Part shown: piece by piece, positions 1 through 26,985 of the stretch
Layout of the letters: each line of letters starts with the position of its first letter
How positions within the stretch are numbered: the stretch's first letter is position 1
Virus record (IMG/VR): IMGVR_UViG_2579779007_000002
Source of the DNA: a virus
Lineage: Duplodnaviria > Heunggongvirae > Uroviricota > Caudoviricetes
DNA length: 26,985 nucleotides
Strand: one strand, 5' to 3'
Translations under genes and position numbers: made by a program
The notes under the pieces: generated by a model
Database searches by the model: none
What the model was told of the DNA's origin: nothing
The model's input: the letters and a program-made list of their open reading frames with translations, nothing else

Positions 1-1353
1 GGGTAACAGCGGAGCCATTCTTCCGCCGCTCCGTCCGCGACGACCGCCGCCACTCCCGTAGCCACCAAATCCACGGGGCCAGTTGATGACAAACACACGC
101 TGAATGCCGATACCCTGCAACAGCGTCTCAGACGTCATGGCATCAGGGACCGGCAGACCTGCCTGCCCACGTTTGCGGTTTCGCATCCAGCGCCACATAC
201 GACGCCCGGTTTTAAACGGATAACTGGCAACCTGCCATGAGGGTTTTGCCACGGCCCAGCCTGCTCTCAGGGCTTTATTGGCAAGCCAGACAGACACCAG
301 AACAGCAGCCAGTTTTTTCAGGCTGACAATATTCTGGTCAACCCATGCCAGCGCATCTTTACCCGGTTTCAGCCAGCGCCATAATTCCTGCGCCGCGATT
401 TTTACCGTTCTGAACGTGGTCAGAAATTTCTGACCAATGTTTTCTGCCAGTGCGTCAAGTTCCCCGGATTTATCCGCCATGTCGTGCCAGTTAAGCACCC
501 GGCGCATCTCGTTCTTGATTTCTTCAAAGGGGCCGCTGTTTGCCACCTTTATGCGAAATTCAAGCAGGTTGGCTTCCATCTGGGCGAACATCCCGTCCCA
601 GGAGTTCATCGCACTGGCCTGTGCACCTTTTGACTGTTCTGACAGCGTTCTGAATACCGTCAGAATGGATTTCAGGCCCAGCTTGCCTTTTTCACCTTGT
701 TTGCGGATATCCTTAACGTCTTTACCCAGTGCATCCGCCAGCGTCTGGTAAACGTTAATACCGTAACCGGTCAGCAGGTTGGCATCCGCCGCTGTGATTT
801 GCTGGCGGGCAAACATCTGTTTCAGTTGCAGTGAGGCACCCTGTGCAGTGGGTAAATCCCAGCCGTGCATGGCCCCCTGATCCTGCAACATGGTGATGAA
901 CTGTTTCGTCTGTTCATCCGTCATGCCGAAGCCTTTTGACGAACGGATCTCATCCAGAACACCACTCAGCCCCCACGTGGTGTCCTTCGCGTTCTGCTTT
1001 GCCCAGGCCATCATGGCCTGCGCTCTGACCTTATCGCCGTGATACAGCGAGTTCATGGCGATAATCTGTTGCTCTCGCTGGGCGGCTGCACCAATAAACA
1101 GTTTATTGGCGGTGTAACCCACGCCAGCGATACCCAGCGCCCCGGCTGACAGCATTCGGAATGTACGGGTTGACAGAGAACCCATTCTGTCAATGGCACC
1201 AGAAACGCGCACAACCTCCATACGCAGGGCACGAAGGGAACTTTGCCCGCTACGGGACAGGGCGTTTATCTGGTTCGAATACTGGCGGGAACGCCGGGAA
1301 AGATTGCCATTAAGATCAATAATGACAGACGCCTTTAAGCGTTTCCCGGTCAT
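1..1353 (-). CDS. tail tape measure protein, N-terminal part (3' end lies beyond window start)
   Basis: Minus-strand reading frame open from ATG at 1353 (AGGAAA Shine-Dalgarno a few nt upstream) to the window edge; it is not in the ORF track because no stop is in the window. Position directly after tube and chaperone genes; Gly/Arg-rich stretch near the edge. Confidence 0.7.
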   Translation of the reverse strand, partial: MTGKRLKASVIIDLNGNLSRRSRQYSNQINALSRSGQSSLRALRMEVVRVSGAIDRMGSLSTRTFRMLSAGALGIAGVGYTANKLFIGAAAQREQQIIAMNSLYHGDKVRAQAMMAWAKQNAKDTTWGLSGVLDEIRSSKGFGMTDEQTKQFITMLQDQGAMHGWDLPTAQGASLQLKQMFARQQITAADANLLTGYGINVYQTLADALGKDVKDIRKQGEKGKLGLKSILTVFRTLSEQSKGAQASAMNSWDGMFAQMEANLLEFRIKVANSGPFEEIKNEMRRVLNWHDMADKSGELDALAENIGQKFLTTFRTVKIAAQELWRWLKPGKDALAWVDQNIVSLKKLAAVLVSVWLANKALRAGWAVAKPSWQVASYPFKTGRRMWRWMRNRKRGQAGLPVPDAMTSETLLQGIGIQRVFVINWPRGFGGYGSGGGRRGRSGGRMAPLLP

Positions 1354-1497
1354 AGAGATTTCCTGATTTAACGGTGATATTGAGAGAGGGTTTTCGCCTG
1401 CTGGCAGTGCCGGAAAAAGCGGGACAGCGGGAGAGACAAGGCCCATTCCGGGCCACTTTTCAGAATAACGCCAATCGCTGTCGCCGCTTTCTCAATA

Positions 1498-1932
1498 TCA
1501 TTCCGGCACCGCAGCCACTCGCCCCCGTTCTTGCGTCAGCGATGCCGCCACAGCCATGTCGTGCATCTCTGTAGCCAGCGACAGACGCTGGAAGTCATCG
1601 ACAGACAGCTTGCGCATCAGCGCCAGCGATAACGGGCCTTTGATGCAGCCCACGCTGGCAATCTGTCGGCGCAGCATTTCCAGTCCCATCCGGGACGGGG
1701 AACTGACCAGCACCGGGCCTTCCTTGCTCATTACCAGCTTTTCAGCAGCCGCCTGGGCATCAATCAGATCGCCTGCGGTCAGTTCACGCAGTGTCACGTC
1801 ATACTGCATTTCAGTCTCGTCACCAGTGCCGAACGGCAGGCCGTCTTTCAGTTTCAGACCACCGGACTGAAGCTCAGCCACAATGCTGTCATGCAGTTCC
1901 TGTGCTTCAGGACTTAAATTCATTTCGTCCAT
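1498..1932 (-). CDS. tail assembly chaperone-like protein (Mu gp41 position)
   Basis: 144 aa acidic ORF between tail tube and tape measure genes, the conserved position of the tail chaperone in contractile-tail phages. Confidence 0.55.
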   Translation of the reverse strand: MDEMNLSPEAQELHDSIVAELQSGGLKLKDGLPFGTGDETEMQYDVTLRELTAGDLIDAQAAAEKLVMSKEGPVLVSSPSRMGLEMLRRQIASVGCIKGPLSLALMRKLSVDDFQRLSLATEMHDMAVAASLTQERGRVAAVPE

Positions 1933-1941
1933 TGTTTCCCC

Positions 1942-2298
1942 TTATGCAATGCGTTTGCTTTGTTTTGCCATCAGTACCAGCGAAATTTCGCCGCCGTCGT
2001 TTTTCGGTTCATCTGCCTGCCAGGCATTCGCCATCATCCAGGTTTCACCGGTGTCTGCCTGAAACTCTGCCGTGATGTTTTCCCAGCCGATGATTTCATC
2101 CAGACCGATATCACCACCGCCCGGAATTTTGCATTCCAGCTTTGCGGCACGTGGTTTACCTTTCCAGCCATAAACCCGCGAGCCGGTCACTTCTTCACGG
2201 GTGATGCCGGAAGGCGTGAAGGAGGCCCCTTCCATCGTTTCAAGCTCCATGCCATTGACACGGATGAACGCCACCCCCTGACGCTGATTTCCAGCCAT
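1942..2298 (-). CDS. M: tail tube protein
   Basis: 118 aa ORF immediately downstream of the sheath gene; size and position match Mu tail tube. Confidence 0.7.
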   Translation of the reverse strand: MAGNQRQGVAFIRVNGMELETMEGASFTPSGITREEVTGSRVYGWKGKPRAAKLECKIPGGGDIGLDEIIGWENITAEFQADTGETWMMANAWQADEPKNDGGEISLVLMAKQSKRIA

Positions 2299-2307
2299 AA
2301 ATGCTCC

Positions 2308-3795
2308 TTACAGAATGAACTGAACTTGTGCCGCGAAAATGCGGAACTGGTTAATCAGATTCGGGCCGCACAGCACATCAAGACGGTCTTTGTCGTCCTT
2401 GTTACGTGCCACATACAGCTCCTCTTTGAACGTGTCGAAATCCTCGACCAGTCCGGCGTTTTCCCATTCTTCAAACAGTGCCAGCAGCTCCGTTTTGATC
2501 ACGGATGGCGTCACCACGGCCTGACCGGTGGCAAAGCGGGTGCCATCACTTGCCAGCTTGTAGTTCGGGAATTTCTGCGTGATGCGGGTTCGCAGCGAAT
2601 AACGCAGATAACTCAGCGTGGCGATGGTATTCACGTTCAGATAAGACGGATCACTGTCACCGTACTTGTTTGTGCGGTACATCGTGATCATGCGTTCAAT
2701 CTGCATTTCACCACCATCATTCACGTTAAACGTGGAGATGCCGTCAAACAGCAGCGCATTACGTTCTGACCAGGTGAAACGATCCCCCACCGCAGGCGGC
2801 ATTCTTCCGGGTAACGTCAGCGTCTGGAGTGGACGCGCCGGGTCGATGGAAAGCGCCTGGCTGGCAACGGCACACAGGGTGGCGGCGTACAGATATGACG
2901 GTTCCGGTGCACCGGCAATCCCCATACAGGAAATCAGATGGTCATTACGGCTGACACCAAACGTGGAAATATCCCCATACGTGCCGGACAGCACTGTCAC
3001 GGCAAAGCCATCAGCCTGATTGACTGGTCCCCAGCGTTCCTGCAATTCAGTGCGTAACAGATTCAGGTTCGGTTCATCGGTATAGGGCATCACAATATAT
3101 TTGTATTGCAGATCGCCCATTCCCGCGATACTTGCGCTGATATCCGGGTTGCTGTTTTTCCCGGATGCGGCTTTGAATGCCGTGATAATCCCGTAAGGGG
3201 TGGTTTCACCCGCGTAATAGTTCCAGCGCACGTCCACGGCAGATAATGCACCCGTAAATTTTGCACTCAGAACCACATCTGCATGGGTGTCATCATCCCC
3301 GCTGTCTGCGCGAACTTCTGCCGTCACCGGTAAATCAGGCTGGCCTTTGATTCGGGCAACCAGCAGGTCAGCCAGCGCCGCTCCCGTTGCACCTGCTGCG
3401 ACAGATACCGCCAGTCGCTGACCGGCAATGTAAGTCACAAGCGAGCCGTTTTCGCCTGCCGTTCCTGACAGTGAAATTTCACCGACAGCAGCATTACCGG
3501 TGCCGTTCCCCTGCGGAATACACCACAGCTCCGCCACGCGGTTAGCGTTCAGGAATGCATCTGCCATCAGTGCCAGCATGGAACCCTGACCAAACGCCGC
3601 ACAGGCCTGTGAGCCGGAACGGATACGGACAGGCACGTTTGGTGCCGCACTGGCTTTACTTCCGCTTTGCCCGAACATCAGCACGCGCTGACGGGGTGCC
3701 GGTGTTCCGCTGACGGCATTACTGTTATCAAATTCGATATACGTCAGAGGAACGCGAACATCTGACGGGATCGCGTTAAATGAAATATCGCTCAT
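2308..3795 (-). CDS. L: contractile tail sheath protein
   Basis: 495 aa ORF with sheath-like composition, same length as Mu L, followed by the tube gene. Confidence 0.85.
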
Positions 3796-3998
3796 TTCGA
3801 TTTACTCCGTTTTTTCGGCGTAGCGTCGGTATCATCCGCCGTGTTTTCAGTGCTCCCGACTTCAACCACATCACCGGCTGCAAGGCGACGTATCCAGAAA
3901 CTGTTACGGGGCTTTTCTTCTCCCTCCGGAGCCAGTAATTTCATCGTGAGCGGGTCACGGATGGCTTTTCCCGCTGCGGGTTTAATTTTCAGCATCAT
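3792..3998 (-). CDS. small hypothetical protein (Mu gp38 position)
   Basis: 68 aa ORF whose start overlaps the upstream gene by 17 nt; conserved slot upstream of sheath. Confidence 0.5.
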
Positions 3999-4530
3999 GA
4001 TCCTTTTCCTGATTCACATTGATATGTGCGGCAAATTCCGGGGTTTCGTCCGGGAATTTCCAGGTCTGCCAGTGACGCTCGTAATCATCCAGCGAATCCA
4101 TGTCCACCACGGACGGCAGCGGGGTAGTGCCACTGAACAGAACGCCGTAAAGCACCACACCGGCATTGATACGGTTGTCGTCACAAAGATTTCTGACCTG
4201 CGTCAGTCTCATCCCGGTGGTCGGGCCAAACGTCTGACCGTTAACACCGGCAATCAGTCGCTCCACAATCTGATAAATACCGGGCCGGTTTACCTGTTCC
4301 CCGTTCAGCAACTCCGCCACGACAAAAAATGCCCAGCGACTTTCAACTTCCCGACGCGTACGCCCCTCACCACAGCCCATCCATGCCAGAAATACCGATG
4401 GCGGGGCCAGAAAGAGACGGTGCACATCCTCGTTAGTCCATGTGCCGGTAAGGGGTTCCACCTGCCGCAGGGTTGCCCCAAACAACTCACGAACGCGCGC
4501 CAGCAGTGCGGCTTCGGTTTCTTCCAGCAT
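3982..4530 (-). CDS. head-tail joining / tail completion-like protein (Mu gp37 position)
   Basis: 182 aa ORF, start overlaps the stop of the upstream ORF (shared base 4530); syntenic with Mu J/K region. Confidence 0.55.
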   Translation of the reverse strand: MLEETEAALLARVRELFGATLRQVEPLTGTWTNEDVHRLFLAPPSVFLAWMGCGEGRTRREVESRWAFFVVAELLNGEQVNRPGIYQIVERLIAGVNGQTFGPTTGMRLTQVRNLCDDNRINAGVVLYGVLFSGTTPLPSVVDMDSLDDYERHWQTWKFPDETPEFAAHINVNQEKDHDAEN

Positions 4531-4955
4531 CAGATAAACCCCTTCTGTTTTCGTGAGAAGACCGGCGCGTCAGACTGCACCTGCACAAGGTTTTCACCAT
4601 CCGGCGAGGCTGCCGTCCTGCTTTCCACGCCGGGATCTGTTTTGCCATCGCGCACCTGTTCCAGCCAGCGCACAGTGTCCCTGTAGGCAGCGGTGATCTG
4701 CTCGGTGGGTTGTGATTCATTCAGATAAAACCAGGCCACCACGCAACACTGCCGTTTCAGCAGTGAGGGGACGACGGTAAGCGGCAGAACAAAGCGCGCT
4801 GCGAGATAGCCATCAATAAAGGCCGAGGCATCTGCCAGTGCCTGTTCTGCCACGGCATCATCCGGCTGCCCGTCCGCTGTTTTAGGGCGGGTGAGAATAT
4901 CCAGCCGCGTACGTGTATAGCGGGCGCACAGGTCATTTACCGTCGCGTAATTCAT
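4530..4955 (-). CDS. head-tail connector-like protein (Mu gp36 position)
   Basis: 141 aa ORF, 4-nt overlap with the upstream gene; syntenic with Mu. Confidence 0.55.
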   Translation of the reverse strand: MNYATVNDLCARYTRTRLDILTRPKTADGQPDDAVAEQALADASAFIDGYLAARFVLPLTVVPSLLKRQCCVVAWFYLNESQPTEQITAAYRDTVRWLEQVRDGKTDPGVESRTAASPDGENLVQVQSDAPVFSRKQKGFI

Positions 4956-5362
4956 GCATCCGCCTCAGCCAGCGCCGCTTTGATTTGCGCACTGCTCACC
5001 GGTTCCCCCAGCGCCGCACTGACGGCTTTCACTTTGGGTTCTCCCCCTGCGGTAAAGTGCTCCGGGTTTGCCTTATCCAGACCGGCAACGGTCGCACGGA
5101 TACGGGTATTCAGATCGCCCACACCCAGAACGTCCAGCCCCCCAGCCTCAGCGAGCGTTTCTGCTGACGATGCAGATACCACAGACAGCACGCTGTCGGC
5201 ACGAATGATCGCCAGTTGTTCTTCGGTGACTTCCACGGTGTTTTCGCCACGCGTAAAGGCGATTCCGGCGCGGCGGTAGACCGGACGAAGGCATTTAATA
5301 ATCGCCGTGCAAGTGATGCGAGAAGTGTCCAGCCGTTGTGAATTAAGCGAAGTGCCTGACAT
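4952..5362 (-). CDS. hypothetical virion protein (Mu gp35 position)
   Basis: 136 aa ORF with strong GGAGGAG Shine-Dalgarno upstream of ATG at 5362; first gene after the terminator that follows the capsid gene. Confidence 0.5.
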   Translation of the reverse strand: MSGTSLNSQRLDTSRITCTAIIKCLRPVYRRAGIAFTRGENTVEVTEEQLAIIRADSVLSVVSASSAETLAEAGGLDVLGVGDLNTRIRATVAGLDKANPEHFTAGGEPKVKAVSAALGEPVSSAQIKAALAEADA

Positions 5363-5396
5363 AACACATGCTCCTCCTTTTCCTTTAAATCAGGTT

Positions 5397-5420
5397 AAAA
5401 GGCGGTCTGAACCGCCTTTT
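5397..5420 (-). terminator. intrinsic terminator/attenuator hairpin downstream of major head gene
   Basis: AAAAGGCGGT-ctga-ACCGCCTTTT: GC-rich stem flanked by A and T runs, 8 nt after the T stop codon; works in both orientations. Confidence 0.5.
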
Positions 5421-5428
5421 AATGACGG

Positions 5429-6346
5429 TTACAGGTAGTCAGCGACAACCAGTTGCAGCTTGCCCTTCATCTCGTTGGAGACGGTGGTATTGCCATCCGC
5501 GAACAGTTCACGGTTAAGCAGTTGCTCTGCGGCTTTTTCCAGCCCGACCGGTACAACGATATGCGTCGGCTTCAGGCCCAGCTTCTTACCGCCATCACCT
5601 TCAAAAGAGCGCATCAGTTGCCAGCCCTTCCAGAGGTTATCCAGCGTCAGATCGCCTTTTACCGCGACAGCCATCTGCCAGAAGCCGTAACCGGCAGCAC
5701 GGCGGGCGCTGACACCAAACAGGAACTCGTTATCCATAAAAACGTGGTCGTCATCGATACGGGTACGTGCGACCAGCTCCGGTTTGCGGCGCTCCTGGAA
5801 AATCAGCGGTTTGACTGCGCGGGAGCAGTCCAGCAGATAGAACGGCAGACCGCTGAAGCTGTCCTGCTCAACGATGTTGGAGGTATTAACCGCGCTGCCC
5901 GTGCCGTCCACATTCGGATATACCGGATGCTCCTTGTCGAAGAAGTTCTGACCGTCATAGCACGGCTGGGTAAAGCCATCTTTCAGAAGTTTAAAAATCA
6001 GCTCATCCGGTTGAACTGCCGCAGAACGGCCCATCTCCTGAAAAATCGGCGCATAAATACCCAGATTGTCATCATCGAAGTCATCACGGGAAATACCCAC
6101 GGTGCCTTCAAACGTTTTATTGGCGATGGAGTAGCCATGCGCTTCCATTTGCTGAATGGTTCGCTTACCCACCCATTCTTTCAGGGTCGGGAATTTACCC
6201 AGCCAGCCATAGGTATTACTGCGGGTGGAAGATTTCACCACCATTGCAATTTTGCTGTACTGCGACGGGGCGTCTTCAAGACCGCCCTGAAAATCCTTAC
6301 GCCAGGAGGTCATCAGGGCTTTAATGGATGCCGGGGTGACAATCAT
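5429..6346 (-). CDS. T: major head (capsid) protein
   Basis: 305 aa ORF, same length as Mu T, directly downstream of protease/scaffold gene with a 4-nt overlap. Confidence 0.85.
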   Translation of the reverse strand: MIVTPASIKALMTSWRKDFQGGLEDAPSQYSKIAMVVKSSTRSNTYGWLGKFPTLKEWVGKRTIQQMEAHGYSIANKTFEGTVGISRDDFDDDNLGIYAPIFQEMGRSAAVQPDELIFKLLKDGFTQPCYDGQNFFDKEHPVYPNVDGTGSAVNTSNIVEQDSFSGLPFYLLDCSRAVKPLIFQERRKPELVARTRIDDDHVFMDNEFLFGVSARRAAGYGFWQMAVAVKGDLTLDNLWKGWQLMRSFEGDGGKKLGLKPTHIVVPVGLEKAAEQLLNRELFADGNTTVSNEMKGKLQLVVADYL

Positions 6347-7428
6347 TTTTCTTGTTCCTGTTTCATTTTCAGATACTCAGCCTCAGTAATGCCGAGCGCC
6401 TTCACTGCTGCCTGTTCATCAGCAGACAGCACCGCCACCGCCGGTTTTTCCTGCGACGGGATTTTCGCTGTGGTGGTCTGCATGGCAGATAACGCAGCGA
6501 TGGGCTGTTTTTTCTCAAGCTGTGCCGACAGTGCCGCCACGCCAATCTGACCGCCAAGCTGTTCCAGATAGGTACGTTCGCTTTTGAAAATGCGGCCTTC
6601 CTGTTCCGCCTTGTCCAGAACGGCGCTCAGGCTGGCTGTGGTGCTTTGTGCAGTCGCCTGTGCCAGTTCATCACGCAGGGCGTTGTAGCTTTCCACAGGG
6701 ACGTATTTCGTCAGGTCAACGGCGGCTTTCTGTGCCTTTTCCAGTTCGGCGGATAACGACGCCACTTTTCCGGCATCTGTTTCGAGCGCATCAAGCGCAC
6801 TCAGGGCCGCGCTGGCCTGTTCATCGGTGATGTCTGCATTTTCGGGGACAGTCACCCCAAGACGCGCAAGCAGCTTGCGCAGCGTTTCATTCATGGGTTT
6901 GTTCTCCTGTTGAAGGATGTCGGGAAGGTCTGCCGCCAGTGCGGTCAGCTTTTTCATGCCGGTGGCACCGGGGTCATTGGTCAGCGCAGCAAGGCGGATT
7001 TGCAGCACCGCACCGGTGGCGGTGTCATACGGAAAAACTGCAGAGAGATAACCAAATTCGCCGTCATCGATGCGCTGCTGGGCCGCCGCCGTCCAGCGTG
7101 GGTGGATAAATAACCCTTCACCTTCACGCCACTGCATTTCATCGGCGTTAAACCAGCCAGCCGCGACGAGTTGTTCCGGGGGTAATCCTTTGTCCTTACG
7201 TAGCTGGTTATGCTCGTAATCAATCAGCACGTCCTGGTTGAGCACGCGAACGCCTTCAACCAGACGCCCGGCAATATCACCGTCGATGAACCACCCCTGA
7301 CCGCCTGTCACATCAAACGGACGACCATCACGGGCACTGAAATGACCGGCAGGCAATAGCTGGCACCAGCCGTCATCGTCAATGGACAGCGCATTCAGTG
7401 CGGCAATGCCAATCGCGTGTTTTTTCAT
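6343..7428 (-). CDS. I: head maturation protease / scaffold protein (Mu I; scaffold Z expected from internal in-frame start)
   Basis: 361 aa ORF with Ala/Glu/Gln-rich coiled-coil C-terminal half typical of scaffold; position between G and T. Confidence 0.8.
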   Translation of the reverse strand: MKKHAIGIAALNALSIDDDGWCQLLPAGHFSARDGRPFDVTGGQGWFIDGDIAGRLVEGVRVLNQDVLIDYEHNQLRKDKGLPPEQLVAAGWFNADEMQWREGEGLFIHPRWTAAAQQRIDDGEFGYLSAVFPYDTATGAVLQIRLAALTNDPGATGMKKLTALAADLPDILQQENKPMNETLRKLLARLGVTVPENADITDEQASAALSALDALETDAGKVASLSAELEKAQKAAVDLTKYVPVESYNALRDELAQATAQSTTASLSAVLDKAEQEGRIFKSERTYLEQLGGQIGVAALSAQLEKKQPIAALSAMQTTTAKIPSQEKPAVAVLSADEQAAVKALGITEAEYLKMKQEQEK

Positions 7429-7624
7429 GTCCTGCTGCTCATCATGGTTTGTGAGCAGTCAGTTTGCGGGAGGTGCGGGAAAATCTGGGGTTATGCTATT
7501 TGAGTACTGGAGAAAGAAAGTGGAAGGAAGATAAAACGGGATTCATACACCGTTAAATACCGGTTTAAAAATCCCGTGGCGCGTTTTAAAAAATCTGTGC
7601 GGCTGATTTCATGTCTGATTCCGT
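7429..7624 (-). promoter_or_regulatory. G-I intergenic region: expected C-dependent late promoter for I; candidate for the central strong gyrase site
   Basis: 196 bp non-coding gap inside an otherwise tightly packed late region, about 18.4-18.6 kb from the inferred left end; AT-rich dyad around an ACCGGT core at 7553-7570. Confidence 0.4.
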
Positions 7625-8095
7625 TTATTGCCTCAGAGCGGCGCTGACGCGTTTTCTGATGGCATCAAAAATTTCCTGTTCCCCGGTCTTATCCAGCCCC
7701 ATATAAGGACGCGCAGGAACGCCTGCCGGGCGGGGTGCCATATCGGGTGTACCGCCCCACTGATGAATGGCAGCATAAATTTTTGGCGAACCAATCAGAG
7801 CATAATCCTGTCCATAATCGGTGGTAATGCTGCGTGCCAGATCGCCATGCAGGGTAAGAATACTGCCCGGAACAAAACCATGATCCTGACGCCATGCCTG
7901 CCACGAATCGCTCCACGCTTCCCAGCCTTTCCCTGTATCCGGGTCTGCCTGCCGTTCAAATGCCTGTTCCGTGGATGACAGCAGCGCCGCAGCCATCACA
8001 CGGGGAATGGCGCGGTCACGTGTAACGGTTCCCAGTTCATCCAGTGCAAGCTGAATACGTCGCACATCCACGGCAACGTTCATATCAAGACTCAC
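7625..8095 (-). CDS. G: virion morphogenesis protein (Mu G-like)
   Basis: 156 aa ORF, same length and position as Mu G, 4-nt overlap with F. Confidence 0.7.
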   Translation of the reverse strand: MSLDMNVAVDVRRIQLALDELGTVTRDRAIPRVMAAALLSSTEQAFERQADPDTGKGWEAWSDSWQAWRQDHGFVPGSILTLHGDLARSITTDYGQDYALIGSPKIYAAIHQWGGTPDMAPRPAGVPARPYMGLDKTGEQEIFDAIRKRVSAALRQ

Positions 8096-9447
8096 TTATT
8101 CACCTCCACATGCCCCTCCAGTACGTCAATCATCCCGTCAGCAATCGCGGCTTCAAGCGACTGTGCAGATACGCGGCTGATACTGACCAGCACATCCGCA
8201 CGGTCATTCTGTCTGCCGACTGTCTGTGATGTTCTGACCACAATCCGGGCCATGCCGTCACGGGTTGCCACGACATACAGCAACTGGTGGTTCTCCCTGT
8301 CCCACAATACCGCCTGTGGTTTTGCCATCAGCGACGGCAGACGCTGTAAATCCTCCGGTTTCAGGGCGGCATCAGCAGTGGTCGCCAGACTTTTCCCGTT
8401 CATCACAAGCAGACGGGCTGGCATATTCCCGGTGCGCTGATGTACGGCTTCAGCTACCGATTCCGTCATAAAACCCAGTGCCCGGATTTCATGACCGGTC
8501 TGACGTGATCCTGCCAGGCGTTTAAGCCAGAGGGAAAAAGCAAGCTGACGCTCCCGGCTGTTATTCAGCGTCTGCACAACCTGCTCACGCAACTGCGCGT
8601 CGCGAATTTCCACCAGTTTTCGAATCAGTGCCTGATCCGTACCAAACGCCGCCGAACCCGGGTTATATGACCAGCCCACATCCGGCGTCATTTTTACCCG
8701 ACCGTTGTCAAACGTGGTTGACGATGTGCGGAAAATCTCTCCGGTGCTTTCATCCGTACCGGCATCCACTTCGCGGGTATTCATGAATGACGCACCATAA
8801 CTGACCTGTAGCCCCAGTTCTTTCATGCGGGCCGCAGACAGCGCCCGGACGCGACAGCGGCAGTTCCAGCCATTGGGCGGGTAATGCGTCTGCCAGAAAA
8901 TGTCGTCATACCTGAAAACCATATTGTGCAGCCGCGCATGTTCCGGGCGTGTTCTGCCATCCATAACGGCAACGTACTGCCAGTACGGGTACAAATCGGC
9001 GGTATTCATCATCTGCGCATAACGTCCTGCCCCATACGCCGTACGGGTATTGACGTTATAAATGGTTGCCAGACGACGCGGACTACCCAGCTCGATTACC
9101 TTTGCGTTTCCCTCTGCATCCACGATGATTTGTTTTCCCCACCATCCGAGTTTTTGCAGCCGGGGGGCCAGTGTGCGGGTAAATTCCTCACGGGTGATGC
9201 CTTCACTGACAGCCCGCTCCACTTCCTCACGGATTGTGGTCAGTACATCCATCCGGGTGGCTTTGGCAACGGTAAAGGCGCGTGCGTGCGCGTCTGCCAG
9301 TTGTTCGTACCAGTTCCAGGTGATGTTGTAGCCTTTGGCGCGGAAATACGCGACAGCCTCCTTTGGCGGGAGGCGTGCGGCATACGCCAGATCAATGGTC
9401 TGCTGCGGCATCCAGACGCCCCCATATATCGGCAACAAAAATGGCAC
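8092..9447 (-). CDS. F: head morphogenesis protein (Mu F-like)
   Basis: 451 aa ORF downstream of portal; true start may be the internal Met at 9411, since 9447 overlaps portal by 56 nt. Confidence 0.8.
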   Translation of the reverse strand: MPFLLPIYGGVWMPQQTIDLAYAARLPPKEAVAYFRAKGYNITWNWYEQLADAHARAFTVAKATRMDVLTTIREEVERAVSEGITREEFTRTLAPRLQKLGWWGKQIIVDAEGNAKVIELGSPRRLATIYNVNTRTAYGAGRYAQMMNTADLYPYWQYVAVMDGRTRPEHARLHNMVFRYDDIFWQTHYPPNGWNCRCRVRALSAARMKELGLQVSYGASFMNTREVDAGTDESTGEIFRTSSTTFDNGRVKMTPDVGWSYNPGSAAFGTDQALIRKLVEIRDAQLREQVVQTLNNSRERQLAFSLWLKRLAGSRQTGHEIRALGFMTESVAEAVHQRTGNMPARLLVMNGKSLATTADAALKPEDLQRLPSLMAKPQAVLWDRENHQLLYVVATRDGMARIVVRTSQTVGRQNDRADVLVSISRVSAQSLEAAIADGMIDVLEGHVEVNK

Positions 9448-10930
9448 GGGTCAGCATGTCGATAAGTTCTGCATCATCCATCTGCGGATATAATGAAGCG
9501 GCTTTGTTCATGGCGGCTTCCGGGCCATCTTTCAGCACAGAAAAAATGACGGGTTTCAGCAGGGGGTCAACCGAACGCTGCCAGTCTTCCGGTGAGACGC
9601 CCATCCGGTCGATATCATCCTCCTGCGGGATATCTTCAGCGGATAATGCGGCCTCTTTCTGCGAACCGTTATCCGGGACAACCGGTTGTACAGTAAACAC
9701 GGCTTCATCACCGACCGGCTGTGGAATATGAAGTTTTTCCTGTATCCAGGAGACCGGAATACGCATTCCCGCCGCCAGTTTCGGAATGGCGTCAGACAGT
9801 GCCGTAATATCACCCGCTTCACTGGTATCAAATACAATGCCCGGCAGGCGGTTAATATCAATGGTGCTGTCACTGTTCAGTGCCAGCAGGGGATAAATCA
9901 GGTCACGGTTAATACTGCGGGCAAGCTGGCCCACATCCGCATTACGGATTTCCCGGCGAACCTCATCATGCACTTCACCCAGCGACCGCGCACCTTTATC
10001 GCCAGCCTCTGTGGTCAGGGTGCCGCCCAGAATGGCTTTTGAAATCGCTTTTTCTGCCCAGCCAATCATCGCCATAAAAGGGTCTGACTGACCATCTGCG
10101 GCGCTCTGAAAATCCAGCGTCATCCCCATCGGAATAATGCCACCGGCACGTCGCCCGATATCCATCACGGCCTGCATCAGCGTGGCTTTCTCGCGGTTCG
10201 TTGAGCCGGTCGGATATTTACCGACGCGCATGGGGAGTCCGTAAATTTCCAGAAACTCTGCAAAATCACGCACGGAATAGTTTTTAAAAATAAAAGGCCA
10301 GATAAGCGTGCGCACAAGGCCATTGGTGCCGACATACCCGGTGCGGGATTTGGCCCGGTGCATAAACCAGCCGAACGGTTGCAGCTCCAGCCCGTGATAA
10401 GACGCATCACGCAGGCGTAATTCGTTCAGATTGTCGGGGTTCGCGCAGAACAGCGCCGGATCGCGATGATGCAGCGCCACCGGCACGCGCATTTTCCCCA
10501 GCCAGCCCCATTCAATCTCCTGCATGGAATAACCCTTGAGAATGGCATCACCGGCATCAAACAGGGCATCTTCAAACCACGCCGCATCATGCAGATATTC
10601 ATTCAGCATGTCGGCGTCTTTTTTCTCCTGTGCGCTGGCATCACGTGCCGGAGCGATGCGCCATTCCAGCGCCTGAATGGCAAGGCGGCGCTTGCTCAGT
10701 TCGGAAAAAAGGTGGGTGTCCTTTTCTTCCATATCAAAGGCCAGGTCAGCCTGTGCTGTCAGATCACCGCGTTCGGCATCACGCAGCATCTGCGCGGCCC
10801 GGTTCGGCGTCACACCACTGGAAGGATGCTCCTGCGTGCGCTTCATGACCATTGCCAGCTCATCGCTGCGGGTCTGCATTTCATCGTCAAAATCAAACGG
10901 CTGCCCGGAAATATCCAGAATACGGCCCAT
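9392..10930 (-). CDS. H: portal protein
   Basis: 512 aa ORF immediately after the large terminase with a 1-nt overlap; size and position of Mu portal. Confidence 0.85.
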   Translation of the reverse strand: MGRILDISGQPFDFDDEMQTRSDELAMVMKRTQEHPSSGVTPNRAAQMLRDAERGDLTAQADLAFDMEEKDTHLFSELSKRRLAIQALEWRIAPARDASAQEKKDADMLNEYLHDAAWFEDALFDAGDAILKGYSMQEIEWGWLGKMRVPVALHHRDPALFCANPDNLNELRLRDASYHGLELQPFGWFMHRAKSRTGYVGTNGLVRTLIWPFIFKNYSVRDFAEFLEIYGLPMRVGKYPTGSTNREKATLMQAVMDIGRRAGGIIPMGMTLDFQSAADGQSDPFMAMIGWAEKAISKAILGGTLTTEAGDKGARSLGEVHDEVRREIRNADVGQLARSINRDLIYPLLALNSDSTIDINRLPGIVFDTSEAGDITALSDAIPKLAAGMRIPVSWIQEKLHIPQPVGDEAVFTVQPVVPDNGSQKEAALSAEDIPQEDDIDRMGVSPEDWQRSVDPLLKPVIFSVLKDGPEAAMNKAASLYPQMDDAELIDMLTRAIFVADIWGRLDAAADH

Positions 10931-12585
10931 TACCAGCCCCCTCGTTCAAACTGGTGATAATCATCAAAATCATCGTTATCAACATCATCACCACGGTGGC
11001 GTGGTGGCAGCGCCTGTATGCTGTCCTCGTCGATAACAAAACCATTCATATAAGACGCCCTGACAGCCATACAGAGCGCCACGGCAAAGTCGCCATGTCG
11101 TCGGCCTTTACCGCTTTCATCTTTTGTGCGCCCCTTATCAATCTGCGGGATCCCCTTATCCACCTTGATATGAAGCAGGTCATCGAGTGTGGTCTGATGC
11201 CGGGCAATCGTGATGTTCTGCGCTTCAAACTCGCCTTTCAGTTTCGGCATCCACTCCTGATACCAGGCGGCGGTCAGACTGATGCAGTCGATCATCTCCG
11301 GGCCATAAATCAGACGGGCGGCTTCTGCCAGATAACCGCCGTTACCGGTGGCATCAAATGCAGCGCCGGTAAAACGGGGCAAACGGGACAGAATGAATAA
11401 AAGGATTTGTCGCTGCTGGTCATAGGTCACATTACGCAGCTCCACGCGGAAACATTCGCGTTTGCGTAAGTCAGGAGTGATGGCAAGCGGCACAAACACT
11501 GTCAGGTCGCCACGGCGTGCAAAGTCTTCGCCCAGTACGTGTTTATTGAGCGGCGACAGCGCATCGAGCAACGGGAGCAGCTCCTGTTCACACCAGTCCT
11601 GAACGATGCCGTGGCGCATTTGTGGTGTCAGCGACTCAAAATCGTCCGGGGCTTCAAAACGCAGAATCGGGATATCCCGCGCTGGCGTCATGGCGGCTTC
11701 AATCAGCACGCGTGACAGATAAGCGCCCCCGGATTTTTTAGGAATGCAGCCGTATTCCTCGTCGGCACTCTCTTTATTCGGCGCATTACGGTACAGGCCA
11801 TCACGCCAGGCTTTTTCCGCTTCCGGCGACCACGACTGATTCGTGACGTAACAGATACGCCGGTACAGTCCGTCAGCGATGGCATCATCCAGCGTGATGC
11901 GGTGAACGCTGTAATCCTTGCGCCCCTCGCGCGCATCCTGAATGTACTGGTTAAACAGGTTATCGACGCCGTTATGTGTCGATATGATCCGCACGCGGGC
12001 ACCCCACATGGTGAGCGCAAAAGCCGCTTTCAGGAGTTCGTCCAGGGCTTCATGAAATGCCGCCTCATCAATCACCACGTCCCCCTGCAAACCACGCAGG
12101 TTAGACGGACGGCTTGACAGCGCCTGCACCTTAAATCCGCTGTTCGGAAAGCGGATCATGTAGGTGAGGATTTCTTCTTTTTTGTCGCTGTCCCAGAAGG
12201 TCTGCTCCCATACGTCAGCCTTTGCCAGCTGGTTAAAGGCGCGGGCAAACAGGGCACAGGCGGCAATGTATTCCAGCGCCATTTCCTGACGAGAACCCAC
12301 ATAAAAGACGTTGCGACCACCGCGACGCCTCGGCTTTGCGGCCGTCATGACATTGCGGCCCGCTTCGGCCCATGTCAGACCGGTACGACGGGATTTTTCA
12401 GCGATGCAAATCTGGCTTTCATCCTCAAACCAGCGGCGCTGATAGCCCAGAAAAACCGGTTCATTGCGGGGCTGTGCTTCCCCGATATCGGTCACGATAT
12501 TCACGCCGAGCAGTCCGGCTTCCTCACGCAGGTTGATTTTGCGGGGCGCATGAAGGGCTTTAAGTTTGCTTTCTCTGGTGCTCAC
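10930..12585 (-). CDS. E: terminase large subunit
   Basis: 551 aa ORF followed by portal. Start is GTG at 12585 (in-frame TGA 8 codons upstream, no in-frame ATG nearby). Confidence 0.85.
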   Translation of the reverse strand: MSTRESKLKALHAPRKINLREEAGLLGVNIVTDIGEAQPRNEPVFLGYQRRWFEDESQICIAEKSRRTGLTWAEAGRNVMTAAKPRRRGGRNVFYVGSRQEMALEYIAACALFARAFNQLAKADVWEQTFWDSDKKEEILTYMIRFPNSGFKVQALSSRPSNLRGLQGDVVIDEAAFHEALDELLKAAFALTMWGARVRIISTHNGVDNLFNQYIQDAREGRKDYSVHRITLDDAIADGLYRRICYVTNQSWSPEAEKAWRDGLYRNAPNKESADEEYGCIPKKSGGAYLSRVLIEAAMTPARDIPILRFEAPDDFESLTPQMRHGIVQDWCEQELLPLLDALSPLNKHVLGEDFARRGDLTVFVPLAITPDLRKRECFRVELRNVTYDQQRQILLFILSRLPRFTGAAFDATGNGGYLAEAARLIYGPEMIDCISLTAAWYQEWMPKLKGEFEAQNITIARHQTTLDDLLHIKVDKGIPQIDKGRTKDESGKGRRHGDFAVALCMAVRASYMNGFVIDEDSIQALPPRHRGDDVDNDDFDDYHQFERGGW

Positions 12586-12640
12586 GGGTGAAAAATCCGG
12601 TATAAATTTTCAGGCATTAATCAGTAAAAAAGAGGTTTTT

Positions 12641-12835
12641 ATGAAAGAGAAACTGACCATTGATCAAAAAATCGAAATTGCCCGGATAGCCGTGCAAATG
12701 TTTGAATCCACCCGGGCAAAAGGCGTTTCACTTGAGATCTCCTGTTCAGGAAAAGCATCAGTGGAAGAAAACACATTTAATGCTTTCTACAAAATTGTTG
12801 AAAAAACCGTTATCGGTGAACCTGAGAATAACTGA
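12641..12835 (+). CDS. small hypothetical protein, 64 aa, in AT-rich insert
   Basis: ATG at 12641 preceded by AAGAGG with 5-nt spacer; TATAAA box at 12601-12606; stop followed by GGCCCG/CGGGCC stem at 12842-12860. Product MKEKLTIDQKIEIARIAVQMFE... not recognised. Confidence 0.45.
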   Translation: MKEKLTIDQKIEIARIAVQMFESTRAKGVSLEISCSGKASVEENTFNAFYKIVEKTVIGEPENN

Positions 12836-13013
12836 TCACCTGGCCCGCTGTAGCCGGGCCATCCACCAGTTGCATAACCAGATACAGGGCCTCGGCCATA
12901 ATTCGTGGATGGACTTCCGGATCCTCATCAATCTGTTTTTTCACAACGGGCCACAGTGCCATTGCCAGTTCTGTTGAGGTCTTGTATTTAGTTTTTTCAT
13001 CCGCCATTTTCAT
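12810..13013 (-). CDS. small hypothetical protein, 65-67 aa, in AT-rich insert
   Basis: GAGGAG Shine-Dalgarno directly upstream; ATG at 13013 and again at 13007 (better spacing). Its 3' end overlaps the convergent plus-strand ORF by 26 bp. Confidence 0.45.
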   Translation of the reverse strand: MKMADEKTKYKTSTELAMALWPVVKKQIDEDPEVHPRIMAEALYLVMQLVDGPATAGQVISYSQVHR

Positions 13014-13017
13014 CTCC

Positions 13018-13188
13018 TCAGGACAAAGTCCTTAGTTGTTTTATGGTCGTATGCCATGAATTGCCTGAAGCCATAGCCTGAACAAGCACATCCCGAATCT
13101 GGTGTATCAACCGGACATCAGACAATGTTGCAATCCTGAAGGCTTTTTTATGGGCACTGATTAGCTGTGCTTTGTAATTATTTTTCAT
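13018..13188 (-). CDS. small hypothetical protein, 56 aa, in AT-rich insert
   Basis: Internal ATG of track ORF 13018..13383, located 11 nt after the stop of the D-like gene. Stop codon overlaps the Shine-Dalgarno of the next ORF (translational coupling). No own Shine-Dalgarno. Confidence 0.35.
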   Translation of the reverse strand: MKNNYKAQLISAHKKAFRIATLSDVRLIHQIRDVLVQAMASGNSWHTTIKQLRTLS

Positions 13189-13198
13189 AACGTAACGC

Positions 13199-13789
13199 CT
13201 ACGCTTTCCCCAGCAGTACATCACGGATGCGCTGCTCCAGTTCTTCGCTGATGCCATCCTGCCCGCGCAGTTCTTCACTGACGGCGTTTGCCGCTTCTTC
13301 TGCGAACGCCTGGCGGATTTCTTTCTCGCGCCGGTGGCTGGACATTGCTGTGGATTCCAGACGCTGTGCCGCCAGCATGGCATTTTTCAGCAGGTCAATA
13401 TCCACGTCAGATTCCGGGTTTTCGATTTGCCGCATCATGGCCTTAAAAAGCTGGCTGCGGGCCATTTCCAGAATCAGCTTTGTGGTTTCGCCCATTGGCT
13501 TGTCGCCAAGCTCTGCGGTCAGTGCTGACGTCATTTCACGCATCTGTCGCAGGTTATGGCCTACCTGCTCGACGTTCGTCGCGTAACGGTTCAGACCGGA
13601 ACGGGAGAGTTTCATCTCATCCGGCAGGCCAGCGTCTTCAATCAGTGCGTTAATTTCTTCAAGAATACGGGCCTGTGGGATCGCCTTATCACGCAGCATT
13701 TCATGCAGCGTTTTACGTACGTTTTCCGGCAGTAAATCCACTTTTGAAGCCCGTCCCCGTGTTTTCCTGTCCATCACGCCTCCTGTCAT
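13199..13789 (-). CDS. D: terminase small subunit-like DNA-binding protein (Mu gp27 position)
   Basis: 196 aa ORF (start possibly internal Met 6) in the slot preceding large terminase in Mu. Confidence 0.6.
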   Translation of the reverse strand: MTGGVMDRKTRGRASKVDLLPENVRKTLHEMLRDKAIPQARILEEINALIEDAGLPDEMKLSRSGLNRYATNVEQVGHNLRQMREMTSALTAELGDKPMGETTKLILEMARSQLFKAMMRQIENPESDVDIDLLKNAMLAAQRLESTAMSSHRREKEIRQAFAEEAANAVSEELRGQDGISEELEQRIRDVLLGKA

Positions 13790-14076
13790 GCACGGGGACG
13801 CGGACGCTTGACACCGGCAATGCGGGCACGGCCTTCCGCCACATCCTGACCACGGGAGGTCAGCGTTACGACATAAAAGCCGCGCAGGTTTTCCACGGTG
13901 ACCAGTTGCTGCTCTGCCAGCCAGTCAATCTGGCCGCGAACCACATCACGGGAAACGTTGTGTCCGTATGCATCCAGACAGTCCTGAAGGATGGATTCGT
14001 TGGCTTCGTTATTGCAGTCCATCAGGGAACGCAGGATGACCAGACGACGGTCTTCGGTCAGAATATCGTTAATCAT
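13786..14076 (-). CDS. hypothetical protein (Mu gp26 position)
   Basis: 96 aa ORF with 4-nt overlaps to both neighbours. Confidence 0.5.
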   Translation of the reverse strand: MINDILTEDRRLVILRSLMDCNNEANESILQDCLDAYGHNVSRDVVRGQIDWLAEQQLVTVENLRGFYVVTLTSRGQDVAEGRARIAGVKRPRPRA

Positions 14077-14393
14077 GAATTACTCCGGTTTACTGCGTTT
14101 TCAAGCAGCAGCTCCAGTTGATGGGAAAATGACTGCACCCGCTGGGACAGCACCCGGATATCGCCGGACAGCTCTGCAATTCGCAGGCGCATTTCGTGTA
14201 CATCTTCTGTGCCAGGGATGCTGGCGTAGCGGGTTTCCATTTCGGTCATCCGGTTTTCAAGACGCTCCACACGCTCGGTGCTGGCAAAACTACGACGCAT
14301 CGCCCAGACGGCCCCACCGGCGGCGACAGGCAACAGGTACAACAGGTAAGGCCATAACGCTAAAACTGAATCCATTATTCTGCTCCACGGCAC
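14073..14393 (-). CDS. small membrane protein with N-terminal transmembrane helix; possible lysis accessory factor
   Basis: 106 aa; hydrophobic segment VLALWPYLLYLLPVAAGGAVWAM followed by charged coiled-coil-like tail; lies in the lysis cassette. Confidence 0.5.
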   Translation of the reverse strand: MPWSRIMDSVLALWPYLLYLLPVAAGGAVWAMRRSFASTERVERLENRMTEMETRYASIPGTEDVHEMRLRIAELSGDIRVLSQRVQSFSHQLELLLENAVNRSNS

Positions 14394-14569
14394 CAGTGGC
14401 AGTAGTTCGCCATCGGCTGCTGTCTCAGCACATCAGGCCGCAGCTCACGACCGCAACCGGCGCACAATACAGGCGGGTCATACGCCGCCGGACGGGGAAT
14501 ATCACGGGTATTCCCCTGCCAGAGTTCAGCGAGCAGCAGCGCCACCGCCCGGTTCTGGTCTTCGTTCAT
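14375..14569 (-). CDS. TraR/DksA-type C4 zinc-finger protein
   Basis: 64 aa with CAGC-x17-CHWC, matching the CxxC-x17-CxxC spacing of the TraR/DksA zinc finger. Confidence 0.5.
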   Translation of the reverse strand: MNEDQNRAVALLLAELWQGNTRDIPRPAAYDPPVLCAGCGRELRPDVLRQQPMANYCHWCRGAE

Positions 14570-14867
14570 AAATTTCTTTCCTCCGGGTCTCCTGTTCCCG
14601 GACTGATGCCTTGTCGCGGTTGCACTGCCCGAGCGCCATCAGCAGGTCAGCATTCCAGAGCAGGGATGCTCCCCACGTCAGGGGCTGTGGCATGGGCGGA
14701 ACGGGCGTTGCTTCCGTCAGTTCTGCATCAGTTTCGGGCAGGATCACCACCGATGGCACGGGTGCGTTTTTCGAGTTCCCGCAACCTGTCAGCAGCAACG
14801 GCAGGCACAGGACGAGTGCTGCAATTGTCACCGGTAATGGCGGTTGTAATTTTTTCTTTTGCATCAT
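14526..14867 (-). CDS. outer-membrane spanin lipoprotein (o-spanin)
   Basis: Start taken at the MM pair (14867/14864) inside track ORF 14526..14912: MMQKKK + hydrophobic core + lipobox LLTGC. Overlaps the i-spanin gene in another frame. Confidence 0.6.
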   Translation of the reverse strand: MMQKKKLQPPLPVTIAALVLCLPLLLTGCGNSKNAPVPSVVILPETDAELTEATPVPPMPQPLTWGASLLWNADLLMALGQCNRDKASVREQETRRKEIYERRPEPGGGAAAR

Positions 14868-15114
14868 GATGTTCTGTCTCATCTGCCAGCCGTGCGGCAC
14901 GATTTGCGGCACGGATAGCGGAAAATACCTGCATCATCTGTTCCTGACCGTGTAACAACCATTCAGCAGTGTGGCGGGCCTGTTGCTCCGTCTGTAATTT
15001 ACGGCGCAGCGTCTGGTTATCGTGGCGGGTGCTGTCCAGCCTGTGCCACAACACCCCGGACAGAACGGCGGCAAACACGGCTGCCAGAAGTAAACTTTTA
15101 CTGGCGAAGGTCAT
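14728..15114 (-). CDS. inner-membrane spanin (i-spanin)
   Basis: 128 aa with N-terminal transmembrane helix (LLLAAVFAAVLSGVLW) and charged periplasmic helical domain; immediately after endolysin. Confidence 0.6.
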   Translation of the reverse strand: MTFASKSLLLAAVFAAVLSGVLWHRLDSTRHDNQTLRRKLQTEQQARHTAEWLLHGQEQMMQVFSAIRAANRAARLADETEHHDAKEKITTAITGDNCSTRPVPAVAADRLRELEKRTRAIGGDPARN

Positions 15115-15616
15115 CCGCCCCCCTGATATTCCAGATTGCCATTTCCACTTCGCGACGGTTCATCAGTCCTTTCCATTTATGGCCTGCGGCAAACACCCAG
15201 CGGGCCATCTGGTCACGCGCTCCGGCGTAATCACCGGCATTGAGTTTTTTCAGCAGCGTTGATTTACTGAATGCGGTAACACCGGTGTTGAAAATAAACG
15301 TTGCCAGCGCCGTTTTCTGATATGGCGTCAGCGGCACCCTGACAAGACGATCGATTGCCGCATAAACCGGTTTTAAATCACTGTCGAGGAGAGCCATACA
15401 CTCCGCATGGCTGTAACGGCGCATTTCGATATCCGGCCCGGTATGTCCCACACAGACCGTAAGCACACCGGCAATATCGCGGTAAGGCATATAAGCGATA
15501 TTTTCCAGATGGATCAGAGAATGACGGGTCATTTCCTGATAACCACCCACACCGCCACCGGCAATCGTTGCCGCCAGCAGTGCGGCTTTCAGTTTTTTTG
15601 GTATCCCCGCCATCAT
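15098..15616 (-). CDS. lys: endolysin (phage lysozyme, SAR-type N-terminus)
   Basis: 172 aa; N-terminal weakly hydrophobic Gly/Ala-rich segment (KLKAALLAATIAGGGVGG) typical of signal-anchor-release endolysins; first gene after C, as lys in Mu. Confidence 0.85.
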   Translation of the reverse strand: MMAGIPKKLKAALLAATIAGGGVGGYQEMTRHSLIHLENIAYMPYRDIAGVLTVCVGHTGPDIEMRRYSHAECMALLDSDLKPVYAAIDRLVRVPLTPYQKTALATFIFNTGVTAFSKSTLLKKLNAGDYAGARDQMARWVFAAGHKWKGLMNRREVEMAIWNIRGADDLRQ

Positions 15617-15714
15617 GCTTCCCTGAAAAAATGCTCTGATGGCAGTCTAAAAAATCAGATGGCAGGTGCGGGATTATGGTGACAGGAAATAACCGGCAGG
15701 ATGCCGGTTATTTC
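15617..15714 (-). promoter_or_regulatory. late promoter region for lys with perfect 13-bp inverted repeat
   Basis: GAAATAACCGGCA-gga-TGCCGGTTATTTC at 15686-15714 straddles the C stop codon, about 70-100 bp upstream of the lys start. Confidence 0.45.
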
Positions 15715-16130
15715 TGGCTTTCAGGTGAGAACAGATCAGGCTGATGACGTCGTGTATGCAGCTTTCTCTGGCGGGCAATAATCTGGTAGATCTGCGGCTG
15801 GGACAGGCGGTACTGGCGACGCAGTTCTTCCATGTTACGACCATTGAACTGGCAGTAAAGCAAATCGTCGCGTAACGCGGTCAGGATAGTATCGCCGCAG
15901 GGGATGTAAAACTGCCGCCCCCCCAGAAAACAGGACAGGGCAACGGCCTGTTTACGGGCAAGCTCACGGGGATTGCTGACGTTCTGGCGTTTCAGTTCGT
16001 TTTCCAGAACATCAATCAGATCAACCACTGAACGGGGCCAGCGTGATTCCAGTTCCGGGGCCGGGATGTTATCAATATGCCCGATTAACTGGCGAATTGC
16101 CGGATCGTGTTCAAATAAATCATGCTGCAT
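15708..16130 (-). CDS. C: late transcription activator C (Mor/C family)
   Basis: 140 aa, same length as Mu C; shares the FxGRN..EL motif region with the Mor paralogue upstream. Confidence 0.85.
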   Translation of the reverse strand: MQHDLFEHDPAIRQLIGHIDNIPAPELESRWPRSVVDLIDVLENELKRQNVSNPRELARKQAVALSCFLGGRQFYIPCGDTILTALRDDLLYCQFNGRNMEELRRQYRLSQPQIYQIIARQRKLHTRRHQPDLFSPESQK

Positions 16131-16520
16131 ATTTTCCCCCGGTTAACAGACAAAAAGATACACCACGGCACTGATGGTTATCAGAACCACAAGGGCAATC
16201 ACTTTTATCGCATTAATCAGCGTGGACGGCCCGAAACATTCATCACTGAATTTTCTGTACACAATATTTTTCCTTATAACGTTGACAGTGGTGAAGAATT
16301 TCCGGCATATCAACTGACTGCCAGCCTTTCATGTAATAACTGCCGTGGGTGCCATCATGACCGGTATAGTCGCGGGGCGAAGGCCGAGGCCCACCGGCGA
16401 CACGGTGCAAAACCTCCTGACGCAGCCGCTCACGTCTGCCAAGATGAAAGGATGCATTCCAGCCTTTACCCATGATGATTTCCCCCGGTACGGTTATTCA
16501 TCACAGGATATTGAGGACGT
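16131..16520 (-). promoter_or_regulatory. mor-C intergenic region: expected Mor-dependent middle promoter and leader
   Basis: 390 bp without a convincing protein-like ORF, between the early terminator and C. Confidence 0.35.
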
Positions 16521-16545
16521 AAAAAAAGCCGGATTAACCGGCTTT
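16521..16545 (-). terminator. rho-independent terminator of the early transcript
   Basis: Minus-strand AAAGCCGG-uuaau-CCGGCUUU stem-loop followed by a run of 7 U, starting 6 nt after the mor stop codon. Confidence 0.65.
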
Positions 16546-16550
16546 ACTGT

Positions 16551-16940
16551 TTACAGAAGTGAGGGCTGGTACTGGCGGTATTTCAGCCGTCGCATCCGGC
16601 GAATGGCCTTGTAAACCGTATTGAAAGTGACACCATAACGGGTGGTCAGTTCGCTGACGTTGCGACCGTTAAAATCATTCCAGATACGCAAATCCCGAAT
16701 CAGCGAGTCCAGAACCTGACCGCGTGGAATGTAGACCTGACCGCCACCCAGATGCTTACAGATAGCCACAACAATCTCCAGTGAATGGGCAGGATCAACA
16801 CCCAGCCGGGACAACTCCCCGCGCAGTAAATCGTTCAGCTCCGCCAGCAGTGCCGGAAAGCGTGACGCATCCTCTGCGGGATTGTCAAGATGTGCCAGGA
16901 TGGTGTCATCCTGCAAATCACCAAATAAATCTTCCGTCAT
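16551..16940 (-). CDS. mor: middle operon regulator Mor
   Basis: 129 aa, same length as Mu Mor; paralogous to C (shared FNGRN motif). Confidence 0.85.
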   Translation of the reverse strand: MTEDLFGDLQDDTILAHLDNPAEDASRFPALLAELNDLLRGELSRLGVDPAHSLEIVVAICKHLGGGQVYIPRGQVLDSLIRDLRIWNDFNGRNVSELTTRYGVTFNTVYKAIRRMRRLKYRQYQPSLL

Positions 16941-17569
16941 TGTGCCATCCTCCGTGTCTTTCTGGCATGGGCATAAGCCGCCGTCATGGCATCATAGCCG
17001 CGCAGTTCACGCCCGGACGGACTGACCGGCAACGGAAGCCCGTGACGGGAAAAGGCTTCACGAATACAGCGGATATGCCACTGCTTGAGAGTTTCGAGAA
17101 CAATCAACAGGGTGTCGCCATGACACCACGCCAGCGTGGAAACACCCTGTCCGCCATTACGTTTCGCCGTCAGGCGCTGAACATATTTATCCAGCGCCAC
17201 ATCACCGCCATCGGTAATAAAACCGTCTTCTGCCATCTGCTGCCAGACTTTGTATACCTTCTCGCGGGGCGTGACATGCCCCTTAAAGCGGCGACGTGGA
17301 TGTTTATTCAGCTTCTTAAAGCCGCGTTCTTTCATGGCATCGAGCACCTGTTCCAGTTGCGTTACCGTCAGCTCGCGGCAACTGATTTTGCCCGTTTTCT
17401 GCATCAGAAAAGCGCGGTAAGTATCGTCGTCGAGTTGTAGATCACGACGGGCGACATGGATTAATTTAATCAGGGATGTGCGACTCATGATCATACCTTT
17501 AAAAAGCGGTGCTACCACACCGCTTGTATCGCTGAAACACTTTCCGGTCATATCGGCCAGATTAGTCAT
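16937..17569 (-). CDS. gemA: GemA-like early regulatory protein
   Basis: Position immediately upstream of mor; true start probably the internal Met at 17494 or 17488, giving about 183-185 aa. Confidence 0.55.
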   Translation of the reverse strand: MTNLADMTGKCFSDTSGVVAPLFKGMIMSRTSLIKLIHVARRDLQLDDDTYRAFLMQKTGKISCRELTVTQLEQVLDAMKERGFKKLNKHPRRRFKGHVTPREKVYKVWQQMAEDGFITDGGDVALDKYVQRLTAKRNGGQGVSTLAWCHGDTLLIVLETLKQWHIRCIREAFSRHGLPLPVSPSGRELRGYDAMTAAYAHARKTRRMAQ

Positions 17570-17903
17570 TCCAATACTCTAGCTCAGTTCTGATTTCTTC
17601 ATCGATCTCATCATTTGTGACTTCTTCATCCAGATAGTCGCGGGCCTCTTTACAATACTTTTCTCGGCATGTTGCATACCAGTTAGAAAACTCCGGTGAC
17701 CAGCCTGTGTCCTTGCCGTCGTAATCAAACCTGGCGTTTTTCTCAGCCATGCTTTCAACCATGTTTTCAGCCGTAATAAGCCCTAATTCACGCACCCCAC
17801 GCAAAAAACTTTTACGCATGTGAGGGCTAACTTTTGAATCACAAACAGGCTTAAATCTGACTTCCCAACGGCGAATACAACGTGCATTAAGTGATTTGCT
17901 CAT
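17562..17903 (-). CDS. hypothetical early protein, acidic C-terminus
   Basis: 113 aa ORF in early accessory block; no recognised motif. Confidence 0.45.
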   Translation of the reverse strand: MSKSLNARCIRRWEVRFKPVCDSKVSPHMRKSFLRGVRELGLITAENMVESMAEKNARFDYDGKDTGWSPEFSNWYATCREKYCKEARDYLDEEVTNDEIDEEIRTELEYWND

Positions 17904-17905
17904 AG

Positions 17906-18574
17906 TTATGCTTCCTGAATACGCTTAAACTCAATTACCCATACCCACGGATTAGACAGCCAGTTATCTTGCCCATAAATACCGCGCCAGATATCACCAA
18001 AACTAACGCGATAAACAGCTTCCGGTGGCGTAATTTTGTACGTCGCCGGAAATGCGCCTTCCGCTTTCGCATCTGCCTCGCTAATGTCATGCAGCCGTTC
18101 CACACGCACGTCGGTTATTCCCAACAGAATGCGCGACGCCCAGCGCGGCATGTGGATAGATGGGCACCACCTGCCATCAAACTTTTCATTCACAGTGCGA
18201 GGTTTCCAGTCAGCATCATCAGGTATTGACCACAGACCGTAATCACCAGGCTTTTGTTCACAACTTGCCCGATAAATCCTTGCTGCCTTCTTCTCATCGC
18301 CATGACAAAGGTTGCCGTTCCAGTCCACACTGCAACCATCCTCATTGCCTAATATTGCCCACGCTTCACGGACCCAGATGCGATCACCAACGTTACCGAA
18401 CGGGCATAAACCATGCTTAGGTGCATCCATAACGTGGGTATAAACACCGTTACGATGGATAACCAGACAGTTATCGTGTCCGACATTTTTTACCGGGCGG
18501 CGTGTTTGCGTCTTTCTTCCTTCGAGAATTGCCCTGACCATATCGTCATTAAAAGCAACGCCACGTTCTTTCAT
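17906..18574 (-). CDS. hypothetical early protein, possible ASCH/PUA-like fold
   Basis: 222 aa; N-terminal FNDDMVRAILEGRKTQTRR resembles the basic Gly-x-Lys-T-x-T-x-R motif of ASCH domains; recognition by eye only. Confidence 0.45.
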   Translation of the reverse strand: MKERGVAFNDDMVRAILEGRKTQTRRPVKNVGHDNCLVIHRNGVYTHVMDAPKHGLCPFGNVGDRIWVREAWAILGNEDGCSVDWNGNLCHGDEKKAARIYRASCEQKPGDYGLWSIPDDADWKPRTVNEKFDGRWCPSIHMPRWASRILLGITDVRVERLHDISEADAKAEGAFPATYKITPPEAVYRVSFGDIWRGIYGQDNWLSNPWVWVIEFKRIQEA

Positions 18575-19095
18575 TTAGCGGCCCCCTTTAACGCAATCTT
18601 TGCCTTCATGAATTCATCGGACAGGATTTCCGTCATGCAGCCCGGTGCGGGTGTCATCCCCGTCATGACGTAAATCACATCACCAACACGGAACCACCGG
18701 AGCGGCCCGAATATTGTTGCGCTGAAATCCAGTCCCAGTGCGGGTAAGAGAGCGTCAGTACGGGCATAAGTGACCGGAATATTCTCCTGCCATATTTTCG
18801 CCAGCTCTTTTGACTGCTCCCGCAGATGTGCAGGAATGCGCGATGTTCTTGGCCTGCAACTGTTACCTGATGCGGGCCGTTGTACGGTCCACAGCTCCGG
18901 CGAGAAAGGTCGCTCACTCCCTGGAAAATTCACGCCATGAAAATGACGCCCACCAATACCTGTGCTGAATACTGACCGGCAACCACAACCCAGAACCTTA
19001 TCAAGATGGCGGGCTTCTTCGCGTAGTTTCAGGCAGTCCGCCATAAACTGATCCCATGCCAGCAGTGCTGCGGGATTTGACGTTTTAAAAAACAT
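18571..19095 (-). CDS. hypothetical early protein
   Basis: Start set at internal Met (ATGA overlap with upstream stop at 19095); the track's longer start at 19134 would overlap the upstream gene by 40 nt. Confidence 0.45.
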   Translation of the reverse strand: MFFKTSNPAALLAWDQFMADCLKLREEARHLDKVLGCGCRSVFSTGIGGRHFHGVNFPGSERPFSPELWTVQRPASGNSCRPRTSRIPAHLREQSKELAKIWQENIPVTYARTDALLPALGLDFSATIFGPLRWFRVGDVIYVMTGMTPAPGCMTEILSDEFMKAKIALKGAAK

Positions 19096-19625
19096 CACGC
19101 CACCTCCTGCACTGCTGCGGGAGCCGGAGAACAATCAAGAATGAGATAACGCAGTACATGGTCGGTGATATTCCAGGCGCTTGAACTGCAAATAAAACGC
19201 CCCAGCCGGATATCGATATAAGCCATCACAAAACGGGGCATTCCCTGTTCACACATTCTGTTATCCACCTCAGCAACAATGTGGACTGACTCACAGGTCA
19301 GCACGCCCGTCGCAAACTCTTTTGCCAGCGCGGGGATGGTATTACCTTCCACCCAGGGTAATGAGCGACGCCAGTTGCACCACACCGCATCATCAACAGC
19401 AGGCTGCTCAGTTGCGTTTCGTCTTACAGGCGGCGTCGGACGCGGGCGCGGAACGTCATAAAATCCGTTGCATTCGGTGAGCACTCCGGCATCAACCGCA
19501 TCACGCAGGAAATACACCATTGACGAGGGCAGCATATTCATTTTTTCAGCCAGAACTCCGCAGGTCAGGCGTCCGTAAGCCCGTAATAATGTGCTGACAC
19601 CATTCAGAATTTTTGCATCAACCAT
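19095..19625 (-). CDS. hypothetical early protein, possible winged-helix N-terminus
   Basis: 176 aa ORF directly downstream of gam after a 98-bp AT-rich gap. Confidence 0.45.
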   Translation of the reverse strand: MVDAKILNGVSTLLRAYGRLTCGVLAEKMNMLPSSMVYFLRDAVDAGVLTECNGFYDVPRPRPTPPVRRNATEQPAVDDAVWCNWRRSLPWVEGNTIPALAKEFATGVLTCESVHIVAEVDNRMCEQGMPRFVMAYIDIRLGRFICSSSAWNITDHVLRYLILDCSPAPAAVQEVA

Positions 19626-19723
19626 GTTTTATTCCTCAGTAATCTGTTTCAGGCGCGAGCAATCCCCTGACGTATCGCGCCATAATTAAAAGAATGTGAA
19701 TTAATTAAATATTAATGGTGGTA

Positions 19724-20248
19724 TTAAATACCGGCTTCCTGTTCAAATGGAATAATGGAAAAATCTTCAATTCCCGATTTAACCGTAATTCCGGCAACAC
19801 CTGCGACGGCTTTTGGTTCCAGTAAAATCGCCTCCTTGTTGATTTCCTGCTTCGTGCGAATAAAGCGTTGCAGGCCAAGGCGCTCCAGCGTTTCCATCAC
19901 TGCATCCATACCACGAATACTTACTGATGGTGGACGGACCCGCCACGATACATCACCGGTGACAAGATTCGCCGTCTTCACTTTGCCGCCGTTCGTCAGT
20001 TCGTCGCGGTTCGCTTCACACCATCCCTGAACGCCTTTTGAAAGGGTTTCAATATCGGTTTTAATCGGTGCAATCCGGGCTGCAAATTTCTCCGTAATTT
20101 CCGCGATGGCATCATTCATTTCCGTTTCCAGACGTGATGCTTCGCGCTGTAAATCCCCGATGCGTTTAATATCGGTAATCACCGCATCGCGGTTTTGTGG
20201 CACATAAGCCGCTGCGGCACTTTTGATACGTTTTGCTGGTTTAGCCAT
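19724..20248 (-). CDS. gam: host-nuclease inhibitor Gam (Ku-like DNA end-binding protein)
   Basis: 174 aa; sequence MAKPAKRIKSAAAAYVPQNRDAVITDIKRIGDLQRE... matches my recollection of phage Mu Gam essentially residue for residue. Confidence 0.9.
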   Translation of the reverse strand: MAKPAKRIKSAAAAYVPQNRDAVITDIKRIGDLQREASRLETEMNDAIAEITEKFAARIAPIKTDIETLSKGVQGWCEANRDELTNGGKVKTANLVTGDVSWRVRPPSVSIRGMDAVMETLERLGLQRFIRTKQEINKEAILLEPKAVAGVAGITVKSGIEDFSIIPFEQEAGI

Positions 20249-20267
20249 AAATTAAAGCTCCTGTTAA

Positions 20268-20567
20268 TTAATATCCGCCGTATACAATGCTGGATACAGT
20301 TCGATTGCTTAATTCCATCTTTCGGGCAATGACATGAATATCCAGCCCTTCTTTATAAAGTTCACGACATAAATATTTGTCGTGTTCACTGATTCGGTAT
20401 ACACACAATGATATTCCGTGCCTTCTGGCATGTGCCCGGAGGGCGGTTGTGGCGACTTTCAGTTTTTCCGCCATTTCTTCAACGGTCATTTTCCCGACGT
20501 TGGCTTCGATAAATTCCCGGTCTTCGCGTGACCAGCGCTTACGATTACACTTCATGTCAGCCACCAT
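20268..20567 (-). CDS. hypothetical early protein, possible helix-turn-helix
   Basis: 99 aa; ATG abuts the stop of the upstream ORF; alternative start at Met 5 (20555). Confidence 0.45.
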   Translation of the reverse strand: MVADMKCNRKRWSREDREFIEANVGKMTVEEMAEKLKVATTALRAHARRHGISLCVYRISEHDKYLCRELYKEGLDIHVIARKMELSNRTVSSIVYGGY

Positions 20568-20987
20568 TCAGTACAGCAGAGGCTCGCGCAGTGATGCCGG
20601 AATATGCCGCAGCGATAACTGAACCGCTTTCAGGGCAAGCGAGGAATAACAGCAGCGCGCCCAGCCTTTAGCCATTAACCGATAATCGCGCCAGATACGC
20701 TGCCACATTTCACGGGCTTTAGGGTCTGATGCGCAGATGTATTCCCGGTCCATGACGTACTCCCATAAATCCACGTTGAACGCACCGCCAAATGCAATGG
20801 CGCGGGATATGCTTTCGCCGCAATAACGCGCACAGATGCTGTAATGGTCGAAAGCAATCAGGTAAGTCTTTTCACCACAATCATCAACTTCACGCGCACA
20901 AATAAACTCGCGTAATTCACCACCGTTGTTATTGCGTTCCTGAATTCGGATTAATGCCTGAATTTCATTTCGGATTTTGACGTTCAT
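20568..20987 (-). CDS. hypothetical early protein
   Basis: 139 aa Cys/Trp/Arg-rich ORF; unrecognised. Confidence 0.45.
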   Translation of the reverse strand: MNVKIRNEIQALIRIQERNNNGGELREFICAREVDDCGEKTYLIAFDHYSICARYCGESISRAIAFGGAFNVDLWEYVMDREYICASDPKAREMWQRIWRDYRLMAKGWARCCYSSLALKAVQLSLRHIPASLREPLLY

Positions 20988-21007
20988 TGTCAGCGTTCCT
21001 TTGCGAA

Positions 21008-21277
21008 TTAATGTTTAACCGCATTCACCGGATGTGGTACTAAATCACATTCAGCTTCCATACCCACTTTCTTCATAGTGGTCAGCATCTCATCTTTGGC
21101 CTTTTTAATAATTTCAGGAGCCATAGTCAGGACGATATTTGCCAGTAAATCATGAGGCCCGGTATTTTCCGTTGGCGAGATATCTGCAAGACATGCTTTT
21201 GCATCCAGAACTTCTCTGCGCCCATTGCAACCGTCACTACTTTCCAGCCATGTAAACTCAAAGATAACCTTTGCCAT
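21008..21277 (-). CDS. hypothetical early protein
   Basis: 89 aa ORF; unrecognised. Confidence 0.4.
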   Translation of the reverse strand: MAKVIFEFTWLESSDGCNGRREVLDAKACLADISPTENTGPHDLLANIVLTMAPEIIKKAKDEMLTTMKKVGMEAECDLVPHPVNAVKH

Positions 21278-21288
21278 TTTGTTTCTCC

Positions 21289-21543
21289 TTATTGATTCTG
21301 AATAACTGCGCTGGCTTTTACCTTCGCGCCTTTTACCTGCTTAAAGAAAACTGCGCTGCACCACGGACAACATGTCAGGGAATCCCGAATTTCCTTTTCG
21401 GGTGAGCATTGCGTCATAATCTGTTCACCACATCCGGGGCATTTATATGTCGTCAGCGGCACCCCGTGGCACTGACAGTGTTTAACCCATTCAATATATT
21501 TTTCAGCTTTAATACACATCGTTATCTCCAGATAATCTGGCAA
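21289..21543 (-). CDS. Cys-rich small protein, putative zinc ribbon
   Basis: 84 aa with 10 Cys, including CQCH, CPGCGE and CCPWC clusters. Confidence 0.45.
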
Positions 21544-21749
21544 CCATTAAGACGGGCCGTCCATACAGAACGGGCCACCCCGGACTTATGCTCCATAATT
21601 CTGACCGCGCTTTTTACCAGTTCCACCGGTGGGTAAGTGATTTCAAGAATCGGACGCGCCACACCGAGATATGATTCATTTACATGACTCCCGCGCGCCT
21701 GTAACCAGTTCTGCGCATCCGTTGCCATTTTTATATTTCGGGCCATCAT
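21522..21749 (-). CDS. small early protein at the kil position
   Basis: 75 aa ORF immediately downstream of B, the slot occupied by kil in Mu; identity not verified. Confidence 0.45.
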
Positions 21750-21764
21750 AATTTCTTCTCCTTC

Positions 21765-22703
21765 TTAATTACGCAGCAGCGTTGAAATATCAACGTCCAG
21801 GTCTAATTCACGGAAAGCCTGACGCAGATAATCTTCGTTAACACGCTCACCTTTACCGTGAGCCGTCATGGCTGCAAGGCGAAGTGAATGATTCAGAATG
21901 CGAAGCGCACCTGGTTTCTGCGCAATCTGCTGTAATAACTCCAGTTCTTTTTCGCCGTTAATCTGCCAGGCATCCGCAATAGCTTTTACATCGGCTTTTT
22001 TGGTTTTATTAATTGCAGTGCGCTTTGCAATACGGGAAAACAGACGGGCAAATTCAACCGTTCTGTTACCCCCCGTCATATTTGAATAAACCCGGTGATT
22101 TCCCATCAGCACAAGGCCAATACGGGTTGATTCCTGTAACAGGCGGAGTTCTTCCAGAACTTCGGCACCAAGATGATCAGCTTCGTCGATGATAACCAGC
22201 CCCTGTGTACCTTCAAGGCGACGTCGCAGGGCGCGGGAGAGCGGCCCTTTACGGCGTGGTGCGTCATTCATTCCCAGCTCAAACGCCAGTTCAGTAAGAC
22301 ATTCCAGAACGCTGGCACAGGATGGCGTAATGGTGATCATCCAGACATTGTTATTGGTGCGGCGATATTCACGGGCCGCTTCGGTTTTGCCCACACCAGG
22401 ATTGCCACATACAACAGCAATACTTTCAGTCAGGCTGGCAAAACGCATACTTGTCCAGATTTGTTTTACCGTCTGCGTTTCCACAAAGCGGGGCGGTTCA
22501 GGTAGTTCTGCAACTACATGATATTTTTCCAGCCAGCGTTGCAGCATTTGTGAAACACGCTCGTTATCCCCGTTGTACTTATCATTGATAAAACTACTGA
22601 TAGTTCCGGTAGAAAGTCCGCTCTCAAGAGCAATTTGTTTAAAGGTGGTTTCTTCATTTTCTACAAGCGTGCGCAGTCCTGCGCGAATATCGGAAATATT
22701 CAT
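21765..22703 (-). CDS. B: transposition ATPase / target DNA activator B
   Basis: 312 aa, same length as Mu B; P-loop GNPGVGKT and DEAD-like IIDEAD motifs; N-terminal helix-turn-helix. Confidence 0.9.
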   Translation of the reverse strand: MNISDIRAGLRTLVENEETTFKQIALESGLSTGTISSFINDKYNGDNERVSQMLQRWLEKYHVVAELPEPPRFVETQTVKQIWTSMRFASLTESIAVVCGNPGVGKTEAAREYRRTNNNVWMITITPSCASVLECLTELAFELGMNDAPRRKGPLSRALRRRLEGTQGLVIIDEADHLGAEVLEELRLLQESTRIGLVLMGNHRVYSNMTGGNRTVEFARLFSRIAKRTAINKTKKADVKAIADAWQINGEKELELLQQIAQKPGALRILNHSLRLAAMTAHGKGERVNEDYLRQAFRELDLDVDISTLLRN

Positions 22704-22741
22704 CTGAATAACCTCGTAATTAAATTTTGTTTAAACGTTAA

Positions 22742-24835
22742 TTAAATGGCTTTTTTACGTCTGTTCTGTTCCAGAATATCCAGCGAATGATTCAGATATT
22801 CATCACGCTCAGTTTCGTATTCATCATCATGCACTTCCTCACACCTCAACGGCTGAACGGTCACCACATTACCAACAGGGCGATAAACATTATCCAGCCA
22901 GGGTTCTGTCGTTTTTTGTTCAATAACCTGAATACCTTCATCCTCAGCATCACGTATTTTTTCCTCAGCACGCTTGCGCATTCCTTTAATACGCTGCTGT
23001 TGTTTGTGATATTCAGCCGTAACAGGAAAGGCTGCGCGTTTATTGCCGTTCCATATCGCCTCACAGATAAAGCTACCGTCCTTACGGCGTACCGTAATTC
23101 GCTCGGCATCGTGAATGTCATAGCTGATAAGTACCTTGCGACCATGTTCATCACGTAGCTCTGGCGCGTAGTAAATATTGTTCAGCCACTGGATTTCGCA
23201 GCGTCTTACCGGACGCTCCACCATCGGGCGGAACATGTCACGCAGCTCAATATCACTCAGCCACTCAATTTCAGTGTCTTCTTCCGCTAAGCGTTTTTTT
23301 CTGAACTCTACCGGGCTGTAATGTTTTCCGTTTGGTTTCATCGGCAATTCAGAATGTGGGCGGTTGTTGTACCACTCCACCCCCTCACGGATAGCCTCAA
23401 TCAGTTCTGACCAGGACGGCAGCTCGCGCATTGCGGCTTTCTGACGGGCGCTCAGTGGCTTGTCCTGTTGCAGGGCATTAAACGCTGAACGCAGATCACG
23501 ATTAAGTATTCGCAACGATTCCCGGTCAGCCCCCTTGCCGAAATAGGTGCGATACCTCCTTGCTATACGCATCGGTAACGTCCGGTTCAGGCGCTCAATA
23601 ATGCCGCGTCCCTGCGGATTTCCCGCAATACCGGTGGGGTGGTTAATCCCCAGGCGGGGCAGAATCCCGACGATCTCTTTATCCAGCATATCTGCCGTTT
23701 CACCGGAACCATTATCCGAGTAATACAGGAATGGTTTTCCGTGATTGCGAATGCCGTGTTGTATCGCCCCGGCAACAGCGAACACGTTCTCCGCAAGATC
23801 AAGACTCCAGCCAACCACAAACCGGGTTCCACCGTCGATCACAAACGTAACTTCCGGTGAAAATGGACGCCCGTGAACCGGATGCGCACATTTCAGCTTC
23901 ATACCGTGACCGTCACCAATCCAGACATAATTCACCGGCATAGCTGTCCAGTCGCGGCGGGTGAATCCTTCAAGCTGACGGTATTCACTGCCGGTAACGC
24001 GCCCTTTTTGTTTCACCACTTCCGGCAGTTTTTTCATGGCATACCGGACAACATCATAGGAAGGCATCACCTCCAGCATGTATGGTTCGTCCGCATGGCG
24101 ACGCTGCCAATCAGCGACAAAATCCTCGTAGGCTTCTGACATAGGCCTGCCGTTAGCCTGACGATACTGCGCCAGAAATTCAGGCAGCCAGCTAATTTCT
24201 TCCGGTTTTATTTCGTCGCGCTTTCCTGGTGCCAGTAACAGCAATCGTTCTGCGGCATTCTGTGCTTTGTTAAACGCAGCTATCCAACGTTTGAGCGTAA
24301 TTGCGCTCAGAGTTCGCTCTTTCCCTTTACGGGCATTAGCAGTAATGACCAAAGATTCCAGGCGTTCTTCCAGGTTACCCTGAGCTAACCGCGACACAAT
24401 AAAACGTATAGCGCTGGCACAACTGAATCCCGGCTCCTGGCTAATTCGTAGAACTTCACAGACAAGAGCAATACGCGCTTCTGCAACTTTACGTTGATTT
24501 TCCGTAAGCGCATTCAGACGCTCTTCTACCAATTGTGGCGAACCGCGATATGCCTCAACAGGCTGTACAACATTTTGTTTGCGTTCACGCTTTACAGGAG
24601 GCTGGGTAGTTATCTCCTGCGGGGCGGTTGCCATCAGTTGAGCTACATGGCGCTCACGTAACGCCCGTTGTGTAACCGGAGGGAGGCAGTCGATGCTGTA
24701 TTCAATGGTTTTTGAACCCGCACGTTTGCGCCTGAAATGCTCAGATGAGGCCAGTTTCCTTATGGAATACCGCACCCCTTGCGCAGTTCCCGGCATACCT
24801 GGTAGCCCTACAAGCTCATTAACTGACACAAACAT
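22742..24835 (-). CDS. A: DDE transposase A (MuA-type)
   Basis: 697 aa; C-terminal end ...ERDEYLNHSLDILEQNRRKKAI matches my recollection of Mu A; N-terminal domain is Mu-type winged helix but divergent in sequence. Confidence 0.9.
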   Translation of the reverse strand: MFVSVNELVGLPGMPGTAQGVRYSIRKLASSEHFRRKRAGSKTIEYSIDCLPPVTQRALRERHVAQLMATAPQEITTQPPVKRERKQNVVQPVEAYRGSPQLVEERLNALTENQRKVAEARIALVCEVLRISQEPGFSCASAIRFIVSRLAQGNLEERLESLVITANARKGKERTLSAITLKRWIAAFNKAQNAAERLLLLAPGKRDEIKPEEISWLPEFLAQYRQANGRPMSEAYEDFVADWQRRHADEPYMLEVMPSYDVVRYAMKKLPEVVKQKGRVTGSEYRQLEGFTRRDWTAMPVNYVWIGDGHGMKLKCAHPVHGRPFSPEVTFVIDGGTRFVVGWSLDLAENVFAVAGAIQHGIRNHGKPFLYYSDNGSGETADMLDKEIVGILPRLGINHPTGIAGNPQGRGIIERLNRTLPMRIARRYRTYFGKGADRESLRILNRDLRSAFNALQQDKPLSARQKAAMRELPSWSELIEAIREGVEWYNNRPHSELPMKPNGKHYSPVEFRKKRLAEEDTEIEWLSDIELRDMFRPMVERPVRRCEIQWLNNIYYAPELRDEHGRKVLISYDIHDAERITVRRKDGSFICEAIWNGNKRAAFPVTAEYHKQQQRIKGMRKRAEEKIRDAEDEGIQVIEQKTTEPWLDNVYRPVGNVVTVQPLRCEEVHDDEYETERDEYLNHSLDILEQNRRKKAI

Positions 24836-24837
24836 TT

Positions 24838-25074
24838 TTATGCCACCTTACGAGCGTAACGGCTGGGCCAGATCTCCTCCGGCGCAACACCAATAGCATC
24901 AGCAATAATGCGCTCATATTTTGGGCATTTGCGGTACAGGGCATTCTTTAAAGAATCCTGGTTTAAACCGGCTTCAATGGACAGAGAGCGTAAAGTAAAA
25001 CCTTTTACATGCACCGCCGCGACAACATGCGCGGGGTGCCAGTCCTGTTTAACAACTTCATTTATAGACATCAT
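24838..25074 (-). CDS. ner: Ner-like early transcriptional regulator
   Basis: Start set at the MM pair (25074) preceded by AAGGA, giving ~78 aa; contains DWH...IIA-A....PE.IWPSRY pattern shared with Mu Ner. Track ORF extends to 25146 (102 aa). Confidence 0.7.
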   Translation of the reverse strand: MMSINEVVKQDWHPAHVVAAVHVKGFTLRSLSIEAGLNQDSLKNALYRKCPKYERIIADAIGVAPEEIWPSRYARKVA

Positions 25075-25254
25075 TCGTTTATCCTTAAAAGTTATCTGTG
25101 CGGATAACACCGCCGGATAATCTCTGCGGATAAAGTATTGATCCACATGTGGTGCATGTAAAGCAAAAATTTGATTTTCTTTTGCCTGATATGGATCGAT
25201 TGTGTTTTCTATTGAAATTATCCTTTTGCATCAATTAGATAAGAGGAAAGAAAA
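25075..25254. promoter_or_regulatory. divergent early/repressor promoter and operator region
   Basis: Three direct (G/C)CGGATAA repeats at 25100, 25113 and 25126 (13-bp phasing); inverted repeat GTTATC-n6-GATAAC at 25091-25108; IHF-like AATCAAATTTTTG (minus strand) at 25164-25176; TTGAAA-17 bp-TTAGAT upstream of the repressor start. Confidence 0.6.
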
Positions 25255-25800
25255 ATGGATAAGCTGAAAGGAAAGTCACTTTCTTTGCCAGAAGTGACAA
25301 AAGAAAGTATCCCGGAGCGTTTGAGAGAATTAATTGGAAAAAGAAGTGTAAGGGCTGCTGCGAAAGATTGGGGGTTGTCGTTTTCCACTTTAAACAATTA
25401 CCTGACGCGAGGTACTGAACCTTCACTCAGTGTGGCTCGGCAGATAGCTGCAATTGAAGGGGTTACTATCGAATGGATATGTGGATCACATGATGATTCA
25501 CATGAGAATCACCCAATTTCAACTAACACGCATAATGAGAATACAAAACTCATTATGAACATCATTAACGCCTTGGATGCAAAGGATATTGAGCGACTAT
25601 CTAAGACTCTTGCCCTCAATGGTGCTAAGTATCTGACTCAAATGTTGGAACCCGAAAATCAAGGCTTACTGCGTCTTGAAGGACGAAAACGTGTCGCCGC
25701 GCTGCTATTAGATGATTTACCTGATGAGCGTATCAGAGAGATTTTGGAAGAAATTGAGAGCAGCAAACTCTCAAGTAGTGTAAAATCGAGAGCGGGCTAG
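25255..25800 (+). CDS. prophage repressor, XRE-type helix-turn-helix
   Basis: 181 aa, divergent from ner/A/B as for Mu c; motif KDWGLSFSTLNNYLTRGTEPSLSVARQIAAIEGVTIEWI resembles Cro/cI-type helix-turn-helix rather than a Mu-type winged helix. Confidence 0.65.
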   Translation: MDKLKGKSLSLPEVTKESIPERLRELIGKRSVRAAAKDWGLSFSTLNNYLTRGTEPSLSVARQIAAIEGVTIEWICGSHDDSHENHPISTNTHNENTKLIMNIINALDAKDIERLSKTLALNGAKYLTQMLEPENQGLLRLEGRKRVAALLLDDLPDERIREILEEIESSKLSSSVKSRAG

Positions 25801-25854
25801 TTCAATTAGCCCGCAGTGAACAGATTTTGAAGGCATTTAAAATGCTAAAATTGC

Positions 25855-26040
25855 AGTAACGCGTAGTATCAAATATTTTTTCGTTTTTAGCTTTCTTTGC
25901 GATGGTAGTATCAAATCGCATGTTGTGCGCATAACACTGTTTTATGTCATAACTGTTTGTTTTATCCCATCAAATCCCGTTTAATCCACTTTCCTCCCGG
26001 ATTTTTCACCAGTATCAAATAATTTACCTCTCTATATTCA
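25855..26040. repeat. prophage left-end terminal repeats (putative transposase binding sites L3, L2, L1)
   Basis: AGTATCAAAT at 25865-25874, 25907-25916 and 26011-26020, all in one orientation; reverse complement of 25990-26010 (...AAAAATCCGGGAGGA...) resembles the Mu left end. Confidence 0.55.
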
Positions 26041-26985
26041 GCTCAGCAGCGCGACCAACAGCACATCTGAAATGCTGGCGGCAACGCCAAAGTCGGTAAA
26101 GGCAGCCTATGACCTTGCTAACGGGAAATATACCGCTCAGGACGCTACGACAGCACAAAAAGGAATTGTCCAGCTCAGTAGTGCAACCAACAGCGCATCT
26201 GAAACGCTTGCCGCGACACCGAAAGCAGTGAAAGCAGCTAATGATAATGCGAATGGTCGGGTACCTTCTGCCCGTAAGGTGAATGGTAAGGCGCTTTCAG
26301 CGGATATAACACTGACGCCGAAAGATATTGGTACGCTTAACTCAACAACAATGTCATTCAGCGGTGGAGCTGGTTGGTTCAAATTAGCAACGGTAACCAT
26401 GCCACAGGCGAGTTCTGTTGTTTCAATTACGTTGATTGGTGGCTCGGGATTTAACGTGGGGTCACCTCAACAGGCAGGTATATCTGAACTTGTTTTGCGT
26501 GCAGGTAATGGTAATCCGAAGGGGATTACTGGTGCTTTATGGCAGCGCACATCGACAGGGTTTACAAATTTTGCCTGGGTCAATACATCTGGTGATACTT
26601 ACGATATTTACGTTGCAATCGGAAATTATGCGACAGGTGTAAATATTCAATGGGATTATACCAGTAATGCCAGCGTGACTATTCATACGTCACCAGCATA
26701 TTCTGCTAATAAGCCGGAAGGGTTAACGGACGGTACAGTTTATTCACTCTATACGCCATCAGAGCAGTTTTATCCGCCTGGCGCACCAATCCCGTGGCCA
26801 TCAGATACCGTTCCGTCTGGTTATGCCCTGATGCAGGGGCAGACTTTTGACAAATCTGCTTACCCGAAACTTGCAACCGCTTATCCGTCAGGCGTGATCC
26901 CTGATATGCGTGGCTGGACGATTAAGGGCAAACCTGCCAGTGGTCGGGCCGTATTGTCTCAGGAACAGGACGGCATTAAATCGCA
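25985..26985 (+). pseudogene. side tail fibre gene, 5'-truncated 3' fragment (runs off window end)
   Basis: Frame open from 25985 to window end with no start codon; from 26036 encodes two tandem QLSSATNS(T/A)[14 protein letters not shown] repeats and ...[68 protein letters not shown], typical of lambda Stf-like fibres. Not in the ORF track because it has no start. Confidence 0.65.

Follow-up and report, generated by a model that had tools for sequence, protein, structure and literature searches.

[quoted passage not shown] The stretch analysed, referred to here as the window, is 26,985 nt long (IMG/VR record IMGVR_UViG_2579779007_000002). Its gene D (gp27, small terminase, DUF3486/PF11985; 13199..13774, minus strand) encodes a protein with 100% amino-acid identity to Mu D and ends in a TAG stop codon at 13201-13199. 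Gene E (gp28, large terminase; 10930..12585, minus strand), with 97.8% amino-acid identity to Mu E, starts with a GTG codon at 12585-12583 without a Shine-Dalgarno sequence. A preliminary description of this DNA had placed a three-ORF insert of about 613 bp between the two genes, and the gap was found to be exactly 613 nt (12586-13198). This accessory cassette holds three small genes, designated ORF-A, ORF-B and ORF-C, giving the order D, A, B, C, E. The ORF coordinates given in that description, the 26-nt overlap of ORF-B and ORF-C and the GAGGAG, AAGAGG and TATAAA motifs all agree with the sequence.

The cassette has a GC content of 0.427 against a window mean of 0.522 (sd 0.044), ranking in the lowest 3.9% of 613-nt stretches, and is the only stretch of such low GC in the late-gene half of the window. 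The AT-richness reported for it therefore stands, with a 60-nt minimum of 16/60 G+C against 31/60 at the 5' end of the large terminase gene. A weak hairpin with a T-run is present at 13020-13032 on the plus strand and is no commoner than expected by chance.

The cassette is absent from the D/E junction of Mu (AF083977), D108, SfMu, PhiR68_1, Mu_3F6 and the Yersinia phages YpM_3/5/6/23. In Mu the stop of D is separated from the start of E by 7 nt, compared with 613 nt in the window. The flanks of Mu, D108, SfMu and the four Yersinia phages are 96-99% identical to those of the window, so that the comparison at the gp27/gp28 junction, which had been proposed as a check, gave the outcome expected of an added unit. 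The prophage of E. coli RM8082 carries the cassette at 99% identity, and about 10 diverged alleles were found at the same junction in Escherichia, Salmonella, Erwinia, Mixta and Apirhabdus. In E. coli it was the sole cargo encountered at this junction, and it was missing from 31 of the 44 genomes with a Mu-type prophage. Its absence from these genomes and from Mu and D108 indicates that Mu-like phages can do without the cassette and that its distribution is patchy. The view of the insert as compositionally foreign is thus right as regards its distinct GC content, but it is not a one-off acquisition, since Mu-like prophages from five or more enterobacterial genera have a member of the family in this very slot. 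The slot was insert-free in HS6, JBD25 and a Mu-like element within an Stx phage, and it is not generally occupied in other Mu-like phages.

The cassette is rare. An exhaustive HMM search with ORF-B returned seven clusters in 1.84 billion representatives, and the ORF-B family is considered rare on account of such sparse matches in wide searches. Pattern scans of 185,579 species genomes gave zero loci for ORF-B and one locus for ORF-C, and a metagenome scan gave three loci. No description of the three genes was found in the literature.

With its absence from Mu and D108, its distinct composition and its real genes, the cassette is a moron, an add-on unit in the sense of Hendrix, as had been suggested. 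Like the phage morons of the Hendrix/Juhala definition (e.g., HK97 gp15 and the JBD phage morons), it is an extra late-region unit that one of two nearly identical genomes may have and the other lack, of lower GC and with one gene, ORF-C, that is possibly transcribed independently of the late operon. It differs from them in ORF-A and ORF-B, for which no signals of independent transcription were seen and which seem to be transcribed with the late genes.

Judged from their conservation, ORF-A, ORF-B and ORF-C are all real genes. Their frames are open and length-conserved at 25–70% amino-acid identity across genera, and dN/dS is below 1 for each (0.25–0.68 for ORF-A, 0.12–0.53 for ORF-B and 0.17–0.44 for ORF-C), which is the protein-like conservation in homologous inserts that the preliminary description had looked to. 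The corresponding value for gene D is about 0.05–0.12. Between the window and the SE11 type, D differs by 2%, ORF-B by 53% and ORF-C by 68%. The fast divergence of ORF-B and ORF-C beside a near-identical D indicates that the history of the cassette is uncoupled from that of its flanks, a pattern typical of conflict loci.

ORF-C (12641..12835, plus strand; 64 aa) runs antisense to the late operon and lies 55 nt from the start of E. It is preceded by an AAGAGG Shine-Dalgarno sequence (12630..12635, plus strand) whose AGAGG core was unchanged in 8/8 aligned cassettes. Because this core is invariant and the N-terminal residues are constrained (pN 0.05 over codons 2–14, nearly invariant residues) despite saturated synonymous sites (pS 0.74), ORF-C is taken to be a translated protein. 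Further upstream, a TATAAA sequence (12601..12606, plus strand) may represent a −10-like box of a promoter inferred from the alignment of upstream regions. Its equivalent is GATAAT in Erwinia, Salmonella and the L012 allele, GATAAG in Apirhabdus and GGTAAG in Mixta, located 33–36 nt 5' of the ORF-C ATG in most lineages. The −35 region of this putative promoter is poor and would overlap the start codon of E, and a scan with the sigma-70 consensus detected no promoter for ORF-C. Of the two signals named for ORF-C in the preliminary description, the ribosome-binding site is conserved and the −10-like box is kept in most lineages. No terminator was recognised in the insert, its hairpin with a T-run being at chance level. 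ORF-C is bracketed by two copies of a 15-nt imperfect direct repeat (repeat family D1, 87% identity), with copy 1 (TGAAAAATCCGGTAT) at 12589..12603 on the plus strand and copy 2 at 12799-12813. It was also observed that in Tongde and L004, relatives without ORF-C, the neighbourhoods of the two repeat copies are joined.

ORF-B (12810..13007, minus strand; 65 aa) lies on the late strand. Its GAGGAG Shine-Dalgarno sequence (13014..13019, minus strand) overlaps the stop codon of ORF-A and is spaced 6 nt from an ATG at 13007 and 0 nt from another at 13013. Both had been put forward as starts. In the alignment of thirteen alleles every homologue begins with MA(D/E/N)EK, which identifies 13007 as the true start and makes 13013 unlikely.

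The protein of ORF-B matches phrog_21398 at 6e-39. That of ORF-C in the window matches phrog_25148 at 6e-7 over its first 19 residues only, while other ORF-C alleles match this family over their full length, at up to 3e-47 for the SE11 allele. Both PHROG families are uncharacterised. The structure models, each of moderate confidence, are simple helical bundles, with three helices for ORF-B (pLDDT 72.6) and two helices with a variable linker for ORF-C (pLDDT 67.5). Structure prediction followed by Foldseek had been proposed as a route to the identity of these proteins and did not provide one, as no match below E=0.9 was obtained for the ORF-B model against PDB and BFVD or for the ORF-C model against BFVD. 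Profile matches in PDB were to designed helical-repeat proteins only, arising from summed weak repeats, and were rejected as artefacts. No paralogues of ORF-B or ORF-C were detected among the 159 ORFs of the window.

ORF-A (13018..13188, minus strand; 56 aa), the first late-strand gene after D, could be assigned a relative. As a gene of its own, it encodes a paralogue of residues 31–78 of the MuF/gp30 head protein of the same phage, a segment encoded at 9178..9321 (minus strand) within the F gene. Comparison of the ORF-A profile with MuF profiles using hhalign gave E=7e-10, MuF was the single outlier among the 159 ORFs of the window when compared with ORF-A, and two subgroups of ORF-A each match the same MuF segment independently. 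The pattern WNW..QL..AHA.AF.VA ... R..V..A...G.T..EF is common to ORF-A and the MuF/SPP1 gp7 minor head family (PF04233; phrog_220). Unlike MuF, ORF-A spans only about 48 residues, which fall on and immediately ahead of the N-terminal boundary of the Pfam domain (this domain begins just inside the 9178..9321 segment), and it lacks the remainder of the roughly 440-aa protein; the two are encoded about 3.7 kb apart, in different slots. ORF-A showed a weak match to phrog_220, and no ORF-A allele matched MuF/Phage_Mu_F (PF04233) in Pfam above the gathering score. None of the three proteins had been recognised in the preliminary description; ORF-A now has a relative, and ORF-B and ORF-C are placed only in uncharacterised families.

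The arrangement of the genes across genomes suggests which of them work together. The 3' ends of the convergent ORF-B and ORF-C overlap by 26 nt in the window (12810..12835), and the overlap is likewise 26 nt in L006, L007, L009, L032, L033 and L034 and 11 nt in SE11. All eleven ORF-C alleles (window type, SE11, L036, L006, L007, L024, L009, L012, L032, L033 and L034) have an adjacent, convergent ORF-B, and every ORF-C homologue with a readable neighbourhood occupies the D/E slot. In the reverse direction, ORF-B occurs without ORF-C in three lineages (Tongde, which carries A and B only, L030 and L031). Cassettes with ORF-B and ORF-C but without ORF-A were found in the SE11 type, L032, L033 and L036. 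The preliminary description had singled out the translationally coupled A-B genes as the key pair. From the gene arrangement, however, the informative and probably functional pair is the convergent B/C, with ORF-C dependent on ORF-B. The sole case of an ORF-C beside a broken ORF-B is a decayed Apirhabdus prophage (L024) in which D and E are frameshifted and ORF-C is intact, with a dN/dS of 0.17 against the Mixta allele. An intact ORF-C in a decayed prophage fits a host-beneficial gene that is expressed in the lysogen.

This layout resembles that of Tab/anti-Tab in the Pseudomonas Mu-like phage JBD26. Tab is expressed from the prophage by its own promoter and blocks tail assembly, with the tape measure protein as its target, while anti-Tab is expressed late and binds Tab; deletion of atab alone proved unobtainable, and homologues of Tab are known only among close relatives of JBD26 (Patel et al., 2024, PMC10884400). 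The gene order in JBD26 (gp29–gp32) is small terminase (gp29), atab (plus strand, 83 aa), tab (opposite strand, 83 aa) and large terminase, with a 47-nt overlap between the 3' ends of atab and tab and a 30-nt gap between tab and the large terminase gene. Both elements reside in Mu-like transposable phages. In both, a gene on the opposite strand (ORF-C here, tab in JBD26) lies next to the start of the large terminase gene and is convergent and overlapping with a late-strand partner (ORF-B here, atab in JBD26) downstream of the small terminase gene. The proteins are small in each case (about 60–85 aa) and lack known domains, and both units are dispensable and patchy, the opposite-strand gene always being accompanied by its partner. 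The cassette differs in the size of its proteins (64–65 aa against 83 aa) and of its overlap (26 nt against 47 nt), in the ORF-A interposed between D and ORF-B in many alleles, and in its hosts, which are Enterobacterales and not Pseudomonas. Every hhalign comparison of the ORF-A, ORF-B and ORF-C profiles (8–13 alleles) with Tab (YP_010299225) and anti-Tab gave E>0.1, and homology was rejected, resemblances seen by eye at the C-termini (PEDS/PENN, PTTAKVVS/PATAGQVIS) not being significant. Since neither sequence nor fold searches gave a match, the likeness is one of position and architecture.

The reading favoured here, tentatively and at somewhat less than even probability, is that the cassette may be a sequence-unrelated analogue of Tab/anti-Tab that provides prophage defence with self-immunity. 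Of the roles suggested in the preliminary description, it is the small defence/anti-defence module that the evidence favours. In the course of events that we infer, which concerns the timing of expression, the binding of ORF-B to ORF-C and the assembly target, ORF-C would be the candidate prophage-expressed blocker, transcribed in the direction opposite to the late genes by a weak promoter of its own that overlaps the large terminase start. The small two-helix protein would be made in the lysogen, and superinfecting Mu-like phages would yield no infectious progeny there because one of their conserved components for virion assembly or packaging would be bound by it. ORF-B, the candidate antidote, belongs to the late operon, where it sits shortly after the small terminase gene. 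It would be made only upon the lytic switch of the resident prophage, and would neutralise ORF-C and so allow the phage's own assembly to proceed. Late read-through, antisense to ORF-C, would probably also shut ORF-C off. ORF-A, a detached version of the helical N-terminal stretch of MuF/gp30 that not every cassette has, may be a third product of the late phase and would most likely compete, or serve as a decoy, at the MuF/portal step.

A more specific version can be formulated and seems improbable as a whole. It holds that the cassette represents a second, Tab-unrelated family of blocker and late antidote in the same slot of enterobacterial Mu-like phages, directed at the head and at packaging instead of the tail, in which ORF-C would bind the conserved N-terminal helices of MuF/gp30 or its portal partner and ORF-A would act as decoy. 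Neither Tab nor anti-Tab showed resemblance to structural proteins of JBD26, including the tape measure protein, and the idea of a decoy is therefore without precedent there. The Tab-like reading also shares with BstA/aba and other self-immune prophage defences the combination of a defence that would harm the phage's own lytic cycle with a linked self-immunity element, but BstA is a large protein and aba a DNA element, and sequence and layout are dissimilar.

To our knowledge, assembly-blocking defence with a late-expressed antidote has so far been known from a single system. If the Tab-like reading is true, the strategy and the terminase-junction slot would be general in transposable phages. 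Such defence could then be studied with the genetic tools of E. coli and Mu, and the MuF-like ORF-A would point to MuF/portal as a testable target step. Under the more specific version, the junction would be a general site recruited by convergence for defences that attack assembly and carry their own immunity, and the MuF N-terminus would gain a defined interaction.

The alternative that survives best, itself unlikely, is that two unrelated accessory functions share one slot. ORF-A and ORF-B would then have a late helper or anti-host role, such as counter-defence against host or prophage systems or modulation of head assembly, and ORF-C would be an independent gene for lysogenic conversion or superinfection exclusion. 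The occurrence of ORF-B alone or with ORF-A in several phages could equally mean that it has a late function of its own, and ORF-A is retained without ORF-B or ORF-C in 9 E. coli prophages. The divergence of ORF-B correlates weakly with that of ORF-C (Mantel r=0.22, p=0.06; r=0.14 without the overlapping codons), which means that there is no signal of co-evolution for a specific B-C interaction. In keeping with this alternative, B and C alleles appear from sequence to be shuffled between cassettes; between the window and L033, for instance, the ORF-C proteins are 58% identical and the ORF-B proteins 42%. Against it, a moron without ties to ORF-B should at times be found by itself or at a different site, whereas ORF-C is accompanied by ORF-B in 11/11 alleles, with the conserved 26-nt convergent overlap, and its readable homologues never leave the D/E slot.

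Rather little probability is given to the proposal that the cassette is an accessory module for packaging or head assembly. ORF-A, as a mimic of the MuF N-terminus, and ORF-B would adjust how terminase, portal and MuF assemble, and ORF-C or its antisense transcript would damp leaky terminase expression in the lysogen. The cassette does lie within the packaging gene cluster, ORF-A is homologous to a head protein, and the putative promoter region of ORF-C overlaps the start of E. In addition, E of the cassette-bearing phages lacks the Shine-Dalgarno sequence and translational coupling that are present in Mu, and this loss indicates that the cassette rewired the initiation region of E. However, cassette-less phages have near-identical D, E, portal and F genes, and core assembly factors, of which D with its low dN/dS is an example, do not typically diverge so rapidly or have their alleles replaced in this way. 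The strong protein-level constraint on ORF-C also argues against a mere antisense RNA.

It is very unlikely that the cassette acts on the host cell itself, killing or arresting it as a classical toxin-antitoxin system (a role also raised at the outset) or an abortive-infection module would, even though the genes are small, paired and fast-evolving and are carried by a mobile element. The conserved pair is convergent and not co-transcribed as in type II systems, and no toxin domain or fold, HTH/RHH antitoxin domain or membrane segment was recognised. Scans of all three proteins against Pfam, NCBIfam and PADLOC gave zero matches even at E up to 10. In type I systems of convergent layout the antitoxin is an RNA; in this cassette both partners are constrained as proteins.

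That the ORFs are spurious, lying in AT-rich spacer DNA that codes for nothing or in what remains of a decaying unit, is scarcely credible despite their shortness, the lack of a curated family match and the missing PGAP annotation of A-only variants, as it is refuted by the conservation of open frames across several genera, by dN/dS below 1 and conserved ribosome-binding sites, and by an Rfam search of the region without a match at E up to 1. Even if the functional model proposed above were wrong, three real and conserved families of small proteins are defined. The annotation is corrected at the start codons of ORF-B and ORF-C, and by the recognition of ORF-A in the 9 E. coli genomes with A-only variants, in which PGAP annotation misses it.

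The window represents a Mu-like phage genome with its late genes on the minus strand, and over most of its length it is 96–98% identical to Mu, D108 and the Yersinia YpM phages by megablast. The match to Mu and D108 ends at about 22832, so the early/regulatory end (22832–26985) is unlike canonical Mu; YpM_5 and YpM_6 match on to 25000. Gene D (small terminase, gp27; 13199–13774, minus strand), whose protein is 100% identical to Mu D, and gene E (large terminase, gp28; 10930–12585, minus strand), whose protein is 97.8% identical to Mu E, are separated by exactly 613 nt (12586–13198) from the D stop to the GTG start of E. With a GC content of 0.427 against 0.522 for the window, this insert ranks among the lowest 3.9% of 613-nt windows, and nowhere else in the late half is a stretch comparably GC-poor. 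Other stretches with GC ≤0.45 on a 613-nt scale (17367–18075, 20674–21619, 22234–23329 and 24644–26458) all lie in the early/semi-essential half, and the lowest of these values (0.385) begins at 25046. The junction comparison proposed in the preliminary description found the insert to be absent from Mu and D108, and it is also absent from SfMu, PhiR68_1, Mu_3F6 and Yersinia phages YpM_3/5/6/23. The cassette is dispensable, and its low GC and absence from Mu and D108, with genomes 96–98% identical, uphold the earlier suggestion of a moron.

Three ORFs are carried by the insert. ORF-A (13188..13018, minus strand, 56 aa) is followed by ORF-B (13007..12810, minus strand, 65 aa), with a GAGGAG at 13019–13014 that overlaps the ORF-A stop and lies 6 nt ahead of the ORF-B ATG. 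ORF-C (12641..12835, plus strand, 64 aa) is preceded by AAGAGG (12630–12635) and TATAAA (12601–12606), and it overlaps ORF-B by 26 nt. The gap, the three ORFs with their coordinates, these motifs and the overlap were all as first described, except that, of the two starts offered for ORF-B, 13007 was retained and 13013 was not, as the latter abuts the Shine–Dalgarno sequence and has no support from homologues.

The same cassette was found at 99% identity in a prophage of E. coli RM8082, where PGAP annotates three hypothetical proteins and extends ORF-C too far at its start, and it also occurs in IMG/VR and human-gut metagenome contigs. A Mu-type D gene was present in 44 of 5,426 complete E. coli genomes; the D/E junction had the uninterrupted Mu form in 31 of these and an insert in 13, all of which are forms of this one cassette family (A+B+C in one genome, B+C of the SE11 type in three, and A with an internally deleted B remnant, annotated by PGAP in none, in nine). 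In this last form, represented by L004 (E. coli Z0117EC0036, 2928–3201) and eight more E. coli genomes (H18–H25), the 274-nt D/E spacer is gene-free according to PGAP and contains an intact ORF-A (98% identical) and the internally deleted remnant of ORF-B. Other hosts include Erwinia (L006), Mixta (L007, L008), Salmonella (L009) and Apirhabdus (L024), with additional alleles from metagenome and sequencing-run assemblies (L012, L030–L034, L036). Homologues are rare: a set of 5.8 billion clusters contained 3–8 for each protein, an exhaustive profile search of 1.84 billion representatives gave seven clusters for ORF-B, and one of 185,579 species-representative genomes scanned with B and C patterns had a match. 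Every homologue with a readable neighbourhood belongs to a Mu-like prophage and sits there between a gp27 (PF11985) gene and the gene for the large terminase, and the family is thus fixed to this slot. It should also be noted that a distant Mu-like phage, Shewanella phage vB_SspM_MuM16-2 (L040), has a 48-aa hypothetical late-strand ORF in the same slot (2064–2210).

In the homologue-bearing phages, D and E are 82–93% identical to the window proteins, and the cassette proteins, at 21–31% (A), 42–71% (B) and 32–61% (C) identity, have diverged far more. Pairwise dN/dS values of 0.25–0.68 for A, 0.12–0.53 for B and 0.17–0.44 for C (D, 0.05–0.12) indicate that all three are coding and under purifying selection, yet fast-evolving. 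Divergence between the window and SE11 is 2% for D, 53% for B and 68% for C, and Mantel correlations with D were r=0.08 for B and r=−0.03 for C. Cassette divergence is uncoupled from that of the flanks, from which it follows that alleles have been exchanged at this site. A co-evolution signal between B and C was not found in the Mantel comparison of allele divergences.

The three ORFs occur in several combinations: A+B+C (window type, L006, L007/L008, L009, L012, L034), B+C (SE11 type, L032, L033, L036), A+B (Tongde, L030), B only (L031), A plus a B remnant (L004 type) and no cassette (Mu). ORF-B adjoins ORF-C convergently in 11 of 11 C alleles, with the 3′ ends overlapping by exactly 26 nt in six C alleles and by 11 nt in SE11. 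It is B and C that form the conserved pair: the translationally coupled A and B had been put forward in that role, but C is always beside B, and B+C exists without A. A defective B beside C was seen once, in Apirhabdus apintestini (L024; CP138906.1, 2100–4700), where D and E are frameshifted or fragmented and B is cut to 41 aa, indicating a decayed prophage; ORF-C (65 aa) and ORF-A are intact, and this C shows a dN/dS of 0.17 against its Mixta relative. ORF-C is flanked by a 15-nt imperfect direct repeat (12589–12603 and 12799–12813, TGAAAAATCCGGTAT and TGAAAAAACCGTTAT, 87% identity), and both repeat neighbourhoods are joined in a 24-nt spacer in the C-less Tongde and L004, so that ORF-C may be gained and lost as a discrete unit via short homology.

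At the ORF-C N-terminus, residues 1–14 (MKEKLTIDQKIxIA) are nearly invariant, with synonymous sites saturated (pS 0.74, pN 0.05 over 45 pairs), which argues for constraint on the peptide rather than the DNA. The AGAGG ribosome-binding core is invariant in eight of eight aligned upstream regions, and from its sequence ORF-C is judged to be translated into a protein whose N-terminus is critical. The central part is hypervariable, and an AlphaFold model (pLDDT 67.5) predicts helices at 7–26 and 41–58 joined by a disordered linker. A −10-like box (TATAAA, GATAAT or GATAAG) ends 33–36 nt 5′ of the ATG in most lineages, with a poor −35 region. An independent promoter is plausible, and a consensus promoter scan reported none for ORF-C. 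ORF-B matches phrog_21398, has a conserved core of (E/S)(A/T)L(Y/W)LLMQ(M/L)V.GP..AG.VI and is modelled with helices at 11–28, 34–49 and 51–63 (pLDDT 72.6).

ORF-A weakly matches phrog_220, a minor head protein/DNA pilot family (E=4e-4), and for this reason it was compared directly with the window ORFs. The F/gp30 (MuF) ORF was the sole outlier among 159 (E=1e-8). Against MuF profiles the match covered residues 31–78 (E=7e-10), at the N-terminal edge of PF04233, and two diverged A subgroups matched this segment independently (E=6e-6 and E=1.4e-7). ORF-A is, on this homology, a fragment paralogue of MuF. No solved MuF structure was found; SPP1 gp7 binds the portal (PMC5576092). In RM8082 (L003, 3412–3603) the position of the ORF-A stop (window 13018–13020) reads CGA, not TGA, extending ORF-A by seven codons (…TLSRGDENGG) over the ORF-B start. 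Distant alleles are arranged likewise (…EREMKNG* overlapping ATGGC), and the TGA of the window therefore looks premature relative to an ancestral coupled layout. The lysozyme gene of the same RM8082 prophage is frameshifted (PGAP).

Pfam, NCBIfam, PADLOC, Rfam, PDB sequence and Foldseek searches, the last suggested in the preliminary description, gave no match to the cassette. The earlier toxin–antitoxin reading was not borne out. That of a defence or anti-defence module is favoured by analogy with Tab/anti-Tab of the Pseudomonas Mu-like phage JBD26, described by Patel et al. (2024; PMC10884400), through the shared layout and the dependence of C on B. Tab is made from the prophage and acts via the tape measure protein to stop tail assembly of invaders; the product of gene 30 (atab), which lies directly after the small terminase gene in the late operon, binds Tab and shields the phage's own assembly (PMC10884400). 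Deletions of atab alone were unobtainable, a phage without both genes was viable, and another phage became resistant when atab alone was added (PMC10884400). The JBD26 order of gp29 (small terminase), atab (plus), tab (minus, 47-nt overlap with atab), a 30-nt gap and the large terminase gene matches the layout of the cassette. That C never occurs without B, that B sometimes stands alone and that a dead prophage has kept its C is as predicted from JBD26 genetics. It is proposed that the cassette works like Tab/anti-Tab. Homology of its proteins to Tab/anti-Tab was tested and not found, so it is not placed in the Tab family, homologues of which are known only from close relatives of JBD26 according to the authors (PMC10884400). 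The cassette is best described as a new form, unrelated in sequence, of the recently described Tab/anti-Tab kind of system.

It is suspected that ORF-C is made in the lysogen and would stop incoming Mu-like phages at a step of assembly or packaging, that late-made B would neutralise C, and that late read-through transcription, antisense to C, could help to silence it. ORF-A might serve as a decoy, or compete, at the MuF/portal step, an idea without counterpart in JBD26. The weak points of this mechanism are the results of the promoter scan and the B–C comparison and the modest model confidence. If true, the functional steps that we infer would generalise assembly-blocking defence, and the cassette sits in a highly tractable phage, making it directly testable by any Mu laboratory.

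The start of the large terminase gene (window 12560–12600; compare L001, 1880–1900) also differs between Mu and the cassette-bearing phages. In Mu the D stop and E start lie 7 nt apart, with a GAGGG Shine–Dalgarno sequence in between, and E starts with ATG. In cassette-bearing phages E has a GTG start (ATG in Tongde and L004), a recognisable Shine–Dalgarno sequence was not found, and the N-terminus differs (VSTRESKLKALH versus MNTRENNLKALH). The putative ORF-C promoter overlaps the E start codon. Together these features suggest that the cassette may lower or re-time translation of the large terminase.

Follow-up and report, generated by a model that had tools for sequence, protein, structure and literature searches.

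The minus-strand region at positions 14073-15114 of the window (the whole stretch of DNA analysed here, IMG/VR record IMGVR_UViG_2579779007_000002, 26,985 nucleotides, part of a prophage, about 26 kb of it) is the lysis gene cluster of a phage Mu/SfMu-like prophage, an ordinary and already well studied locus. On the evidence of homology, it very probably represents the lysis module within a late ‘lys’ operon, that of a transposable prophage of the Mu/SfMu type, and works most likely as in Mu. Over 2.5 kb, DNA identity reaches 99.2% with Shigella phage SfMu and 97.8% with phage Mu, and the cassette proteins are 96-100% identical to counterparts studied experimentally in Mu, which is the reason why we infer the lysis mechanism of this prophage from them. 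In Mu, gp22 is a SAR endolysin, gp23 and gp23.1 are the spanins, and gp25, a DUF2730 protein, is the ‘releasin’ needed to free the membrane-held endolysin, whereas the lack of a holin has been shown experimentally (Chamblee et al., 2022; PMC9239132). As a discovery the cassette matters little, being a near-identical copy of a dissected Mu module, and holin-less lysis has been known from the literature since 2022.

Gene Organization and Genomic Context

A preliminary description of this DNA had proposed a lysis cassette with overlapping spanins downstream of an endolysin, and this is confirmed; all the features are found on the minus strand. The cassette consists of the following genes:

15098..15613, minus strand: gp22, SAR endolysin of 171 aa, a phage lysozyme with an N-terminal signal-anchor-release segment (Pfam Phage_lysozyme, E=1e-37)
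14728..15114, minus strand: gp23, i-spanin of 128 aa with an N-in transmembrane (TM) anchor at residues 4-22 (PHROG 214 Rz-like spanin, E=5e-34; Mu annotation)
14526..14867, minus strand: gp23.1, o-spanin of 113 aa, an outer-membrane lipoprotein (Pfam LysC, E=7.6e-15; PHROG 3001/456 spanin)
14375..14569, minus strand: gp24, small soluble C4 zinc-finger protein of 64 aa with a putative DksA/TraR-type finger and an N-terminal helix (PHROG 3260, unknown function)
14073..14375, minus strand: gp25, putative releasin of 100 aa, DUF2730, with a single N-out/C-in TM helix and a cytoplasmic helical domain (Pfam DUF2730, E=2.5e-13)

The Mu record labels its genes in the same order as SAR endolysin, i-spanin, o-spanin, hypothetical gp24 and releasin, and its overlaps match too. 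In the SfMu records the o-spanin gene is unannotated, and the RefSeq labels of gp25 and gp24 are merely ‘DUF2730’ and ‘hypothetical’, respectively. Two distant Mu-like prophages also carry all four genes gp23, gp23.1, gp24 and gp25, arranged as here and at 42-61% identity, with the lipobox, the cysteines and the TM segments intact; because of this conservation they are not chance ORFs.

The cassette is flanked by the following genes and regulatory elements, of which the terminator and the promoter were mapped from the Mu annotation onto the window, the terminator through the alignment A3:

16143..16262, minus strand: gp20, middle gene of 39 aa with a GTG start and one C-terminal TM segment (tblastn)
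15708..16130, minus strand: late transcription activator C (gp21, Mor family; Pfam Mor, E=9.3e-34; annotated in Mu)
15687..15710, minus strand: stem-loop terminator after C, CCGGCATCCTGCCGG followed by a T-run
15624..15690, minus strand: predicted Plys, late promoter of the lysis/head operon that depends on C (annotated in Mu as ‘Late promoter activated by C’)
13786..14076, minus strand: gp26, winged-helix protein after the cassette and before gp27 (NCBIfam VpaChn25_0724 family, E=5.3e-38)
13199-13774: gp27, small terminase (Pfam Phage_Mu_Gp27, E=1.4e-52)

C, which we take to be the activator of the lys promoter, is identical to its Mu homologue at 139 of 141 aligned positions and to that of SfMu at all 141. 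The terminator sequence that follows its gene is invariant in the window, Mu and SfMu, and Plys, whose function as a C-dependent promoter is presumed by homology, carries two substitutions with respect to Mu and none with respect to SfMu. At the other end of the cassette, gp26 matches Mu gp26 at 96 of 97 aligned positions. The product of the middle gene gp20, 100% identical to SfMu gp20 and 95% to Mu gp20 by tblastn, is the sole other membrane protein nearby.

The Endolysin and the Overlapping Spanins

The endolysin gp22, whose Pfam Phage_lysozyme score exceeds the curated cut-off and which also matches a PHROG endolysin family, is identical to the Mu protein at 170 of 172 aligned positions, and K6, K7, E37, D46 and T52 are conserved between the two. 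The protein, with the sequence MAGIPKKLKAALLAATIAGGGVGGY, combines the features of a SAR endolysin, since the lysozyme domain is preceded by a weakly hydrophobic segment (maximum Kyte-Doolittle mean 1.05, under the TM threshold) which, in turn, follows basic residues.

The i-spanin gp23 (125 of 129 aligned positions identical to Mu gp23) is a type II inner-membrane protein, as indicated by the hydropathy of its N-terminal TM domain and by its PHROG 214 assignment, with a single cysteine, Cys98, in the periplasmic domain. As the preliminary description had recognized, its gene contains the start of the o-spanin gene in another frame, with the lipobox LLTGC. In particular, gp23.1 starts at the ATG at 14867, in the +1 frame and with an offset of 247 nt; it overlaps gp23 by 140 nt, extends 202 nt beyond the gp23 stop and overlaps gp24 by 44 nt at its 3′ end. 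An o-spanin ORF of 128 aa extended to a GTG codon (14526-14912) was rejected because the ATG at 14867 matches the curated Mu start and the annotated RBS. The product shows an n-region with three basic residues and the lipobox cysteine (L-T-G-C, Cys29) followed by Gly at +2, hence not Asp, and then by N; the position of its gene across that of the i-spanin is also that of an o-spanin. It carries a single periplasmic cysteine (Cys82), scores 55 bits against a cut-off of 27 with Pfam LysC, is conserved in L003 and L004 and is identical to the Mu_55 o-spanin at 110 of 114 aligned positions. The remark that this frame, reaching 14526, is unusually long for an o-spanin does not hold, the protein having the same length, 113 aa, as Mu gp23.1 and belonging, by its LysC match, to the overlapped o-spanin family of the P2 type. 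On the whole, the hydropathy results, obtained by a plain Kyte-Doolittle scan, and the lipobox fit the topologies assigned to these proteins.

In Mu, amber mutants in 23 and 23.1 show the spherical-cell phenotype typical of a spanin defect (PMC9239132), and a survey of spanins placed those of Mu in a separate sequence family (Kongari et al., 2018; PMC6139136).

The Zinc-Finger Protein gp24

The small protein gp24 (64 of 65 aligned positions identical to Mu gp24) contains Cys36, 39, 57 and 60 in the arrangement CxxC-x17-CxxC; these four cysteines do not vary across the family alignment A2, nor do they in the homologues of L003 and L004. The preliminary description had reported a 64-aa ORF overlapping the o-spanin gene and bearing a TraR/DksA finger of this spacing; the overlap and the spacing stand, while the resemblance to TraR does not go beyond the finger.

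[quoted passage not shown] Several observations go in this direction: the CxxC-x17-CxxC spacing is accompanied by a Pro four residues ahead of the third Cys, the finger spans residues 34-62, that of F TraR 35-63 (hhalign, P=2.4e-4), the best PDB profile match is the DksA protein 2kq9 (E=0.028), and NCBIfam DksA_like is matched at E=0.019, with 15.3 bits against a cut-off of 105. In an AlphaFold model (pLDDT 79), the top PDB match found by Foldseek is TraR 6n57_M (E=0.19), DksA fingers can be superposed on it over 30 residues at 0.6-1.1 A, and the top two BFVD matches are phage proteins with DksA/TraR zinc fingers. Furthermore, A2 shows no variation at the N-terminal residues E3 and D4, and the Apirhabdus homologue in L004 has D-D there. 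However, none of the DksA/TraR matches is statistically significant, and Pfam zf-dskA_traR (PF01258) gives no match at E<=10 for gp24 nor for its 3 relatives; the evidence, consistent but sub-threshold, hints at a DksA/TraR-type finger.

The DxxDxA motif of the N-terminal helix is critical for TraR function (PMC9239242), but the corresponding position in gp24 reads ExxNxA (E3-D-Q-N6-R-A8), which is not kept in the relatives and has no equivalent in P0007 and L004. The N-terminal helix of gp24 is predicted at residues 3-16 only and is followed by a Pro-rich linker. In the TraR/DksA family, the C-terminal helix after the finger contacts RNAP beta-Si1; this helix is missing in gp24, which ends at residue 64, 4 residues past Cys60, and whose model shows only H58-61. 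To sum up the comparison, gp24 resembles TraR, lambda Orf73 and P2 Orf82 in size (64 aa against 73), in its N-terminal helix and acidic N-terminus and in the position of the CxxC-x17-CxxC finger, and differs from them in lacking the Pfam match, the DxxDxA motif and the C-terminal helix; because of these differences a TraR-like function is unlikely.

Searches for relatives gave few sequences. A word-indexed search for homologues returned 3 matches, all near-identical or frameshifted, an exhaustive HMMER search added two further true relatives, and the cluster representatives are 3 among 1.84 billion proteins. Twelve other HMMER matches were discarded as long repetitive proteins with a Pro/Cys stretch of roughly 20 residues, the Pfam matches to NinF and DUF7575 (12-residue CxxC) were regarded as motif noise, and single-sequence phmmer against the PDB gave a chance match to a hydrolase alone. 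It is conceivable, if rather doubtful, that gp24 is a minimal, divergent protein of DksA/TraR fold, restricted to enterobacterial Mu-like phages and always placed between o-spanin and releasin, with an undescribed late function such as non-canonical RNA polymerase binding or modulation of the endolysin/releasin step. For plasmid-driven lysis in Mu, gp24 is dispensable; a literature search on Mu gp24 gave nothing relevant, and the study of Mu lysis does not mention it (PMC9239132).

The Putative Releasin gp25 and Probable Lysis Without a Holin

The last gene of the cassette, the fourth after gp22, had been described in the preliminary analysis as encoding a small membrane protein of 106 aa with one N-terminal TM helix, to which no role was given. 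The protein and its single helix (residues 4-22, followed by RR, by hydropathy) are real, but it is the DUF2730 protein gp25, and its length needs correction. The start is most likely the ATG at 14375, giving 100 aa, and not the GTG at 14393, giving 106 aa: the former overlaps the stop codon of gp24 (TAATG), the annotations of Mu and SfMu have an MD... start, and MD is also where the longest ORF begins in L004, a diverged relative. With PF10805 the protein scores 50.4 bits against a cut-off of 24.9; it is identical to SfMu gp25 and matches Mu gp25 at 97 of 103 aligned positions, the TM helix differing from that of Mu by small indels (MDSVLALWPYLLYLLPVAAGG vs MDLISVLALWPYLLPVVAGG) and agreeing fully with the one in SfMu, an active phage. 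Its function as a releasin would follow from the work on Mu, in which deletion of gene 25 blocks timely lysis, whereas gp22 and gp25 alone suffice for cell lysis (PMC9239132).

The earlier remark that no classical holin candidate is present is borne out, as no ORF with 2-4 hydrophobic segments was found on the coding strand near the cassette or in the window (~26 kb of prophage) by a simple hydropathy scan, a plain Kyte-Doolittle window and not a trained predictor. The missing holin would be explained by gp25 acting as a releasin, as published for Mu (PMC9239132).

One might ask whether gp25 is itself a holin. The protein is small, late-expressed and membrane-bound, and its gene lies in one cluster with those of the endolysin and the spanins; moreover, SAR endolysins elsewhere pair with pinholins, as in phages 21 and P1, so that the cassette could be read as a conventional pinholin and SAR-endolysin system in which a single-TM gp25 times lysis by depolarisation. 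This is very improbable, given that Mu gp25, with 97 of 103 aligned positions identical, had no holin properties when tested (Chamblee et al., 2022; PMC9239132), and that gp25, with its one TM helix, exposes only about 4 residues to the periplasm, its domain of about 73 aa being cytoplasmic.

The chance that the late cassette supplies only endolysin and spanins while the middle-gene membrane proteins gp19 and gp20 form a holin/antiholin pair, as Samanta et al. reportedly proposed, is close to negligible, because gp20 (39 aa, one TM, 16143-16262) is present but gene 19 is cleanly absent both here, where Mu gp19 has no tblastn match, and in the active phage SfMu. This natural lack of gene 19 independently supports the view that gp19 is not a lysis protein, and in Mu gp19 and gp20, like gp25, had no holin properties (PMC9239132).

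Proposed Lysis Mechanism

In the mechanism that we favor, modelled on Mu, the activator C would switch on Plys late in infection. The endolysin gp22 would be exported via Sec yet remain inactive, tethered to the inner membrane through an N-terminal SAR segment of weak hydrophobicity, which lysines 6 and 7, on the cytoplasmic side, would retain in the membrane. The membrane-tethered cytoplasmic protein gp25 (N-out, C-in) would then promote the escape of the SAR segment from the bilayer, and this release would activate the muramidase with no need for a holin or for a membrane-potential collapse timed by one. After degradation of the peptidoglycan, the complex of gp23, in the inner membrane, and gp23.1, an outer-membrane lipoprotein, would disrupt the outer membrane. 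The small zinc-finger protein gp24 would be co-transcribed with the lysis genes, and lysis would not need it.

Comparison With Known Lysis Systems

The closest relatives of the cassette are those of SfMu and Mu. SfMu (NC_027382 / KP010268; PMC4406740), a phage that is inducible, lyses cells and forms plaques (PMC4406740), has identical gp24 and gp25, a gp23.1 that is 1 residue apart and a mor-C interval with the same deletion of gene 19; it differs in 2 residues of gp22 and 5 of gp23, and in its early region the window does not resemble SfMu. With the Mu lys operon (AF083977; Chamblee et al., 2022, mBio, PMC9239132), gene order, overlaps and reading frames are shared, and the conservation extends to Plys, to the LTGC lipobox and the DUF2730 domain and, in gp22, to the catalytic triad and K6/K7, whereas the differences are a few substitutions, the small indels in the TM helix of gp25, which has 100 aa here and 99 in Mu, and, upstream, the missing gene 19 (4 TM).

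Among more distant systems, the overlapped spanins of the P2 LysB/LysC type (Pfam LysC, PF23793) also have an o-spanin gene whose +1 frame opens within that of the i-spanin and passes its stop, encoding a lipoprotein with a Pro-rich periplasmic domain, and one periplasmic Cys per subunit; in this cassette, however, the 3′ end of the o-spanin gene overlaps the next gene, gp24, too. Finally, the pinholin and SAR-endolysin systems of phage 21 (S68/R21) and P1 (Lyz) likewise employ a SAR endolysin tethered to the inner membrane and activated on release, but there the release is driven by holin-dependent depolarisation, whereas the Mu type dispenses with a holin and requires the DUF2730 releasin (PMC9239132).

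Organization and relationship of the lysis genes

The minus strand of the window, read for genes between 13500 and 16200, carries a tightly packed row of genes that includes the lysis cassette (14073-15114).

Genes of the lysis region, with identity to the Mu proteins counted over aligned positions, stop codon included
15708-16130, minus: late transcription activator C, 140 aa, Mor family; 139/141
15098-15613, minus: endolysin gp22, 171 aa counted from the second Met; 170/172
14728-15114, minus: i-spanin gp23, 128 aa, N-terminal TM anchor; 125/129
14526-14867, minus: o-spanin gp23.1, 113 aa, lipobox LTGC; 110/114
14375-14569, minus: gp24, 64 aa, CxxC-x17-CxxC (Cys36, 39, 57, 60); 64/65
14073-14375, minus: gp25, 100 aa, one N-terminal TM helix; 97/103
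13786-14076, minus: gp26, 96 aa, winged helix; 96/97
13199-13774, minus: small terminase gp27, 191 aa, Phage_Mu_Gp27 family; 192/192

The o-spanin ORF lies in the +1 frame, starting 247 nt inside the i-spanin gene and ending 202 nt beyond its stop, and its 3' end overlaps the start of gp24 by 44 nt, so that all three frames are in use within 14526-15114. In its signal peptide, three basic residues and a hydrophobic core lead up to L-T-G-C, the cysteine being Cys29, and Gly-Asn comes next. Hydropathy gives gp25 a single hydrophobic segment (residues 4-22) followed by Arg-Arg. Re-reading of the ORFs, lipobox, cysteines and TM segment on the minus strand bears out the coordinates and motifs of the preliminary description. 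The 106-aa length it gave to the last gene rests on a GTG at 14393 and is to be corrected to 100 aa, the conserved start being the ATG at 14375, which overlaps the gp24 stop as TAATG. This 'MD...' start is used in the Mu and SfMu annotation, and in a diverged relative, the Apirhabdus apintestini prophage, the longest gp25 ORF itself opens there.

By its sequence, the cassette belongs to the Mu/SfMu lysis module, of which it is practically a strain variant, and the endolysin, spanin and releasin features that define the module are all readable in it. A 2.5-kb DNA query around it matches Shigella phage SfMu at 99.2% identity and phage Mu and D108-type phages at 97.8%. In the curated Mu record AF083977 the homologous genes follow one another in the same order, overlap in the same way and are labelled transcription regulator C, SAR endolysin (gp22), i-spanin (gp23), o-spanin (Mu_55 = gp23.1), hypothetical protein (gp24), releasin (gp25, DUF2730), winged-HTH protein (gp26) and small terminase (gp27). 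The window gp24 and gp25 are identical to their SfMu counterparts, and the C-dependent promoter Plys and the terminator after C are kept almost base for base. Family matches agree, to Phage_lysozyme (gp22, E=1e-37), LysC, an Rz1-like o-spanin family (gp23.1, E=7.6e-15), DUF2730 (gp25, E=2.5e-13), Mor (C) and Phage_Mu_Gp27 (gp27), as do PHROG matches to endolysin and Rz-like spanin families. The cassette is present in 41 of 5426 complete E. coli genomes, and all of it except the role of gp24 falls within published knowledge.

Probable lysis without a holin

No classical holin had been seen in this region, correctly so: hydropathy of every ORF of 35-250 aa gave no multi-TM ORF on the coding strand of the window, and the only other nearby membrane protein is gp20, a 39-aa middle-gene product (16143-16262, GTG start). 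The explanation is published for Mu, a phage that has no holin and in which holin properties are absent from every membrane protein (PMC9239132); the 'small membrane protein' of the preliminary description is gp25, the predicted releasin. Chamblee et al. 2022 (PMC9239132) identified Mu gp22 as a signal-anchor-release endolysin; without gene 25, cells fail to lyse on time, although gp22 is produced and is releasable by chloroform, gp22 and gp25 alone suffice for lysis, K6 and K7 of gp22 confer the dependence on gp25, and amber mutations in 23/23.1 yield spherical cells, the classic spanin defect (PMC9239132). The window gp22 keeps K6 and K7 as well as the catalytic E37, D46 and T52, and near-identity to Mu makes it very probable that the cassette works in the same way.

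Mu gene 19, encoding a 4-TM protein once proposed as a holin, is cleanly absent, about 370 bp missing between window positions 16259 and 16261. The gap exactly matches SfMu, and the mor-C interval (16131-16550), with a gp18-like ORF (16243-16473, 76 aa), is of SfMu type at 99.5% identity. Since SfMu is inducible, lyses cells and forms plaques (PMC4406740), this shared absence lends natural support to gp19 being irrelevant to lysis.

In two diverged Mu-like prophage loci (L003, 2957-3469; L004, of A. apintestini, 2964-3470) the endolysin has one Lys in its N-terminal cytoplasmic stub (MPSIPKSLK and MASKLPKTLS, respectively) in comparison with K6-K7 of Mu, and the DUF2730 gene is kept despite this.

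The zinc-finger protein gp24

The gp24 family is extremely narrow, with three true members of 64-69 aa among 1.84 billion representatives searched exhaustively with HMMER. A genome scan gave two loci, in an Enterobacteriaceae MAG and in A. apintestini, both Mu-like prophages sharing the order C-lys-spanins-gp24-gp25-gp26-gp27. The four Cys are invariant in all relatives, including these two homologues; the aligned members all share E3 and D4, and the Apirhabdus homologue has D-D.

The TraR-like finger of the preliminary description is better read as a resemblance than as a function. Matches to DksA/TraR are all sub-threshold, but they agree with one another and are in register: the PDB profile matches are led by the DksA protein 2kq9 (E=0.028), NCBIfam DksA_like gives E=0.019, and hhalign pairs residues 34-62 with 35-63 of F TraR (P=2.4e-4). 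The AlphaFold model (pLDDT 79) has TraR 6n57_M as top Foldseek PDB match (E=0.19) and superposes on DksA fingers at 0.6-1.1 A across 30 residues, and phage DksA/TraR zinc-finger proteins take the first two places among the BFVD matches (E about 0.1). The resemblance is thus probably real. Membership of the family and a TraR-like function are, however, unlikely: none of the gp24 proteins matches Pfam zf-dskA_traR, the DxxDxA motif, which TraR needs for its activity, is absent, and so is the C-terminal helix, which in TraR contacts beta-Si1, because gp24 ends 4 residues past its last Cys; homologues lacking such features do not behave like DksA or TraR (PMC9239242). In the Mu two-plasmid system gp24 is unnecessary for lysis (PMC9239132).

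At least one E. coli genome has a 46-aa frameshifted or truncated gp24 variant, in which the finger is lost after about residue 25; this fits a gp24 that a prophage can do without.

A mosaic prophage and its probable insertion site

The whole window is Mu-like prophage, from about 25.5 kb in Mu coordinates to the prophage left end, which adjoins a prophage tail-fibre gene at about 26033/26034 (...gagctgaatat/agagaggtaaattatttgatactggtgaaaaatccgggagg...). The segment 26034-26985 is not Mu-like, sharing 99.6% identity with 'prophage tail fiber N-terminal domain' genes of the E. coli chromosome and 92% with stf of phage JL22; from this flank, the Mu-like prophage appears to have transposed into the tail-fibre gene of another resident prophage.

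The late region is closest to SfMu. In contrast, the early region (22832-26033), which has ner-like and repressor-like (25255-25800, plus strand) ORFs, is not Mu/D108-like beyond the end of transposase A (22742-24835, 697 aa), its only matches being Yersinia phages vB_YpM_5 and vB_YpM_6 (96%), which makes the element a mosaic.

The o-spanin in comparison with known spanins

Described at first as unusually long, gp23.1 (113 aa, mature form 85 aa) has exactly the length of its Mu counterpart and covers positions 1-66 of the 69 of the LysC profile. The C-terminal tail, where the gene overlaps gp24, persists in prophages of only 56-60% identity, and the length of gp23.1 is normal for its own family.

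The o-spanin gene is unannotated in both SfMu records (NC_027382 and KP010268; 3834-4175 of the SfMu locus), as is typical for overlapped spanins; its ORF is intact there and identical to the window gp23.1 at 113 of 114 aligned positions. In the A. apintestini locus (CP138906) the i-spanin is readable for about 68 residues before its frame is broken and joins that of the o-spanin, making a 198-aa fused ORF (3442-4038) and leaving the C-terminal part of the i-spanin as a separate 76-aa ORF (3609-3839), a probable frameshift, pseudogene or sequencing error.

Among known systems, gp23.1 is longer than Rz1 of lambda (60 aa). Its overlapped architecture is among those in the catalogue of Kongari et al. 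2018, which lists Mu and D108 as a spanin family (PMC6139136).

What the first reader, a model, noticed from the sequence alone, without database searches (positions are those of the whole stretch)
15686..15714. Perfect 13-bp inverted repeat straddling the stop codon of C
GAAATAACCGGCA-gga-TGCCGGTTATTTC is a perfect palindrome with a 3-nt loop, covering the last codons and stop of C and lying 70-100 bp upstream of the lys start. It has no trailing U-run, so it is not a classical terminator. It could be the binding site for the dimeric activator C at the lys promoter, an RNA stability element for the middle transcript, or both.
Basis: seen in the sequence. Interest (0 to 1): 0.4.

Follow-up and report, generated by a model that had tools for sequence, protein, structure and literature searches.

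The report
Mu middle-operon terminator hairpin after C
The perfect palindrome at the end of gene C is the ordinary, already annotated hairpin terminator that ends the middle (C) transcript of a Mu-type phage just in front of the lysis-gene promoter; it is not the binding site of the C activator.

Summary
It is a perfect 13+3+13 inverted repeat at 15686-15714, the longest in the window (about 0.003 expected by chance). It covers the stop codon of C and lies 70-98 nt before the lys ATG.

The window is a Mu-type phage (99.6% SfMu, 98% Mu/D108) with genes on the minus strand. Read as RNA, the element is a G+C core hairpin (CCGGCA-UCC-UGCCGG) followed at once by UUAUUUCCU. The "missing" U-run is the outer part of the 3' arm, and it pairs with an upstream A-tract. 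GenBank already annotates this sequence as a terminator in Mu (TransTermHP) and D108 ("rho-independent terminator").

The C-binding site of Plys is the adjacent imperfect dyad at -51..-36. The palindrome spans about -77..-49. Published Plys fragments lacking the 5' arm (-60..+8) or nearly the whole palindrome (-52..+8) still bind C and are activated. No related half-sites occur at the equivalent position of PI, PP or Pmom.

In relatives with 45-75% identical C proteins a hairpin sits at the same place with different stem sequences. 98% of cells are paired and 5 of 11 pairs show compensatory changes, with variable arm spacing. This fits an RNA hairpin, not a site for a protein dimer. The feature is known and of low interest.

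The parts
15708..16130 (-). Gene C (late-gene activator, 140 aa), last gene of the middle operon. The TAA stop is at 15708-15710.
   Evidence: ORF list. 100% identical to SfMu C and 98.6% to Mu C. Annotated as C in Mu and D108.
15702..15714 (-). 5' arm of the hairpin in the transcript: GAAAUAACCGGCA. It comprises an A-rich outer part (GAAAUAA, which holds the last Lys codon and the UAA stop) and the core CCGGCA.
15699..15701 (-). Loop (UCC in the transcript).
15686..15698 (-). 3' arm: UGCCGGUUAUUUC. It comprises the core UGCCGG and the first seven bases of the U-rich tract.
15693..15707 (-). G+C-rich core hairpin CCGGCA-UCC-UGCCGG (-8.6 kcal/mol on its own). This is the part that would act as the terminator stem while RNA polymerase sits on the U-tract.
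   Evidence: It coincides with the terminator features in Mu (10383-10406) and D108 (10435-10455).
15684..15692 (-). U-rich tract UUAUUUCCU directly after the core stem. The predicted release point is 7-9 nt after the stem (about 15684-15686).
   Evidence: Sequence. Tail score 4.05, against 1.9-3.0 in the relatives. The release point is an inference from canonical terminator geometry.
15673..15688 (-). C-binding imperfect dyad of Plys (-51..-36, TTCCTGTCACCATAAT). It overlaps the palindrome by 3 bp only. The published C footprint -55..-30 corresponds to 15667-15692.
   Evidence: Positions are inferred. The four annotated Mu late promoters line up with ATAA at -40..-37 and the -10 hexamer at -12..-7. 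Footprint and mutational data are from PMC2582627. It is the only TTAT-N6-ATAA-like 14-mer upstream of the -10 region in the stretch scanned.
15644..15649 (-). Plys -10 hexamer TAGACT, preceded by a T6 run.
   Evidence: The T6 spacer is noted in PMC4461284. The spacing of 26 nt from the C box to the -10 is constant in all relatives.
15637..15637 (-). Inferred Plys transcription start (+1), equal to Mu 10456.
   Evidence: Inferred from the -43.5 centre of the C site and the -10 position. Not mapped here.
15098..15616 (-). lys (endolysin), first late gene, transcribed from Plys.

Best explanation
The palindrome is the intrinsic (Rho-independent) terminator of the middle (C) operon of a Mu-type phage. 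It sits directly against the upstream edge of the C-dependent late promoter Plys.

Proposed mechanism:
1. RNA polymerase coming from Pm transcribes C.
2. The G+C core CCGGCA-UCC-UGCCGG folds while the polymerase sits on UUAUUUCCU, and the transcript is released about 7-9 nt after the stem.
3. In the released RNA the upstream A-tract (GAAAUAA, which happens to hold the last codon and the stop of C) zips onto the U-tract. This gives the full 13-bp hairpin with an almost flush 3' end, which should also protect the C mRNA from 3' exonucleases.

The effect is to insulate lys and the late genes from middle-phase transcription, so that they depend on C acting at Plys. The perfect palindrome is the usual A-tract / stem / U-tract design seen as DNA.

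Shown here: sequence anatomy, non-randomness, identity with annotated terminators, conservation of the hairpin with compensatory changes, and its position relative to the C site.

Inferred: that termination really occurs here, its efficiency, and the 3'-end protection.
For: - Identity: the window is 99.6% SfMu and 98.4-98.9% Mu/D108.
- Existing annotation: the same bases are annotated 'terminator, predicted by TransTermHP' in Mu AF083977 (10383-10406) and 'rho-independent terminator' in D108 GQ357916 (10435-10455).
- Anatomy: the core hairpin is -8.6 kcal/mol and the full hairpin -18.3. The tail TTATTTCCTGTC scores 4.05. My own scan that allows inner stems recovers it on the sense strand (-12.5 kcal/mol, tail 3.84), next to the early-operon and capsid-gene terminators.
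- Parallel case: the only other long perfect palindrome in the window (5395-5422, TTAAAAGGCGGT-ctga-ACCGCCTTTTAA) is the annotated terminator after the major capsid gene and has the same A-tract/stem/T-tract design.
- Position: it follows the last middle gene and precedes a promoter that needs C (PMC2582627; PMC9239132). A supplementary legend in PMC3820752 describes the long early transcript as running 'from ner to C'.
- Relatives with 45-75% identical C: 10 distinct sequences carry a hairpin between the C stop and the conserved C box. 98.2% of cells are paired, against 24-50% when partners are slid. 5 of 11 pairs change on both sides, for example CAACC/GGTTG to CAATC/GATTG and GCGCTC/GAGCGC to GCCTTC/GAAGGC to GGCCTC/GAGGCC.
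- The distance between the basal arms varies from 3-4 nt to about 20 nt. A hairpin tolerates this; a site for a protein dimer does not.
Against: - No transcript 3' end or in vitro termination was examined here. The paper that characterised the C operon transcript (Stoddard & Howe 1990, PMID 2136735) is not held in the library, so experimental confirmation rests on my recollection only.
- The core stem is short (6-9 bp) and the U-tract is interrupted (UUAUUUCC), so efficiency may be moderate.
- In the 45-75% relatives the tail after the hairpin is U-poor (scores 1.9-3.0). The conserved hairpin may therefore not be a canonical terminator everywhere.
- The built-in terminator scan did not list it, because it counts the maximal stem.
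- The stop codon lies inside the stem, so a ribosome finishing C could hinder folding (PMC4824070).
Confidence: 0.85

Rival explanations
1. The palindrome is a DNA binding site for the C dimer (or a second, auxiliary C site) that contributes to activation of Plys.
For: - It lies just upstream of Plys.
- It contains AATAACC, the same heptamer as the right half of the Pmom C box.
- The published C footprint reaches -55, that is 7 bp into the 3' arm.
- The -60..+8 fragment is about 23% more active than -52..+8 (PMC2582627).
- The GGTT of the 3' arm keeps a fixed 19-nt distance to the C box in seven lineages.
Against: - The C site is a 16-bp imperfect dyad centred at -43.5, and the required bases are -52..-34. 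The palindrome is centred near -63.
- Its ATAA...TTAT motifs are everted and 15 bp apart, and no TTAT-N6-ATAA-like 14-mer lies within it.
- Fragments without the 5' arm (-60..+8), or without almost the whole palindrome (-52..+8), bind C equally well in gel shifts and are activated.
- No half-site lies at the equivalent position of PI, PP or Pmom. The only close matches near PI are codons of gene I (LLPAGHF).
- In relatives the arm spacing varies by about 16 nt and stems change by compensatory substitutions.
Confidence: 0.04
2. The hairpin is only an RNA 3'-end protection or processing element. Transcription stops elsewhere (for example by Rho further downstream), exonucleases trim back to the hairpin, and it does not itself terminate.
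For: - The full 13-bp stem (-18 kcal/mol) would block 3' exonucleases.
- In the 45-75% relatives the hairpin is conserved while the U-tract is weak. This fits a role that needs the stem but not the U-run.
Against: - In the Mu lineage a U-rich tract follows the core stem directly, and terminator software calls it a terminator.
- Read-through would carry middle transcription straight into lys, 70 nt away, which conflicts with lys being a C-dependent late gene (PMC2582627).
- There is little untranslated RNA for Rho to load on before lys.
Confidence: 0.07
3. It is a bidirectional terminator that also stops leftward (antisense) transcription entering C from the late region.
For: The element is symmetric. 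On the plus strand the hairpin is followed by UUUCUGGCUUUC (tail score 4.02, -12.5 kcal/mol core) and folds at -22 kcal/mol.
Against: - All genes around it are on one strand.
- No promoter-like site on the plus strand was found in 14500-17500.
- The symmetry follows automatically from A-tract/U-tract pairing.
Confidence: 0.03
4. It is a chance palindrome with no function.
For: None beyond the general over-representation of CCGGCA and GAAAT k-mers in this genome.
Against: - Expected 0.003 per window; fold z = -5.7.
- Invariant in 26 IMG/VR loci and 41 E. coli genomes except for the outermost base.
- A hairpin is conserved with covariation in distant relatives.
Confidence: 0.01

Closest known systems
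Terminator annotated after gene C in phage Mu (AF083977: 10383-10406, TransTermHP) and D108 (GQ357916: 10435-10455, 'rho-independent terminator')
   Same: It is the same element. The core hairpin, the loop, the U-tract and the whole Plys region down to lys are identical or differ at single bases. The position overlapping or abutting the C stop is the same.
   Different: In this window (SfMu type) the codons before the final Lys codon read AGC CAG (..SQK) instead of CCC CAA / ACC CCA (..PK). The base that changes the outermost pair from A/C to G-C lies in that Ser-Gln versus Pro stretch. The stem is therefore 13 rather than 12 perfect pairs. The SfMu record itself carries no regulatory features.
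Mu early-operon terminator inside the middle promoter Pm (hairpin AAAGCCGG-TTAAT-CCGGCTTT + T-run after mor; window 16545..16525, minus strand)
   Same: The architecture is the same: activator gene, stop codon, hairpin terminator within a few nt, then the next-stage activator-dependent promoter. Both hairpins contain GCCGGTTA.
   Different: At Pm the hairpin overlaps most of the activator site. It spans about -48..-24 by my numbering, against the Mor dyad at -51..-36 (PMC4287176, PMC4390567). At Plys the hairpin ends at about -56 (core) to -49 and only touches the C site. The Pm terminator has an uninterrupted T7 run.
Canonical intrinsic terminators with an A-tract complementary to the U-tract, for example the terminator after the Mu major capsid gene (window 5395-5422)
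   Same: A-tract, G+C stem, short loop and U-tract. Seen as DNA it is a long perfect palindrome.
   Different: Here the A-tract is coding sequence and includes the stop codon. The stem is shorter and the loop has only 3 nt.
C-binding sites of Mu late promoters (TTAT-N6-ATAA-like 16-bp dyad centred at -43.5)
   Same: Dyad symmetry, the presence of ATAA/TTAT motifs, and proximity to Plys.
   Different: Wrong centre (-63), wrong half-site orientation and spacing, absent from the other late promoters, and dispensable for C binding and activation.

Membership tests
Intrinsic (Rho-independent) transcription terminator | A stable G+C-rich RNA stem-loop in the sense transcript. | tested here: met
   The core CCGGCA-UCC-UGCCGG is -8.6 kcal/mol and the full stem -18.3. 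In context the fold is -20 kcal/mol, z = -5.7.
Intrinsic (Rho-independent) transcription terminator | A U-rich tract immediately 3' of the stem. | tested here: met
UUAUUUCC follows the 6-bp core (5 U of 8; d'Aubenton-Carafa-type tail score 4.05).
Intrinsic (Rho-independent) transcription terminator | Located at the 3' end of a transcription unit, in the sense orientation. | tested here: met
   It directly follows or overlaps the stop of C, the gene encoded by the middle transcript. The next gene, lys, has its own C-dependent promoter.
Intrinsic (Rho-independent) transcription terminator | Transcript 3' ends in the U-tract, with factor-independent release in vitro. | not testable with these tools
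   No transcript data are available. Stoddard & Howe 1990 is not held.
Intrinsic (Rho-independent) transcription terminator | The structure, rather than the sequence, is conserved in relatives. | tested here: met
   In 10 distinct relatives 98.2% of cells are paired and 5 of 11 pairs show compensatory change, against 24-50% paired in slid controls. Caveats: I derived the structure from these sequences, and their U-tracts are weak.
Binding site of Mor/C-family activator C | A 16-bp imperfect dyad (TTAT-N6-ATAA type) centred at -43.5 relative to the start. | tested here: not met
   The palindrome spans about -77..-49 (centre about -63). Its motifs are ATAA-N15-TTAT. The only C-box-like 14-mer upstream of the -10 region starts at -50, outside the palindrome core.
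Binding site of Mor/C-family activator C | Needed for C binding and C-dependent activation. | tested here: not met
   This rests on literature, not on an experiment of mine. The -60..+8 fragment is sufficient. The -52..+8 fragment gives 7705 against 9506 units and an equal gel shift. The required bases are -52..-34 (PMC2582627).
Binding site of Mor/C-family activator C | Recurs at the other C-dependent promoters. | tested here: not met
   No half-site with 3 or fewer mismatches lies at the corresponding position of PI (window), or of PI, PP and Pmom in Mu. The nearby hits are coding sequence. The overall excess of weak matches is explained by k-mer bias.
Binding site of Mor/C-family activator C | Fixed half-site spacing across homologous sites. 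| tested here: not met
   The basal arms are 3-4 nt apart in Mu and L056 but about 20 nt apart in L058-L076.
Bidirectional terminator | Convergent transcription meeting at the hairpin. | tested here: not met
   The flanking genes are co-directional and no plus-strand promoter-like site lies nearby. The sequence symmetry alone is met.

The most novel reading that the evidence does not exclude
The terminator is gated by translation of C. In the Mu lineage the UAA stop lies inside the 5' arm, so a ribosome finishing C would cover the arm and loop and prevent the hairpin from forming while RNA polymerase is on the U-tract 20 nt downstream.

Termination at the middle/late boundary would then depend inversely on how tightly C translation follows transcription. 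The notoriously weak ribosome-binding site of C would serve to keep the terminator efficient and lys silent. The mor stop lies 5 nt before the early terminator, so the same logic would apply there.

A weaker variant of this reading: the 3' arm (GGTT, at a fixed 19 nt from the C box in seven lineages) doubles as a minor upstream element of Plys.
Probability: 0.15. Interest if true: 0.35.

Novelty: already known. Interest (0 to 1): 0.1.

Why it matters
The finding matters little beyond correct annotation. The element separates the middle phase from the late phase in the Mu transcription cascade, and so keeps the endolysin gene, only 70 nt downstream, off until C has accumulated.

The useful points from this re-examination are:
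1. A perfect palindrome can hide a canonical terminator, because the U-tract pairs with an upstream A-tract.
2. The hairpin position is conserved with covariation in diverged Mu-like phages, directly abutting the C box.
3. Both activator genes (mor and C) end within a few nucleotides of their operon's terminator. This would make a translation-termination coupling test straightforward.

Tried and rejected
There were 31 matches with 3 or fewer mismatches in the window, against 8 expected from dinucleotide shuffles, 8 from permuted patterns and 16 from codon shuffles. This looked like enrichment. However, the matches are scattered evenly, the component k-mers CCGGCA, ACCGG and GAAAT are 2-3x over-represented genome-wide, and none sits at a late-promoter upstream position. 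The single 1-mismatch hit (7339-7351) is the LLPAGHF codons of gene I. Rejected as a motif.
- **Built-in terminator scan.** It did not list the element because it extends the stem maximally. My own permissive scan finds it but is very unspecific (80 candidates). It therefore only shows that the element passes; it does not show that the element is special.
- **Rfam.** There was no family match in 15400-16000; the best hit had E = 9.
- **Close relatives.** The 26 IMG/VR loci and 41 E. coli genomes are invariant in the hairpin, so they carry no covariation information. Only the 45-75% relatives were informative.
- **Relatives with 46% or lower C identity** (Pasteurellaceae, Vibrio, Shewanella, Pseudoalteromonas). 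These have a different arrangement downstream of the activator gene and could not be aligned.
- **Primary literature.** The papers on the C transcript and on late-promoter mapping (PMC208440, PMC209851, PMC311498) and the Mu review (PMC4486318) are not held. The Plys +1 was therefore inferred, not read from a paper.

Full report
**What the window is.** The 2 kb around the finding is 99.6% identical to Shigella phage SfMu, 98.9% to D108 and 98.4% to phage Mu. The genes lie on the minus strand. These are mor (16551..16940), C (15708..16130, 140 aa; 100% identical to SfMu C and 98.6% to Mu C) and lys (15098..15616). All coordinates below are window coordinates, and transcript sense means the minus strand.

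**The observation.** The inverted repeat is real and exact. The arms are 15686-15698 and 15702-15714, 13 nt each, 100% complementary, with 3 nt between them. The TAA stop of C (15708-15710) lies inside the arm that is 5' in the transcript. The lys ATG is 70-98 nt downstream.

It is the longest perfect hairpin-type repeat in the window. Stems of at least 13 bp occurred 0.003 times per dinucleotide-preserving shuffle. The sense RNA folds at -20 kcal/mol, against -6.9 +/- 2.3 for shuffles. In Mu and D108 the outermost pair is A/C, because the codons before the final Lys codon differ (..PK* instead of ..SQK*), so those phages have 12 pairs.

**Why it is a terminator after all.** Parsed as RNA, the element is GAAAUAA | CCGGCA-UCC-UGCCGG | UUAUUUCCU. 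That is an A-rich tract, a G+C core hairpin (-8.6 kcal/mol) and a U-rich tract (5 U of the first 8; tail score 4.05). The outer seven pairs are simply the A-tract pairing with the U-tract.

The only other long perfect palindrome in the window, 5395-5422 (TTAAAAGGCGGT-ctga-ACCGCCTTTTAA), has the same design. It corresponds to the terminator annotated after the major capsid gene of Mu.

The public records already say so. Mu AF083977 carries 'terminator, predicted by TransTermHP' at 10383-10406, which equals TAACCGGCATCCTGCCGGTTATTT. D108 GQ357916 carries 'rho-independent terminator' at 10435-10455. Rfam has nothing here.

**Where the C site is.** The four late promoters annotated in the Mu record are 67-bp segments. 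They line up without gaps on a conserved cCATAAyCCC box (ATAA at segment positions 14-17) and on their -10 hexamers.

Published work states the following (Jiang & Howe 2008, PMC2582627):
- The C site is a 16-bp imperfect dyad centred at -43.5.
- C protects about -30..-55.
- Bases -52..-34 are required.

Combining these, I infer Plys +1 = Mu 10456 = window 15637, the -10 hexamer TAGACT at 15644-15649, and the C dyad at 15673-15688. The palindrome then spans about -77..-49. Its core stem ends at -56, and only its last 3 bp enter the dyad (7 bp enter the footprint).

The same paper reports that Plys -60..+8, which lacks the whole 5' arm, is sufficient for C-dependent activation. It also reports that -52..+8, which lacks nearly the whole palindrome, gives 7705 against 9506 units and an equal gel shift. 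The palindrome is therefore not needed for C binding or activation.

Its ATAA and TTAT motifs are everted and 15 bp apart, whereas the C box is TTAT-N6-ATAA. In the stretch scanned (Mu 10360-10470), the only such 14-mer with 2 or fewer mismatches upstream of the -10 region starts at -50; one further match at -13 overlaps the -10 hexamer itself.

Half-site matches with 3 or fewer mismatches are more frequent in the window than in shuffles. The count is 31, against 8 by dinucleotide shuffle or pattern permutation and 16 by codon shuffle. They are spread evenly, however, and are explained by 2-3-fold over-representation of CCGGCA, ACCGG and GAAAT.

Near PI the only good match (7339-7351, 1 mismatch) is the codons for LLPAGHF inside gene I. 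In Mu there is nothing at the equivalent upstream position of PI, PP or Pmom.

**Relatives.** The 26 IMG/VR loci and 41 of 5426 complete E. coli genomes carry the region at 96% identity or more, with an invariant hairpin. A profile search found Mu-like phages whose C proteins are 45-75% identical.

In all of them the late promoter is recognisable: a C box of the form (A/G)(T/G)AATCCC, exactly 26 nt before a TAnnCT -10 hexamer. A hairpin lies between the C stop and that box.

The hairpin has two parts:
- A basal stem, CAACC(GG)/GGTTG.
- An apical G+C stem whose sequence differs between lineages. Examples are CTGCGCC/GGTGCGG, CTGCGCTC/GAGCGCGG, CTGCCTTC/GAAGGCGG, GCCCTC/GAGGGC and CTGGCCTC/GAGGCCGG.

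Mu and one 75% relative (L056) keep only the basal AACCGG(C)/(G)CCGGTT stem with a short loop.

On an alignment of 10 distinct sequences, 98.2% of cells form standard pairs, against 24-50% when partners are slid by 1-3 columns. 5 of 11 pairs change on both sides, including CAACC/GGTTG to CAATC/GATTG. The structure was derived from these sequences and they are related, so the numbers are supportive rather than a formal test.

The distance between the basal arms varies from 3-4 nt to about 20 nt. This suits a hairpin and not a dimeric DNA-binding protein.

Two caveats apply:
- The tails after the relatives' hairpins are U-poor (scores 1.9-3.0, against 4.05 in Mu). What is conserved may be a weaker terminator or a 3'-end-protecting stem.
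- The GGTT of the 3' arm sits exactly 19 nt before AATCCC in seven lineages (20-26 nt in four others). I read this as the hairpin being packed directly against the fixed-length C site, but a minor promoter role is not excluded.

**Mechanism.** RNA polymerase from Pm transcribes C, the core hairpin forms while the polymerase is on the U-tract, and release occurs about 7-9 nt after the stem (about 15684-15686). This is an inference from canonical geometry.

The function is to insulate lys, 70 nt away, from middle transcription, so that lysis and morphogenesis depend on C. The same layout occurs one step earlier. The mor stop is followed 5 nt later by the hairpin AAAGCCGG-TTAAT-CCGGCTTT plus a T-run (16545..16525), which lies inside Pm and overlaps the Mor dyad.

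**What is not shown.** No transcript ends were examined. The papers that mapped the C transcript and the late starts are not held, so I could not confirm experimental termination or the Plys +1 from the source. A supplementary legend in PMC3820752 describes the early transcript as running 'from ner to C', which is consistent with this reading but indirect.

**Residual novelty.** In the Mu lineage a 4-5-residue C-terminal extension of C (..LFSPESQK against ..LFS-H) brings the stop codon into the hairpin. In relatives the stop lies 12-23 nt upstream of the hairpin.

Li et al. 2015 (PMC4824070) showed that ribosomes almost abolish tR2 termination when the stop codon is a few bp from the terminator, with full efficiency only beyond about 30 bp. 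The RBS of C is described as inefficient (PMC12867686). Translation-gated read-through into lys is therefore conceivable but untested.

**Verdict.** The element is the known, annotated intrinsic terminator of the Mu middle operon. Interest is low.

Noticed in passing
window 16525-16553 (minus strand): The mor stop (16551-16553) is followed 5 nt later by the early-operon terminator hairpin AAAGCCGG-TTAAT-CCGGCTTT plus a T-run. By my numbering of Pm it spans about -48..-24 and overlaps the Mor-binding dyad AGTAA-AGCCGG-TTAAT (-51..-36). One sequence thus serves as both terminator stem and activator site. It shares GCCGGTTA with the hairpin after C.
   Followed up: partly
window 5395-5422: This is the second-longest perfect palindrome (12+4+12), TTAAAAGGCGGT-ctga-ACCGCCTTTTAA. 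It corresponds to the terminator annotated after the major capsid gene T in Mu (20068-20087). It has the same A-tract/stem/T-tract design and so would look bidirectional.
   Followed up: partly
window 15708-15725 (C-terminus of C); loci L056-L076: C in the Mu/D108/SfMu lineage has a 4-5-residue C-terminal extension (..PDLFSPESQK) relative to the 53-75% relatives (..PDLFS-H). This extension is what places the stop codon inside the hairpin. It follows directly after the C-terminal QPDLF motif, which PMC12867686 describes as a clamp-binding motif.
   Followed up: partly
loci L032, L077-L083, L104 (Pasteurellaceae-type Mu-like phages, C identity 38-46%): These have no hairpin next to the activator stop. 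Instead they have a long perfect hairpin plus T-run ending right at the ATG of the downstream lysis gene, for example AAACTCCAGTTATCA...TGATAACTGGAGTTTTTTATG. The 3' arm contains the GGAG Shine-Dalgarno sequence, so the structure could act as a terminator-cum-translation block.
   Followed up: no
window 7536-7631 (minus strand), G-I intergenic region: A strong hairpin with a U-tail lies here (7577..7536, -19 kcal/mol, then UUUAUCUUCC), about 40 nt upstream of the PI C box (GCATAACCCC, 7487-7496). It corresponds to the terminator annotated at Mu 17908-17953. The Mu gyrase cut site (17879/17880) maps to about window 7605. Two weak (3-mismatch) half-site-like 13-mers at 7598-7610 and 7619-7631 look coincidental.
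   Followed up: partly
window about 16143-16550: The mor-C interval is about 370 bp shorter than in Mu. The window, like SfMu, lacks Mu gene 19, and the Mu and D108 matches are split into two pieces.
   Followed up: no
window 17505-17524 (minus strand): A compact hairpin, AGCGGUGUGGUAGCACCGCU, is followed by UUUUAAAGG just upstream of the gemA start. This lies inside the region annotated as the semi-early promoter in Mu. It is not annotated as a terminator there.
   Followed up: no
whole window: 13-mers within 3 mismatches of GAAATAACCGGCA are 2-4x more frequent than in dinucleotide, permutation or codon shuffles. This traces to general over-representation of CCGGCA, ACCGG, CGGCA and GAAAT, not to a regulatory motif.
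   Followed up: yes

Follow-up and report, generated by a model that had tools for sequence, protein, structure and literature searches.

A Mu-type early accessory block with a two-gene non-Mu cassette encoding a PmgT-like, probably ASCH-fold protein

Which functions are encoded by the run of small ORFs that separates B from a gemA-like gene in this 26,985-nucleotide stretch of caudoviral DNA (the window), and do they include uncharacterized anti-defence genes? The first-pass annotation, made from the letters alone, counted ten co-oriented ORFs, recognized only Gam among them, and regarded the region as a variable one with host-takeover and anti-nuclease functions, and hence as a natural place for anti-defence genes. 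All ten ORFs are borne out: they lie on the minus strand, fill the interval 17562-21749, with B (21765-22703) on one side and the gemA-like gene (16937-17569) on the other, and each matches a phage protein family in PHROGs (E 6e-36 to 3e-106). The same ten genes are annotated in PhiR68_1. The features of the block and its flanks, ordered from B, are:

21522..21749, minus strand: kil (Mu gp5), 75 aa, 98.7% amino acid identity to Mu Kil; phrog_2743 'Kil protein', E 4e-43
21289..21519, minus strand: Mu gp6 orthologue, 76 aa, 100% amino acid identity to Mu gp6; phrog_3786, E 1e-40
21008..21277, minus strand: gp7 allele, 89 aa; phrog_2230, E 6e-36
20568..20987, minus strand: Mu gp8 orthologue, 139 aa, 95.7% amino acid identity to Mu gp8; phrog_3690, E 1e-96
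20268..20567, minus strand: Mu gp9 orthologue, 99 aa, 97% amino acid identity to Mu gp9; phrog_323, E 2e-28; helix-turn-helix ('D5-like' regulator)
19724..20248, minus strand: gam (Mu gp10), 174 aa, 100% identical to Mu Gam; Pfam PF07352, E 4e-42; DNA-end-binding nuclease inhibitor
19626..19723, minus strand: gam-gp11 spacer, 98 nt, with a GC-rich hairpin GGCGCGA...TCGCGCC
19095..19625, minus strand: Mu gp11 orthologue, 176 aa, 99.4% amino acid identity to Mu gp11; Pfam PF25754 Gp11_C, E 1e-40
18571..19095, minus strand: Mu gp12 orthologue, 174 aa, 92.8% identity over residues 1-166; phrog_2314, E 1e-76
17530..18607, minus strand: non-Mu cassette, 1,078 bp, in the slot of Mu gp13-gp14-gp15, holding ORF9 and ORF10
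17906..18574, minus strand: ORF9 (cassette gene 1), 222 aa, PmgT-like (phage P1), most likely a divergent ASCH-domain protein, with a YqfB-type GRKTQTRR motif
17562..17903, minus strand: ORF10 (cassette gene 2), 113 aa; phrog_6675, E 4e-58; predicted acidic all-helical protein
16937..17569, minus strand: gemA (Mu gp16), 96.7% identity to Mu GemA from residue 28
16525..16545, minus strand: terminator-like hairpin 3' of mor, 8-bp stem followed by a T run

Of the ten ORFs, eight correspond in position to annotated Mu genes as one-to-one orthologues, in the Mu order kil, gp6, gp7, gp8, gp9, gam, gp11 and gp12, and seven of these (all except gp7) share 93-100% amino acid identity with their Mu counterparts. 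At the DNA level the window is 97.5% identical to Mu across 18611-21749 and 97% identical to PhiR68_1 over the entire block. The gene order agrees with the annotated Mu, D108, SfMu and PhiR68_1 records; B, gemA and mor (16551-16940) are all on the minus strand, and the block, co-oriented with A and B, sits between B and gemA/mor. It is very probably the accessory distal section of the early operon in a Muvirus, i.e. a relative of phage Mu, and is largely ordinary: the well-known Mu early accessory region, near-identical apart from a two-gene cassette. The supposed additional ORF between B and gam proved mistaken, as both Mu (NC_000929: kil, gp6, gp7, gp8, gp9) and the window have five genes there.

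The tight packing noted at first sight holds for part of the block. Ordered from B, the spacers measure 15, 2, 11, 20, 0, 19, 98, -1, -4 and 2 nt, followed by -8 nt to the long gemA ORF. The gp12/ORF9 junction is the sole true ATGA overlap inside the block; gp11 and gp12 overlap by one base (TGATG), gp8 and gp9 form the one abutting pair, and two junctions have 2-base spacers. The remaining spacers are ordinary, being 11-20 nt long with Shine-Dalgarno-like sequences, plus the single 98-nt gap. The fold of this gap, which is equally long in Mu, is not significant (-17.7 kcal/mol, z -1.73). The long gemA ORF overlaps ORF10 by 8 nt, and the Mu-type gemA start (MSRTS) lies at 17488. Internal promoter-like sites show no excess over the shuffle expectation (6 observed, 9.7 expected). 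The hairpin 3' of mor likely marks the end of the early transcript; in D108 a rho-independent terminator is annotated at the equivalent place. On a single-operon model that draws on knowledge of Mu and simple pattern scans, the block would probably share with A and B a single transcript that ends at the terminator after mor, and would be translated from closely spaced or overlapping cistrons.

The host-takeover and anti-nuclease functions expected of this region are indeed represented, by Kil and Gam respectively. Kil of Mu is a host-killing protein, while Mu Gam binds DNA ends and shields them from host exonuclease. The window Gam had been correctly recognized: it matches the Pfam profile PF07352 with 144.1 bits (gathering cut-off 28.3) over profile positions 2-148 of 149. 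Mu gp9 is a helix-turn-helix protein, and its orthologue here has several helix-turn-helix matches in Pfam, all of them sub-threshold. The gp6 orthologue, delimited here as the first ATG-started version (21289-21519; the mechanical ORF list runs on to a TTG at 21543), contains nine cysteines including two CxxC pairs and recovers weak zinc-ribbon matches in NCBIfam that fall under the cut-off; it is probably a zinc ribbon. PDB sequence searches recovered no match for gp8 (for which there is also no Pfam match), gp11, gp12, ORF9 or ORF10.

The gp7 slot is occupied by an unusual version, 99% identical to that of PhiR68_1, 40% to D108 gp7 and 25% to Mu/SfMu gp7, with relatives in just 7 clusters among 5.8 billion proteins. 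It aligns end to end with Mu/SfMu gp7, sharing the MAKVI... start, the terminal H and the slot, and Mu gp7 weakly cross-matches phrog_2230 (E 0.009). ORF 21008-21277 is thus a divergent allele of Mu gp7.

The major departure from Mu is the cassette. DNA homology to Mu and D108 ends at 17529/17523 and restarts at 18608; the final 8 residues of the gp12 orthologue fall within the swapped cassette, its Mu homology stopping at 18608. No similarity to Mu gp13, gp14 or gp15 was found. Contents of the gp12-gemA slot differ among Mu, D108, SfMu and the window phage, and since SfMu also varies in the gp13-gp15 slot, these genes are not universal in the genus (PMC4406740). In the ~49-kb Yersinia phage vB_YpM_41 there is an 81% DNA match to 17564-18574, and the ORF9-ORF10 pair is present with an identical 2-nt spacer (89% and 65% amino acid identity respectively); the codon differences between the window and vB_YpM_41 are 42 synonymous-only and 19 residue-changing in ORF9, and 35 and 39 in ORF10. 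Certain ~49-kb E. coli plasmids carry ORF10 at 90-92% nucleotide identity. The cassette was probably gained by recombination, and outside Mu-type phages it most resembles sequences of ~49-kb phage-plasmid-like elements. Among 5,426 complete genomes of E. coli, 38 have a close Mu-type segment from gam to gp12, and 8 of these 38 contain the full block.

These comparisons support the view of the block as a variable accessory part of the early region, mosaic among Mu, D108, SfMu and Yersinia Mu-like phages (cf. PMC4406740). A comparison with Mu and D108 had been proposed as a means of finding lineage-specific genes. Not all ten ORFs are one-to-one Mu orthologues, ORF9 and ORF10 being without Mu counterparts, but neither is exclusive to this lineage: both also occur in PhiR68_1 and in the 8 complete E. 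coli genomes, and vB_YpM_41 carries them as a pair. The suggested profile searches placed every ORF in a PHROGs family, and structure prediction yielded no fold match for ORF10 and a poor AF2 model for ORF9.

ORF9 belongs to a large family of more than 8,000 homologues, in which a conserved core is interrupted by hypervariable inserts. Comparison of 20 diverged homologues (36-56% overall identity) revealed four near-invariant motifs, MVRAILDGxKTQTRR, GDRIWVRE, PSIHMPRWASR and PWVWVIEFKR. E. coli copies are named 'ASCH domain-containing protein' in RefSeq. The Pfam ASCH profile (PF04266) matches 24 of 40 homologues at E 10 or better, and the best of them (P0016, E 3.9e-4, 21.5 bits vs the gathering cut-off of 21.2) is the only one of the 40 to reach the cut-off; the window ORF9 itself has no Pfam ASCH match even at E 10. 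The residues G19-R-K21-T-Q-T24-R-R26, invariant or nearly so across the family, fit the ASCH octapeptide G-x-K-T/E-x-x-x-R and are in register with G19RKTITIR26 of E. coli YqfB (query sequence verified as PDB 1TE7) in an alignment covering YqfB 5-32. Against shuffled sequences, YqfB ranked 3rd of 3,001 with an HMM of the family core and 2nd with one of the full family. The core-HMM alignment, itself weak, consists of two collinear segments and places the invariant E172 of ORF9 opposite YqfB E74. The reported catalytic residues of YqfB are K21, T24, R26 and E74 (bioRxiv 10.64898/2026.02.27.708502; PMC6972931). Other comparisons count against an ASCH or amidohydrolase identity: the ORF9 family profile recovered nothing from the PDB even at E 10, hhalign to YqfB returned a probability of just 10.6%, and BLASTP with an insert-deleted ORF9 gave no match to YqfB. 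The AF2 model has a mean pLDDT of 51 and is confident solely at residues 150-220, which form a strand-helix-helix-strand unit.

On the motif and profile evidence, ORF9 most likely adopts the ASCH fold and is an enzyme. Like YqfB, it may hydrolyse the N4-acyl group from cytidine, free or in tRNA, but this is a tentative assignment: ORF9 is twice the size of YqfB and misses the single-domain size of ~100-110 aa of YqfB-type enzymes, and the ASCH preprint points out that in certain family members the deacetylase activity could be a relic (bioRxiv 10.64898/2026.02.27.708502). Alternatively, and rather doubtfully, it might be a non-catalytic PUA-like/ASCH nucleic-acid binder that recognizes RNA or modified bases and thereby modulates host or phage gene expression. 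According to later accounts of the original work, the initial prediction for ASCH and related PUA-like domains was that they bind RNA and modified bases (Iyer et al. 2005, cited in PMC12704722; PMC12707154; PMC7641849), and the invariant additional basic motif PSIHMPRWASR could provide a nucleic-acid contact. However, the Lys, Thr, Arg and Glu with catalytic roles in YqfB are invariant or nearly so across the ORF9 family, which points more to an active site than to a binding surface.

ORF10 has 205 homologues in 52 representative clusters, and all the named ones are from Enterobacterales. Its AF2 model is confident (pLDDT 89.8, pTM 0.82), and a fold search with it recovered no match in the PDB or BFVD. 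ORF10 is predicted to be a soluble acidic helical protein, and its gene is sometimes linked to ORF9-type genes. Because ORF10 adjoins such a gene in only 24 of 97 loci, a functional pairing of ORF9 and ORF10 is not established.

As to the initial question, beyond Gam, an inhibitor of host exonuclease, nothing links any ORF of the block to anti-defence. The ORF9-ORF10 cassette, perhaps along with the variable gp7 slot, might still be conceived as an anti-defence module whose early proteins neutralize host immunity, with ORF10 serving as an acidic inhibitor or decoy and ORF9 erasing or reading a modification of nucleic acid that a defence system uses. The varying cassette slot in Mu, D108, SfMu and the window phage would be in keeping with this, as would the hypervariable inserts around a conserved core in ORF9 homologues, the small size, acidity (pI 5.0) and mobility of ORF10 between Mu-like, lambdoid and phage-plasmid genomes, and the observations that P1 pmgT is non-essential and dispensable for plaque formation (PMC10695390) and lies in a part of P1-like plasmids that varies strongly (PMC9603915). 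Yet many phage accessory genes that serve other roles are likewise small, acidic and variable, PDB sequence searches with ORF9 and ORF10 and PDB and BFVD fold searches with ORF10 showed no similarity to a described anti-defence protein, and no ORF of the block matches the PADLOC defence-system models; such a module is improbable. That the small ORFs are chance open frames in transcribed spacer, as the shortness of several (75-113 aa) and their lack of a Pfam family might suggest, is virtually excluded by the conservation data: every ORF has a phage family match at E 6e-36 or better, homologues at 36-90% identity occur in other genera, and many codon differences are synonymous-only. In addition, the starts have Shine-Dalgarno-like sequences upstream or lie at coupled junctions.

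The only lead to emerge from the block is a possible phage-encoded N4-acylcytidine amidohydrolase. In its boldest form, which we consider a long shot, the PmgT-like ASCH proteins of temperate enterobacterial phages, ORF9 included, would be active early N4-acylcytidine amidohydrolases that erase ac4C in host tRNA or another N4-acyl mark, with the hypervariable inserts and the frequently adjacent ORF10 tuning target choice in the conflict with the host.

Placed beside known systems, the block shares with the kil-gp15 region of Mu (NC_000929) its position between B and gemA, its strand and its order. It differs in gp7, only 25% identical, and in having ORF9 and ORF10 where Mu has gp13, gp14 and the opposite-strand gp15. 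All ten genes, the gp7 allele, ORF9 and ORF10 among them, recur in PhiR68_1 (PV340575) and in prophages from 8 complete E. coli genomes (NZ_CP027447, for example); DNA identity over the entire 4,188 bases is 97-98%. However, gp6 (78%) and gp11 (89%) of PhiR68_1 are less similar to the window than the Mu versions are, and the window is therefore a further mosaic. In PhiR68_1 every gene other than gam is annotated only as hypothetical. YqfB, an N4-acetylcytidine amidohydrolase consisting of a minimal ASCH domain (PDB 1TE7, 9KYF), shares with ORF9 the GRKTxTxR motif at residues 19-26, the Glu aligned with E74, a GDxxxV motif after the first strand and a C-terminal VIEFK strand; it has 103 aa against the 222 aa of ORF9, which bears inserts of ~30 and ~65 residues, and the overall similarity is not significant (BLASTP, PDB profile search). 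Homologues of ORF10, 73% identical, are found in Kluyvera and other Enterobacterales among the early-left accessory genes of lambdoid prophages, in the interval between the recombination genes and int, often just downstream of a 363-aa gene whose sequence by itself reads as RecT/Bet-like (28 loci). This set is likewise early, dispensable and shuffled, whereas the phage type and the neighbours differ from those of the window. Finally, PmgT of P1, the first gene product of the C1-controlled pmgT-pmgU-pmgV operon, is annotated with 309 aa and has no ORF10 homologue adjoining it, pmgU and pmgV being unrelated to ORF10; nevertheless, it shares 65% amino acid identity with ORF9 over 229 aligned positions and a DNA core that is 86% identical, and both genes reside in early, repressor-controlled accessory operons.

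The window is a Muvirus genome in which the gene strand is minus throughout, and the block at 17562-21749 is an ordinary variant of the classical Mu accessory early region with a gene set that has already been deposited. It comprises ten minus-strand ORFs situated between the transposition gene B (21765-22703) and the gemA-like gene (16937-17569), which is followed by mor (16551-16940). All ten matched PHROG families (E 6e-36 to 3e-106) and are real genes; the count of ten in the first-pass annotation is thus borne out by both the ORF list and these matches. Megablast searches showed that Escherichia phage PhiR68_1 (PV340575) matches 17562-21749 end to end at 97.0%, and that Mu (NC_000929), D108, Mu_3F6 and Mu-like phages of Yersinia match 18611-21749 at 93-97.5%. 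The whole block was also recovered from 8 complete E. coli chromosomes (94-100% coverage, 97-98% identity). Searches of the block ORFs against Pfam and NCBIfam gave only Gam and Gp11_C above cut-off, an Rfam scan of the entire window gave no RNA families, PDB sequence searches with gp8, gp11 and gp12 gave no credible relative of solved structure, and literature searches gave no functional study of Mu gp6-gp12. Taken as a whole, the block makes no addition to the existing knowledge of phage Mu.

The spacers from B onward measure 15, 2, 11, 20, 0, 19, 98, -1, -4, 2 and -8 nt. Inside the block, one junction is an ATGA overlap, one a 1-base overlap and one an abutting pair, and two have 2-nt spacers; hence, tight junctions do exist, as had been proposed, but the many ATGA or abutting junctions of that proposal reduce to a single instance of each. 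A promoter scan found 6 promoter-like sites against 9.7 expected from shuffled sequences, i.e. no excess, and a terminator-like hairpin lies 3' of mor (16545-16525), where a rho-independent terminator is annotated in D108. In Mu a single early transcript runs through mor, and the promoter scan and the post-mor hairpin would be consistent with the same arrangement here. The sole long gap in the block, 98 nt, separates gam from gp11 (19626-19723) and is of equal length in Mu; it contains a GC-rich hairpin (GGCGCGA...TCGCGCC) with an AT-rich stretch upstream, the fold energy of which is not significant relative to shuffled sequences (z -1.73).

Gam is the only gene of the block for which a counter-nuclease role is established. 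PADLOC models, a library of defence proteins rather than anti-defence ones, returned no meaningful match to any of the block ORFs. An anti-defence role is a reasonable prior for a region of this kind, with nothing in these data in its support.

Two of the ten ORFs form a mobile two-gene cassette, which is common to the deposited phage and several prophages:
17906-18574, minus strand, ORF9, the PmgT-like first cassette gene, 222 aa
17562-17903, minus strand, ORF10, the second cassette gene encoding a small protein predicted to be helical, 113 aa
The pair and its 2-nt spacer recur in the 49-kb circular Yersinia phage vB_YpM_41, whose DNA match spans exactly 17564-18574 at 81% identity, with protein identities of 89% and 65% for ORF9 and ORF10 respectively. 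A close Mu-type gam-gp12 segment is present in 38 complete E. coli genomes, and 8 of them carry the cassette.

ORF9 is 65% identical to PmgT of phage P1, which is encoded by the first gene of an operon controlled by C1 operators, is non-essential by CRISPRi (PMC10695390) and is situated in a part of P1-like phage-plasmids that is highly variable (PMC9603915). Its family is very large, with more than 8,000 homologues (8,000 candidates were scored, and every one passed the E 0.001 threshold), and combines a conserved core with hypervariable inserts. The motifs MVRAILDGxKTQTRR, GDRIWVRE, PSIHMPRWASR and PWVWVIEFKR are almost unchanged in 20 homologues that are 36-56% identical overall, and both the sequence and the length of the two inserts, which in ORF9 span roughly residues 28-60 and 73-135, differ among the homologues (fetched loci L014-L109 and the window). 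In RefSeq the copies in E. coli are named "ASCH domain-containing". The Pfam ASCH model did not match the window's own ORF9; it matched 24 of 40 homologues, one of which reached the gathering score (21.5 vs 21.2 bits). The GRKTQTRR motif (ORF9 residues 19-26) is invariant or nearly so in the family. An hhalign comparison placed ORF9 5-32 on residues 5-32 of YqfB (the sequence compared being identical to PDB 1TE7), such that K21, T24 and R26 coincide, with an E of 0.0029 but a probability of only 10.6%. Ranked against shuffled copies, YqfB was 2nd of 3,001 with the full-family HMM and 3rd of 3,001 with an HMM from which the insert had been removed; the alignment with this core HMM consists of two collinear segments, in which the invariant E172 lies opposite E74. 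YqfB is a minimal ASCH domain acting as an N4-acetylcytidine (ac4C) amidohydrolase, for which K21, T24, R26 and E74 are the reported catalytic residues, and erasure of ac4C from tRNA has recently been reported for diverse ASCH proteins (PMC6972931; bioRxiv 10.64898/2026.02.27.708502); the ASCH eraser preprint makes no mention of phages (bioRxiv 10.64898/2026.02.27.708502).

Other comparisons were negative: BLASTP of the insert-deleted ORF9 against YqfB gave no alignment, a single-sequence search of PDB with ORF9 gave one marginal match to ASC-1 (E 0.01) in the wrong register, a profile search of PDB with the family gave nothing even at E 10, and the AF2 model built from 40 homologues was unusable (pLDDT 51). 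Literature searches on PmgT and phage ASCH proteins recovered only the P1 essentiality data and comparative notes, and no functional study. On the basis of the sequence comparisons the assignment of ORF9 as a divergent member of the ASCH superfamily appears fairly secure; it is possibly also a YqfB-like amidohydrolase, a tentative reading that we consider less likely than not. The YqfB-type motif in this very widespread PmgT-like family is the sole lead from the block that merits a bench test.

ORF10 is far less common, with 205 homologues, all the named ones being from Enterobacterales, and only 52 clusters, many of which are fragments, were recovered when 1.84 billion representatives were searched exhaustively with a profile. 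With a pI of 5.0 the protein is acidic; its N-terminal MSKSLNARCIRRW is invariant and its C-terminal helix acidic. A relationship to P1 PmgU or PmgV was considered and rejected as there is no similarity. We fetched 104 loci with ORF10 homologues, 97 of which had sufficient flank to be judged: 24 of these possess an ORF9-type gene, always immediately adjacent (8 upstream, 16 downstream), and the remaining 73 lack one within about 5 kb. The adjacency may point to a link between the two genes, which is not obligatory. In lambdoid prophages the ORF10 homologues occur in the early-left accessory region, and in 28 loci (among L013-L116) a 363-aa gene, which from its sequence we read as probably RecT/Bet-like, is present just upstream; ORF10 would therefore usually travel with the lambdoid recombination and accessory module. 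ORF10 is further found on E. coli plasmids of about 49 kb (90-92% nucleotide identity), adjoining an ead/Ea22-like gene.

The Mu start of gemA (MSRTS) lies at 17488; the longest gemA ORF (16937-17569) has 27 further codons in front of it, starting at 17569 and overlapping the end of ORF10 by 8 nt. In vB_YpM_41 the ORF10 homologue has the same 8-nt overlap with the gene that follows it, which is an unrelated one; hence, the upstream gemA ATG may have been brought in by the cassette, and the true start may be either 17569 or 17488.

Beyond the block, the DNA matches of Mu, D108 and PhiR68_1 end at 22832, a short distance within transposase gene A at its 3' end, whereas those of the Yersinia phages vB_YpM_5 and vB_YpM_6 run on to 25000 (98%), implying that most of gene A and the adjoining immunity region are a non-Mu module. 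The latter region includes:
24838-25146, ner-like ORF, in the immunity region adjoining gene A
25255-25800, plus strand, repressor-like ORF, in the immunity region
The G+C content is 0.40-0.46 beyond 24.5 kb (24501-26985) and dips to 0.48-0.51 around 12-13.5 kb (12001-13500), the late region being at about 0.55.

In the comparison with Mu, eight of the ten ORFs have a positional orthologue there. Gam and gp6 are 100% identical to their Mu counterparts, gp11 99.4%, Kil 98.7%, gp9 97.0%, gp8 95.7%, and gp12 92.8% across residues 1-166. The additional ORF suspected between B and gam proved mistaken, there being five in Mu (kil, gp6-gp9) and five here. The ORF at 21008-21277 was not matched to Mu gp7 by BLAST; aligned end to end, it shows 25% identity to gp7 of Mu/SfMu and 40% to that of D108, begins with MAKVI and ends in His as they do, and its PHROG gives a weak full-length match to Mu gp7 (E 0.009). 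We read it as a divergent gp7 allele, and its interpretation as a new gene was rejected on the end-to-end alignment. This allele is rare, being represented by 7 clusters in 5.8 billion proteins and by 19 of 5,426 complete E. coli genomes.

The two non-Mu ORFs are not confined to this lineage, as their cassette recurs elsewhere. DNA homology to Mu and D108 ends at 17529/17523 and restarts at 18608, with 1,078 bases here in place of the 746 bases of Mu that contain gp13, gp14 and the opposite-strand gp15. A mosaic replacement in the same block has already been documented in SfMu (PMC4406740). The natural swap of gp13-15 for ORF9-ORF10 between otherwise near-identical Mu-type phages is of modest value: being clean, it would allow either cassette to be tested by simple genetics.

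Follow-up and report, generated by a model that had tools for sequence, protein, structure and literature searches.

The small cysteine-rich open reading frame at 21289..21543 on the minus strand of the window (the whole stretch of 26,985 nucleotides analysed here, a Mu-type transposable phage in reverse orientation) contains early gene 6 (E5) of bacteriophage Mu, which is a real and conserved gene that has already been catalogued. We infer, with a probability of roughly 40%, that its product gp6 serves as a zinc-stabilised adaptor or inhibitor that would bind a conserved bacterial protein, where zinc binding, the partner and the role are all putative. Mu gp6/E5 was sequenced decades ago, and what the present scan recovers is a gene and a family already on record, not a new kind of system. 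What is added here is modest, namely a corrected start codon and cysteine count, four candidate metal ligands, a model of the fold, the spread of the family beyond Mu-like phages, and a mosaic of alleles.

Gene 6, its start codon and its neighbours

The 76-residue protein encoded in the window is 100% identical to Mu gp6 (Mup06, NP_050610, NC_000929 4542..4772; 'previously called E5'), the founding member of PF26833 and phrog_3786, and it occupies the same slot after B and kil. It matches phrog_3786, a PHROG without function, over residues 1-76 (E 1.1e-40), and the label PF26833 ('Phage_Mu_gp6') is precomputed on every homologue returned from a large protein collection. Since PF26833 is newer than our local copy of Pfam, scanning with that copy yielded nothing beyond generic zinc-ribbon matches below threshold, and membership was assigned from the precomputed labels and from identity to the namesake Mu gp6. 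The family motif CPxC-x20-CPxC and the residues Y8, W/Y11, G19, T36, D46 and K60 are all present in the window protein, which departs from family conservation only at position 45, where it has R, as in Mu, and 92 of 127 members have W. A literature search for Mu gp6/Mup06/E5 and for PF26833 returned no relevant paper; in PMC3820752, the Mu SE region is said to have functions that are 'largely unknown'.

The first-pass annotation had assigned to the frame an 84-residue product with ten cysteines, without recognising it as Mu gp6/E5. The cysteine-rich minus-strand frame itself is confirmed by the mechanical list of ORFs of the window, and its start has to be moved from 21543 to the ATG at 21519. 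The TTG at 21543 is merely the first possible start after a stop and lies within the 3' end of kil; the 5' extension that it opens (21520..21543, minus strand) falls outside gp6, overlaps the end of kil and holds the ribosome-binding site of gp6. This GGAG is located 8 nt upstream of the ATG, a proper spacing, and the TAA of kil ends 2 nt before the same ATG (sequence ...CAGATTATCTGGAGATAACGATG). The credible start of gp6 is ATG 21519, which gives a coding sequence at 21289..21519 on the minus strand with a product of 76 residues, plus stop (PF26833, phrog_3786; Mup06/E5), in agreement with the length annotated for Mup06. The Shine-Dalgarno sequence and ATG are placed for translational coupling to kil, and gp6 is probably translated in this manner.

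Counted over the 76-residue product, there are nine cysteines and not ten (C2, C15, C17, C27, C30, C38, C50, C51 and C54), along with two histidines, while the three clusters singled out earlier, CQCH, CPGCGE and CCPWC, are all found in gp6. Cysteine makes up 11.8% of the protein, the highest value among the 38 ATG-started ORFs of at least 60 residues on the same strand, for which it amounts to 1.4% overall; the composition is thus not a chance feature. Two plus-strand ORFs opposite gp6 (21271..21405 and 21409..21636) were rejected as purely mechanical and without support. A second small cysteine-rich ORF is located downstream of the early genes, at 14375-14569 on the minus strand; it encodes 64 residues with 6.2% cysteine and two CxxC motifs, and its sole Pfam match, to NinF, is weak and sub-threshold (E 0.008).

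That gp6 is a real gene is supported by its translation signals and by the confident AlphaFold model described below, as well as by its relatives and by selection. When 1.84 billion representative proteins were searched with a profile, the search recovered 198 clusters at 50% identity (E<=1e-3), nearly all of 70-100 residues, and between the two alleles of gp6 found in Muvirus the dN/dS ratio is 0.35-0.43; being below 0.5, it indicates that selection on gp6 is purifying overall and not diversifying. The gene is present in 36 of 5426 complete E. coli genomes (∼0.7%). In the E. coli genomes listed with Mu-type gp6 at at least 99% identity, no RefSeq/PGAP feature covers the gene. An example is E. 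coli W (NC_017664), where gp6 at 324745-324975 falls into a 244-bp annotation gap and the series of locus tags jumps from RS01600 to RS01590, omitting WFL_RS01595; a divergent allele (∼84% identical) is annotated in RefSeq E. coli as a hypothetical protein. Current annotation thus omits a gene that is both real and conserved.

The surroundings on the minus strand are those of a Mu early region. The transposase gene A (22742..24835; listed ORF of 697 residues) is followed by B (21765..22703), which lies upstream of kil (21522..21749; phrog_2743 Kil, E 4e-43), and then by gp6, so that the placement of gp6 as second after B and proximal to kil is correct. Downstream of gp6 are homologues of Mu gp7, gp8, gp9, Gam (PF07352, E 4e-42) and gp11.

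A ribbon with one predicted metal site

The AlphaFold model of gp6 (mean pLDDT 90.5, pTM 0.75; low confidence for the last six residues) comprises a helix at residues 3-17 and five strands at 22-26, 33-37, 44-50, 57-63 and 66-71. The CPGC motif forms a knuckle between strands 22-26 and 33-37, and the CPWC motif one between strands 44-50 and 57-63. Since both CPxC motifs are thus located at turns, between strands 1/2 and 3/4, the modelled fold is by definition a zinc ribbon, with two CxxC knuckles at beta-hairpin turns arranged, in the model, in the geometry of one site. On this basis gp6 is predicted to be a ribbon with a single structural Cys4 zinc site and an added N-terminal helix. The putative zinc ribbon of the first-pass annotation is supported by this confident prediction, by the conservation of both motifs at the knuckles, and by the best solved-structure matches of gp6, which are likewise zinc ribbons of the generic Cys4 type: the LysW carrier protein (3wwl), the delta subunit of sarcosine oxidase (1vrq_D) and ZitP (2nb9). 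A Foldseek search of the model against the PDB gave no match at E<=1e-3, and a sequence-profile search of the PDB with gp6 gave nothing significant, the best match being an antibody chain (E 0.23). Matches in BFVD are confined to uncharacterised members of the same family, from Salmonella phage ER24, the Pseudomonas phages phiR18, Lana and PMBT3, and Serratia phage Scapp.

Which of the nine cysteines may serve as ligands is indicated by an alignment of 127 family members, with counts taken per position of the 76-residue numbering. Only two cysteine motifs are conserved, with counts of 117-126 out of 127. These are (i) the first knuckle, C27-P-G-C30 (21430..21441, minus strand; C27 117/127, P28 124/127, C30 125/127), and (ii) the second knuckle, C51-P-W-C54 (21358..21369, minus strand; C51 125/127, P52 118/127, C54 126/127). 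Other conserved positions are Y8, W/Y11, G19, L22, Y/F25, T36, P39, G42, W45, D46, S/T47, F58, F59 and K60. At the remaining five cysteine positions of the Mu protein, fewer than 10% of the members have Cys, so that the expectation that the cysteines be conserved in homologues holds for four and fails for five of nine. The four cysteines C27, C30, C51 and C54 are hence the sole ligand candidates for a zinc ion that gp6 would bind. The earlier proposal of 'one or two zinc-binding knuckles' is accordingly to be read as two knuckles that together form one Cys4 site.

The H14-C15-Q16-C17-H18 cluster (21466..21480, minus strand), which lies at the C-terminal end of the helix, could in principle endow the Mu allele with a second metal ion or with redox sensitivity, involving C2, H14, C15, C17, H18, C38 and C50, and nine cysteines and two histidines in 76 residues, among them the striking HCQCH, do invite such a reading. 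The family alignment renders it highly improbable. Cys is found at position 15 in 6 and at position 17 in 1 of the 127 sequences, where position 15 is usually hydrophobic (L/A/V/M) and position 17 usually Ala, and C15, C17, H18 and C38 are already replaced in alleles that are 68-82% identical; in the SfMu/YpM_5 allele, for example, HCQCH (14-18) reads R-V-Q-N-N. Since CQCH is not conserved even among such close alleles, a second zinc site is not supported, and the cluster, which offers no conserved metal site, appears from the alignment to be a lineage-specific decoration.

Scans against curated cut-offs of Pfam-A and NCBIfam, performed locally, gave several zinc-ribbon matches that were all rejected as memberships. 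Zn_ribbon_ACC (E 0.03) is a generic sub-threshold match only; the FmdB family (TIGR02605) scores 18.0 bits (E 0.0023) against a cut-off of 31.3 bits; ECs_2282 (NF047912) and YnfU (NF038384) likewise remain sub-threshold; and Lar (TIGR03655) is not matched by Mu gp6, while the homologue from phage Chi reaches 15.7 bits (E 0.014) against a cut-off of 39.6 bits. Taken together, the FmdB, ECs_2282, YnfU and Lar scores are 15-21 bits, compared with curated cut-offs of 31-40. TIGR02605, NF047912, NF038384 and TIGR03655 resemble gp6 in size and in having two CxxC motifs, and ECs_2282, YnfU and Lar are, like gp6, of phage or prophage origin.

Alleles, mosaicism and the spread of the family

Within Muvirus, gp6 exists as two alleles, the Mu/D108 type, to which the window belongs, and the SfMu/vB_YpM_5/PhiR68_1 type. 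The 17 residues that distinguish them all fall within positions 3-49. Over codons 3-56 the two alleles share ∼80% DNA identity, and no difference is seen in the last 20 codons; identity in the neighbouring kil and B genes is 96-100%. Together, gp6 and gp7 span 21008-21519 of the window, and each of them occurs in two sharply different alleles in genomes that are otherwise 96-100% identical. The gp7 alleles are ∼40-50% identical to each other, and their two-allele pattern is independent of that of gp6. Since the window pairs a Mu-type gp6 with a gp7 of the vB_YpM_5/PhiR68_1 type, gp6 and gp7 have been exchanged independently. Gene-scale shuffling of this kind is typical of accessory phage genes, and gp6 has the character of a modular and rapidly changing one. 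Codon 45 (21385-21387), which encodes Arg in Mu and in the window, encodes Trp in D108 and in the SfMu-type allele, as in most of the family, and gp6 of D108 has a stop at codon 74 that cuts off the low-confidence tail; both features suggest that constraint may be somewhat relaxed in the Mu lineage.

The mosaicism extends to the phage as a whole. The megablast match of Mu, D108, Mu_3F6 and PhiR68_1 to the window stops near 22832, so that the immunity region and the greater part of A are unlike those of Mu. Over ∼200 nt at the end of A, just upstream of B, identity to Mu, D108 and SfMu is ∼40-50%, compared with 98-99% for vB_YpM_5, and the N-terminus of A, the immunity end and the gp7 allele of the window resemble those of this Yersinia phage. 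The window phage is, by these comparisons, a mosaic Muvirus of Mu/YpM_5 type and not Mu itself; only the gp6 protein as such is without difference from Mu.

Mu-like prophages of Citrobacter and Kosakonia, whose gp6 proteins are only 31-33% identical, retain the order repressor-ner-A-B-(96 aa)-gp6. The gene encoding the 96-residue protein (5702-5992 of the Citrobacter/Kosakonia prophage loci) occupies the slot of kil and matches phrog_2041 (E 3e-18), to which Mu Kil has a non-significant similarity (E 0.074); the protein may be a very remote relative of Kil or an analogue in the same slot. One may then ask if gp6 and Kil constitute a two-gene module in which gp6 modulates, chaperones or antagonises the septation inhibitor Kil, or acts on a second envelope or division target. 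The conserved gene order with the phrog_2041 protein would fit such a module, as would the location of the Shine-Dalgarno sequence inside kil and the spacing of 2 nt from the kil stop to the ATG of gp6. We nonetheless judge it improbable: the similarity of Kil to phrog_2041 falls short of significance, coupling and synteny are found only in Mu-like phages, homologues in Chi, Pseudomonas, Serratia and gut phages have no Kil-like neighbour, and killing has reportedly been mapped to kil alone.

Beyond Mu-like phages, members of the family are encoded by phage Chi (gp72) and dozens of Chi-like Casjensviridae, by Pseudomonas phage SS2019XI and Serratia phage Smarc5, and by 65-kb phage contigs from the human gut. 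In IMG/VR contigs, for which neighbours were labelled from their translations without Pfam, a gp6 homologue is found after a cI-type repressor, beside a gene for a large recombinase-like protein that is paired with a Gp157-like one, or near ParB-like genes. Since the family is spread over unrelated phage families, the role of gp6 is not specific to transposition. For Chi-like Serratia phage JS26, the subject of a Tn-seq preprint, no record is among the tblastn matches listed. Clustering of neighbours at 28 loci revealed no gene family that always accompanies gp6, and among 20 longer proteins with a C-terminal gp6 domain (scanned with Pfam, and in 10 cases also with PHROGs) no recurrent or informative fusion partner was found; one fusion, to a dATP/dGTP pyrophosphohydrolase domain (P0086), may reflect an erroneous gene call.

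This wide distribution also bears on the proposal, by analogy to Lar, that gp6 might be an anti-defence protein directed against a host restriction or abortive-infection system. Consistent with it, gp6 is an early gene of a non-essential region, its family recurs in unrelated phage families, and its two diverged alleles, with changes clustered at residues 14-49, are set in a background of 96-100% identity. In addition, the Chi homologue has the weak TIGR03655 match noted above (E 0.014, below cut-off), and gp40 of SS2019XI (vB_Pae-SS2019XI; 3239-4054 of the locus), encoded directly downstream of the gp6 homologue, carries a C-terminal Lar-like domain (phrog_3592, E 8e-15). The similarity to Lar is, however, far below the cut-off; hhalign assigns a probability of 1.4% to a relationship between the gp6 family and this Lar-like neighbour, which are thus unrelated; and the dN/dS ratio reflects purifying selection overall. 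PADLOC, a library of defence and not of anti-defence proteins, gave no match to gp6. A Lar-like anti-defence function of gp6 is, on balance, unlikely.

A possible protein-binding adaptor or inhibitor

In the mechanism that we propose for an adaptor or inhibitor, gene 6 belongs to the 'semi-essential' region, is read from the early promoter and is probably translated by coupling to kil. The product would be a small soluble protein, in which an N-terminal amphipathic helix (3-17) packs on the five-stranded ribbon, and C27, C30, C51 and C54 would bind a single structural Zn(II). The ribbon would serve as a rigid scaffold, such that a conserved polar patch formed by T36, D46, S/T47 and K60 on three neighbouring strands faces a partner protein, most likely a bacterial one that takes part in DNA metabolism or defence and is conserved among Proteobacteria. 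Lytic growth would not depend on gp6, whose function would be an accessory one. The proposal of an adaptor or inhibitor derives from the combination of a minimal, rigid fold, a charge that is not conserved, and an occurrence in early operons of unrelated phages. An analogy for the possible mode of action is offered by the Ogr/Delta regulators of P2 and by TraR/DksA-like proteins, which comprise ∼70 residues, a length similar to that of gp6, contain a single Cys4 site, and exert their effect on host RNA polymerase, to which they bind. Neither zf-dskA_traR nor Ogr_Delta is among the Pfam matches of gp6 at E<=1, and no TraR/DksA or Ogr/Delta structure is among the matches of the structure searches.

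Alternatively, gp6 might be a zinc ribbon that binds nucleic acid and modulates, for example, early transcription, intermediates of transposition or replication, or translation. Mu gp6 is indeed basic (pI 8.6, net charge +3.6), it is encoded near A and B and, further on, gam, and its homologues in other phages have recombination and ParB-like neighbours; moreover, it bears a weak, sub-threshold likeness to zinc-ribbon RNA-binding proteins and to ribbons of the FmdB, TFIIB and Elf1 type, and two automatic source names read 'Elf1' and 'RpoP'. The charge is, however, not a property of the family: net charge is centred on ∼0 (10th-90th percentile -4.7 to +6.2), and half of the members are acidic (pI below 7), which argues against generic binding of nucleic acid, since a binder of a polyanion would be expected to be basic. 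The ribbon similarities all remain below curated thresholds and arise mainly from the CxxC motifs, and the most conserved residues other than Cys are aromatic residues, Pro/Gly, D46 and T36, with no basic run. We thus consider it rather doubtful that gp6 contacts nucleic acid, and return to the adaptor or inhibitor as the preferred reading.

It is then tempting to speculate, with less assurance than for the adaptor or inhibitor itself, that the family may constitute a widespread and hitherto overlooked class of early zinc-ribbon proteins of phages, which would bind and neutralise a conserved proteobacterial protein of defence or of DNA repair and replication, with a variable, allele-specific surface within residues 14-49 that would track variants of the target. 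Although Mu serves as a model phage, no function has been assigned to most genes in its semi-essential early region. The confidently predicted single-site ribbon, together with wide relatives, makes gp6 tractable for a host-interaction screen.

Follow-up and report, generated by a model that had tools for sequence, protein, structure and literature searches.

The DNA analysed here is a stretch of 26,985 nucleotides (the window), in which positions 24600-25800 form the early-control region of a Mu-family prophage, with the gene c on the plus strand, and ner and the start of A on the minus strand. The repressor, ner, A and the Mu-like parts that the original prediction had described were all confirmed in position. 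The ORFs of the window are all intact, and apart from c there is no other repressor candidate between ner and the left end. Coordinates are collected in Table 1. We consider it likely that lysis-lysogeny control and the start of the transposase gene lie in this segment, that the segment belongs to a functional type of Mu-family transposable phage, that its c carries an XRE-type head on a Mu-c-type body, that this layout is the common one among enterobacterial Mu-like prophages, and that the recent event was a recombination.

Table 1. Features of the control region, the transposition genes and the prophage left end (positions in the window; strand "." where none applies).
Feature	Position	Strand	Remarks
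B, Mu-type transposition ATPase, 312 aa	21765..22703	-	99.7% identity to Mu B; PF09077 and AAA_22 matches
A, chimeric transposase, 697 aa	22742..24835	-	PF09299, PF02316, phrog_310 'transposase' (E 1e-199)
A, final 28 codons (DDEYETERDEYLNHSLDILEQNRRKKAI)	22745..22828	-	28/28 identical to MuA
Recombination junction in A, Sp18-like / Mu-like, within shared GATGAWGAATACGA stretch	22815..22835	-	three-way DNA alignment
A residues 1-62, Mu I-alpha-type winged helix (enhancer-binding type)	24650..24835	-	PF02316, 1TNS, hhalign, phrog_7148
ner, 78 aa	24838..25074	-	PF13693 (E 3e-25)
Candidate Ner operator, TTATC-N6-GATAA then GGATAA repeats at 13-bp spacing	25092..25133	.	position only
Candidate early promoter Pe	25134..25162	-	-35 TTTACA (25162-25157), 17-nt spacer, -10 AATACT (25139-25134)
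Candidate repressor operator O1, imperfect 16-bp palindrome GATCCACATGTGGTGC in Pe spacer	25140..25155	.	
Candidate O2, conserved T-rich block TTTTCTTTTG and half-site ATATGGATC (25189-25197)	25175..25197	.	about 50 bp from O1
c repressor, 181 aa	25255..25800	+	XRE head and Mu-c-type C-terminal domain
GC-rich hairpin overlapping c stop codon	25792..25814	.	terminator-like scan; conserved in vB_YpM_5
Left-end transposase-site cores AGTATCAAAT	25865-25874, 25907-25916, 26011-26020	.	L3, L2, L1 by position
Prophage left end; inward on minus strand reads 5'-TATAGAGAGG...	26036	.	junctions compared, five different insertion sites
Host flank, where the insertion interrupts a tail-fibre gene belonging to another E. 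coli prophage	26037..26985	+	

The c protein consists of two parts, an XRE helix-turn-helix head (residues ~17-80, nt 25303-25494) and a Mu-c-type C-terminal domain (residues 90-181, nt 25522-25797). Over its full length it matched phrog_3037, 'transcriptional repressor' (E 7e-58). The head was modelled as five helices without a wing and agreed with the HTH_3-type (XRE Cro-CI) DNA-binding domain; the Pfam HTH_3 match of c itself lay below the curated threshold. No match of c to PF02316, the Mu-type winged-helix head, was obtained at E ≤ 0.1. The DNA-binding head is of the lambda/P22 type and sits on a Mu-type tail. Concerning the tail, residues 92-172 were homologous to residues 97-181 of Mu c (hhalign 94%, E 1.4e-7). 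In addition, a single PHROG family, phrog_7148, reaches both proteins: its positions 74-166 match the C-terminal half of c (E 2e-6) and its positions 9-70 match the A N-terminus. Taking these two results together, c differs from Mu c by a changed head on a shared body. A joint C-domain profile retrieved XRE-headed and Mu-type-headed proteins alike. The model of the C-domain was all-helical, no Peptidase_S24 match pointing to an S24 (LexA-like) self-cleavage domain was found with Pfam, and a comparison of the C-domain with solved structures gave no convincing match, the top matches all being to the head. The C-terminal domain of Mu c carries a tail recognised by ClpX; the tail of c ends in ...KSRAG, the c-family consensus in ...KKAG and Mu c in ...KKAV. 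Oligomerisation and a ClpXP-sensitive C-terminal tail are known for Mu c (PMC10584840), and by homology c would also oligomerise and be under ClpXP control.

The transposase A begins with MFVSVNELVGLPGMPGTAQGVRYSIRK... and, as had been predicted, its N-terminus is a Mu-type winged helix of divergent sequence. It matched PF02316, 'Mu DNA-binding domain', with 29 bits (cut-off 23.3), was 36.5% identical to MuA residues 3-65 (E 8e-8), and matched the solved MuA I-alpha domain 1TNS with E 5e-5. The remainder of A contains a Mu-transpos_C domain (PF09299, E 2e-18) and the catalytic residues D308, D374 and E414; in alignments the two aspartates fall opposite D269 and D336 of MuA, and the glutamate opposite the catalytic E of retroviral integrase. 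A MAFFT alignment had placed R429 of A opposite MuA E392; this candidate was rejected and E414 from the integrase alignment was preferred. Outside its last 28 residues A is about 28% identical to MuA. The description of A as chimeric, with a Mu-like end and followed by a Mu-like B, was thus correct. Because A keeps the I-alpha-type winged helix, it presumably still uses an enhancer, one that it could not share with c via a common DNA-binding domain as in Mu and D108. No enhancer was identifiable in the sequence.

The repressor had been said not to resemble the A N-terminus, and this held in each comparison. BLASTP of c against the A N-terminus gave no match, the best E being 0.44 and outside the relevant region; the control pairs were readily detected (Mu c and MuA, 42% identity, E 4e-12; D108 c and A, 55%, E 4e-17). 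In profile-profile comparisons with hhalign, the A N-terminal family matched the Mu c family with a probability of 98.9% (E 1e-17), but the XRE-c family with a probability of only 1.6%. The homology between repressor and A N-terminus that would have refuted the original prediction was therefore not found.

Between c and ner, the assignments of Pe, O1, O2 and the Ner site are putative. The early operon starts with ner, whose product belongs to the PF13693 (HTH_35) family and shares 46-48% identity with the Ner proteins of Mu and D108. Among 15 related loci the candidate Ner operator is conserved in the form of two TTATCC-N4-GGATAA palindromes, and it occupies the same position as an inverted repeat directly upstream of D108 ner, the Ner operator of that phage. 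The candidate Pe was obtained by a consensus scan; both hexamers and a variable 14-nt spacer are conserved among 17 related control regions. The O1 palindrome is the sole intergenic match in the window to GATCCACWTGTGGATC at ≤3 mismatches (0.39 expected by chance), is conserved in three phages with c 65-88% identical, and is a perfect palindrome in one of them. Candidate O2 was read from a footprint alignment, and its T-rich block is present in all related loci. A plausible mechanism is that c would bind operators at the divergent Pe, the best candidate being the palindrome at 25140-25155, and so turn off ner-A-B, and that Ner would bind the TTATC/GGATAA repeats just downstream of Pe. On the other hand, the candidate O1 varies between loci with nearly identical c heads that share the recognition helix STLNNY, an invariance that is partly a retrieval artefact of searches using shared words and the pattern STLNNY. 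As O1 varies where the heads are nearly identical, the c head may instead read the conserved TTGATCC/ATCAAT elements. The observation that different spacers accompany nearly identical heads also weakened the variable Pe spacer as a specificity determinant. The 14-nt spacer did not recur upstream significantly more often within a locus (self mean 7.7/10) than between loci (cross mean 7.3/10; p = 0.10), and clear upstream repeats were present in some loci only, such as a perfect 10-bp inverted repeat in L014. A consensus scan gave no c promoter on the plus strand, and candidates selected by hand were poor. An IHF-like site at Pe was dropped, as it was not conserved across loci. An operator-like cluster inside c (25479-25510) was enriched statistically, but it coincides with Cys-Gly-Ser codons and one close relative lacks it; it is not claimed here.

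At positions 1-22750 the window has the backbone of a Muvirus, with 97-98% identity to Mu, D108 and PhiR68_1 over 91-97% of their length. The identity to Mu, D108 and SfMu is 99% in DNA 22700-22832, and a three-way alignment of the window, Mu and an E. coli O157 Mu-like prophage mapped the crossover to the junction given in Table 1. The original prediction was right about the presence of a chimera but had underestimated its scale. None of the 3.2-kb left arm is of Mu type, and the right end of full-length relatives carries the same non-Mu TTTGATAC sites as the left. The left arm, and the right-end sites of the full-length relatives, are assigned to an O157 Sp18-like lineage. The recent event in this phage lineage was probably a recombination by which a Mu backbone acquired a non-Mu arm consisting of the left end, c, ner and A codons 1-669, with a crossover 28 codons before the end of A that would keep the extreme A tail and its cognate Mu B together. 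When the window is compared with the O157 prophage, the A N-terminal domain is ~40% identical and the rest of A 80-97%, the domain diverging alongside ner and c.

The AGTATCAAAT cores occur in three exact copies at the left end (1.25 expected), and their spacing from the end mirrors the Mu L1-L3 positions. Three inverted copies of the same motif are present at the right end of E. coli prophages and of the Yersinia phage vB_YpM_5. The right end of the prophage examined here lies outside the window; TA...TA termini and 4-bp duplications were observed in 4/4 complete related prophages. The TG...CA termini and 5-bp target duplication typical of the MuA family were thus absent from these four, which are inserted at different chromosomal sites with clean target duplications. 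A further related prophage, FDAARGOS_1059, has non-matching flanks. The host flank in the window matches, at 99.7%, genes that carry the annotation 'prophage tail fiber N-terminal domain-containing protein'. Literature searches brought up no paper describing an XRE-headed c in Muvirus phages, nor one describing 4-bp duplications.

The C-domain of c was used in an exhaustive profile search of 1.84 billion proteins, which returned 142 representatives. The 115 that were apparently full-length (about 160 aa or more) were submitted to head typing, giving 57 HTH_3, 49 Phage_CI_repr, 28 Mu-type PF02316 and 9 YfeC-like matches. By this typing, the XRE-headed form is the majority of the c-repressor family, and Mu-type heads account for 28/115. 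At 17 of 19 genome loci with an XRE-type c, c is divergent from ner, which lies immediately upstream, and an A gene is alongside; one of the 17 has a true Mu-type A (52% to MuA). As judged from these loci, XRE-c with ner and A is the usual partnership across many genera of Enterobacterales, and neither a one-off nor a recent swap.

The original prediction had explained the lack of similarity between c and A by a module swap that uncoupled their DNA recognition and probably gave a new immunity type. Read strictly, this would mean that in this phage a Mu-type c was recently replaced by an unrelated Cro/CI-like repressor, newly uncoupling repressor from transposase and conferring a novel immunity. 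Part of this stands. The two proteins share no DNA-binding domain, and c and A do exchange independently in nature: between vB_YpM_5 and the window, Ner is the same and A is 98.9% identical, yet c is only 56% identical, so that c and the c-proximal half of the control region (25135-25875) were exchanged separately from ner and A. A recent replacement is nevertheless improbable, and distinctly so. The c gene was not replaced wholesale, since the C-terminal half of its product shares homology with Mu c. Most members of this repressor family are XRE-headed and occur together with ner and A across many genera, so the uncoupling is not special to this phage; the same c (99%) or close alleles are present in other E. 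coli genomes; and the accompanying A is itself of non-Mu type, therefore c, ner and A came in together. As to immunity, heteroimmunity to Mu and D108 is very likely, because the head has a different fold, the control region has no megablast similarity to Mu or D108, and the operator regions read differently by eye. The immunity type would be new relative to these two phages only, given the alleles of c elsewhere and its place in PHROG 3037.

A further alternative is that the I-alpha-like N-terminus of A is a vestige and transposition enhancer-free, with nothing to couple or uncouple. This agrees with the lack of an identifiable enhancer and with a report that, under certain conditions both in vitro and in vivo, MuA without I-alpha retains activity (PMC3362531). 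We regard it as unlikely, as the first 90 residues of A are kept in all 16 related loci whose A start is in the sequence, at 40-57% identity and hence about as well as the whole protein. In the comparison with the O157 prophage the domain also diverges in step with ner and c, which would be expected of a domain whose target is in the control region. If the XRE ORF, the putative lysogenic repressor, were instead some other regulator, or a cargo gene at the phage end, the weak Pfam match would be accounted for. This is extremely unlikely, taking into account that at 17/19 loci it sits where Mu c does and points the same way, divergently from ner, that it matches a repressor family over its full length, that it bears the Mu c C-domain and a KKA-type tail, and that no alternative repressor candidate is present between ner and the left end. 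We also consider it very unlikely that the prophage is a dead recombinant with a non-functional chimeric A, although the window contains only its left 26 kb and the flanks of FDAARGOS_1059 do not match. The ORFs are all intact, the four complete related prophages occupy different sites with clean target duplications, and the chimeric A works, as the plaque-forming phages vB_YpM_5 and vB_YpM_6 have a 98.9% identical A.

For the control of transposition Mu serves as the reference, and a central idea about it is that its repressor and transposase recognise one and the same DNA via homologous domains and compete at the enhancer/operator. Most enterobacterial relatives are without this shared-domain coupling, yet retain the I-alpha domain and a Mu-type repressor body. 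A possible explanation, which we offer tentatively and with some doubt, is that the Mu c C-domain is an exchangeable body for oligomerisation and ClpX-gated turnover whose heads were changed repeatedly, and that the shared-head state of Mu and D108 is a derived minority condition, arising from a copy of I-alpha captured onto an XRE-type ancestor. If so, lysogenic control of transposition in the XRE-headed majority would be by transcriptional repression alone, or by an overlap of unrelated sites. XRE-headed phages thereby provide natural material on what enhancer-repressor overlap contributes. The crossover is likewise a natural domain swap; its position shortly ahead of the final 28 A codons suggests that the part which must match Mu B (and ClpX) is this short tail. 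The sequences are already public and isolated phages share the design, so the novelty is one of interpretation and not of a new kind of element.

Among named systems, c has in common with Mu and D108 c (Repc; PF02316 head) its position divergent from ner, the homologous C-domain, a similar tail and a similar length. The difference lies in the head, a winged helix homologous to MuA I-alpha in those phages and here an XRE five-helix HTH with no detectable relation to it. Lambda CI, P22 c2 and the 434 repressor possess an S24 (LexA-like) domain where c has a Mu-c-type C-terminal domain. A shares with MuA the I-alpha-type N-terminus, the DDE core, Mu-transpos_C and the last 28 residues, but the identity is 18-34% across domains I-III, and the CGAAA core and TG...CA ends of Mu correspond here to a TTTGATAC core and TA...TA ends. 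D108 is likewise a Mu backbone with a heterologous left-end cassette (c, ner and the A N-terminus). In D108, however, the swap ends after about 60 A codons and the c and A N-termini are homologous, whereas here the exchange took in 669 A codons and the left end, to which the right-end sites are added in full-length relatives, and c is unrelated to A. The E. coli O157:H7 Mu-like prophage (Sp18-like; locus L005) has an A 79% identical to that of the window, an XRE-headed c, ner and the same end-site motif. It differs in that B (49% to Mu B) and the A tail are of its own type, in that Ner and the c head are 51% and 30% identical to those of the window, and in its TG...CA ends with a 5-bp duplication. 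Close systems also include the Yersinia phages vB_YpM_5 and vB_YpM_6 (MT374853 and MT374854; genus Muvirus), which were isolated as plaque-forming phages in a study that did not discuss their divergent c, ner and A (PMC10434027); every gene in the two records is annotated 'hypothetical protein'. Both have the same architecture and ends, an identical Ner, a nearly identical A and the Mu backbone; they differ in the c allele (194 aa, 56% identical) and in the c-proximal part of the control region.

The right part of the window was found to be the left end of a Mu-family prophage on the minus strand, with its early genes arranged as tabulated below. From B leftward (positions 1-22750), the sequence shares 97-98% identity with Mu, D108 and PhiR68_1. 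Within 22700-26020, the match to Mu is confined to the first 133 bases; this interval has 99.4% full-length matches in three E. coli chromosomes and is 96% identical over 84% of its length to the Yersinia Muvirus phages vB_YpM_5 and vB_YpM_6 (MT374853, MT374854). The sequence at 26037-26985 is a tail-fibre gene of another resident E. coli prophage, interrupted by the Mu-like insertion and presumably inactivated by it. In E. coli FDAARGOS_1059, a 99.4% identical prophage lies between two different truncated ycj-region genes without a shared duplication, which points to an adjacent deletion or a rearrangement of the Mu type.

Genes and putative control-region elements at the prophage left end
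Feature	Position	Strand or direction	Remark
B (transposition ATPase)	21765-22703	minus	
A (transposase)	22742-24835	minus	697 aa
ner	24838-25074	minus	
Control region	between ner and c		180 bp
TTATC-N6-GATAA and GGATAA repeats	25092-25133		window counterpart of palindromes
-10 AATACT	25139-25134	towards ner	conserved
Spacer	between -10 and -35		variable, 14 nt
-35 TTTACA	25162-25157	towards ner	conserved
TTTCTTTTG block	c side of -35		conserved
ATCAAT	near c ribosome-binding site		
c (repressor)	25255-25800	divergent from ner	
Prophage left end	26036		

The original prediction held that the A N-terminus keeps the Mu-type winged helix and that the repressor does not resemble it, and both statements proved correct. 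The A N-terminus matched PF02316 above the cut-off, displayed 36.5% identity to MuA residues 3-65 and matched the solved structure 1TNS with an E value of 5e-5. In addition, an alignment of 15 A N-termini matched the Mu c family with a probability of 98.9% (hhalign, E 1e-17). The domain is thus of the Mu I-alpha type. On the other hand, the same alignment matched the window-repressor family with a probability of only 1.6%, and BLASTP gave no match between c and A (best E 0.44). The profile comparison with the repressor family was the check that the original prediction had named as able to refute it, and it was negative. BLASTP recovered the positive controls, in agreement with the literature, with E values of 4e-12 for Mu c and MuA (42% identity) and 4e-17 for the D108 pair (55%).

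Concerning the rest of the repressor, pairwise comparison of the C-terminal half of c with Mu c and D108 c gave a weak match to their C-termini (E 0.002). The c family profile matched D108 c at 86% and Mu c at 62.5%, and profile-profile comparison of the c and Mu c families gave 94% (E 1.4e-7, 84 columns), pairing c 92-172 with Mu c 97-181. Independent support came from the PHROGs family phrog_7148, of the Mu-c type, whose C-half matches window c residues 85-175 and whose N-half matches window A residues 2-63. The two families also have their C-terminal tails in common: the Mu c family ends in KKAV or KKAG, most XRE-headed proteins end in KKAG and window c ends in SRAG. In Mu, this tail is the determinant recognised by ClpX (PMC10584840). 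Judged by these sequence relationships, c is itself a hybrid in kind, with an XRE head on a Mu-c-type body. The proposed interpretation is partly correct: an uncoupling of A from the repressor is supported, but the body that c shares with Mu c was overlooked.

The uncoupling was examined through two comparisons. Between the window and vB_YpM_5, the DNA is near-identical across ner and the adjoining 60 bp of the control region, diverges at about 25135-25875 (the c-proximal control region and c, the head more than the body), and is near-identical again at the end sites. Ner is 100%, A 98.9% and c 56% identical, indicating that c, together with the part of the control region next to it, is exchanged independently of A. 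Between the window and the Mu-like, Sp18-like prophage of E. coli O157:H7, identity in A is about 40% over the first ~80 residues and 80-97% over the remainder; Ner is 51% and the c head 30% identical. Across lineages, I-alpha therefore co-diverges with the control region, resembling the situation in Mu and D108, which argues that I-alpha keeps a target there. Taken together, the comparisons support a transposase uncoupled from the repressor, but give no support to a loss of enhancer function.

The anatomy of the control region was inferred from one plan common to 17 related control regions. From ner to c, this consists of two TTATCC-N4-GGATAA palindromes adjoining ner, followed by -10, spacer, -35, the TTTCTTTTG block and ATCAAT. 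The window repeats correspond in position to an inverted repeat directly upstream of ner in D108 and to repeats upstream of ner in Mu, which we take to be Ner sites; by position only, they are candidate Ner operators. In the window and three phages with c 65-88% identical, the spacer harbours a 16-bp palindrome, reading GATCCACATGTGGTGC in the window and perfect in one relative, with a matching half-site ~50 bp towards c. These are the best candidate repressor operators, although the assignment is uncertain, as almost the same c head occurs at loci with other spacers and a self-versus-cross test of the spacer was not significant.

Similar sequences were also observed inside c. GATCCACAT, on the minus strand at 25479-25487, is the same 9-mer as 25140-25148, and together with GATTCACATGAGAATC at 25495-25510 forms an operator-like cluster (25479-25510) in linker codons. 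Of 19 near-matches to TGTGGATC in the window, five fall within 370 bp. The cluster is present in two close relatives and absent in a third, and may arise incidentally from Cys-Gly-Ser codons. Each candidate half-site contains GATC, the Dam methylation site (25140-25143, 25194-25197 and 25484-25487), and repressor binding could be methylation-sensitive.

Window A is 34, 18, 20 and 27% identical to MuA I-alpha, I-beta, I-gamma and domain II, respectively. In a three-way DNA alignment, the window follows the O157-type sequence as far as a common GATGAWGAATACGA stretch (22815-22829), beyond which it is identical to Mu for the remainder of A and on into B. A thus consists of 669 non-Mu residues and the last 28 of MuA (28/28 identical), and the predicted Mu-like character of the A C-terminal end and B held. 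In MuA, the far C-terminal end makes contact with MuB and ClpX, so the junction would keep the A tail with its cognate B. Three exact copies of the AGTATCAAAT core lie at the left end, positioned like L1-L3 of Mu, and the right ends of both vB_YpM_5 and the E. coli prophage with 99.4% identity have three inverted copies. Both ends therefore match the imported transposase. Taking into account that vB_YpM_5/6 were obtained as infectious phages (PMC10434027) and that related prophages occupy different chromosomal sites, the chimeric element is functional.

The termini of this prophage type are 5'-TA...TA-3' (26036; relatives in loci L026-L033), as opposed to TG...CA in Mu, and all four complete related E. 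coli prophages have flanking direct repeats of 4 bp (CGCG, TAAG, AGCC, CGAA), not 5 bp. The O157 relative (L034/L005) ends in TG...CA, with a repeat of 5 bp. Among transposable prophages of Leptospira, TA-TA ends have been reported together with 6-bp repeats (PMC8705779).

An exhaustive HMMER search of 1.84 billion proteins with a C-domain-only profile identified 142 representative proteins, nearly all of 170-230 residues with the domain C-terminal. Pfam matches of the 115 judged full-length by a size of about 160 aa or more were to HTH_3 (57), Phage_CI_repr (49), PF02316, the Mu-type head (28), YfeC-like (9) and HTH_24 (7), revealing a single body with at least three kinds of head, XRE being the commonest. 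When one genome per species was scanned, 19 loci were identified, with hosts including Photorhabdus, Xenorhabdus, Pantoea, Erwinia, Serratia, Yersinia, Klebsiella, Raoultella, Morganella and Sodalis. At 17 loci, ner lies directly upstream of c on the opposite strand; next comes an A gene that is 40-57% identical to window A across its first 90 residues and, in most cases, B. The O157:H7 prophage likewise combines an A 79% identical to window A with another XRE-headed c. The pairing of an XRE-headed c with an A that carries I-alpha is thus widespread and the norm in these bacteria, not an exception, and Mu and D108 are the minority arrangement. At one of the scanned loci, in a Kluyvera metagenome-assembled genome, an XRE-headed c accompanies an A with 52% full-length identity to MuA, and the true Mu A lineage thus also includes members with the XRE-type repressor. 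The recognition-helix residues S-T-L-N-N-Y (window c 44-49) are invariant in 40 relatives 31-88% identical overall, which partly reflects how the relatives were retrieved; in this family alignment the head is better conserved than the body, opposite to usual immunity repressors.

We found no paper on an XRE-headed, Mu-c-bodied repressor in Muvirus phages, and databases annotate the protein as 'XRE family transcriptional regulator' or 'hypothetical protein'. Three points are new: that one repressor body is shared among exchangeable heads, where the junction in A lies, and that both ends have been exchanged in a matched way. Compared with known systems, c lacks the defining head of the Mu c family and shares its body, and A has the features of the MuA family except for the termini. 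The element belongs to the same genus as Mu and D108 by its backbone, and its early region works alike.

Follow-up and report, generated by a model that had tools for sequence, protein, structure and literature searches.

The GATAA array at positions 25091–25134 of the window, by which we mean the whole 26,985-nucleotide stretch of viral DNA that was analyzed, is probably the operator of the phage's own Ner protein, as judged from a comparison of related loci. A preliminary description of this DNA had taken the repeats of the array as the counterpart of the operators and enhancer of phage Mu; they correspond to the Ner-binding site of Mu and D108 instead, are kept in heteroimmune relatives and track the Ner type. 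Binding by Ner itself, the stoichiometry of that binding and its effect on transcription of the repressor gene are what we infer. Most likely, the array represents an ordinary kind of switch element, of the Ner operator type, with a sequence that has not been described before, and a lineage-specific flip of one half-site is its only unusual feature.

As the preliminary description had it, the setting is an early control region, here of a Mu-like prophage: a Muvirus-like prophage, read in reverse, has its left end at the right end of the window (Table 1). The product of the ner gene matched Pfam HTH_35 (E 2.9e-25) and, among structures in the PDB, EnrR (7f9h, 3.6e-17), which is its closest solved relative, and Mu Ner (1neq, 6e-13); the same protein is annotated in RefSeq as WP_000987079.1. 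Its recognition helix appears to begin at D40 (NQDSLKNALYRK). The divergently encoded repressor, named 'XRE family transcriptional regulator' in RefSeq and giving a weak Pfam HTH_3 match (21.5 bits, under the cutoff of 23), is not a Mu-type c repressor. A few E. coli genomes contain near-identical prophages, and the Yersinia phages vB_YpM_5 and vB_YpM_6 (genus Muvirus) carry the same Ner with another repressor. The prophage ends near 26036, inside a tail-fibre-like reading frame, and appears to be a Mu-like prophage inserted in the tail-fibre gene of another prophage. The last prophage bases, ...ACCTCTCTATA, mark the divergence point of five independent insertions, and the terminal bases at ~26036 differ from the CA expected of Mu ends.

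Table 1. Features of the early control region and adjoining genes (window coordinates)
Feature	Position	Strand	Description
B gene	21765–22703	-	Open reading frame; position adjoining A
Transposase A gene	22742–24835	-	Mu-transpos_C and N-terminal HTH_Tnp_Mu_1 (I-alpha) domain (Pfam)
ner gene	24838–25074	-	Open reading frame; 78-aa Ner-family (Cro-like) regulator; ATG at 25074
ner ribosome-binding region	25079–25086	-	AAGGATAA on the ner strand; contains a further GATAA pentamer (the fifth) that keeps the phase of the array
Half-site a (GTTATC)	25091–25096	+	Left arm of the perfect palindrome GTTATC-N6-GATAAC
Repeat 1, half-site b (GCGGATAAC)	25100–25108	+	
Repeat 2, half-site c (CCGGATAAT)	25113–25121	+	Flipped form
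Repeat 3, half-site d (GCGGATAAA)	25126–25134	+	Abuts the -10 hexamer; spans the predicted transcription start
Predicted early promoter Pe	25134–25162	-	-35 TTTACA (25162–25157), 17-bp spacer, -10 AATACT (25139–25134)
Candidate repressor operator 1	25138–25155		Quasi-palindrome TGATCCAC-AT-GTGGTGCA in the Pe spacer; putative assignment
IHF-consensus match AATCAAATTTTTG	25164–25176	-	2–14 bp upstream of the Pe -35, UP-element position
Conserved purine tract	25175–25186	-	GGCAAAAGAAAA on the ner strand; family consensus AAAAGAAAG
Candidate repressor operator 2	25189–25199		ATATGGATCGA; inverted copy of GATCCACAT (25140–25148), ~50 bp away; putative assignment
Divergent repressor gene	25255–25800	+	Open reading frame; 181-aa XRE-type protein, recognition helix SFSTLNNY

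The repeats are present as originally read: three direct copies, GCGGATAA (25100–25107), CCGGATAA (25113–25120) and GCGGATAA (25126–25133), stand at an exact 13-bp period, and GTTATC (25091–25096), tgtgcg and GATAAC (25103–25108) make up a perfect 6-N6-6 inverted repeat. The motif SCGGATAA occurs eight times in the window against an expectation of 1.68, a count that none of 100 shuffles reached, with three of the copies inside 34 bp. Five GATAA/TTATC pentamers fall within 25075–25139 (0 of 5000 shuffles reached five), and the arrangement TTATC-N5-7-GATAA is found once in 27 kb where 0.05 would be expected. Because of these three counts and of the conservation described below, the repeats are not attributable to chance. 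Elsewhere in the window, one inverted pair of SCGGATAA copies, GCGGATAA (9639–9646) and TTATCCGG (9669–9676), stands 30 bp apart inside a 512-aa open reading frame (9392–10930, minus strand); this pair is probably a chance occurrence, and the copies outside the array were set aside on that ground.

A promoter scan of positions 24950–25350 returned Pe as the only sigma-70-like promoter site, and the same scan recovered the annotated Pe of Mu (TTTACA-17-TATCTT at 993–1021). A promoter-like site stands at the Pe position in many of the 25 lineages that were aligned, with CTT.A and GATCAATACT conserved. The repeats had been thought to sit over the ner promoter; this was not borne out, for the array starts directly downstream of the predicted -10 hexamer. 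It fills the transcribed leader (~+1 to +45 from the predicted start) between that hexamer and the ner ribosome-binding site, 17–60 bp before the ner ATG. In the opposite direction, no promoter facing the repressor gene reached the scan threshold within 24950–25350, and candidates picked by eye were weak; since no promoter of the repressor gene was found, any effect of the array on repressor synthesis rests on analogy. The region also holds one arm of a perfect 12-bp inverted repeat, TTTACATGCACC (25004–25015, in ner) and GGTGCATGTAAA (25151–25162, over the Pe -35), whose arms are 135 bp apart. It was rejected as a repressor operator pair on the evidence that the ner-internal arm is identical in heteroimmune relatives and agrees at 11/12 positions in L008, and it is probably coding sequence coinciding with the -35 region.

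Ner-linked loci were collected from E. coli genomes, phage records, species-representative genomes and IMG/VR. The repeats are kept in these related elements, as seen in the alignment of 25 lineages with Ner identity down to ~50%. On the ner strand, going from Pe towards ner, the leader of the 25 lineages reads TATCC, GATAAC, GTTATCC and G.TAAC, after which comes the ribosome-binding site. The GTTATCC block, which is half-site b, is the most conserved in the leader, and half-sites d (TATCC) and a (G.TAAC) take these forms in most lineages; the centres of the half-sites are 11–13 bp apart. At the ribosome-binding region, the block TTTTtAGG.TA is kept in the 25 lineages and may be conserved solely as a Shine-Dalgarno sequence. 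Thus, the proposal of operator-like repeats held with respect to the half-sites, which are conserved, but the unit that is conserved is the hexamer GATAAC and not the exact 13-bp direct phasing, which belongs to the window lineage alone.

As reconstructed from the alignment, the ancestral layout is one of four half-sites alternating in orientation. These can be read as two TTATC-N6-GATAA palindromes 24–26 bp apart or, alternatively, as a central GATAAC(AC)-N4-(GT)GTTATC palindrome with flanking sites. In relatives, half-site c reads GTGTTATC in register and forms the palindrome GATAACAC-N4-GTGTTATC with site b. Relatives have two or three inverted pairs, whereas in the window GTTATC-N6-GATAAC is a perfect pair and the other two half-sites are direct. 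The flipped form of half-site c is restricted to the window, L008/L098, L001–L005/L097 and the Edwardsiella lineage L009. By this reconstruction, three substitutions changed the ancestral GTGTTATC to GGATAATC, a flip that gave rise to the third direct CGGATAA and to the even 13-bp period, and the direct triple is accordingly a derived state. The flip is, on the same comparison, stably inherited in the E. coli, Yersinia-phage and Edwardsiella lineages, with a perfect CGGATAA match retained.

Across the loci compared, the array follows the type of Ner rather than the type of repressor. In L001–L004, where Ner is identical to that of the window and the repressor is a different protein of 194 aa, the array is kept while all sequence to the right of ~25135 differs. 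L027, from Vitreoscilla massiliensis, has an S24-peptidase cI-like repressor and is without an adjacent Mu transposase, and it carries GATAACCC twice, 13 bp apart, before a Ner of the DSLK type. Similarly, CCGATAATAC-GCGT-GTGTTATCGG is present in L146 with its different XRE recognition helix, and L006, which differs in the repressor and in the I-alpha domain and has the same Ner helix, shares an identical 20-mer, GTGTTATCCGCACAGATAAC. The reverse combination is found in L152: the repressor recognition helix is that of the window and the I-alpha domain is closely similar, the Ner helix carries D40N, S41N and K43Y, and the half-sites read TTTGATAACTAA. Lineages with the equivalent of K43R (L011, L012 and L146) have CCGATAA half-sites instead of GGATAA, possibly by a recognition rule in which a single residue specifies a single base. 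Where the Ner helix is STLANAL, STLKNAL or NTLKSAL, other repeats are found and no GATAAC array; one of these repeats, CTAAGTCA-AA-TGACTTAG, is similar to the Mu half-site. At least two GATAA/TTATC pentamers were counted in 33 of 33 upstream regions of D[ST]L[KR]-type Ner genes and in 10 of 78 regions of other Ner types, and at least two GATAAC/GTTATC hexamers in 27/33 and 3/78, respectively (Fisher 7e-17, the 33 + 78 loci being phylogenetically non-independent). A residue of EnrR that gives a base contact aligns with D40 of the window Ner.

Two side observations concern members of the family outside Mu-like phages. In L027 (2400–2480), the Ner-family gene takes the place of cro in a non-Mu-like prophage, with the S24-peptidase repressor gene divergent from it and, downstream, a gene for a 163-aa protein with no Pfam match. 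Chromosomal Ner/Nlp-like paralogues with the helix SSTLANAL (L025, L033, L036, L040, L042, L043, L057 and L083; Pectobacterium, Brenneria) have a long palindrome with TTATCC-N7-GGATAA upstream, and other paralogues with this helix have GGACTATWAGTCAC inverted repeats, so the upstream repeats of the paralogues do not simply track helix type.

Several observations weigh against Ner as the ligand of the array. The array adjoins ner, and linkage therefore explains part of their co-inheritance. The core GATAAC is unchanged even in L152, despite a quite different Ner helix. The Ner sites of Mu and D108 have inverted arms of 11–12 bp with spacers of 6–8 bp, whereas the arms here are 6–9 bp long and three of the four point in the same direction. 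The Mu/D108 Ner consensus was not seen in the array as read, whose core is GATAAC, although a match is not expected given that the Ner proteins are just 46% identical.

We also considered that the repeats might be operators of the XRE-type repressor, either as an O3-like set or as sites shared with Ner in the way that lambda cI and Cro share OR, such that their occupancy in a lysogen would block early transcription. The general region of the array is right for this, Mu O3 overlaps the Ner region, and the recognition-helix core STLNNY, common to the repressors of nearly all array-bearing Mu-like relatives, would fit a conserved half-site core; since most repressors of the relatives have that core, evidence against a repressor site coinciding or overlapping with the array comes only from L027 and L146. 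We nevertheless regard a repressor role as unlikely. The array is unchanged between phages that have different repressors and the same Ner, it persists with the S24-type repressor of L027 and the unrelated XRE helix of L146, and its flanks are changed in L152 despite a repressor recognition helix equal to that of the window. Further, the array is downstream of the -10, and the place expected for a repressor, around the Pe -35 and spacer, is bracketed in each immunity type by a repeated motif of its own, present once in the Pe spacer and once 20–57 bp upstream (in the L001 type, CTTTTGTAG occurs twice, 50 bp apart). These comparisons favor, as repressor operators, the immunity-specific pair TGATCCACA...TGTGGATCA that brackets the promoter over the array. 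This pair, with TGATCCACA at 25138–25146, is exact in L098, matches at 10/10 in L152 and is also present in L143. The motif of candidate operator 1 is common to L098, L143 and L152, whose repressor recognition helix is that of the window, and differs in heteroimmune relatives with identical Ner. It may be added that TGATCCACA is one mismatch off a DnaA box.

Other ligands fared less well. A role of the hexamers as a transposition enhancer (internal activation sequence) is highly unlikely. Such an enhancer would be recognized by the N-terminal HTH_Tnp_Mu_1 (I-alpha) domain, which the transposase does have at residues 7–78 and which is conserved in those Mu-like relatives where the array is present. 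The Mu enhancer is located in the control region, but it comprises O1-O2, upstream of Pe and not in the leader (PMC3145075). Phased GATAACCC repeats are present in L027 without an adjacent Mu transposase; moreover, L152 combines a similar I-alpha domain with other flanks, and L006 a different I-alpha domain with identical half-sites. The purine tract AAAAGAAAG, which recurs upstream of the -35 in many lineages, is a better enhancer candidate. Because the XRE repressor is non-homologous to it, the I-alpha domain cannot share sites with the repressor here. We assign a very slight probability to the hexamers being host-factor sites (DnaA boxes or Fur-type GATAAT), leader RNA structure, or a functionless repeat arising by chance or mutation. 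The best DnaA box matches, two occurrences of TTATCCGCA, are each one position off TTWTNCACA, and these were rejected in that relatives conserve only (G)TTATC(C) and not the CACA part. GATAAT is the Fur hexamer, but the best match to a Fur box has 8/19 mismatches and the hexamers, spaced 11–13 bp apart, are not contiguous. The leader RNA is able to form a hairpin; the fold z-score was -1.25, there was no Rfam match, and the half-site flips of relatives would break the pairing. Chance is excluded by the repeat, pentamer and palindrome statistics together with the conservation.

The preliminary description had also placed an IHF-like site between the repeats and the repressor-proximal promoter, mirroring the operator/IHF/enhancer layout of Mu. 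The consensus WATCAANNNNTTR is indeed matched at 25164–25176, with an A/T-rich 5' flank (AAAAGAAA), but as a bare consensus match: the window has one match against 1.05 expected, the probability by chance is ~0.03 (0.033 for at least one match in the 180-bp intergenic region), and an equivalent is absent at this position in 26/26 other lineages, including L143 and L152 with the same repressor helix. A layout of the Mu kind is possible, but it would be built from the two candidate repressor operators of Table 1, on either side of the -35 and of the A/T-rich stretch with the IHF match, and not from the GCGGATAA repeats. A perfect IHF consensus (AATCAAT....TTA) occurs 12–30 bp before the repressor start in L006, L007, L011, L111, L112, L115, L123, L127 and L134, and in Mu (L089, 947–959); near the repressor start of the window, at 25227–25240, there is only a degenerate copy (GCATCAATTAGATAAG). 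As to the purine tract, it is found upstream of the Pe -35 in many lineages regardless of immunity or Ner type, and may act as an UP element, as a bend or as a transposase enhancer site. In Mu, the I-alpha domain and the repressor recognize CTTTT-containing repeats.

Taking Ner as the ligand of the array, the switch would operate as follows. Pe would fire after induction or infection and Ner would accumulate, after which Ner monomers would bind the four GATAAC-type hexamers via the helix-turn-helix. Bound Ner would then block or obstruct RNA polymerase at and just past the start site, turning down early ner-A-B transcription, and, if the analogy with Mu applies, transcription in the direction of the repressor gene would be blocked as well, leading to commitment to lytic growth. 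EnrR, an Edwardsiella nucleoid-associated protein of the Ner family, is a monomer, and in its complex with DNA (PDB 7F9H/7F9I) two copies are bound via the helix-turn-helix on a short A/T-rich palindrome (PMC9023278); monomers on individual hexamers are plausible in light of this mode of binding. EnrR differs from the window Ner: it is a global protein that antagonizes H-NS, its consensus is TA-rich, it has an N-terminal arm for the minor groove, and it is not a phage switch protein. A bolder proposal, prompted by the flip of half-site c, which we consider quite unlikely, is that Ner acts as an orientation-independent monomer on single hexamers and not as a classical dimer on a palindrome, in a phased EnrR-like nucleoprotein array (13-bp period, ~85 degrees per step) that would wrap or bend the promoter-proximal DNA. 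Should this be true, the flipped lineages would offer a simple natural system for the rewiring of operator architecture with the protein unchanged.

The analysis provides a probable function and a consensus (GATAAC half-sites, ~GGATAACAC) for the control region of a widespread and unstudied group of Mu-like prophages, found in E. coli, Yersinia phages, Edwardsiella, Sodalis, Pseudomonas phages and others, in which a Mu-type Ner and transposase are paired with a lambda-type XRE repressor. The probable Ner sites are separated from the probable repressor sites, which is useful for the design of reporters, for prophage induction and for the prediction of immunity groups. The covariation of the Ner helix with the half-site flanks (e.g., K43R with GGATAA -> CGATAA) amounts to a small, testable recognition code for the Ner/EnrR family. 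The accepted view of how such switches work is unchanged. A literature search for a described GATAAC-type Ner site, with the primary papers on the Mu and D108 sites outside its coverage, found none and yielded only general statements on Ner and the EnrR structure paper.

Comparison with Mu was made through its 12-bp inverted repeats AGCTAGCTAAGT/ACTTAGTTAAAT, which we take to be the mapped Ner sites, and with D108 through a site presumed on the same footing; both sequences were then located in the records. In the Mu record, AGCTAGCTAAGT/ACTTAGTTAAAT lie at 1029–1058, right after Pe (annotated 991–1028) and before ner (ATG 1099), and are labelled as the Ner binding region. The Mu Ner operator thus consists of two inverted 12-bp repeats, ANYTARCTAAGT, with a 6-bp spacer, just downstream of Pe. 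The window resembles Mu in the gene layout (repressor, Pe, repeats, ner, A, B), in the placement of the repeats right after the Pe -10, in the identical -35 (TTTACA) and in the neighboring gene encoding an HTH_35 Ner. It differs in that the site sequence is unrelated (GATAAC here and CTAAGT in Mu), the conserved cores are shorter (6–9 bp), there are four half-sites and not two, three of them direct at a 13-bp period, Ner is ~46% identical to Mu Ner, and the partner repressor is of the XRE type and not of the Mu type. The D108 Ner operator, CCGTGAGCTAC-N8-GTAGCTCACGG, is an inverted repeat in the leader, 25–54 bp before ner, and so occupies the same slot as the array; it is, however, a single palindrome with 11-bp arms and another sequence, in a phage whose repressor is of the Mu type and whose transposase has an immunity-specific N-terminus. 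The D108 site shows that the site sequence is particular to the Ner type.

With respect to the O1-O3/IHF/enhancer region of Mu, a likeness may lie in the two immunity-specific sites that stand ~50 bp apart around an A/T-rich or IHF-like stretch next to Pe. O1-O3 are specific to the immunity type, overlap Pe or are upstream of it, and bind a winged-helix repressor of the Mu type that is homologous to the transposase I-alpha domain. Unlike O1-O3, the array is kept across different repressors and is downstream of the -10, and the repressor here is XRE/HTH_3-like and non-homologous to the transposase I-alpha domain (HTH_Tnp_Mu_1). A distance of ~35 bp separates the IHF site of Mu (947–959) from the Pe -35, and 18 bp separate it from the start of c, whereas the match in the window abuts the -35. 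In lambda, Cro is a small helix-turn-helix protein made from an early promoter that turns down early and repressor transcription and shares its operators with cI. The window Ner is likewise a small helix-turn-helix early protein, with the difference that the Ner sites here, as in Mu, appear to be separate from the immunity-specific sites.

Follow-up and report, generated by a model that had tools for sequence, protein, structure and literature searches.

A contig of an Escherichia coli draft isolate assembly (GCA_000647475.1) carries, in its last kilobase, a lambda Stf-like side tail fibre sequence that has no start codon and that lies directly beside the left end of a Mu-like prophage. The locus raises the question of how these two pieces came to be neighbours. 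The window analysed here, 26,985 nt in length, is the complete contig AQGO01000052.1, which is bounded by assembly breaks on both sides. An earlier sequence-only reading of this DNA had suggested that a transposable phage inserted into the tail fibre gene of a resident prophage, with packaged flanking DNA as an alternative. The answer depends on three points, namely where exactly the phage ends, what the DNA beyond it is and whether the join between the two reflects a single transposition event.

The left part of the Mu-like prophage and its terminus

Most of the window is occupied by the left part (approximately 26 kb) of a Muvirus-type prophage, which is collinear at 98% with complete E. coli prophages of 36.1-37.3 kb. 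After the repressor, ner, A and B, the minus strand continues with kil, gam and mor and the genes for lysis, head and tail, until position 1 interrupts the tape-measure gene midway. The tail, fibre, gin, com and mom genes and the right end of the prophage (approximately 10-11 kb) are located on other contigs. No obvious repeat is found in 1-1350, where the contig begins within the tape-measure gene, and a second related Mu-like prophage in the genome, or low coverage, may be responsible for this break. The phage features on which the argument relies are the following:

1 to 26036, minus strand: left part of the Mu-like prophage, approximately 26 kb
21765 to 22703, minus strand: transposition ATPase B, 312 aa, with AAA_22 and Phage-MuB_C domains and 99.5% nucleotide identity to Mu B
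22742 to 24835, minus strand: DDE transposase A, 697 aa, with the Pfam domains Mu-transpos_C and HTH_Tnp_Mu_1
24838 to 25074, minus strand: ner-like early regulator, 78 aa (PF13693 HTH_35, E=2.9e-25)
25255 to 25800, plus strand: repressor, counterpart of Mu c, 181 aa, in the same position with respect to ner and A as its Mu counterpart and reading towards the left end
25801 to 26036, minus strand: left end (attL), with the terminus ...CTCTCTATA at 26036, as in 13 other insertions, and three copies of a motif
25863 to 25874, 25905 to 25916 and 26009 to 26020, plus strand: the three copies of the motif GTATCAAAT, from a repeat search

A DDE transposase with a MuB-type ATPase, a ner gene and a divergent repressor are thus grouped at the left end, as in Mu. 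The HTH_3 domain of the repressor scores slightly under the Pfam cut-off (21.5 versus 23 bits, E=2.4e-4). The transposase is 28% identical to MuA over residues 305-697, and its residues D308, D374 and E414 align with the catalytic residues D269, D336 and E392 of MuA. At the C-terminus, the last 29 aa are identical to those of MuA and 33 of the 38 final residues match. A mosaic joint is located within the transposase gene, in the region 21561-22852, and the stretch 21561-22832, comprising part of kil, the whole of B and the final 90 nt of A, is 99.5% identical to Mu. The exact B protein (WP_028132626.1, E. coli) is on record solely from contig AQGO01000052.1.

The boundary of the phage had been placed near 25985, just after an in-frame stop codon at 25982-25984. 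The stop codon is indeed present (TAA), but the boundary has to be moved. The left terminus of the phage is position 26036 (...ACCTCTCTATA), 52 nt past that stop codon, and the first host base is 26037. This position was defined by comparison with 13 other insertions, consisting of three complete genomes in which the left end is 99.2-99.3% identical and ten contigs retrieved through their identical repressor protein. The sequence ...CAAATAATTTACCTCTCTATA is common to all 14 sequences, including the window, and similarity ends at the very next base. Similarly, ...TACCTCTCTATA stands at the terminus in the window and at the 13 other loci, after which the flanks are unrelated. Fourteen different flanks follow ...CTCTATA, among them ycjP, ppsR, mscM and ten other unrelated sequences, and five more were found in relatives. 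One and the same terminus is therefore joined to many unrelated insertion sites, as expected of a Mu-like phage.

The 236 nt between the repressor stop codon and the terminus contain the three copies of the motif TTTGATAC, which reads GTATCAAAT on the plus strand. The motif is also present three times at the right end, and its outermost copy occupies nt 18-25 counted from each terminus. In Mu, transposase-binding sites L1-L3 and R1-R3 lie at the two ends, a layout that the arrangement of the motif resembles, and TTTGATAC is probably the transposase-binding motif of this phage.

The fibre fragment and its intact counterpart

Beyond the terminus, the plus strand encodes the fibre sequence, which belongs to a longer open frame:

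25985 to 26985, plus strand: start-less chimeric frame in which 17 phage-end codons run in frame into the fibre fragment; it does not represent a separate gene
26037 to 26985, plus strand: lambda Stf-type side tail fibre fragment, 949 nt, of which all but 3 match stf of E. coli F163

The translation of 25985-26985 comprises 333 codons without a stop. Because the terminus lies between 26036 and 26037, the first 17 codons (25985-26035) are Mu-like end DNA and not fibre. As had been noticed from the sequence, no ATG precedes the fibre sequence. The frame has its first ATG at 26072, from which the source annotation calls a partial CDS of 304 aa. No Shine-Dalgarno-like sequence was seen upstream of this ATG, and a scan of 24800-26985 for promoters and terminators returned nothing exceeding the shuffled background.

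The earlier assignment to a lambda Stf-like fibre is well founded. Positions 26037-26985 are 99.7% identical to stf of E. coli F163 at the nucleotide level, with the three differences leading to one amino-acid change, and the fragment contains two Phage_fiber_2 repeats (PF03406, E=8.8e-35) and a Collar domain (PF07484, E=2.8e-12). The intact F163 gene is 2,916 nt long and encodes a protein of 971 aa (WP_213850272.1) with an N-terminal PF08400 domain (residues 1-134), three Phage_fiber_2 repeats and a Collar domain. Its neighbourhood, in the order tail assembly, J-like tail tip, Lom, fibre and TfaR, is the J-lom-stf-tfa arrangement of lambda. A comparison with lambdoid fibre genes had been proposed as a check. 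In a megablast search with 25700-26985, matches were found in 3,760 of 5,426 complete E. coli genomes, the best of them at 99.4-99.6% identity, and the best 30 of the 3,760 share the same query start point and are all annotated as 'prophage tail fiber N-terminal domain-containing protein'.

Like other lambda Stf-type fibres (WP_213850272.1 and its relatives, StfR of Rac and Stf of lambda), the window copy has Phage_fiber_2 repeats followed by Collar in the distal half. In contrast to F163 Stf, it is without the first 512 codons, PF08400 included, and without the last 143 codons. The break at codon 513 accounts for the missing PF08400 domain, and the window copy is thus a gene fragment rather than a complete member of the family. 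Position 26037 corresponds to nt 1538 of the intact gene (codon 513), where the second fibre repeat begins, and the cut falls directly after KGIV. The fragment had been described as the C-terminal part (approximately 315 aa) of a fibre. The fibre identity and the length, 316 codons, stand, but the fragment covers residues 513-828 of 971 and is internal, since the contig ends 143 codons before the stop codon. On the 5′ side it is truncated by the phage insertion, on the 3′ side by the end of the contig.

That the fragment could be the Mu-like phage's own fibre was considered and rejected, as no nucleotide similarity links the flank to the late regions of two relatives (one complete, the other represented by a fibre-end region of 17 kb). 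In a separate observation, the protein searches returned more than 100 clusters of 'partial tail fiber' proteins of 43-128 aa, many of them on contigs of 200-400 bp, a few of which bear the label of Klebsiella, Staphylococcus or Pseudomonas. Assembly debris commonly derives from the Phage_fiber_2 repeat unit, which may also give rise to cross-sample contamination.

Probable insertion into a resident prophage and its alternatives

The exact phage terminus on one side of the junction and the interior of an stf gene on the other support, from this one junction, the proposal that a transposable phage inserted into the fibre gene of a resident prophage. The identical terminus at 13 other unrelated chromosomal sites argues that the fibre DNA belongs to the target rather than being cargo of the phage. 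A transposition of the phage into stf accounts for all of these observations. We estimate at roughly 80% the probability that the Mu-like phage transposed as a simple insertion into stf of a resident lambdoid prophage. In such an event, strand transfer by the DDE transposase would have placed the phage in the stf gene of a lambdoid prophage residing in the E. coli chromosome, with TTCA, in stf codons 513-514, where the second fibre repeat begins, as the target. The left end of the phage, with its repressor gene pointing outward, would then adjoin the 3′ part of stf, and the 5′ part, ending in ...GTTCA, would adjoin the right end, approximately 10-11 kb past the contig start.

Simple insertion is the rule among the complete genomes, where seven of eight copies of the prophage have both halves of the target and a 4-bp duplication. 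The eighth copy, in FDAARGOS_1059 (NZ_CP066032.1, 4019224-4056425), has ycjP at its left flank and a pseudogene of an SDR-oxidoreductase near ycjY/pgrR/mppA at its right flank, with no shared duplication (CCTC versus TAAT). The two flanking regions lie roughly 20 kb apart in K-12, and the locus looks like a prophage-associated deletion or rearrangement of roughly 20 kb. With one of eight copies rearranged in its flanks, it is possible that the second junction is rearranged here as well, and the estimate given above allows for this. The left junction would then be real but the element would not be a simple one, an adjacent deletion, an inversion or a replicon fusion having separated the right end from the 5′ part of stf; we consider this unlikely, though it deserves to be kept in mind.

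Two further explanations are very improbable, even taken together. The assembler could have joined the phage end to a fibre fragment that is not adjacent to it in the genome, and the setting invites this suspicion, given a draft contig with assembly breaks at both ends, one of them inside the multi-copy stf, and fibre-repeat debris contigs of 200-400 bp that are very common in E. coli assemblies. A misjoin driven by repeats would not, however, coincide to the base with a terminus defined independently in 13 other insertions, and this coincidence makes a chimeric contig improbable. Nor does the phage end resemble stf, or the flank the late regions of the two relatives, at the sequence level; for the latter reason, a join made by the assembler through fibre homology was rejected. 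Fibre DNA could otherwise have been packaged with the phage, as the variable end of a virion, or carried by it as left-end cargo. Host DNA is indeed present at both ends of Mu virions, and in the record of Yersinia phage vB_YpM_5 the two ends are separated by approximately 80 nt of foreign DNA. The alternative of packaged flanking DNA is nevertheless scarcely credible for this locus: the sequence comes from a bacterial genome assembly, the flank measures at least 949 nt against the 50-150 bp of host DNA packaged at the left end of Mu, and fibre DNA follows the terminus in none of the 13 other copies.

The same junction was looked for elsewhere. None of the 5,426 complete E. coli genomes has a locus covering at least 80% of 25700-26985, and the 44-nt junction sequence has no exact match in the viral or genome contig collections. 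The predicted right junction, AAAGGGATAGTTCA(N0-1)TAAAGCGCGCAAAATC, was not found in the genome or metagenome contig collections. At the protein level, the truncated 5′ Stf is predicted to end in ...KGIVHKARKII. A search with this chimera, in which 513 aa of F163 Stf precede the 7-aa tail, returned solely Stf proteins of 735-910 aa, mostly labelled partial, and a search with its last 66 aa plus the tail returned solely proteins of 43-128 aa, mostly fibre-repeat fragments from very short contigs.

Under simple insertion, the fibre gene would be inactivated, because a split stf can no longer give a full-length fibre. Lambda tolerates the loss of Stf, and its laboratory strain has a frameshift in stf. 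The resident prophage, enlarged by approximately 37 kb in its late operon, would probably be left without a packageable genome: an insert of 37 kb between cos-bounded ends would exceed the lambdoid packaging limit, so that a previously functional resident would be disabled. The rest of the resident prophage is outside the window, and the fibre gene could hence belong to a decayed remnant instead of a functional prophage.

Termini, target duplication and related phages

The comparison of insertions also bears on how phages of this lineage end. At the right end, host DNA is followed by TAAAGCGCGCAAAATCATTTGATACC... (host, then TAAAGCG...), and at the left end, ...CTCT(C/T)(T/C)ATA is followed by host DNA. 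Both termini are thus TA, as opposed to the TG...CA of Mu. The earlier reading had expected a 5-bp target duplication, as for Mu. In this lineage the flanking repeat is instead exactly 4 bp in all seven simple insertions:

ppsR, strain O111 12A: CGCG
mscM, strain JCKP02: CTTA
patD, strain S6: TTAA
rlmB, strain TD225-C4: TATC
ydcO, strain 1290: TCAC
epimerase gene beside ybjT, strain RM8082: TTCG
glpT, strain WS1933D: GGCT

The intact ppsR site of K-12 shows exactly four bases that are doubled on insertion, and the intact mscM site, which has one base different in the repeat, is still consistent with a 4-bp duplication. A 5-bp duplication with shifted termini, or a 6-bp duplication with replaced terminal bases, was considered and rejected, as neither fits the K-12 ppsR and mscM sites or the other five insertions. 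Since 4 bp was found in seven of seven simple insertions, the copy in the window is expected to have the following duplication:

26037 to 26040, no strand assigned: predicted copy of the 4-bp duplication TTCA, with an intact target reading ...GGGATAGTTCAGCTC

Accompanying it, the second junction would be expected to read ...GGGATAGTTCA followed directly by TAAAGCGCGC... We give even odds to the general proposal that this E. coli/Yersinia lineage, with a transposase approximately 28% identical to MuA, uses TA...TA termini and a 4-bp target stagger. The termini and the length of the duplication are the sole unusual features of the phage lineage.

In other respects the prophage is close to Mu (NC_000929). 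It shares with Mu the gene order c, ner, A, B, kil, gam, mor, lysis, head and tail, near-identity (99.5%) in B and in the terminal 90 nt of A, three putative transposase-binding sites at the left end and quasi-random insertion. It differs in its transposase, which is only 28% identical outside the C-terminal tail, in its end sequences, which are unrelated save for a short stretch, and in having TA...TA with 4 bp, as found in the lineage, rather than TG...CA with 5 bp.

The closest sequenced free phages are Yersinia phages vB_YpM_5 and vB_YpM_6 (MT374853/MT374854; PMC10434027), with 96.9% identity over 22000-26031. Their ends are of the same type (left ...CTCTTCATA, right TAAAGCGCGC...), but theirs are virion genomes and the repressor region differs (two-piece match, 70% query cover). 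Because both were isolated as phages and share these ends, the comparison suggests that this type of end and transposase belongs to viable phages. As for the 'circular' vB_YpM_5 genome in MT374853.1, its left and right ends are joined through approximately 80 nt of unrelated DNA, which probably represents host DNA that was packaged and that the assembler collapsed, so that the record would not be a true circle.

TA-TA termini have been described as unusual in prophages of Leptospira, in which the duplication is 6 bp, and their existence in other bacteria was posed as a question (PMC8705779). The Leptospira prophages are likewise of the Mu type, approximately 38 kb long, with TA at both termini, but they are unrelated in sequence and their 6-bp duplication, also reported for B3, differs from the 4 bp seen in the insertions of the present lineage in E. 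coli. If the proposal for this lineage is true, TA-TA transposable prophages exist outside Leptospira, which would answer that question.

A Mu-type prophage within a lambdoid prophage is also known from Stx2c_JNE082796 (LC727881.1; Microb Genom 2023, PMC10132054), whose transposase gene is approximately 81% identical to that of the window. There, the depositors marked a 4-bp 'duplication due to insertion of Mu' (GATG), so that a duplication of this length was already annotated in GenBank. The element is Sp18-like and has TA at its right end but CA at its left end, whereas the window lineage has TA...TA. Moreover, its target is another ORF of the Stx phage and not stf, and both junctions were sequenced, against one here. 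A literature search on 4-bp duplications in Mu-like phages found no paper describing or explaining them. The combination of TA...TA termini with a 4-bp duplication may interest students of transpososome geometry.

The insertion of a Mu-like phage into another prophage is an already known kind of event, and the window is one more instance of it. In closed genomes of CC119 STEC, six of ten Mu-like phages were found inside mobile elements and several Stx phages had Mu-like insertions (PMC10132054); LC727881.1 and LC727895.1 annotate insertions of this kind. For annotation, the fibre fragment should be treated as an interrupted gene from a second prophage and not as part of the Mu-like phage, two elements that prophage-prediction tools tend to merge, and the repeat to expect at the second junction is 4 bp, not 5 bp. 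If the resident prophage was functional, an insertion of 37 kb in its late operon would disable it and would amount to a simple knockout of one phage by another.

Follow-up and report, generated by a model that had tools for sequence, protein, structure and literature searches.

Terminal repeats of a Mu-like prophage as probable transposase-binding sites of an Sp18-like transposition and immunity module

Introduction

Transposable Mu-like phages are a known and common kind of phage, and Mu itself serves as the reference for DDE transposition, in which cleavage at terminal CA dinucleotides and joining to target phosphates 5 bp apart are treated as hallmarks (PMC3562280, PMC3145075); insertions of DMS3-type phages are also treated as 5-bp duplications (PMC11406979), and the IIIbeta tail of the Mu transposase, MuA, contacts MuB and ClpX (PMC3562280). 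Two further groups are close to the prophage studied here. The Mu_JNE122137-type prophage is described as Sp18-like in PMC10132054, and the Yersinia phages vB_YpM_5 and vB_YpM_6 are isolated, plaque-forming phages which the available text of PMC10434027 treats as ordinary Mu relatives, with their ends and their differing transposase unmentioned there.

We analysed a 26,985-bp stretch of viral DNA (hereafter the window) in which an original prediction, made from the letters alone, had proposed a divergent Mu-type left end marked by three copies of the 10-mer AGTATCAAAT. The end of the prophage, its repeats, its transposase and its target duplication were compared with those of Mu and of relatives inserted elsewhere.

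Results

The prophage and its exact end

The window contains the left 26 kb of a Mu-like prophage inserted in the fibre gene of another prophage, with the right end outside the window (Table 1); this follows from the identity to the fibre gene to the right of about position 26037 together with the Mu early-gene order to the left. Read on the minus strand, the early region has the order of Mu (repressor, Ner-type gene, transposase, MuB-type AAA+ protein), and many E. coli genomes have intact genes with 99.6% identity to the interrupted fibre gene. At 26041-26260 (plus strand) the fibre gene codes for tandem peptide repeats, and the prophage landed at the start of one unit.

Table 1. Features of the left end, the early region and the host junction (positions in the window; element nt are counted inward from the last base of the prophage).
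Feature	Position	Strand	Description
B gene	21765-22703	-	312 aa, Mu-type; AAA+ and Phage-MuB_C domains
Transposase A gene	22742-24835	-	697 aa; 25% identical to MuA; Mu-transpos_C domain
Mosaic joint inside the transposase gene	22742-22832	-	last 30 codons of A identical to MuA (DDEYETERDEYLNHSLDILEQNRRKKAI)
ner-like gene	24838-25074	-	78 aa; PF13693, 88.5 bits
Three (G/C)CGGATAA direct repeats between repressor gene and ner	25100-25133	+	GCGGATAA / CCGGATAA / GCGGATAA, 13 bp apart
Repressor gene	25255-25800	+	181 aa, XRE/HTH_3 type; PF01381; phrog_3037 (transcriptional repressor)
L3, putative transposase-binding site	25864-25885	-	element nt 152-173; core 25865-25874
L2, putative transposase-binding site	25906-25927	-	element nt 110-131; core 25907-25916
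43-bp block in the L1-L2 spacer	25964-26006	-	86% identical to Mu nt 25-67
L1, terminal 22-bp putative transposase-binding site	26010-26031	-	element nt 6-27, AGAGGTAAATTATTTGATACTG; core 26011-26020
Terminal dinucleotide of the element	26035-26036		TA on both strands; transferred strand ends ...TATA-3'
TTCA, host target bases	26037-26040		predicted one copy of the 4-bp target duplication; other copy beyond the window
3' part of a lambdoid side-tail-fibre gene of another prophage	26037-26985	+	interrupted by the insertion

Comparison of the junctions at independent insertions (at ppsR, mscM, glpT, rlmB, next to patD and elsewhere) with an empty fibre gene (L002) places the last base of the prophage at 26036. 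The match to the window goes no further than this base (...CTCTCTATA) in three near-identical prophages, whose kind has a left end 99% identical and sits at other E. coli loci, and in three relatives that are more distant. Similarity to relatives ends between 26036 and 26039, most often at 26036, with chance extensions of one to three bases, and the relatives, when read directly, all have ...AATTTACCTCTCTATA and then diverge. The empty site in the intact fibre gene reads ...GGGATAGTTCAGCTCAGC, and its match to the window begins at 26037 (TTCAGCTC...). In the orientation of Mu, the left end starts with 5'-TATAGAGAGGTAAATTATTTGATACT. The last base had been expected within 26030-26041, where it does lie, and most probably at the CA of 26039-26040, which had to be given up: independent insertions diverge before that dinucleotide, after 26036, and the empty fibre gene already contains it, so that it belongs to the host DNA. 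A BLAST match of the fibre gene that starts at 26034 proved to be an artefact of gapped over-extension (ATA-TTCAG versus ATAGTTCAG). The right and left junctions of the window prophage itself had no match in the viral and metagenome collections, and a scan of viral contigs for the right end returned only short fragments, none with both ends. We predict that its right junction has ...GATAGTTCA adjoining TAAAGCGCGC, i.e., ...GGGATAGTTCA followed by TAAAGCGCGCAAAATCATTTGATACC.

Three repeats at the left end

The original prediction of the 10-mer AGTATCAAAT at 25865, 25907 and 26011 is confirmed, with exactly three copies in the 26,985-bp window, all of them on the plus strand, as compared with a mean of 0.01 exact matches per shuffle in 100 dinucleotide-preserving shuffles, none of which reached three. 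The 12-mer GTAGTATCAAAT is present at two of the three copies. The 7-mer core, TTGATAC, occurs seven times in the 27-kb window (2.5 expected), and three of these seven cores are clustered within 153 bp, inside the last 172 bp of the element. Read inward from the element end, AGTATCAAAT becomes ATTTGATACT, and its copies, counted from the true end at 26036, occupy nt 17-26, 121-130 and 163-172, close to the distances first quoted (20-30, 120-135 and 165-175 bp). They are very probably the conserved cores of three 22-bp putative transposase-binding sites (L1, L2 and L3, Table 1), the boundaries of L2 and L3 being set by registration on the core, with L1 taken as 6-27, and not by direct measurement. 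An 11-bp inverted repeat (GCGGGCTAGTT / AATTAGCCCGC) lies nearby at 25792-25814, over the stop codon of the repressor gene; it looks like a terminator stem but has no T-run after it.

The right end and the layout of Mu

The right end is known from relatives: read inward, it is 5'-TAAAGCGCGCAAAATCATTTGATACCGTTTTGAATTTTTTTTGATACCACCC...TTATTTGATACTAATC in FDAARGOS_1059, O111:H2 12A, JCKP02, WS1933D, S6 and TD225-C4, and also in the Yersinia phage vB_YpM_5. Inverted copies of the repeat, which the original prediction had proposed to look for at the other end, are present there, with cores starting at nt 19, 41 and 76, as compared with 19, 123 and 165 at the left end, and all of them point inward. 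The first two right-end cores are 22 bp apart and thus in phase like R1 and R2 of Mu. The core stands at nt 19 from both termini in five lineages, which have transposases of 57-100% identity and flanking bases that diverge, and the R2 core at nt 41 is also kept in further lineages (TD225-C4, the LC727895 element, Kp4866-3 and Tongde). A consensus of 24 sites reads approximately ..AAAT.ATTTGATACY.

For comparison, the Mu ends were scanned with the 22-bp MuA consensus YGTTTCAYTNNAARYRCGAAAA, against which L1 (6-27), L3 (151-172), R1 (6-27), R2 (28-49) and the inverted R3 (56-77) reach at least 17/22; L2 of Mu was placed at 111-132 by its RCGAAAR box. The three left-end sites of the window type lie within 1 bp of those of Mu, which bears out the predicted L1/L2/L3-like spacing of a Mu-type left end. 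Both types, and also D108 and SfMu, have three sites per end, with L1 starting 5 bp from the terminus and L2 and L3 about 100 bp deeper; in the window type as in Mu, R1 and R2 adjoin each other as units of 22 bp, a pac-like block lies between L1 and L2 in both, and the gene order c-ner-A-B is common to both. However, R3 is direct in the window type and inverted in Mu, the repressor is of XRE type and not of the Mu c type, the transposase is only 25% identical to MuA, and the site sequence is unrelated to that of Mu, D108 and SfMu: no position in either window-type end scores 17/22 or more with the MuA consensus, and the L1 sequence which Mu has in common with D108 and SfMu is absent from the window. 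The repeats therefore do differ from the consensus of Mu and D108, as had been claimed for Mu. By its position at the host junction, with repressor, ner, A and B following inward, and by three sites per end that are inverted between the ends (the right end as known from relatives), this is an end of a Mu-type transposable phage; on consensus, termini (TA...TA here, TG...CA in Mu) and target duplication (4 bp here, 5 bp in Mu), window-type ends fall outside the att group of Mu, D108 and SfMu.

An origin of the repeats by chance, as low-complexity repeats of an AT-rich region, or their being part of a packaging signal is hardly credible. The region is indeed AT-rich and the pac signal of Mu is located in the same left-end region, but the shuffled sequences yield next to no exact matches, the position of the core is kept in five lineages and at both ends, whereas pac is needed at one end only, and the separate Mu-like block of 43 bp between L1 and L2 is the better candidate for pac. 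This block is probably the pac signal, kept along with the Mu head genes, given that the pac of Mu maps to roughly nt 32-58. A pac-like motif (CCGGGARG..ATTGGAT..CGGGA) is also found in Kp4866-3, VL40 and Tongde, and is absent from the Sp18-like element, whose head genes diverge.

TA termini and a 4-bp target duplication

In all window-type insertions the left end starts with TATAGAGAGG and the right end finishes with GCGCGCTTTA. The terminal 5'-TG...CA-3' of the original prediction is absent, and the lineage has TA...TA instead. In six of six insertions the target duplication is 4 bp long and lies immediately outside TA...TA, and the fifth base never matches: CGCG at ppsR, TAAG at mscM, AGCC at glpT, TTAA next to patD, GATA at rlmB and TTCA at the VL40 insertion. 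Three of these six (ppsR, mscM and glpT) were checked against the empty sites of K-12. A duplication of 5 bp obtained by shifting the boundaries by ±1 was tried for the same three and works in none of them, because the K-12 empty sites lack the T and A beside the 4-bp repeats. As a control, the same procedure applied to a genuine Mu-type prophage in strain PSS-15 gave TG...CA and a 5-bp duplication (CCGCG). For the window prophage itself we predict TTCA (26037-26040) as the duplication; it is a prediction since the right end of the window prophage is not seen. MLV integrase also makes a 4-bp stagger, so the length of the stagger varies within the superfamily.

In GenBank LC727895, the depositors annotate a 4-bp 'duplication due to insertion of Mu_JNE122137' (AGAG) at 1590-1593 and 40931-40934, on which the available text of PMC10132054 is silent. 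Literature searches for a 4-bp duplication in a Mu-like phage returned no relevant paper; the only record of it is this GenBank feature. FDAARGOS_1059 (NZ_CP066032.1; 1680-1730 and 38900-38960) carries a near-identical prophage without a target duplication. One of its neighbours is a truncated gene for an SDR-family oxidoreductase, and the other, beside ycjO, is a truncated gene for a carbohydrate ABC permease, which suggests a deletion adjacent to the prophage; as its two flanks are different genes, it was left out of the duplication test.

The transposase and the mosaic

The transposase A of the window can be aligned with MuA over its full length (BLASTP E = 8e-26), with about 25% identity upstream of the mosaic joint, and its residues D308, D374 and E414 align with the DDE triad of MuA. 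Both proteins match phrog_310 (about 1e-199). Among the Pfam models, PF09299 (Mu-transpos_C) scores 66.7 bits with A, HTH_Tnp_Mu_1 and rve are weakly detected, and neither the Ibeta model of MuA (HTH_Tnp_Mu_2) nor DDE_2 is detected at E <= 0.01; the evidence for homology of the end-binding region to Ibeta/Igamma of MuA is therefore the BLASTP alignment over the full length together with the PHROG profile. The N-terminus of A resembles the Ialpha domain of MuA (PDB 1tns). On these matches, A is assigned to the MuA family in the broad sense (phrog_310), and it lies outside the narrow definition by Pfam DDE_2 plus HTH_Tnp_Mu_2.

From element nt 3205 (window 22832) inward, the prophage follows Mu from Mu nt 3229 with 99.6% identity, first through the last 30 codons of A, which correspond to the IIIbeta tail of MuA, and then through B. 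Over window 1-22800, identity to Mu is 97.9% across 91% of the length, and D108 and SfMu are similar. Judged by these identities, the prophage is a Muvirus in its backbone (early, lysis, head and tail genes), and the 'distinct Mu-family lineage' of the original prediction was an overstatement, since this part is about 98% identical to Mu and D108 and only the transposition/immunity module and the ends are foreign. The phage as a whole is a mosaic of a backbone about 98% identical to Mu and an Sp18-like transposition/immunity module; on the same comparison, this module has replaced the repressor and ner of the Muvirus, residues 1 to about 667 of its A protein and its two ends. The marks by which we recognise the Sp18-like module were all found: TTGATAC at nt 19 of both ends, YA-3' termini, a 4-bp duplication and a transposase at least 57% identical. 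The three direct repeats between the repressor gene and ner (Table 1) are probably the operator and, by analogy with Mu, may also form the transposition enhancer.

A natural exchange of end specificity

A scan of species genomes with the transposase returned only two loci, one in Shigella flexneri SFBU1023 and one in an E. coli; both of them, and also E. coli VL40, encode a related transposase. The transposase of VL40/SFBU1023 is 98% identical to the window transposase over residues 201-640 and 37-68% identical over residues 1-200, with the lowest identity, 40-48%, at residues 121-200. The six sites keep their positions in VL40/SFBU1023, but their core is TTCAAGATAA, found at right-end nt 18-26 and 40-48 and in three copies at the left end. 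VL40 is thus like the window prophage in its TA...TA termini, 4-bp duplication, site positions and catalytic core, and unlike it in the repeat core, residues 1-200 of A, ner and the repressor. No other evidence at hand speaks as strongly as this exchange for a reading of the repeats by the N-terminal part of the transposase, and residues 1 to about 200 of A probably carry the end specificity. The claim that the sites go with a different transposase specificity is upheld in two ways, by the divergence of A from MuA and by the variation of the core with the A N-terminus in VL40/SFBU1023. Repressor and ner were exchanged along with this N-terminus, so that co-variation by itself does not tell A from these two as the protein that binds.

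This joint replacement could point to the repeats as operators for the phage repressor or Ner, controlling the accessibility of the end or its transcription, and the repressor of Mu is reported to bind the Mu ends weakly. However, the repeats are found away from the divergent promoters, on the left downstream of the repressor gene and otherwise at the far right end, the intergenic region has repeats of its own with a different sequence (GCGGATAA among them, three in all), and three sites per end, the outermost of them 5 bp from the cleavage point, form the layout of transposase sites; a role as operators is therefore very improbable. It might also be considered that an architectural protein of the host, IHF, HU or Fis, binds the repeats and bends the end, because TATCAA is similar to the IHF consensus WATCAANNNNTTR in its first half and because HU is used in the L1-L2 spacer of the Mu ends. 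The IHF consensus is not completed in any of the three copies, all of which lack the TTR half, and a host site would not be expected to turn into TTCAAGATAA as the A N-terminus changes within the same host species; the six copies, which keep fixed distances to the two termini and a phase of 22 bp, again form the transposase-site layout of Mu, which makes host-protein sites extremely improbable. Even when chance or packaging, operators and host-protein sites are taken together, they remain an unlikely explanation of the repeats.

Relatives and spread

Insertions were found at many unrelated loci: in the fibre gene, ppsR, mscM, glpT, rlmB and an Stx phage, and beside patD and a T6SS vgr gene. 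Seven different insertion loci show transposition-like random insertion. Identical or near-identical transposases are encoded on hundreds of contigs of E. coli, Salmonella, Shigella and Yersinia, and the best 120 transposase homologues are 93-100% identical. More distant transposases are those of the Sp18-like element of LC727895 (79% identical to the window transposase), the Klebsiella phage Kp4866-3 (57%) and the Yersinia phage Tongde (58%). The Pseudomonas phages of D3112/DMS3 type and the retroviral integrases are comparable in the rve-like DDE core plus Mu-transpos_C, with a transposase identity of 30% to the DMS3 group.

Compared with the Sp18-like EHEC/STEC prophages, represented by Mu_JNE122137 in the Stx phage LC727895, the window prophage has the same TTGATAC core (nt 19 in L; nt 19, 41 and 76 in R), the same right terminus (TA) and the same length of duplication, as annotated there. 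Unlike the window prophage, Mu_JNE122137 has a left terminus of TG (TG...TA), L2 at nt 114, structural genes that are only 64-72% identical at the DNA level, no Mu-like pac block and a C-terminus of A which is not of Mu type. The Yersinia phages vB_YpM_5 and vB_YpM_6 are the same hybrid as the window prophage, with a transposase 98.9% identical and the same L and R ends and repeats, except that their L terminus reads TATGAAGAGG; as both form plaques, this combination of ends and transposase works. The record of vB_YpM_5 (MT374853.1), a 'circular complete genome', joins the phage ends at 4229-4315 through about 87 bp of unrelated DNA, presumably packaged host flank, in which case the record is no true circle. 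In the Tongde record, too, host DNA flanks the phage, with a fragment of glyS and an IS ATP-binding gene. In NZ_CP035860.1 and NZ_CM177011.1, the same ends and transposase types stand on a non-Mu backbone with different terminase, head and tail, from which we conclude that the transposition module moves between backbones.

Discussion

It is highly likely that the AGTATCAAAT copies are the cores of the sites L1-L3 for the prophage's own transposase, in a Muvirus with an exchanged Sp18-like transposition/immunity module. What was observed comprises the exact end with its TA termini, the repeats and their geometry, the duplication of 4 bp, the mosaic and the co-variation of the core with the A N-terminus; on this ground a mechanism may be proposed, by analogy with Mu, for the binding of A to the sites, the subdomain responsible, the chemistry and the contacts with partner proteins. 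In such a mechanism, the N-terminal DNA-binding region of A would bind the three sites at each end (L1-L3 and R1-R3), and the ends would be synapsed, probably with the help of the operator/enhancer region at 25100-25133. Nicks would then be made behind the terminal ...TA-3' of the left end (26036) and of the right end, and the 3'-OH ends would be joined to target phosphates 4 bp apart. The Mu-type tail of 30 residues at the end of A may couple this reaction to the unchanged MuB for target capture and to ClpX for the hand-over to replication.

The end anatomy (TTGATAC sites and TA-3' termini), the 4-bp duplication, the graft via the IIIbeta tail and the second end specificity appear to be undescribed, and we found no paper on a 4-bp joining clade, TA-3' cleavage, a graft of the module or two end specificities. 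On balance we favour, with some reserve, the existence of an enterobacterial clade of Mu-family transposases which joins the element ends to target phosphates 4 bp apart, not 5, and cleaves after TA-3' as readily as after CA-3', comprising the window, Sp18 and VL40 types, for which the duplication length was examined, and probably the Tongde and Kp4866 types. In this clade the window type would be a natural chimera, its enzyme grafted on an authentic Mu genome with the 30-residue MuA tail kept, and there would be at least two interchangeable specificities (TTGATAC and TTCAAGATAA).

These prophages are present in hundreds of E. coli, Salmonella, Shigella and Yersinia assemblies, often inside other prophages, and programs that call insertions by 5-bp duplications or by TG/CA ends will mis-place them. 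The two orthogonal end specificities could serve as mini-Mu tools that do not cross-react. A backbone about 98% identical to Mu, with an authentic MuB but with other sites, TA-3' termini and a 4-bp stagger, is a ready-made comparison with Mu, and it opens the questions of what sets the length of the stagger, how far the active site tolerates a different penultimate base and how little of MuA is needed for coupling to MuB and ClpX. The chimera, if true, would mean that end recognition, stagger length and the choice of the terminal bases are separated from the coupling to MuB and ClpX.
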